A DNA stretch of 63,694 bases, counting the filler, from Collodictyon triciliatum (lineage: Eukaryota), in the NCBI GenBank assembly GCA_043381765.1. It is 14 parts of 14 records of this genome, joined end to end, with 100 filler letters (N's around TTAATTAATTAA, not from the genome) between each part and the next. Parts side by side here need not be neighbours in the genome. Positions count along the whole stretch, not along the records: positions 21,952 to 30,714 come from JBHJMP010006281.1; 13 more parts are not named here. One strand, 5' to 3'. Positions within the stretch are counted from its first letter, which is position 1, and every line of letters starts with the position of its first letter. A program made the position numbers and the translations under genes. Under the pieces are notes generated by a model that worked only from the letters and a program-made list of their open reading frames with translations, was not told the origin of the DNA and ran no database searches. This document shows, piece by piece, positions 1-63,694 of the stretch.

Positions 1-13458: not shown

Positions 13459-15089
13459 CTTGGACCAACGCGAACTAATGTCACTTCTTTCATTGGCACG
13501 ATAACCTCCGACGAATTTCCTTCACATAGCAGGCTAAAGTACCTTTAAGCATATCAAAAGGATCAGTGTCTGATTCTAAAAGGATAATGTCATGCATTTA
13601 GCGCCTTACATGCTAAAAAAAAGAAAGGCATTTTTAGTCAATACTGTTTCACTTAAAATGTTTATGATTTTGTTACTCGGTGATTCTTGATGAGCGCGAC
13701 TGACGACGAAATATCTGGTCTCGGGGTATGGCCTAATTATGATCTTTAGTGTACTTCTATTTTGTTGATTTACAGTTCCCAACACATGGAAAACGTTTGT
13801 GTAAATACAAAAGAAAATTCATGAATTTATATAATATAATTCCCACAAGTTTTGTTTCGATTGTTATGGAGTGTGTTTAAATGAATTGATTGCAGGTCAC
13901 GCAACATAAATACATACATTGACGCTTTTAGGGGCAAACATAAACTCTATTTGGGAGGTTTTTATAGCGCGGTCTGAATTGAGTGCAGTTCGTAATTCAT
14001 AGTCCTCAAGAACAATTATATGCGTCACTCGCAAGGCTATTTAATCAGTCAATTGTTCAAGCATTCAATAAATTAACCAAGAAATTAAGATGTTTGTTGG
14101 ATAAGACAATGCACCTCGTGCAGCATATTTGATAATGTCATATCCAGGGCCTTGAATCCAGCCGCATGTGTTTATCACAAAGCCAGAAGAAATTACTGAA
14201 GGAAATATATGGTGGACATGAACCAATTAAAAAGTGGAACTCACAAAACCTACAATATTGGAATTCTATCCCCACAATTTTTTAGGTTATATGTTCAGAG
14301 GGCAGTTCACTTACATTTGGGTTCGGCAGTGAGTATTTCATCAACGATATTACCGATGAGAGATGTTTGGTCTAAATATGTTTTAGTGCAGAAATTCATA
14401 TATAAGATGGGTACTTTTAAAGAATAATAAAAAAGTATCATAAATTCAACAACATTCCTCATAACCTTAAGTATTTTTGATGAATGGAAGTTACAATATG
14501 TCTTTAGATGAGCAATTATATAACACTCAAACTATCGCGAGAAGTTCAGTATAACCACGTACGCTTATAATTTTCGATATTCGCCCCAGGGCTTTCGTGG
14601 CCATAAAACAACGATATTGGGTTAAAGTGGCGAATTCCTTTCTAGCGTGTTCAGCAAGTAACAAATAAACTGAGGTCATGATGAATTGGATTTAAATCAT
14701 TCGCATTATTTGCATGATATGATATAATGTCTTTCATAATAAATTTTTACAGTGGAGTCGATCATTTCGCATATTATAGAGCCCGATATTGCCCCAGGAA
14801 TGGAAATGCCAGACTAAATCAGTACGGAGTGTTTGCGTCAATTCAAGATAAATAAATAATAGAAAACCAAGGAAGGTATCCAAAAAGGTCACAAAATATT
14901 CCAACCACTCAAGCATGAATTGCAGACCTGACCAACATCTAAATCGATAAAAGTTGGGTACATTCTCTCGCGAACAGCGTAGTTGAGCAGGATTTTTGAA
15001 AGTGTAGACTTTCCAGAGTCTGTGGGACCGACAATCATCACCTTTGACGTTTAAATCATACACATAGTGACTTTTCCGATGATGATGAT

Positions 15090-15184
<95 letters not shown>

Positions 15185-15919
15185 TAATAATAATTATTGC
15201 GATGCTGAGAAGATTTGATCCAATCATATCACCCATCAAAAGAAACAAACAAAGTACATTCCTTCATTCAATACCCTAGGGCCGCTCCTTCCGTTTGAAA
15301 GAGCTTCCGTTCTCTGCTTGTTGATTTTCCTGTGCATGTCCAAATAACTCGCCATGTAATGGCCATTTGAGATCGTCTCGTTGAACGAATGTCCAGAGAC
15401 CTCGAGTTTATATGCACATCAGGCTTTTTTTTTCTTCTTTTTTTTTTTTGCAACCAAATTATTGATACTGTCAGAAACTTTTGGACATGAACAGTTATGC
15501 AACAGAAGAAATAAAGGGGTATAGAGATATGATACCAACCTCGAGGGTACAACCATCGTAAGTAAAAACGGACAGGTTTGTAGCTTTCTGGATGGTGTAG
15601 CTTTCTGCGCAGACCAACTCGAACCCAAATATCTCTGCTCTTCCTTGTGTCAGCTAATTGTTTGTGTGATTATCTCATACACATATGGAAGAAAAGTAAA
15701 AATGAAAAAAAATACGAACGAAACTGCTTCATAGCTACTACCAACATTATTTCATTCAGTGTCTACGAGTACCCGTGGCTAAATAAAAAGTTGTCTTTTT
15801 GTTAAAGATATCATATAGTATATTTATTTTTTCACTACGGTCAACTCGCAAACGCCGTCCTTGTCAGTCTGGATGACCAACTCCTGCATCCTCTCAAGCA
15901 CAACGGTGTTTCGAGACAT
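13459..15919 (-). CDS. CLP1: Polyribonucleotide 5'-hydroxyl kinase CLP1; spliced, 3'-truncated
   Basis: Exon [38 protein letters not shown] (14930-15040) and [19 protein letters not shown] (~14115-14190). N-terminal AEIFGFEL...[13 protein letters not shown] at 15919. Confidence 0.9.
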
Positions 15920-17563
15920 GGTTTTGGTTGGTCCTTGTTTTGCGGCGGTGGCAGAGTCTTGGCGCAGCTGTTGCGATTGGCGAGGAGAATACGGAGAAGA
16001 GTTAGGCAAGGGCAACTGGATGAGCCTCTACGCAAGCATGCCCGGACTTATCTTGGTCAAAAAAGCGAGCGGGTTGCAGCCTTCTCAACTGAGTTCCTTT
16101 GTCTTCGTCTGTGATTTTGTCTTCGTCTGTGATTGGATTCGGGGGAATCTGTCAGGAGTGCTTCTGTCTATTTATGGAAAATAAAAAGGGAGGATGTTCT
16201 GTCAAATCGCAAGCGCTTTTTGGCTGAGAATAAGATAAAGTTGTTAAACGAATAAGAATATTGTAGAGATGGAAGCCACAAGAGACCCACTCGACGATTT
16301 TTTTTGTTAACCAATTCTAAAAACTATGGCAGAACATCAATTTTGTGCAATTCGTGCAAAGGGTTTGGGGTTTTTTTTTAATTTTTTTTATTGGTATTGC
16401 AGCTGATAATGAGTGCGCGCGTAGTTGTGATGAATTCAAGTCATTTACTCCAATGTGGTAGAAAGAATTGCGCGCTGTACAGCTAAATATACAGTTGTTA
16501 ACTTATATCCACCTTTGGTCTTACGGGTTGTGCATAACACTTTCGTCTGATAATGCATATGGTACAATAATGAATAATCCATATGGTTGAGCAAGTCTAC
16601 GCGAGAACCGGTCACGTCGCGATGAGCAGTATGCCTTCTTTCTTTTTTTTTTCGGGGGTATTCAAAGCTACAGAGCGATTATAATTATATGGTCTCCTTG
16701 ACAACACGACGTGATGGAAAAAAAGAGATGTGACTTAAAATGGGGCCAGTAAGCTTGTTCAATTATTTAATTGTGTGGGTTGCAAGGTTATAACCACAGC
16801 CGTTTTGGTATATAAAGAAAAAAAAGGTTAAATTTGAAATTCGATCGTAAAATAGAATCGAGACTGCAGGATTTTAATTAACATATCTCACATGAAAATA
16901 GAACACATTTGCAAAAGGGAGTGAGGAATAACCACCAATTTGTTTGTACTTTTTTTTTTATTAGTTAAAATAGTCTTGTACCCGCGATGGTGAGGCGGAT
17001 AAGAGGTTCGATGAAATCATACATGCAAAAATAAACTAAGAGCAAGTTTTCTAATGCCCATACTTTTTTTATTCTATTTCGAAAATGAAATATTATTCGG
17101 ATATGAAAGTTCTCTCCTGAGGGTCAAATCAGTTTGCACATTTCATCGTTATTATTTTTGGTTTTGTTAAAAAAGATAAAGTTTAATCAATAGATATTGT
17201 AGGCTGGACAGTGGTTGGGGTGAAGTAAAAGAGAGAATCCCTCTCGATCTGAATTTGCGTCAAAGAGGGAGATTCTGAAGTCTTGGGTGATAATTGCTCC
17301 TAATAACCATAAACATTCAACAAGCAGCCTTCATGCTCTGAACACAGTGATAAGAAATCCATAATTGCGGGAGGGAATACCAAGCACGAAAAAAAAAAAA
17401 AAAAAAAAGGACGAGAAAAATAATTCCATACTTTCATTTTTTTCACACATTTTGTTAAAAACGNNNNNNNNNNNNNNNNNNNNNNNNNNNNNNNNNNNNN
17501 NNNNNNNTTAATTAATTAANNNNNNNNNNNNNNNNNNNNNNNNNNNNNNNNNNNNNNNNNNNN

Positions 17564-17655
<92 letters not shown>

Positions 17656-17784
17656 CAATAAATGATTTTTGTGAATTGCTAGTATTTGTTCTTCATGAAA
17701 ATCTTGCACAGACAGAGCTGATATATTTTTTAATCTTCGATTGAATACGTTTTTTAAAGAAAGTTGGTAATTAGATTTTATCAA

Positions 17785-20700
17785 CCTTCTAAAATAAAGG
17801 CACGAATCTGCATATCCGTGCTCAATTGCGGCGTGTTTGGCATCACGTGATATTCCTTTGGAATAAAAGCATGAATTGCCTCTTACTTTAATTCAGGATA
17901 ACATTACAGAAATTATGTAAATACTGTGTATTTATTGACCAAAAAGAGCGATGGTATGAATTAGAGAAATATAAACAAGCTTACAGAATACTGGGCCATT
18001 AAGGGATCCATCAAAGAGATAATAAAAGCTGTAATCTTGGGATACTGAGTATCATTTTGAGATTAGTGACCCACATCAACATGAAAGATTGGTTCTCGTT
18101 GAGCAAACATATATCAAAATTGTGTGCTAGAATTTGGAAGAGAAATTACAAAGTATACAAGAGGTCCGTTATATATGTTTTGAATATATCTTACCTGACA
18201 ACGACCAAGGCTCGGCAGGGCTTCAAGTTGGTCAGCAAAAGCCTCTTCATCTTCAAAAAGCTCTAAAATAAAATAAATTTTGTAGTAATAATAACACAAT
18301 TGATTAAATCGAAAAAAATGAAAACTATATGATATCGTAGAGAATAAGAATTAATACGAGAATAAATTGTTCTTGAAATAATCCTTACCTTCAGTTTCAC
18401 CAGCGGAAACAGATCGCTCAACCAACTCAAGTCTAGATTGGACATAGGCCTGAACAACCTGATTGAAATTGCGCACAATTTTAGATGTGACGCTGCTTGT
18501 TTGGTGATTCGAATGATATTGATTGTATTGGGTACCAATCAACGCACTACTGTATTCAGGTATACTTTGTTCTTTTTTTTATTATTAATATTAACACCGT
18601 TATTATAGGGTCTTTTTTTTTTTTTTGGCTAAAAACCAAGTAAAAATCTTATAAAAATGAAGCTGAAGGAAAACCTCTGGTGCATATGTGTCTATTCCGC
18701 TAGGGGTTTCTCCACGGAGGTATGGTAGTGATGCAACTAGTTTAGACCAAAGTCCCAAAAGGTAATATTTGCTGTTTGGAGCCCACTACAGAGAGGGAAG
18801 GGGTGGGCGTATTATTTTAGAAAAAAAACCTTTCAAATTTAAACAGGCTGCAAATTGGGGATGAGAGTGTATTTCCAGCCAATATATATATATATATATA
18901 TATAATTTTTAAGACAATTATATTATTCTTCCTTTCAATTTGTATAAGTCGAAATATTATGTATGACAGTTTCCTTTGTAAGAGTGGACGTTACGTGATG
19001 AGTCTTCAAGCTTGTAATTGTAAAATTGTAGACCAAAGTAATCCATTCGCGATAACCCTCTACACCAACGAGTTCAACGAGCTGATAATTTGATTTTATT
19101 CTTGCGAGCAATCGACAGAATTCGTGATAATTTTCGGGGTTGTTTAACCCTATTGCATGAAATTAGCAGCATGCATTGATAGCAGAGAAAAGTACAGGTA
19201 ATTTTATGATATGTTCCTTCGCAATGGTATGTTGGGTAAACTTAAAGAATAAAATGTACCTTTTTGTGTCCGGAGTATATCTGTCATTCCAGATATCATT
19301 TGTTGAAGGAATCGAAGTCTTTCTGTCTCGGACATAAAAAGGGAGCGACGCACGGAGGCGAATTGCACAAGGCATTCAAGGCACTTCACAATTCAGAGAG
19401 GAGGGTGTTAATTATTTTATTTTTATTTCATTTTAGAAAAAAAAACGTTAATATATTTATTGAGCCAAGCCGTGCTTAATTGTATTTTTGTTTCAATTCA
19501 AAACATTCTGGTTCAAGTTAATATGAGTTTTATACAAATGAACTACATAAATCAAATTATTGTTCGAAAAGAATTATTGCCGAATATTTCTCTATTCATT
19601 TTAAATTCGTAAATGGTTTTACCTGAACAGATCGAGGAGGCTGGGTCGAGCTGTAGAGGTCATAAAATAACTGCATATTTGTAGGGTCCTCAAAAATTGT
19701 TCTCCAGCCCGATGGTATTTGTAATGTCCCGGCAAGATCATCACTGGTTTCATCATTTGTAGCTCCGATGAAATCAAACCCGGTGCATTGAACAAAAAGA
19801 GTCATAGCCTGCTCTGCAACCTTGTCAGCGTGCTGAGCTGATTATATGTAAATAATGTACGTGTTAGCCATTTTAGAAAGCGAGAGCCTGTTTTGTTTTG
19901 TTTTTTGTTTTTTGTTTTTTTTTCATATGTAGATTGCTAAGTATAAACAAACGAGATGCCTGGACTACAGCCCCAAGTTGCTTAAGAGAACTCAACGAAA
20001 GTTGAAAAATTTTCAGCAACCCGTTGTCACGGAAAGATATTGCTGTCTTTCGATGTTGGGATATTGTCCTGCTTGGAAGGCTGGAATTGATTTCGTTGAT
20101 GATTTGGCGGTAAAGGTTCAATCCTATTGACAGATGTGCGGGACTCATCTAGGTTTTGGTCATATATTACCGTTTTGTTTTTGTGTTTGTTTTCTTTTTG
20201 TTTGGTTACTTTTTCTTTTTTTTAAAAAAAGGAGAGAAATCTTGATGATTTAAAATAAAATAAAATAAAATAAAATAAAATAAAATAAAATAAAATAAAA
20301 TAAAATAAAATAAAATAAAATAAAATAAAATAGTAGTTGGAATTAGGATCTAATACAACAACAGGGGTCGAATACATTAATAAGTTTAATTTTGGAGTAA
20401 AGATATGACTTCTATTTAACAAATTTGGCTTTGATTCCTTAGTACATGATTCAATCCATTTTTGGTATATTTGATTTGTTACCTGCGCAAAATTGGACGC
20501 TTCTTCAATAACATCCCTGTAAGGACCGTCATCGCACCACCCAAGCTTGGTAATTCTTGCAATCACCTTGATTTTTTTGAAAACAAATATATAAGCACAA
20601 AGATAATATAGCATTTTTACGCCATTTTCATATACTTGAATTCGGTCCAAGGTGACTTCTTAATTATATGCACTTTGTAAAAATAGGGAAAGTAATACAT

Positions 20701-21251
20701 GAGCTACAATTGATTATCAGAAATAATTGATAAAAATGCATCCCGAATTACCTGAACGACAGCGATAAGGCTTACGTGTTCAAACTGAGTACCCCGATTT
20801 GCAAGGATGCGGAGAAGAAGGTTCTCTGATACCAGTATTATTGGTTTAGGTAATTCGGCAGATTTGTCGTGTATAGTGTGTAATAAAAATAAAAGTCTGG
20901 TATATTTAAGAGATTTATTTGAGCATCAAACTCAGCTATCGAATATTCTTGTTTCGTGTTATTCCAGCAAGGCATACTCGTCTCCATTCTCTGGGCCAGT
21001 GTAAGGACATTCCAATTATTCGTATAGAGCTTCAGCAGCGAAGTAGCCCCGTAATGAATGGCGTACGGAGAAGCAGCGCTTTCGATGACATAGTGGCACT
21101 GTGGAATCAGTTCTACCGAAGTCTATGCAGCATCAAAATAAATAACGGGATTCCGCCACATGTTGGATTCTTTGAGATGAAGTGTGCTTCTCGGCAAGGA
21201 TTATAATTAAAGTACTCGAGTTGAGAATTAAATAAATACATAACTACATAA

Positions 21252-21314
<63 letters not shown>

Positions 21315-21432
21315 AGCCTGTGTTGACTTGGAATTGTGCCAGGGTTTGCTCTGCCTGTGTACGAGATGTGTTGTCGCCGGTGTAGATTTGTTGGCAGAGG
21401 TTCTGGAAGGCAGTTAGCTGCGTTGAATCCAT
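17785..21432 (-). CDS. XPO7: Exportin-7 / RanBP16-17 family; spliced, 3'-truncated
   Basis: FQNLCQQIY...[90 protein letters not shown]. Confidence 0.92.
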
Positions 21433-21951
21433 TATGGTGTCCCAAATGTAATTACTGAGATCTGGCCTCAGCTGATTGAGAAAGATCGGTTAGACAGAAC
21501 AAAAAGCACTTTGAGAGCTAGAGATTCGACATAGAAGCAAGGTAAGCTTCAAGACTTCAAAGTTTGTTGCGCCTGTTTGTTTCTAGGCTGCTAAGGAAGA
21601 AGACAAGAGTGGAATAGGTTAAGGCGATGAGAAGGCTTTGCTCTCCCTGGAACACTCGTGCGCTTGCAAACAGGAAGCCTTATGGCGAGTGAAGGGAGAG
21701 AAAAAAACAAAGCGAGCGCGAGATTCAAGGAGGACAAATAAGTCAACAAGAAAAAGAAGAAAAAGAAGAAAAAGAAGAAAAAGAAGAAAAGAAGAAAAGA
21801 AGAAAAGAAGAAAAGAAGAAAAGAAGAAAAGAAGAAAAGAAAAAAAAAAGANNNNNNNNNNNNNNNNNNNNNNNNNNNNNNNNNNNNNNNNNNNNTTAAT
21901 TAATTAANNNNNNNNNNNNNNNNNNNNNNNNNNNNNNNNNNNNNNNNNNNN

Positions 21952-22650
21952 AAAGACGATATAATTGAGCTCTGCAAAACAGAGCGATTTATTAGTCAGC
22001 AAACAAGTGTAAAGAATGCTTTAATTTTTTTAAAAAAGTCAGTTGTGGATGGTGTGGTAAAAGTCGAGTACAGCCAAAAAAACGAGGGGCGATTTTGGGG
22101 CAAGCCAGATATCAATGCGCTACCGAGATGGATTAAGCAGACACTATTACATCAAAAGTATGTAGACGTGGATATATCAAATTGCCATCCCAGCATCCTT
22201 TTAAAGCTGTGTAACAAGCATAACATAAAATGTGAGTCATTAACGCATTACTGTAATAATCGAGACTTATGTTTGTCTGAGATTATGGATATATACAAAT
22301 GCTCAAAACCAGATGCCAAAGACCTATTCAACATTATGAATTTTGGCGGAGGATTCACTACCTGGGTTGAAGACAAAAAAATTGTAGATTCAATTGAATC
22401 TGAATTTATAAAAACTTACTATGAAGAAGCCAAGAGAATCAAAGAACAATTTGCGGGTATCCCTGATTACAAAAAGTTTTTTGATATGGCCAAACAAGAA
22501 AAAGAAAATCCGTATGAAATAGTTAATAGTGGTATGGCATTGATTATGCAACACTACGAGTCTGTTTATCTCGTCAAAGCTGGAGTTTGTAAAAAATACA
22601 AATACCCAGCAATTGTATATCCCAGCTCACGATGGTTTTTATTTACATAA
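21952..22650 (+). CDS. TVpol (transposon-viral, family-A-related) polymerase/primase domain; 5'-truncated, continues by frameshift into the helicase ORF
   Basis: Frame is open from the contig edge. It contains GRFW, YVDVDISNCHPSIL (PolA motif A-like D.D..N.HP), DAKDLFNIMNFGG (motif B-like) and LIMQHYES. The motif C-like PAHDGFYL lies in the next frame. No introns. Confidence 0.8.
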   Translation, partial: KDDIIELCKTERFISQQTSVKNALIFLKKSVVDGVVKVEYSQKNEGRFWGKPDINALPRWIKQTLLHQKYVDVDISNCHPSILLKLCNKHNIKCESLTHYCNNRDLCLSEIMDIYKCSKPDAKDLFNIMNFGGGFTTWVEDKKIVDSIESEFIKTYYEEAKRIKEQFAGIPDYKKFFDMAKQEKENPYEIVNSGMALIMQHYESVYLVKAGVCKKYKYPAIVYPSSRWFLFT

Positions 22651-24403
22651 AGACCGATACAAGGCAATGGGCCTGGAAAAATTCATAAAAATGATAAAGG
22701 AATATGTAGATGAACCGGGCATAACTTTTATTCACAAAGAAATGACCGAGATAATTGACCTCAAGACAGCGGATAAAGTAAACATTAATTTCTGGGACCC
22801 GTTTGATTTGTACAATATCGCCTCTGAGATTGCGAAAAAAAAAGAGTTTACGGCTTGTAACGGAGTCTTGTATGTTTACAATGGCGTTTATTGGGAGGCT
22901 GACACACCGGAAAAAAACTATTACCAATTCGCAAAATATTGGAGCAACAATTATTATTATGTCATTTACGATTTGATGAAGCAAGCATTTGGTCAAAATG
23001 AACAACCAACAAAAAAATCAAACAAAAGAAAAAGAGGTAAACAACCAGAATCTGAAATGGCTGAAGATGCAAATACAAAAGCCATTCAGGCACATCAAAA
23101 ATCGTGGGAGAGAGAATTAATAAAGTCCCGTGTGTTTAATTTCAAGGCGCTCGTGACACTAGTTTTACAAAGACTCGAAAACTCGACACTGAAATTTAAC
23201 GAGAAACCGAATTTATTCGCCTTCAATAACGCAATATTTGATTTACAGCTAAACAAATTTATTGAACCCAAGCCAGAACAGTATATATCAGAGACCTGTG
23301 GATACAATTATGAAGCTGACCCAGAATTAGATGCCAAAAAAATAAAGTTGATGGAAATATTCAAAACAATTCTACCGCTGGAATACGACTTGAAGCTTTT
23401 TTTGAAATACTGCTCGACGGGTCTCACCGGGACACTGATAGAAAAAATTTGTTTGGCACACGGGTCTGGACGAAATGGCAAAGGTTTATTTCAGGAGTTC
23501 AACAAATACGCACTGGGTAACTACTTTTATGCGCTGGCACCAAGTAGTATTCAAACCAAACTTAAAGAAGGAACAAATCAAGCTTTGGCAAATATCGAGG
23601 GCAAGCGACTCATTACAACCTCGGAACCAGACCAAGGTGAATTAATTAATACCAGTACACTGAAATCACTCACAGGCTGCTCGGTCATCAACGCACGAGG
23701 TCTTTATTCAAAAAAGACAGACACCATAAATTGCGGGACTTTTATTTTAGAGTGTAACAGCAAACCAAAACTTGATGTTGTAGAACAGGCAATCACACAG
23801 AGGCTATTTGTAATACATTTTCCTATCAAGTTTATCGAAAAAGAAGTGTATGATGGTCTGGAGGATAAAGATGGGTATGGCATCGTGAATATCAAATACA
23901 AGGACCTTGATTTTTTAAAAACTAATAAAATTGCGTATTTTCATATTTTGGCCGATGAGTATCAGAATTACATTAAAAATCCATCTTTTCTTTTACAAGA
24001 AGGCAGTCGGTCGCATCAAATTACAGAAACTTATTTTCAGGAATCCGATGACTTTACAAGTTGGTTTTACACAAACTATAAAAAAGTTGACTCTGCTTTT
24101 GAAGACATTGTTTATTTAGCTGATATTCGTAAAGACTACATTGAGTTTAAAAAACAATCAGAATATAAGTTTGAAATGAAAATTGGGACATTTTACGAAA
24201 AAATGACAGTGTGTCCTATGCTCAGCAAATACGTCAAACAGCGGGATGTGGTGTATAAAAAAGAAAAATTGAAAAAGCCTATAATAATTGGACACCAAAA
24301 ATTGAGTTTACAGGAAAAAGAAGATGTCGAAGTCGAAATGGTAAATGAAATAGGAAGCGAGCCGCTTAAATCTGAAAACAAACCATCCTTTCTTTTAAAA
24401 TAA
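22580..24403 (+). CDS. TVpol C-terminus plus D5-like superfamily 3 helicase
   Basis: AHDGF, D5_N-type KPNLFAFNNAIFDLQLNKFIEPKPEQYIS, Walker A HGSGRNGKG, Walker B GKRLITTSEP, INARGLY, motif C FILECNSKP, and Arg-finger AITQRLFVIHF. Intronless. Confidence 0.9.
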   Translation: MEFVKNTNTQQLYIPAHDGFYLHKDRYKAMGLEKFIKMIKEYVDEPGITFIHKEMTEIIDLKTADKVNINFWDPFDLYNIASEIAKKKEFTACNGVLYVYNGVYWEADTPEKNYYQFAKYWSNNYYYVIYDLMKQAFGQNEQPTKKSNKRKRGKQPESEMAEDANTKAIQAHQKSWERELIKSRVFNFKALVTLVLQRLENSTLKFNEKPNLFAFNNAIFDLQLNKFIEPKPEQYISETCGYNYEADPELDAKKIKLMEIFKTILPLEYDLKLFLKYCSTGLTGTLIEKICLAHGSGRNGKGLFQEFNKYALGNYFYALAPSSIQTKLKEGTNQALANIEGKRLITTSEPDQGELINTSTLKSLTGCSVINARGLYSKKTDTINCGTFILECNSKPKLDVVEQAITQRLFVIHFPIKFIEKEVYDGLEDKDGYGIVNIKYKDLDFLKTNKIAYFHILADEYQNYIKNPSFLLQEGSRSHQITETYFQESDDFTSWFYTNYKKVDSAFEDIVYLADIRKDYIEFKKQSEYKFEMKIGTFYEKMTVCPMLSKYVKQRDVVYKKEKLKKPIIIGHQKLSLQEKEDVEVEMVNEIGSEPLKSENKPSFLLK

Positions 24404-24437
24404 ATTGAAAAAAATAAATTGCGTCTATAAATACAAT

Positions 24438-24626
24438 TTATTCACTGTTCGATGTGGTTGGACTGTCCAAACTTTTCTCATTAACTTTTCTTCTTTTTAC
24501 TGCGTAAATTGGATTATACTTGTCTGCGTATTGCTTCTTTTTTTTCCATACTGCGATGATGTGCTTGACTTTGTCGGATGTAAATCCAAATTCTTGAAGA
24601 CAGCGGAGCTCGAACTGAGGATCCAT
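24438..24626 (-). CDS. Small basic hypothetical protein (MDPQFELRCLQEFGF..., ~62 aa)
   Basis: Fills the space between the helicase and the next gene, convergent with the helicase. Contains NLS-like WKKKKQ and VKRRK. Confidence 0.5.
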   Translation of the reverse strand: MDPQFELRCLQEFGFTSDKVKHIIAVWKKKKQYADKYNPIYAVKRRKVNEKSLDSPTTSNSE

Positions 24627-24697
24627 TTTGTATAGTCTTACCAATATCTTTTTAAGCCATTTATTAATTTAAAAACAATTATCTAGGCTAATTTAAG

Positions 24698-25180
24698 ATG
24701 GCTCCAAAACTCACGCAAGAAATCAAGGACAAACTCCCCGAGAATTATAGCTCCGATGATTGGGAGCCAATTGCCCCTGAAGATATTCAAGTTGGTGATT
24801 ACATCGCATATTTAGCCAAACCCAGAAAATATATGTCAGGAAAAGAAGATGCGGGTGGATGGAAAAAAGGAGGCTTAATTACTGTGATTCCCAACATGGA
24901 CGAGCAAATGCGACGCAAGGCCAACGATGATAAGGTGTTTTTCTTTAGGGCTTACACTGTCCAATGGTCTGTTAACCAGGACAACGTGGTGATGTTCTTC
25001 AAGTCGAAAAAAAATGTCGACGAAATTCTAGCCAAGGGAAAGAAACGAGCCAGGGAAACCAAAGAACAGACAAGGGTCAACAAGCTCAAATTTGACACTG
25101 AAAAACTGGAGGAGCAACTCGAGGAGGTCAACAAGGAAGAAAAGAAGCCTGCCCGTAGAGGCCGACCACCCAAAAAATAA
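24698..25180 (+). CDS. 160-aa hypothetical protein with C-terminal AT-hook
   Basis: Clean ATG-to-stop intronless ORF with a beta-rich N-domain (IQVGDYIAY...WKKGGLITVI...QWSV...FFK), a charged coil and terminal PARRGRPPKK. Confidence 0.75.
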   Translation: MAPKLTQEIKDKLPENYSSDDWEPIAPEDIQVGDYIAYLAKPRKYMSGKEDAGGWKKGGLITVIPNMDEQMRRKANDDKVFFFRAYTVQWSVNQDNVVMFFKSKKNVDEILAKGKKRARETKEQTRVNKLKFDTEKLEEQLEEVNKEEKKPARRGRPPKK

Positions 25181-25185
25181 ATTTC

Positions 25186-25612
25186 CTACAACTTATTTCT
25201 TGTCGCAGCCCGTTCAGCCCGACTATTTTTTTGAGTTTCTTTTGTTTCTTTGTTGAATCTATATAGATCTGATTCTTTTAGACCACTTGCGCCTTTCATC
25301 TTTCTGCCTTTATTGTTTTTTAAAAATTCGTCCAAGTCATCCTGTTCAGCAAACTCACTTATCAATTGCGATTTTGGTTTAAATTTTTCATCTTTAGTGT
25401 CATCTGAAACAAGCAGCAAGTCAGCGCGATTAAACTTTTTATTTTCCAAGTTATCTGTTGTTTCGAGTGTATAATACGGGAGTTGCCACTGCGAGCTCGG
25501 TGTACTTTTTTTTTTAATTTTATAAACCTCTAAAGACCACTTGGGTAAATATCCCTTCTGTTGTTTAATTTTGTTTTTCATATTTGCCGGAATATCGGTT
25601 TTTTCTAAGAGT
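25186..25612 (-). CDS. C-terminal part of a Polinton/Maverick-type retroviral-like integrase; catalytic core hidden in or beyond the N gap
   Basis: KGYLPKWSLEVYKI...PYYTLET...KKFNRADLLLV matches the KGY.P.WS.E.(F/Y).I...Y.L...F...(E/D)L..V C-terminal region of Polinton-type integrases. The frame stays open upstream into the gap (LLEKTDIPANMKNK). The DDE core is not visible. Confidence 0.65.
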
Positions 25613-49142: not shown

Positions 49143-49657
49143 NNNNNNNNNNNNNNNNNNNNNNNNNNNNNNNNNNNNNNNNNNNNNNNNNNNNNNNNNN
49201 NNNNNNNNNNNNNNNNNNNNNNNNNNNNNNNNNNNNNNNNNNNNNNNNNNNNNNNNNNNNNNNNNNNNNNNNNNNNNNNNNNNNNNNNNNNNNNNNNNNN
49301 NNNNNNNNNNNNNNNNNNNNNNNNNNNNNNNNNNNNNNNNNNNNNNNNNNNNNNNNNNNNNNNNNNNNNNNNNNNNNNNNNNNNNNNNNNNNNNNNNNNN
49401 NNNNNNNNNNNNNNNNNNNNNNNNNNNNNNNNNNNNNNNNNNNNNNNNNNNNNNNNNNNNNNNNNNNNNNNNNNNNNNNNNNNNNNNNNNNNNNNNNNNN
49501 NNNNNNNNNNNNNNNNNNNNNNNNNNNNNNNNNNNNNNNNNNNNNNNNNNNNNNNNNNNNNNNNNNNNNNNNNNNNNNNNNNNNNNNNNNNNNNNNNNNN
49601 NNNNNNNNNNNNNNNNNNNNNNNNNNNNNNNNNNNNNNNNNNNNNNNNNNNNNNNNN
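49143..49657. other. Internal scaffold gap (515 N)
   Basis: Directly visible, preceded by an (ATT)n microsatellite. Confidence 0.9.
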
Positions 49658-49783
49658 TTGATACATCTCAACTGAAAATACAGGAAGTGTATCTTATATT
49701 TATTATAATGCTCGGTCAATCAATAAAGAAAAAAATGCTTTTGTTATCGATTACTAAAAGGCAACTGTATTGATATTCAAAAA

Positions 49784-50930
49784 TTAAAATCTGGAGGGAA
49801 AATGAGATCGACAGGGTCGAGTACGAAGGAAGACAAACGATCTAATACGAGCAACTCTAGGCGAACTGGATGTAAAACAGGAGGAACCCCGCACGTTCGT
49901 TGGTGTTTCAACAACAGCTATAGGTTCAATGCGAGATTGTAATAACTGTTTATATGGATAGAATAAAATGTACACAAAAAGGATTTATAATTGGTGCATT
50001 GTCTAGACGAACGCTTGAAGCAAACAAGAGTTCTAAATACTTTCTGTTTGGTAGTTGTATAATTTGAGCATCTTGTCGACATCCCATTCAGCATCTCTCG
50101 ACTTTGGTGGCTGGGGTACAGGATTCCACCTAGATAAATAAATGTAAAGAATGAAAACGGTTTTTGACGAAAGTTGTAAGATATATCAATATTTGTGCGT
50201 ATAAATATGTATAAGATAGATCATTTTTGAAGAAAAAAAGCAATATATAAATATATATATAACAAATTTGTGCCTCGTTGATTTTGATCGAAAAGATGAC
50301 AGCTGCGATCGATCAGAAAGGGCACCACTGATATCTGTGGATTTCCAGTACCTTTGATGAAGCCATTAAAACCAACTCATGCATAATGGTGTCTAAATGT
50401 ATTTGTAAGCCTTACTCGTAGCTCCCTGGACCAATTCTTTGAGCAACTTCTTTCTGTGAATGAAAAAAAAATTGTAAGAGATTAGAAGGGCTCTACAATA
50501 TTCCCCACTTCAATTTTTTTTTTTTAAAAAAAAATTGCTGTACTGAATCGATAAATACATATTTTTAATTCAGGTGTTACATGCACATAAGTTACTAGAT
50601 GTTTATTTAATAAACGTATCGTATTTTTGACAACCTTAAATCTTGGGGTTCTCGATGCGAAACAAGGAGATGAAGAGTTGCGAAACGGTTTTTTAGAGAC
50701 GTAGTTTAGACTCTAAGAAGAGTCCAGAGAAATACGTAATCAAATGTAAATTAAGGTGTGTTTGTTTTTCATCACTTTTATTTGGAATATGATTAGAACA
50801 TTCTTATTCTTAAAATAATAACTGCCAAGTTTGAAATATGAACCTAAAATGTATCCCAAAAAATGTTAAATACCAGCAATGACGTTTCTTGATATGGCGA
50901 TGGATTAGCAGATGGGGATGTTTGTGGCAT
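49784..50930 (-). CDS. Spliced hypothetical protein with SHIPPO/PG-repeat-like motifs
   Basis: Putative exons SSSPCFASRTPRFK, EVAQRIGPGSYE, LSSFRSKSTR and GSSCFTSSSPR resemble F.S...R / GPG.Y axonemal repeat proteins. The exon structure is not fully resolved. Confidence 0.35.
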
Positions 50931-51325
50931 TGGCTTAACATGACTAAGGGAAAAAACGGTGAATACAAATTCATGGAGGTTTTAAAATACAAATACAAAT
51001 ACAAATACAAATACACAAACACACAAACATACAAACACAAACACAAATATTTTTAAAAATTTTAGTCAAGTGACATGCAAGCAATGAAGGCTGGTTAATG
51101 AAATCGAGAACTTCATTAGTGAGGCCCCGCTTTGAAACCCTTCATATGAAGAAGAACGTTCGGACTCAAGATCGAGCTCTTCTTCTTTTGCTGCCTCAAC
51201 AACCGCTTGATTGGTTCATTTGATGAGTATAGTTCAACTTCTTTCCATTTTTTTATATAAAAAAAAGAAATGATATGGTTGAAAATACTTTGGTTCAAAT
51301 TAGTTTGTATAATAAGTAAAATGAA

Positions 51326-52357
51326 TCAGCTACATGATGCTCCGTCAAGGCAAGCCAAGATGAATTTTTGAAATGATATATATTTGACATCGGGGGAATC
51401 TAATTTTGCTGCAGCCAGAAATCTTGAGTATTGAGCATCTGTTAGCTGGTGATAGGGAGAAAATGTTGTGAGTATACTATTTTCTTTTTTTCTTCGATTT
51501 GTGCAAAAATAGTAGAGTTGGTCCTGGGGCTGTGAGTAAAATTGTGACAAAAATGAGGCTTGCTTTGAAACTGGCTATACATATATATTAACACAAAGCT
51601 GTTGAAAAATGAGCAGGAAAAAGACCACCTATTTCAATATTGTGCATATGAAAAGAGAATATCTTGCTTTTATTCCACGGTAGAGAAGTGCTTTTTTCAA
51701 TTGGCCTCTATTTAAGACGCCAGATTTTGTAGTGTCTGCTTTTTGAAAAGGTATCGCAAACTCTTCATCCACGTATTGCATGAATTCATACTCATCGATT
51801 CTGTGGGTATAAAAGAGTTGTTTATAGAAGCTTCTTTTTTTCTGGATCGATATCTCTGCAATGTCCTTTCAAAGAAAATAAAATGCGTTCGTATATTCTT
51901 TACTGGTCATTTTGGTCATTATCAATCTTGTCCAGAACACGCATTAGAGTCTTCGTGTCGTTGGACGGATTCGACCTCCGGGCAATTTCCTATGAATTTG
52001 ATAGATATGTTCGTGGAGAGGAGATATCACTTCAGCTTACAATAAAGTCAATACAGAGGGGGTACCTCGAAAAAAATATGGAAGATTAAAAAAATTGAGA
52101 AATAGAAGAAATGAACAAGTGTAGAAATTGTAAAAGGGAAAAGGAAAGAGGGAGAAAGAAACCGAAAGAGAGAAAGAAAGAAACAGAAAGAAAGAAAGTG
52201 TAACAAAGTAAGTAGATGAAGAGGAAAGGGAAGATCATGCAAATGTTAACCGTACCTTCAACTCAGCATGTGTAAGGAACCCTTTCTTCTCCTTGTCAAA
52301 CATTTCAAATAACCTCTTTGTGTCCTCCACCATGTCTACGCTCATGTTTCCTCCCAT
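51326..52357 (-). CDS. EF-hand calcium-binding protein with predicted N-myristoylation
   Basis: MGGNMS start (MGxxxS). EF-hand-like LFEMFDKEKKGFLTHAELK, LDKIDNDQND, FQKADTTKSGVLNRGQLKKAL and YISFQKFI. Confidence 0.7.
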
Positions 52358-52968
52358 CTTCCGCCTTGTTATCTCCCTGTTGCTTCGATCGAGTCAAATA
52401 AACTTTGGGTTTTCTATCGTCTCTCTTTCTTCTTTCCCTTATTTCTTGCTTTGTCAATAGAAGAACAGGTGTCTTAAAAAGTATGCCTTAATAGAATATA
52501 GGAGAGCGGATTTGTTTCTTATTTTTTCTTATTTTCTCTTCTTTTCTCTTTTTCTCTTTTTCTCTTTTTCTCTTTTTCTCTTTTTCTCTTTTTCTCTTTT
52601 TCTCTTTTTCTCTTTTTCTCTTTTTCTCTTTTTCTCTTTNNNNNNNNNNNNNNNNNNNNNNNNNNNNNNNNNNNNNNNNNNNNTTAATTAATTAANNNNN
52701 NNNNNNNNNNNNNNNNNNNNNNNNNNNNNNNNNNNNNNNAAAAAAGAAAAAGAGAAGAAAGATAAAAGATAAAAGAAAAAAGAAAAAAGAAAAAAGAAAA
52801 AAGAAAAAAGAAAAAAGAAAAAAGAAAAAAGAAAAAAGAAAAAAGAAAAAGAATAGAGGAAAAGAAAAAGAGAAAAAGAGAAAAAGAGAAAAGAAAAAGA
52901 AAAAAGAAAAAAGAAAAAAGAAAAAGAAAAAAGAAAAAGAGAAAAGAAAAAAGAAAGACTCGGCGTTA

Positions 52969-55900
52969 CTTTTTCACATGCCCAATGCACCATCACGCGG
53001 TCGGCACTGATATTCATACTTTCGCAGATTTTGACGGCCAGAAGGTGCCGTCGACGGTTTGAGAGGCGGTCGATGATAGCTTCGAGACCGAACTTCTCGA
53101 ATCTACCATAGACTTAATGAGCACGAAAGAGAATCATTTTTCTTAGATACCACAAATCTAGAAACAACGATAAATTGAGCGCCATCGTTTCGAAGGATAA
53201 TATGGAAGTGTATGAATCATCCTCGTCGCTATCTGATCAGAATTCATACAGATATGTGTCTGATAATAGTGTTCAGCATGGAAATACAAACTGTTGGATG
53301 GTTAGCGGGATGCCGATTTCGTAGTGACGGAGCGAGTTGAGAATGCGTATGGTTTTTGCTGCCTCGACATATCGGTCTGAATTGTAGTGCTCCAGATAAG
53401 ATTTTCCAAAGGAAGCGGCCTGTTGACATTTCCTTTTCAATCTTGATGAAAGATACAGAAATGGCGGTATTTCTGAAAAACCTCGAGTCAGGGTATCAGG
53501 TGCTAAACTACAATAGTCTCATTTTTTCATTTTTCATTAATTTTACTGAACATACCGTCATCAAGGGTTTCTGGAATGTGAAGTCTTGCTCATACAGAGC
53601 AGCTTCGACACACTTATCAACTGCATCAGATAAGTCCGCCTATTCCGATGAAAAGAAAAGAAAACAAAAGAAAACAAAAGAAAACAAAAGAAAACAAAAG
53701 AAAACAAAAGAAAACAAAAGAAAACAAAAGAAAACAAAAGAAAACAAAAGAAAACAAAAGAAAACAAAACATAAGCATTTGTAAATGTAATTTACAAGGA
53801 TTAAATGATGAAACAGGGCAAGAAATTGAGTCATGAATTACTGCGTATTTATTTAAAAACATATTTATATGGAAAGGCATTCAATTTATGTAAGCCCACT
53901 TTAATCAATCTGATGGTTTCATCGGCTCGTGGATTCTTTGTCTGTATAATTTAAATTGTAAATGAGGGTTTATTGACTCATAATTCAAAGAAGCGAAGAA
54001 TATTGGTGGTTGTGGATTTATGGAATCTTCTGGCTTCATCCTAAAATCGGACTTACAAGGAACATCTCCGTTGCGTCGTAGAGCATTGCCGATGGGGAAG
54101 TGGAGCCAATTTTGAAAATCTCTTCAATGACGACTGTATTGGGTGGATTGCAAACAATAAGTGAGGTTGCATTCAAGGTGCGTATTCGGCAACAAAAACT
54201 CCTGGTATGAGCGTGGAGTATGGTTTCTCATTGTACATGTGTCGATGATGCGAATTTGCGTTCAATGAAAAGCCACGTATTCTTTCTTTTTCTTCTTTTT
54301 GTGATGCTTGTTTCAATAAAATTACTTGGCACTTTTTGAATGAACTCGGTTTTTTCCTGCGTTATCACACGTGTTCCATCTACTTCGGCAACCATCACAA
54401 GAGGGGTAGAATAAGAGTATCTGTGATATTGAAAGCAAGCTAGATTATCTCCATGGATTATGACAGAATGGAGTATGAGAGAGGTTGAGCGGAAGTGGAG
54501 ACAAGACAATATGAATTGAATGATTCATGCTGGGGCCGATGCATTACTTGATCCAATTTCCATGCGGACCAACCATTAACAGAAGCTTGTCCCAGTACAT
54601 GATGACCGAATCATCGCCACACCTAATACGCAAGATGGTCAATCGAATACGACTTTTTCCTGATAATACAACGTCCGCAATTTTCTTTAGACAAATTTGT
54701 TATATCAACACATTTGCATGCACTTGGAGATGTTGCATTTGCGGTTGAGACAAACCAAGTGATTTGTTGCGGAGGGGTGTTGGAGCGAGTCTCGAATTCC
54801 GAGTAATTTTTACTAAAGTCTGCAAATAGGATGGCCGTTTTCATGCGTTTCAAGATTTAAAATATTGCAGTTGTTTAGCCATTATTTCCATTTCAAGAGT
54901 TCTAACTGTAAAGATGGATGTCTATGTAATATTACCAGATGAGACGACCCACACTACGCCTTTGAGTGTGAAGCAAGCCAAGGTCCGACCACTTGGGGAA
55001 AGCGCCATGGAGACAACAGGGCCATTTTTGACACCCTGCAAACAAAGACAGCACGTTTGATTTGAACATTCAGCTATCCTGGCCTTTTAATACATTTGAA
55101 GTGTGTGCGAGTGCAGTTTGTTACAAGCATATTGGTACCCCACTTTTCTGTTTTGCAAGATATGAGAGTGGCCAACCTGGTCAACACAGTTGCCAAAGTC
55201 CAACGTGAGAATGGTTCCAGAGCGCGTGGCGATGAGGACTTCCGTTTGCTTGCTTGTTGACTTCTTTGGTTCGATGCAGACGATTGCAGTGGGAGGCTCG
55301 GTGAGTCCTGTGATGTATTAAGCACGTATGGGATAAATCGATTCCTGTTTTCTTTCTCTCTTGGTCTTATTTCAACAAATAGATGGGATTTGAATATGTA
55401 CATCGGGTTTACAGTTAATGAATCCAAAAAAACAACGTAATGACACATAAACAAAAGAGGATATTAATGAGTGCTCACCTGCGTCAGCAAAAAGTCGCGG
55501 TCTGGGCTCGTCAAAGTCTCGAACTTCAAAGACTTGATAGTCGTTTGCAATCACCACAAACCCAGAGCTCCAAAACACGGCATCCAAGACTCCCGTTCGT
55601 TGGCAGTGCTGGGTTAAAGTCAACATGAATATGATTGAATCTCCCTTAAGCCATTTGGCATGTAGGTTTAAAATATCTTCTTCAATCGCGAGATTATATA
55701 GTTGGCGAGCTGTTTTGATATAGTGTCTCACAGGTCCGAGTGTGAACTGCTTCAAAAGAACTCCCCAAATGTTCCAGAGAACTACGGTTGCATCTCTAAA
55801 GGATGAGAAAGAAGATTAAAGTTTGCCGTCGCTTCAAGCATCTCCTATACGTTTCAATATCCGCGACATGTGCGGCAGAAAAAAGATTATGCGAGTGTGC

Positions 55901-56807
55901 ATGAATGATGATGAGCATATTCTTGTGCACTGCTTGTTTTCAAACGCTCTCGATAGTATGCGCCAACATAGATTTCTTTTCAGATGCCCCAGCTTACTCA
56001 AAGATGCCCACCAGAATCTCTTTGTCTGTCCATCCAAGCTTGACAAGTCCGTGACGATTCCACTAGAAAACCGCACGATTAATGTCTTCCAAACAAATAT
56101 TGCTTTCTTTCATCAAATCAAGATGGCTGAAATACGCTCTCTCTTTTGGTGGTGGAGCTGCGAATGGCAAAGTCCGAAAATACTCACAAACGTGCGGCTC
56201 AGAACCGTGCCGGATGCTGTGAATATCTGAAGAACGGGCTGCGTGTTTTCCTCGAGAGCCATGACTTTGCTTTCGTCACGCACAACCGCTACAACGAGTA
56301 AATGGGTCAGCAGCTGCGCAATATGCAAGAGTGTGCATGTGCGACTCAGGCGAAGCAGGCAAGTCATTCAGCTGCCAAACAAGGCCGCAGAGAGAACGGC
56401 GCAGGCGAAGGAAAGCTGTGTGGATGCAGTCGAGCAGGAGAAGCAGGGGAATACCGATGGGCCCGCCAAACGGCGCCGCAGCCACGACGCACTTTGAGAG
56501 ATCGATTCGGCCCCACACCATTTCGTAGACATCGCGGCGCCTGCAGAGGACAAGCAGAAGGTTTTACAGTGGGGAGGAATGCAGCCCGTCGGTGTGGAAG
56601 TCTGGGTCTTAGGTGTCTTTTTTCTTCTTTACTTTGTTCTGTTATTCTTTCTTTTTCTTTTTTTCTTTTTTCTGTTATTCTTTTTCTTTTTGGGTTCTGC
56701 TTGGTTGTTTGATGTATTCGGTAGAGCATGGTGTTCTCTTTGTCCTCCTACCTGTAAGAGCGATCGCCCAGTGGTTGCCAGTCGGCTGTCGGGTGCGCGG
56801 AGGCCAT
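52969..56807 (-). CDS. VPS16: Vacuolar protein sorting 16 (HOPS/CORVET); spliced, 3'-truncated
   Basis: MASAHPTADWQPLGDRSYR/RDVYEMVW, VAAAPFGGPIA, PPQQITWCGDDSV, EVDGTRVIT, IFKIGSTSPSAMLYDA, IIDRLSNRRHLLAVKIC...VMVHWACEK. Confidence 0.93.
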
Positions 56808-57514
56808 CGCTGTGGTTTCTATGGGAAGTTTCTGAGGAAAGCAGGGGACAAACACTTTCTGTCTATCTCTACTTTTGATTCTTTTTGTATTGTTGAGTGA
56901 AAGTTGCAGGCGGGTTGTCAAAAAAAAATAAAATGAAAAATGAAAAATGAAAAATGAAAAATAATAATGAAAAATGAAAAATGAAAAATGAAAAATGAAA
57001 AATGAAAAATGAAAANNNNNNNNNNNNNNNNNNNNNNNNNNNNNNNNNNNNNNNNNNNNTTAATTAATTAANNNNNNNNNNNNNNNNNNNNNNNNNNNNN
57101 NNNNNNNNNNNNNNNCCTTCCTTCTCTTGGGCAAATCTACCCACCTATTGAAATGCATTTCACATCCTCGATGATGAACCCAACAACCCATCACACACTA
57201 ATAGTATCACCCCAAACCAAAATAATAATATCGATAAAGTGATGGAATGAATCAACACACAGAGAAAATTAGAGGAAAGGAAGATTCAGTATCGATGATA
57301 CGACTATCCCCATCTACAAACTTCTATTGTTCTTAGTGCCTTTGTGTTATTATTATTATTATTATTTTGTTTTCTTTTATTTATTACTCTCGAGAAGAAA
57401 AAACTCATGTGTGCATTCTCGCCTTGGATGACGGTTGGTAGGCAGCCGTCTTTCTTTCCATTTCTCTTGTCTTCATGCTTGCGGTTGCGCCGGTGTCTGG
57501 GCCGGAGATGCCGT

Positions 57515-59615
<2,101 letters not shown>

Positions 59616-61490
59616 TTAAAAATAAGGTAATTGGTGGAAGGGTTCATCAGCCTCGTTTACAGTAGCAGAAAAAAAAACTTGGCAATTATGTACTATCGTA
59701 CGACTGGAAGCCGCCAACCACAAGAAAAACTATTACTACCTTTCTGATGAGAATATGTGGGCAAATAAAGCTGGTGTTGTCTGAAAGAAGAGAAGGGAAT
59801 CGAAGGTCCATTTATTTCGGGGTGAAGGATGGCGACGGGAAACCAGACATGTTTATACATTCACTCCCCCCGCCAAAATAATAATAATAACAATAATAAT
59901 AACAATAATAATAACAATTATAATAACAATAATAATAACAATAATAATAACAATAATAATAACAATAATAATAACAATAATAAAAACAATAATAATAACA
60001 ATAATAACAACAATAATAATATCAATAATAATAACAATAATAATAACAATAATAATAACAATAATAATAACAATAATAATAACAATAATAATAAAAGAGA
60101 GGTTATTCACCAAATGGTAAGACGAGAAAAGAGAAAAGAGAAAAGAGAAAAAGAGAGAAAAAGAGAGAAAAAGAGAGAAAAAGAGAGAAAAAGAGAGAAA
60201 AAGAGAGAAAAAGAGAGAAAAAGAGAGAAAAAGAGAGAAAAAGAGAGAAAAAGAGAGAAGAAAGAGAGAAGAAAGAGAGAAAAAAGAGAGAAGAAAGAGA
60301 GAAAAAAGAGAGAAAAAAGAGAGAAAAAAGAGAGAAAAAAGAGAGAAAAAAGAGGGAAAAAAGAGAGAAAAAAGAGAGAAAAAAGAGAGAAAAAAGACAA
60401 CACAACAACTGTTCTTTCGCAGGCAGCTCAATCAGCCTGCTCATCAAAGTGTAGGGCCCTCCAGTCAGATGTGGCAAACACAGAGCGCTGCAATCGAAGT
60501 GATCGCTTCGCAAATCCGGCGGGCGACTTTGCGTGGGGTTCTCGAAAATGGCCCACACGAACTGAAGAGAATGTTCGATCCGCTATGTTAGCAGAGAGGC
60601 TTCGCCGGTTTTTTTTCTGTGCAAGGCATTCGCTTATCTTATTTTGGAATATATGATATTATTGATTTATAGTTTTTCAATATGTTAAAGGCACAAATTA
60701 TACATAAAAATATACATATGAATATTTACTATTATATAATTTAAGATACATTTCATTCACATTTATCAAGAAACGTTCTGCCAGATGCGCACAAATACTC
60801 CCAGCTAAACTTTGTTACCCTAATTTGGGGTATTAAAAAAATATTTCTTAAATAAGACATCCCATGGACTTTCTTCAGTGATCATATGCGGAAAATATAA
60901 TTTTCTTAGTTCTCTGTCACCCATATATACCTCCACAAAAATTCCCTTGGGTAGTATAGCCGTTGCCATTTAGGACTATTAAATAGGAAGCTTGACGAAG
61001 CGAGTTGCCTGTCTGTGTAGTAGTACAAAGGCGAAGGCCGGGGATCACTGAGAGCCAAGAGGCTGTGAGGCAGGAATCATAAATGCGGGTGAATTGTGGC
61101 CTGCTCCAGGATTTTCCGCCAGCAATATGAAAGGTTCGGTCCTACATCGCCCATGGGGAGCGGTGCTGGTGGCTTGTTGTGGACAAAGTTACACCCTAGA
61201 GTTGTTTGTTTGGTCACTCATGAGACTTGCTCGATGAGCGAAGCGAATCCCTTCAGGAATTTTCCCATCTCATTTTTGGTGCGATTGGGTTCACGATTGA
61301 CCGCGCCACTGTTTATCCTAGCACTGACCATCCACAGAATCTCGTACAAAAAGAAAAAGAGAAAAAGAGAAAAAGAGAAAAAAGGGAAAANNNNNNNNNN
61401 NNNNNNNNNNNNNNNNNNNNNNNNNNNNNNNNNNTTAATTAATTAANNNNNNNNNNNNNNNNNNNNNNNNNNNNNNNNNNNNNNNNNNNN

Positions 61491-61596
<106 letters not shown>

Positions 61597-61619
61597 TTAA
61601 TGAGTTATTATAATAGACA

Positions 61620-63620
<2,001 letters not shown>

Positions 63621-63694
63621 AATTTTAAGGTTTGGTTATTAGCTGTCTTTTTTTTTTTTTTTTGGTGCTTTTTGTTTATTTTTAAGGTTCACAA

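Follow-up and report, generated by a model that had tools for sequence, protein, structure and literature searches.

A frameshifted TVpol-helicase gene of a Polinton-like virus in Collodictyon triciliatum and the palindromic ends of its integrated element

Introduction

How does a virus that integrates into its host with a retroviral-type (rve) integrase, and that carries no pPolB, copy the ends of its genome and leave the host again? The question is raised by a stretch of DNA from the protist Collodictyon triciliatum, 63,694 nucleotides long and called the window throughout, in which an earlier note had recognized a PolA-related (TVpol) primase-polymerase joined to a D5-like SF3 helicase. The gene by itself is ordinary; the interest lies in the ends of the element to which it belongs. 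These ends bear on two open questions, namely the end replication of viruses with an rve integrase and no pPolB (10.64898/2026.07.28.741278), and the genome exit of endogenous virophage-like elements: the way in which endogenous copies get lost is left open by Hackl 2021 (PMC8547959), in the accessible text of which the words 'palindrome' and 'hairpin' do not occur.

Results

The gene and its two reading frames

The window is a string of unrelated contigs of ~4.3 kb with 100-nt spacers between them, taken from a short-read assembly of 75 Mb in 14,576 contigs, and it represents a single scaffold only over positions 21952-30714 (C6281). Neighbours outside this interval, being unrelated contigs joined by spacers, were dropped as genomic context, and the long 'inverted repeats' of the window proved to be only spacers and simple repeats. 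The assembly contains an 18S gene of 2,153 nt, compared with 1,831 positions in the model, and an EF-1alpha, presumably of the host, without the insertion typical of animals and fungi; both fit a eukaryotic host that is most probably a protist.

The gene lies on the plus strand. Its TVpol domain (21952..22650, read in frame A, 21955-22650) contains the Arg hairpin, the palm Asp of motif A, a fingers KxxxK and QxxE; it starts at the contig edge, 21952, directly after a 100-nt spacer, so that the 5' end is truncated and ~10 N-terminal codons are missing. Frame B (22544..24403) contains the last palm motif, D5_N, the SF3 helicase and a C-terminal region. The series of motifs given in the earlier note (D.D..N.HP, K.L....NFGG, Q..E and HDG, then D5_N and SF3 Walker A/B/C) is present in full and in that order: DVDISNCHP (22165-22191), KDLFNIMNFGG (22318-22350) and QHYE (22549-22560) in frame A; HDG (22628-22636), Walker A (23462-23485), Walker B (23609-23626) and motif C (23744-23758) in frame B. 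The motifs stand, and the contiguous frame of a single protein does not: the spacing from QHYE to HDG is 79 nt versus 24 codons in all three intact relatives checked, and since 79 is not a multiple of three the two catalytic Asp of the window copy fall in different frames. Comparison with the intact relatives places the change of frame between these motifs, at 22561..22627.

Replicase relatives in the genome amount to five matches among seven candidates, the window copy included; the other four copies comprise three that are whole and unbroken (823, 826 and 830 aa) and one truncated by a contig end. Over 526 codons compared with the intact copy on C786, the window copy shows 48 synonymous and 24 non-synonymous codon differences, which suggests that the frame break is either a recent mutation or else an assembly error. 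A metagenomic protein that is 93-95% identical to both window frames reads unbroken. Among the public sequencing runs listed, part of the stretch was found in 20 of 24 and half of it in 0 of 24; the four runs compared (X1, 54 contigs; X2, 66; RNA run X20, 2; X21, none) hold relatives and not the source DNA. A mimivirus-type early promoter, AAAATTGA, was considered before TVpol and set aside as too weak, being exact in only one of four copies.

The polymerase domain is missed by the Pfam and PHROGs profiles, and a PDB sequence search with frame A gave a best E no lower than 0.16. Its assignment comes from structure prediction on the first 280 aa of the intact C786 protein, to which frame A is 95% identical over 209 aa. 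The top Foldseek matches of this model (pLDDT 97.2) are all DNA polymerase I (E 5.8e-6), and an independent structure search ranks Pol theta (Z 14.8) and Klenow (14.4) above T7 RNA polymerase (10.1) and the best family B match (7.1). The model thus confirms the N-terminal domain as TVpol, a family-A polymerase core, and agrees with the PolA-type fold of the earlier note.

The same 280 residues have 3,085 relatives at E <= 0.001, the best 150 of which were listed, and the TVpol alignment consists of 107 rows including 106 relatives. R57, D84, K133, E213 and D235 are unchanged in 107/107 rows; R57, D84 and D235 are the beta-hairpin Arg and the two palm Asp that, together with RxxxK, define the TV-Pol family in the accessible text of Iyer 2008 (PMC2579912). 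The fingers motif is here KxxxK in place of RxxxK: across the alignment its first position is R in 67 rows and K in 32, while the last K is found in all 107. Profile and structure searches found no nuclease domain with the TVpol-helicase. Primase and polymerase activities are predictions, as they are in that family-defining paper.

The D5-like helicase sits C-terminal to the TVpol domain, where frame B matches D5_N (PF08706, E 5e-9) and DUF5906 (E 3.5e-8) in Pfam. It also matches phage and plasmid P4-type primase-helicase profiles, and not poxviral D5 in particular; matches to phage records involve the helicase part only (22-26% identity). The proposal that the polymerase replaces the AEP primase of poxviral D5 is therefore retained for the AEP, because in sister elements this slot is filled by an AEP-like domain, and not for a specifically poxviral D5. 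The basic stretch KKSNKRKRGK (23012..23041, plus strand), a possible nuclear localisation signal, is present as described. It lies not between the domains but inside the D5_N match, which spans frame-B residues 99-267, the stretch beginning at residue 157. The four closest proteins share it, and a basic cluster occurs in just 6 of 110 long homologues. Replication in the nucleus, as the earlier note would have it, is not borne out: integration is seen, yet the basic cluster is this rare, and the available text on a TVpol-bearing PLV of Phaeocystis describes it as dependent on a giant virus (10.1101/2022.07.28.501842). Overall, the TVpol-D5N-SF3 architecture is of an already known kind, described for Sputnik, OLV, PgVV and cryptophyte PLVs in the parts available of Yutin 2013 (PMC3671162) and Yutin 2015 (PMC4642659).

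The element

Downstream of the gene, the scaffold carries a 160-aa gene (24698..25180, plus strand), found between replicase and integrase in seven of the eight contigs with both, which has no family match over the cut-off in Pfam, PHROGs or NCBIfam (best Atlas score 0.80). The C-terminal part of an rve (DDE) integrase follows on the minus strand (25186..25612) and runs into the scaffold N gap; it is 91% identical in DNA to the integrase of C786, a 401-aa ORF that matches rve PF00665 (E 1.7e-10) and has the D, D and E motifs. Past the gap there is a small-ORF tail (26428..26546, plus strand) that elsewhere lies between the A32 packaging ATPase gene and TVpol. The gap fits the integrase plus a spacing of the C12537 type to ~11 bp, and since the 119 bp past it derive from the A32 side a mis-join through the repeat described below, repeat P, is likely at this point. 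Further along are a 983-aa gene (26755..29706, plus strand), syntenic in C786 and with no family match over the cut-off, and a 286-aa gene (29787..30647, plus strand) of the kind found near the element end in sister copies.

From sister contigs the gene order is fibre-like, putative penton, small gene, major capsid, small gene, A32 and repeat P, followed by TVpol-helicase, the 160-aa gene, rve integrase, the large gene, a 286-481-aa gene, HNH, a small gene and the end. 'Fibre' and 'penton' are provisional labels without a library match; the putative penton is a 291-aa ORF at the expected place, so labelled from a sequence motif, and it has no match in Pfam, PHROGs or NCBIfam. The major capsid protein is a 590-aa ORF of a contig off the window (C4052), without a Pfam match, whose model (pLDDT 75) is a double jelly roll with Z 20.8 to the PBCV-1 capsid chain, above Sputnik (16.5) and mavirus (14.9), the nearest structures being 8-13% identical. 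The capsid search returned 67 matches, among which 22 contigs have at least 57% identity and 33, at 23-29%, represent a second family; capsid relatives at 60-79% identity occur at 11 metagenome loci. A32, which is not on the window contig, is recognized in C786 (PF04665, E 3.8e-14). No complete element exists among the assembled contigs; one of them, C1809, carries capsid, A32, TVpol, integrase and a terminal palindrome followed by unrelated DNA. The fold, together with the capsid, A32 and rve genes alongside, bears out the earlier view that this fusion of TVpol with a D5-like SF3 helicase marks a viral or mobile replicon.

The three matches to pPolB (PF03175) in the genome are all on contigs other than those of the elements, and the replicase slot holds a TVpol or AEP-like helicase fusion, and no pPolB, in 12/12 contigs read. 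Tyrosine recombinase (PF00589) is absent from the genome by a search whose control responded in 14/14 genomes; the maturation protease (PF00770) had no match in the genome in a search where no positive control responded either, and the elements are incomplete. As available to us, Yutin 2015 (PMC4642659) characterizes Polinton-like viruses by a double jelly-roll capsid, an A32-like ATPase, a minor capsid protein and no maturation protease. We file the element as a Polinton-like virus and not a Polinton: it has rve and a 5-bp target duplication, but lacks pPolB. The gene of the window is thus, with high confidence, the frameshifted primase-polymerase-helicase of an endogenous Polinton-like virus in a protist host.

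Replicase exchange and repeat P

The slot next to A32 is occupied by more than one kind of replicase. In the eight contigs with a close A32 (at least 83%), the next gene is visible in seven: TVpol with D5N-SF3 in three, a different TVpol with another type of SF3 in two (C3217, C6940), and an AEP-like domain with that same second SF3 type in two (C962, C6988). The AEP-like domain of the last two has no library match, and we take it to be such from its motifs. Four contigs of the second family with A32 and replicase are split two and two between the second TVpol and the AEP-like type. The A32 tree separates the two families, both clades having 100/100 support, and gives no order for the replicase swaps. 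With three replicases found in a single slot, this virus lineage is a clear example of replicases being exchanged inside one genome.

The integrase position is reached in eight contigs and is rve in all eight, paired with PolA or AEP-like replicases. This is the rarer pairing, because in the available text of Barth et al. (10.64898/2026.10.13.758929) PolA and AEP occur for the most part alongside tyrosine recombinases and pPolB alongside DDE. According to what is accessible of Bulzu 2025 (PMC12220804), TVpol-S3H dominates a cluster in which rve is carried by 2 of 298, and the pairing of a non-pPolB replicase with RVE is described for Halocafeteria (10.64898/2026.07.28.741278).

Repeat P (26548..26720) is an imperfect dyad (z -7.6) that repeats, inside the element, the inner portion of the terminal inverted repeat; it is 91-92% identical to the terminal copies in C10005 and C5852. 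It is found upstream of TVpol in 4/4 copies with that region visible. A second internal position, flanked by the integrase and the large gene, holds P in C1809, C12537 and C14056 and probably also in the window, but not in C786. None of eight intergenic regions beside the other two replicase types contains P, and these regions have no match to their own terminal repeats where the latter are available. P may thus be a cis site, origin or promoter, that travels with the TVpol-D5 replicase.

The internal copies of P in C1809 are 95-97% alike and ~70-75% identical to the P of other copies. One could read in this an autonomous capsid-less transposon, made of TVpol, the 160-aa gene and the integrase between copies of P, that entered the virus: C1809 has P on both sides (97% identical, versus ~70-75% to P elsewhere), replicases do swap in that slot, and mobility of this sort is proposed in the accessible part of Barth et al. 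(10.64898/2026.10.13.758929). We regard this as very improbable, as by eye there is no target duplication beside internal P, the 42-bp integrase end is missing there, the integrase and the 160-aa gene are constant while the replicase alone changes, and no such block was found outside a virus. A site in cis for the replicase remains our reading of P.

Terminal and solo palindromes

At the termini, host DNA is followed by a 42-bp AT-rich palindrome that begins with TG and ends with CA (for example, L081:6212-6253), by ~200 bp of short repeats and then by P; the layout is the same on the HNH side and the fibre side. The window has no 42-bp palindrome: its contig stops short of the element end and is tied to the palindrome by the homology of P and via C1809. 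We examined 40 of 44 candidate contigs plus C5338, a total of 41 loci whose counts are a lower bound. They consist of 19 ends, 20 solo palindromes in host DNA, one further end to which the analysis gave the wrong orientation (C11301) and one shortened end. Solos are flanked by an exact 5-bp target duplication in 18 cases out of 20, and by one with a single mismatch in the remaining two; with wrongly paired flanks a 5-bp match was seen in 0 of 420. Around the 20 solos, in stretches of 0.5-3 kb, there is no inner repeat or element gene. One solo lies inside a host repeat, three empty paralogues of which have the 5-mer once. The element is integrated in host DNA, and its host junctions have 42-bp TG…CA palindromes with 5-bp target duplications, as do the solos.

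Length and symmetry of the palindrome are conserved; its sequence is not. In 350 kb we found 12 TG…CA palindromes of 42-45 bp, 10 of them of exactly 42 bp and including four with other arms, versus 4 hits in 1.05 Mb of shuffled control. Other subfamilies, with differing arms, have lengths of 42, 42, 42, 42, 43 and 45 bp (C1033, C3217, C1334, C846, C2333 and C1644, respectively), and the palindrome of C1809 is still perfect despite ten differences from the reference copy. Taken over all 42-mers, differences from one reference copy comprise 22 paired double changes and 59 single ones, so that simple decay accounts for a large share of the variation. Decay is the same in solos and ends (a median of one unpaired position in each) and consequently gives no order of age between them.

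Could the solos be an artefact? They might be assembly short-cuts across full elements, with the palindromes as by-products of fold-back repair at ordinary terminal repeats that have no role in replication. The assembly is indeed a short-read one in 14,576 contigs, an assembler could join across a direct repeat of 42 bp, and accidental annealing is offered as an alternative in the accessible text of the Halocafeteria preprint (10.64898/2026.07.28.741278). True ends are assembled about as often, correct flanks are paired in 18/20 solos and a length of 42 bp is fixed across unrelated arms, on which account this explanation appears improbable.

A biological alternative is that the solos are direct insertions of the bare 42-bp palindrome, in the form either of a minimal MITE or of a pair of clipped hairpins, at sites where the virus was never present. 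With both TG…CA ends a solo would be a complete substrate for the integrase, and the solos are as young as the ends; the lack of any inner-repeat or element-gene remnant at all 20 would also fit, but is equally expected after clean excision. A duplex of 42 bp is in general short for a two-ended integration complex, and the solo types are the types found at full ends. We consider this origin quite unlikely, and prefer to see in the solos what remains after a provirus is lost.

The ends give further indications. Where the terminal palindrome is imperfect it occurs as two reverse-complement isomers (flip and flop), seen four and three times. Complementary 5-mers identify 4 of 171 possible end pairs, versus 0.16 expected by shuffling; one of these pairs (C3587-C12110) is probably a chance match, both being the same end type, and another interrupts a single microsatellite. 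Among the inferred pairs one has unlike isomers (flip/flop) and another like isomers (flip/flip).

Discussion

These results can be interpreted in terms of a linear virus genome with hairpin ends, which integrates by opening its hairpins and leaves a solo palindrome upon excision. Free virus would be linear DNA ending in 21-bp hairpins, and because the ends are hairpins no protein primer would be needed. TVpol would prime and copy, with the helicase unwinding the DNA, probably starting at the dyad P. Synthesis continuing around a hairpin end would produce the full palindrome, the resolution of which would invert it and generate flip and flop. At the base of each hairpin the integrase would nick past the CA, joining the ends to host DNA at positions staggered by 5 bp, and since repair would unfold the hairpin a whole palindrome would be left at each integrated end. 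Since a palindrome reads the same on both strands, its copies at the two ends are direct repeats as well as inverted ones; if they were cut or recombined with each other, the virus would be removed and one palindrome left between two target copies, in the manner of a solo LTR. No gene for a Rep, a protelomerase or a resolvase was identified in the element.

The same virus might alternatively have as its free form a circle with one junction palindrome, cut by the integrase with a stagger of 42 nt, from which recombination between direct repeats would restore the circle and a solo. This model explains solos and target duplications directly, as well as the hairpin model does; SF3 primase-helicases suit circles, and the pair C387-C10695 is in direct arrangement. 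A circle predicts, however, that the arrangement is always direct, and the pair C3631-C6728, identified by a 5-bp match alone, is inverted; nor does it account for like isomers at both ends. We think it unlikely as a replacement for the hairpin model, while hairpin and circle forms may interconvert.

For the explanation as a whole, a Polinton-like virus replicase with a hairpin-ended life cycle, we estimate a probability of roughly 0.6. Integration by opened hairpins and excision to a solo, taken by themselves, we favour to a similar, limited extent. The full combination, in which 21-bp hairpin telomeres stand in place of a protein primer and act with a retroviral-type integrase and a precise excision that leaves a 42-bp solo, is put forward tentatively, at somewhat less than even odds. 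If it is true, past excisions of the provirus can be counted from the solos, and in the sampled loci they number about two for each element that survives. The 42-bp substrate, the two isomers and the twenty scar sites make both of the questions posed at the outset testable, and the palindrome provides a short marker by which vacated insertion sites could be recognized in the genomes of other protists.

Non-pPolB RVE elements with terminal palindromes next to their target duplications are already reported in the accessible text of the Halocafeteria preprint (10.64898/2026.07.28.741278). In the openly accessible articles and preprint main texts searched we found no report, for such viruses, of flip/flop ends, of excision footprints or of solo palindromes flanked by target duplications; relative to that literature, solo scars, flip/flop isomers and the fixed palindrome length are new.

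Several known systems are comparable in part. By their published descriptions, in the portions available, the TVpol-S3H proteins of Sputnik V13, OLV25 and PgVV-14T have the same minimal family-A core with the hairpin Arg and two palm Asp, without a nuclease and with a C-terminal D5-like helicase; here we find KxxxK instead of RxxxK, a broken copy in the window, and rve rather than a tyrosine recombinase. Polisuvirus, as described in the text available of Barth et al. (10.64898/2026.10.13.758929), likewise swaps PolA/AEP and helicase domains and has repeats flanking its replication modules, but its PolA/AEP are mostly accompanied by tyrosine recombinases, whereas here rve is present in 8/8 contigs. 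Mavirus/EMALEs and Polintons share rve, terminal inverted repeats, short target duplications and many endogenous copies, according to the accessible texts of Hackl 2021 (PMC8547959) and Bellas 2023 (PMC10120064); unlike them, the element studied here is without pPolB. Comparable too are the endogenous virophages and PLV subtype 4 of Halocafeteria seosinensis (10.64898/2026.07.28.741278, available text), with terminal palindromes adjoining target duplications, non-pPolB replicases with RVE, several replicases swapping within one host, and a hairpin model proposed there too. The palindrome is 52 bp there (subtype 5) and 42 bp here; the proposal there concerns priming by the hairpin, whereas the solos, the isomers and the fixed length bear on integration and exit. 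The words 'solo', 'footprint' and 'flip' are absent from the main text of that preprint. The palindromes of Collodictyon also invite comparison, as a mechanistic analogy only, with poxvirus and AAV telomeres and with solo LTRs. Hairpin telomeres of the former kind are AT-rich hairpins in two complementary isomers, flip and flop, and a solo LTR is a single terminal repeat remaining between target copies.

Element ends and broken capsid genes

An integrase fragment (C10005:1221-1874), which matches the integrase of contig C786 at 43%, lies immediately beyond a terminal palindrome, the 42-bp AT-rich sequence found at the junctions of the Polinton-like elements with host DNA; the arrangement points to a tandem or nested insertion. 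Copies of a host repeat contain or adjoin two element ends and one solo palindrome (contigs C5852, C11301 and C1454), sites that suggest a possible insertion preference. At the element end in C5338 (about 2220-2250) the palindrome is shortened to ~22 bp, as expected from the loss of a hairpin tip by deletion. Capsid genes with stops or frame changes were found at C786:10055-11622 and on C7078, C2365 and C10995; in C786 the TVpol and integrase genes are intact, and the capsid block is both broken and truncated.

Host and other genome features

Host gene pieces occupy 3162-4124, 19873-21489 and 31689-33858 of the window, all on the minus strand. They include a match to the TMTC domain DUF1736 (E = 4e-18), and other exons among them resemble, by their motifs, those of an exportin and a P4-type ATPase. 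A degenerate 2.2-kb tandem array, with copies about 72-74% alike, spans 5689-7905. Elsewhere in the genome, a second small-subunit rRNA of 1,440 nt (C834:42374-43813), with a weaker score, probably derives from an organelle, a symbiont or a contaminant.

Second virus family and a pPolB-bearing element type

Contig C6283 carries an intronless coiled-coil ORF of ~1,380 aa (window 35204-39314, minus strand) with 35 matches across the genome. Homologous loci adjoin genes of the second virus family on C3494, C1644 and C2333, which makes C6283 a probable fragment of that family. Also in the second family, a 270-bp inverted repeat (C1334:7707-8244, arms 82% alike) sits between the A32 gene and a replicase that, judging from its motifs, is AEP-like; it is perhaps the counterpart of repeat P, the dyad repeat of the TVpol-D5 elements. 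The three pPolB matches in the genome (C4366, C7968 and C10997), the first accompanied by an A32 match at 40% and a penton-like ORF, represent a third, pPolB-bearing type of element.
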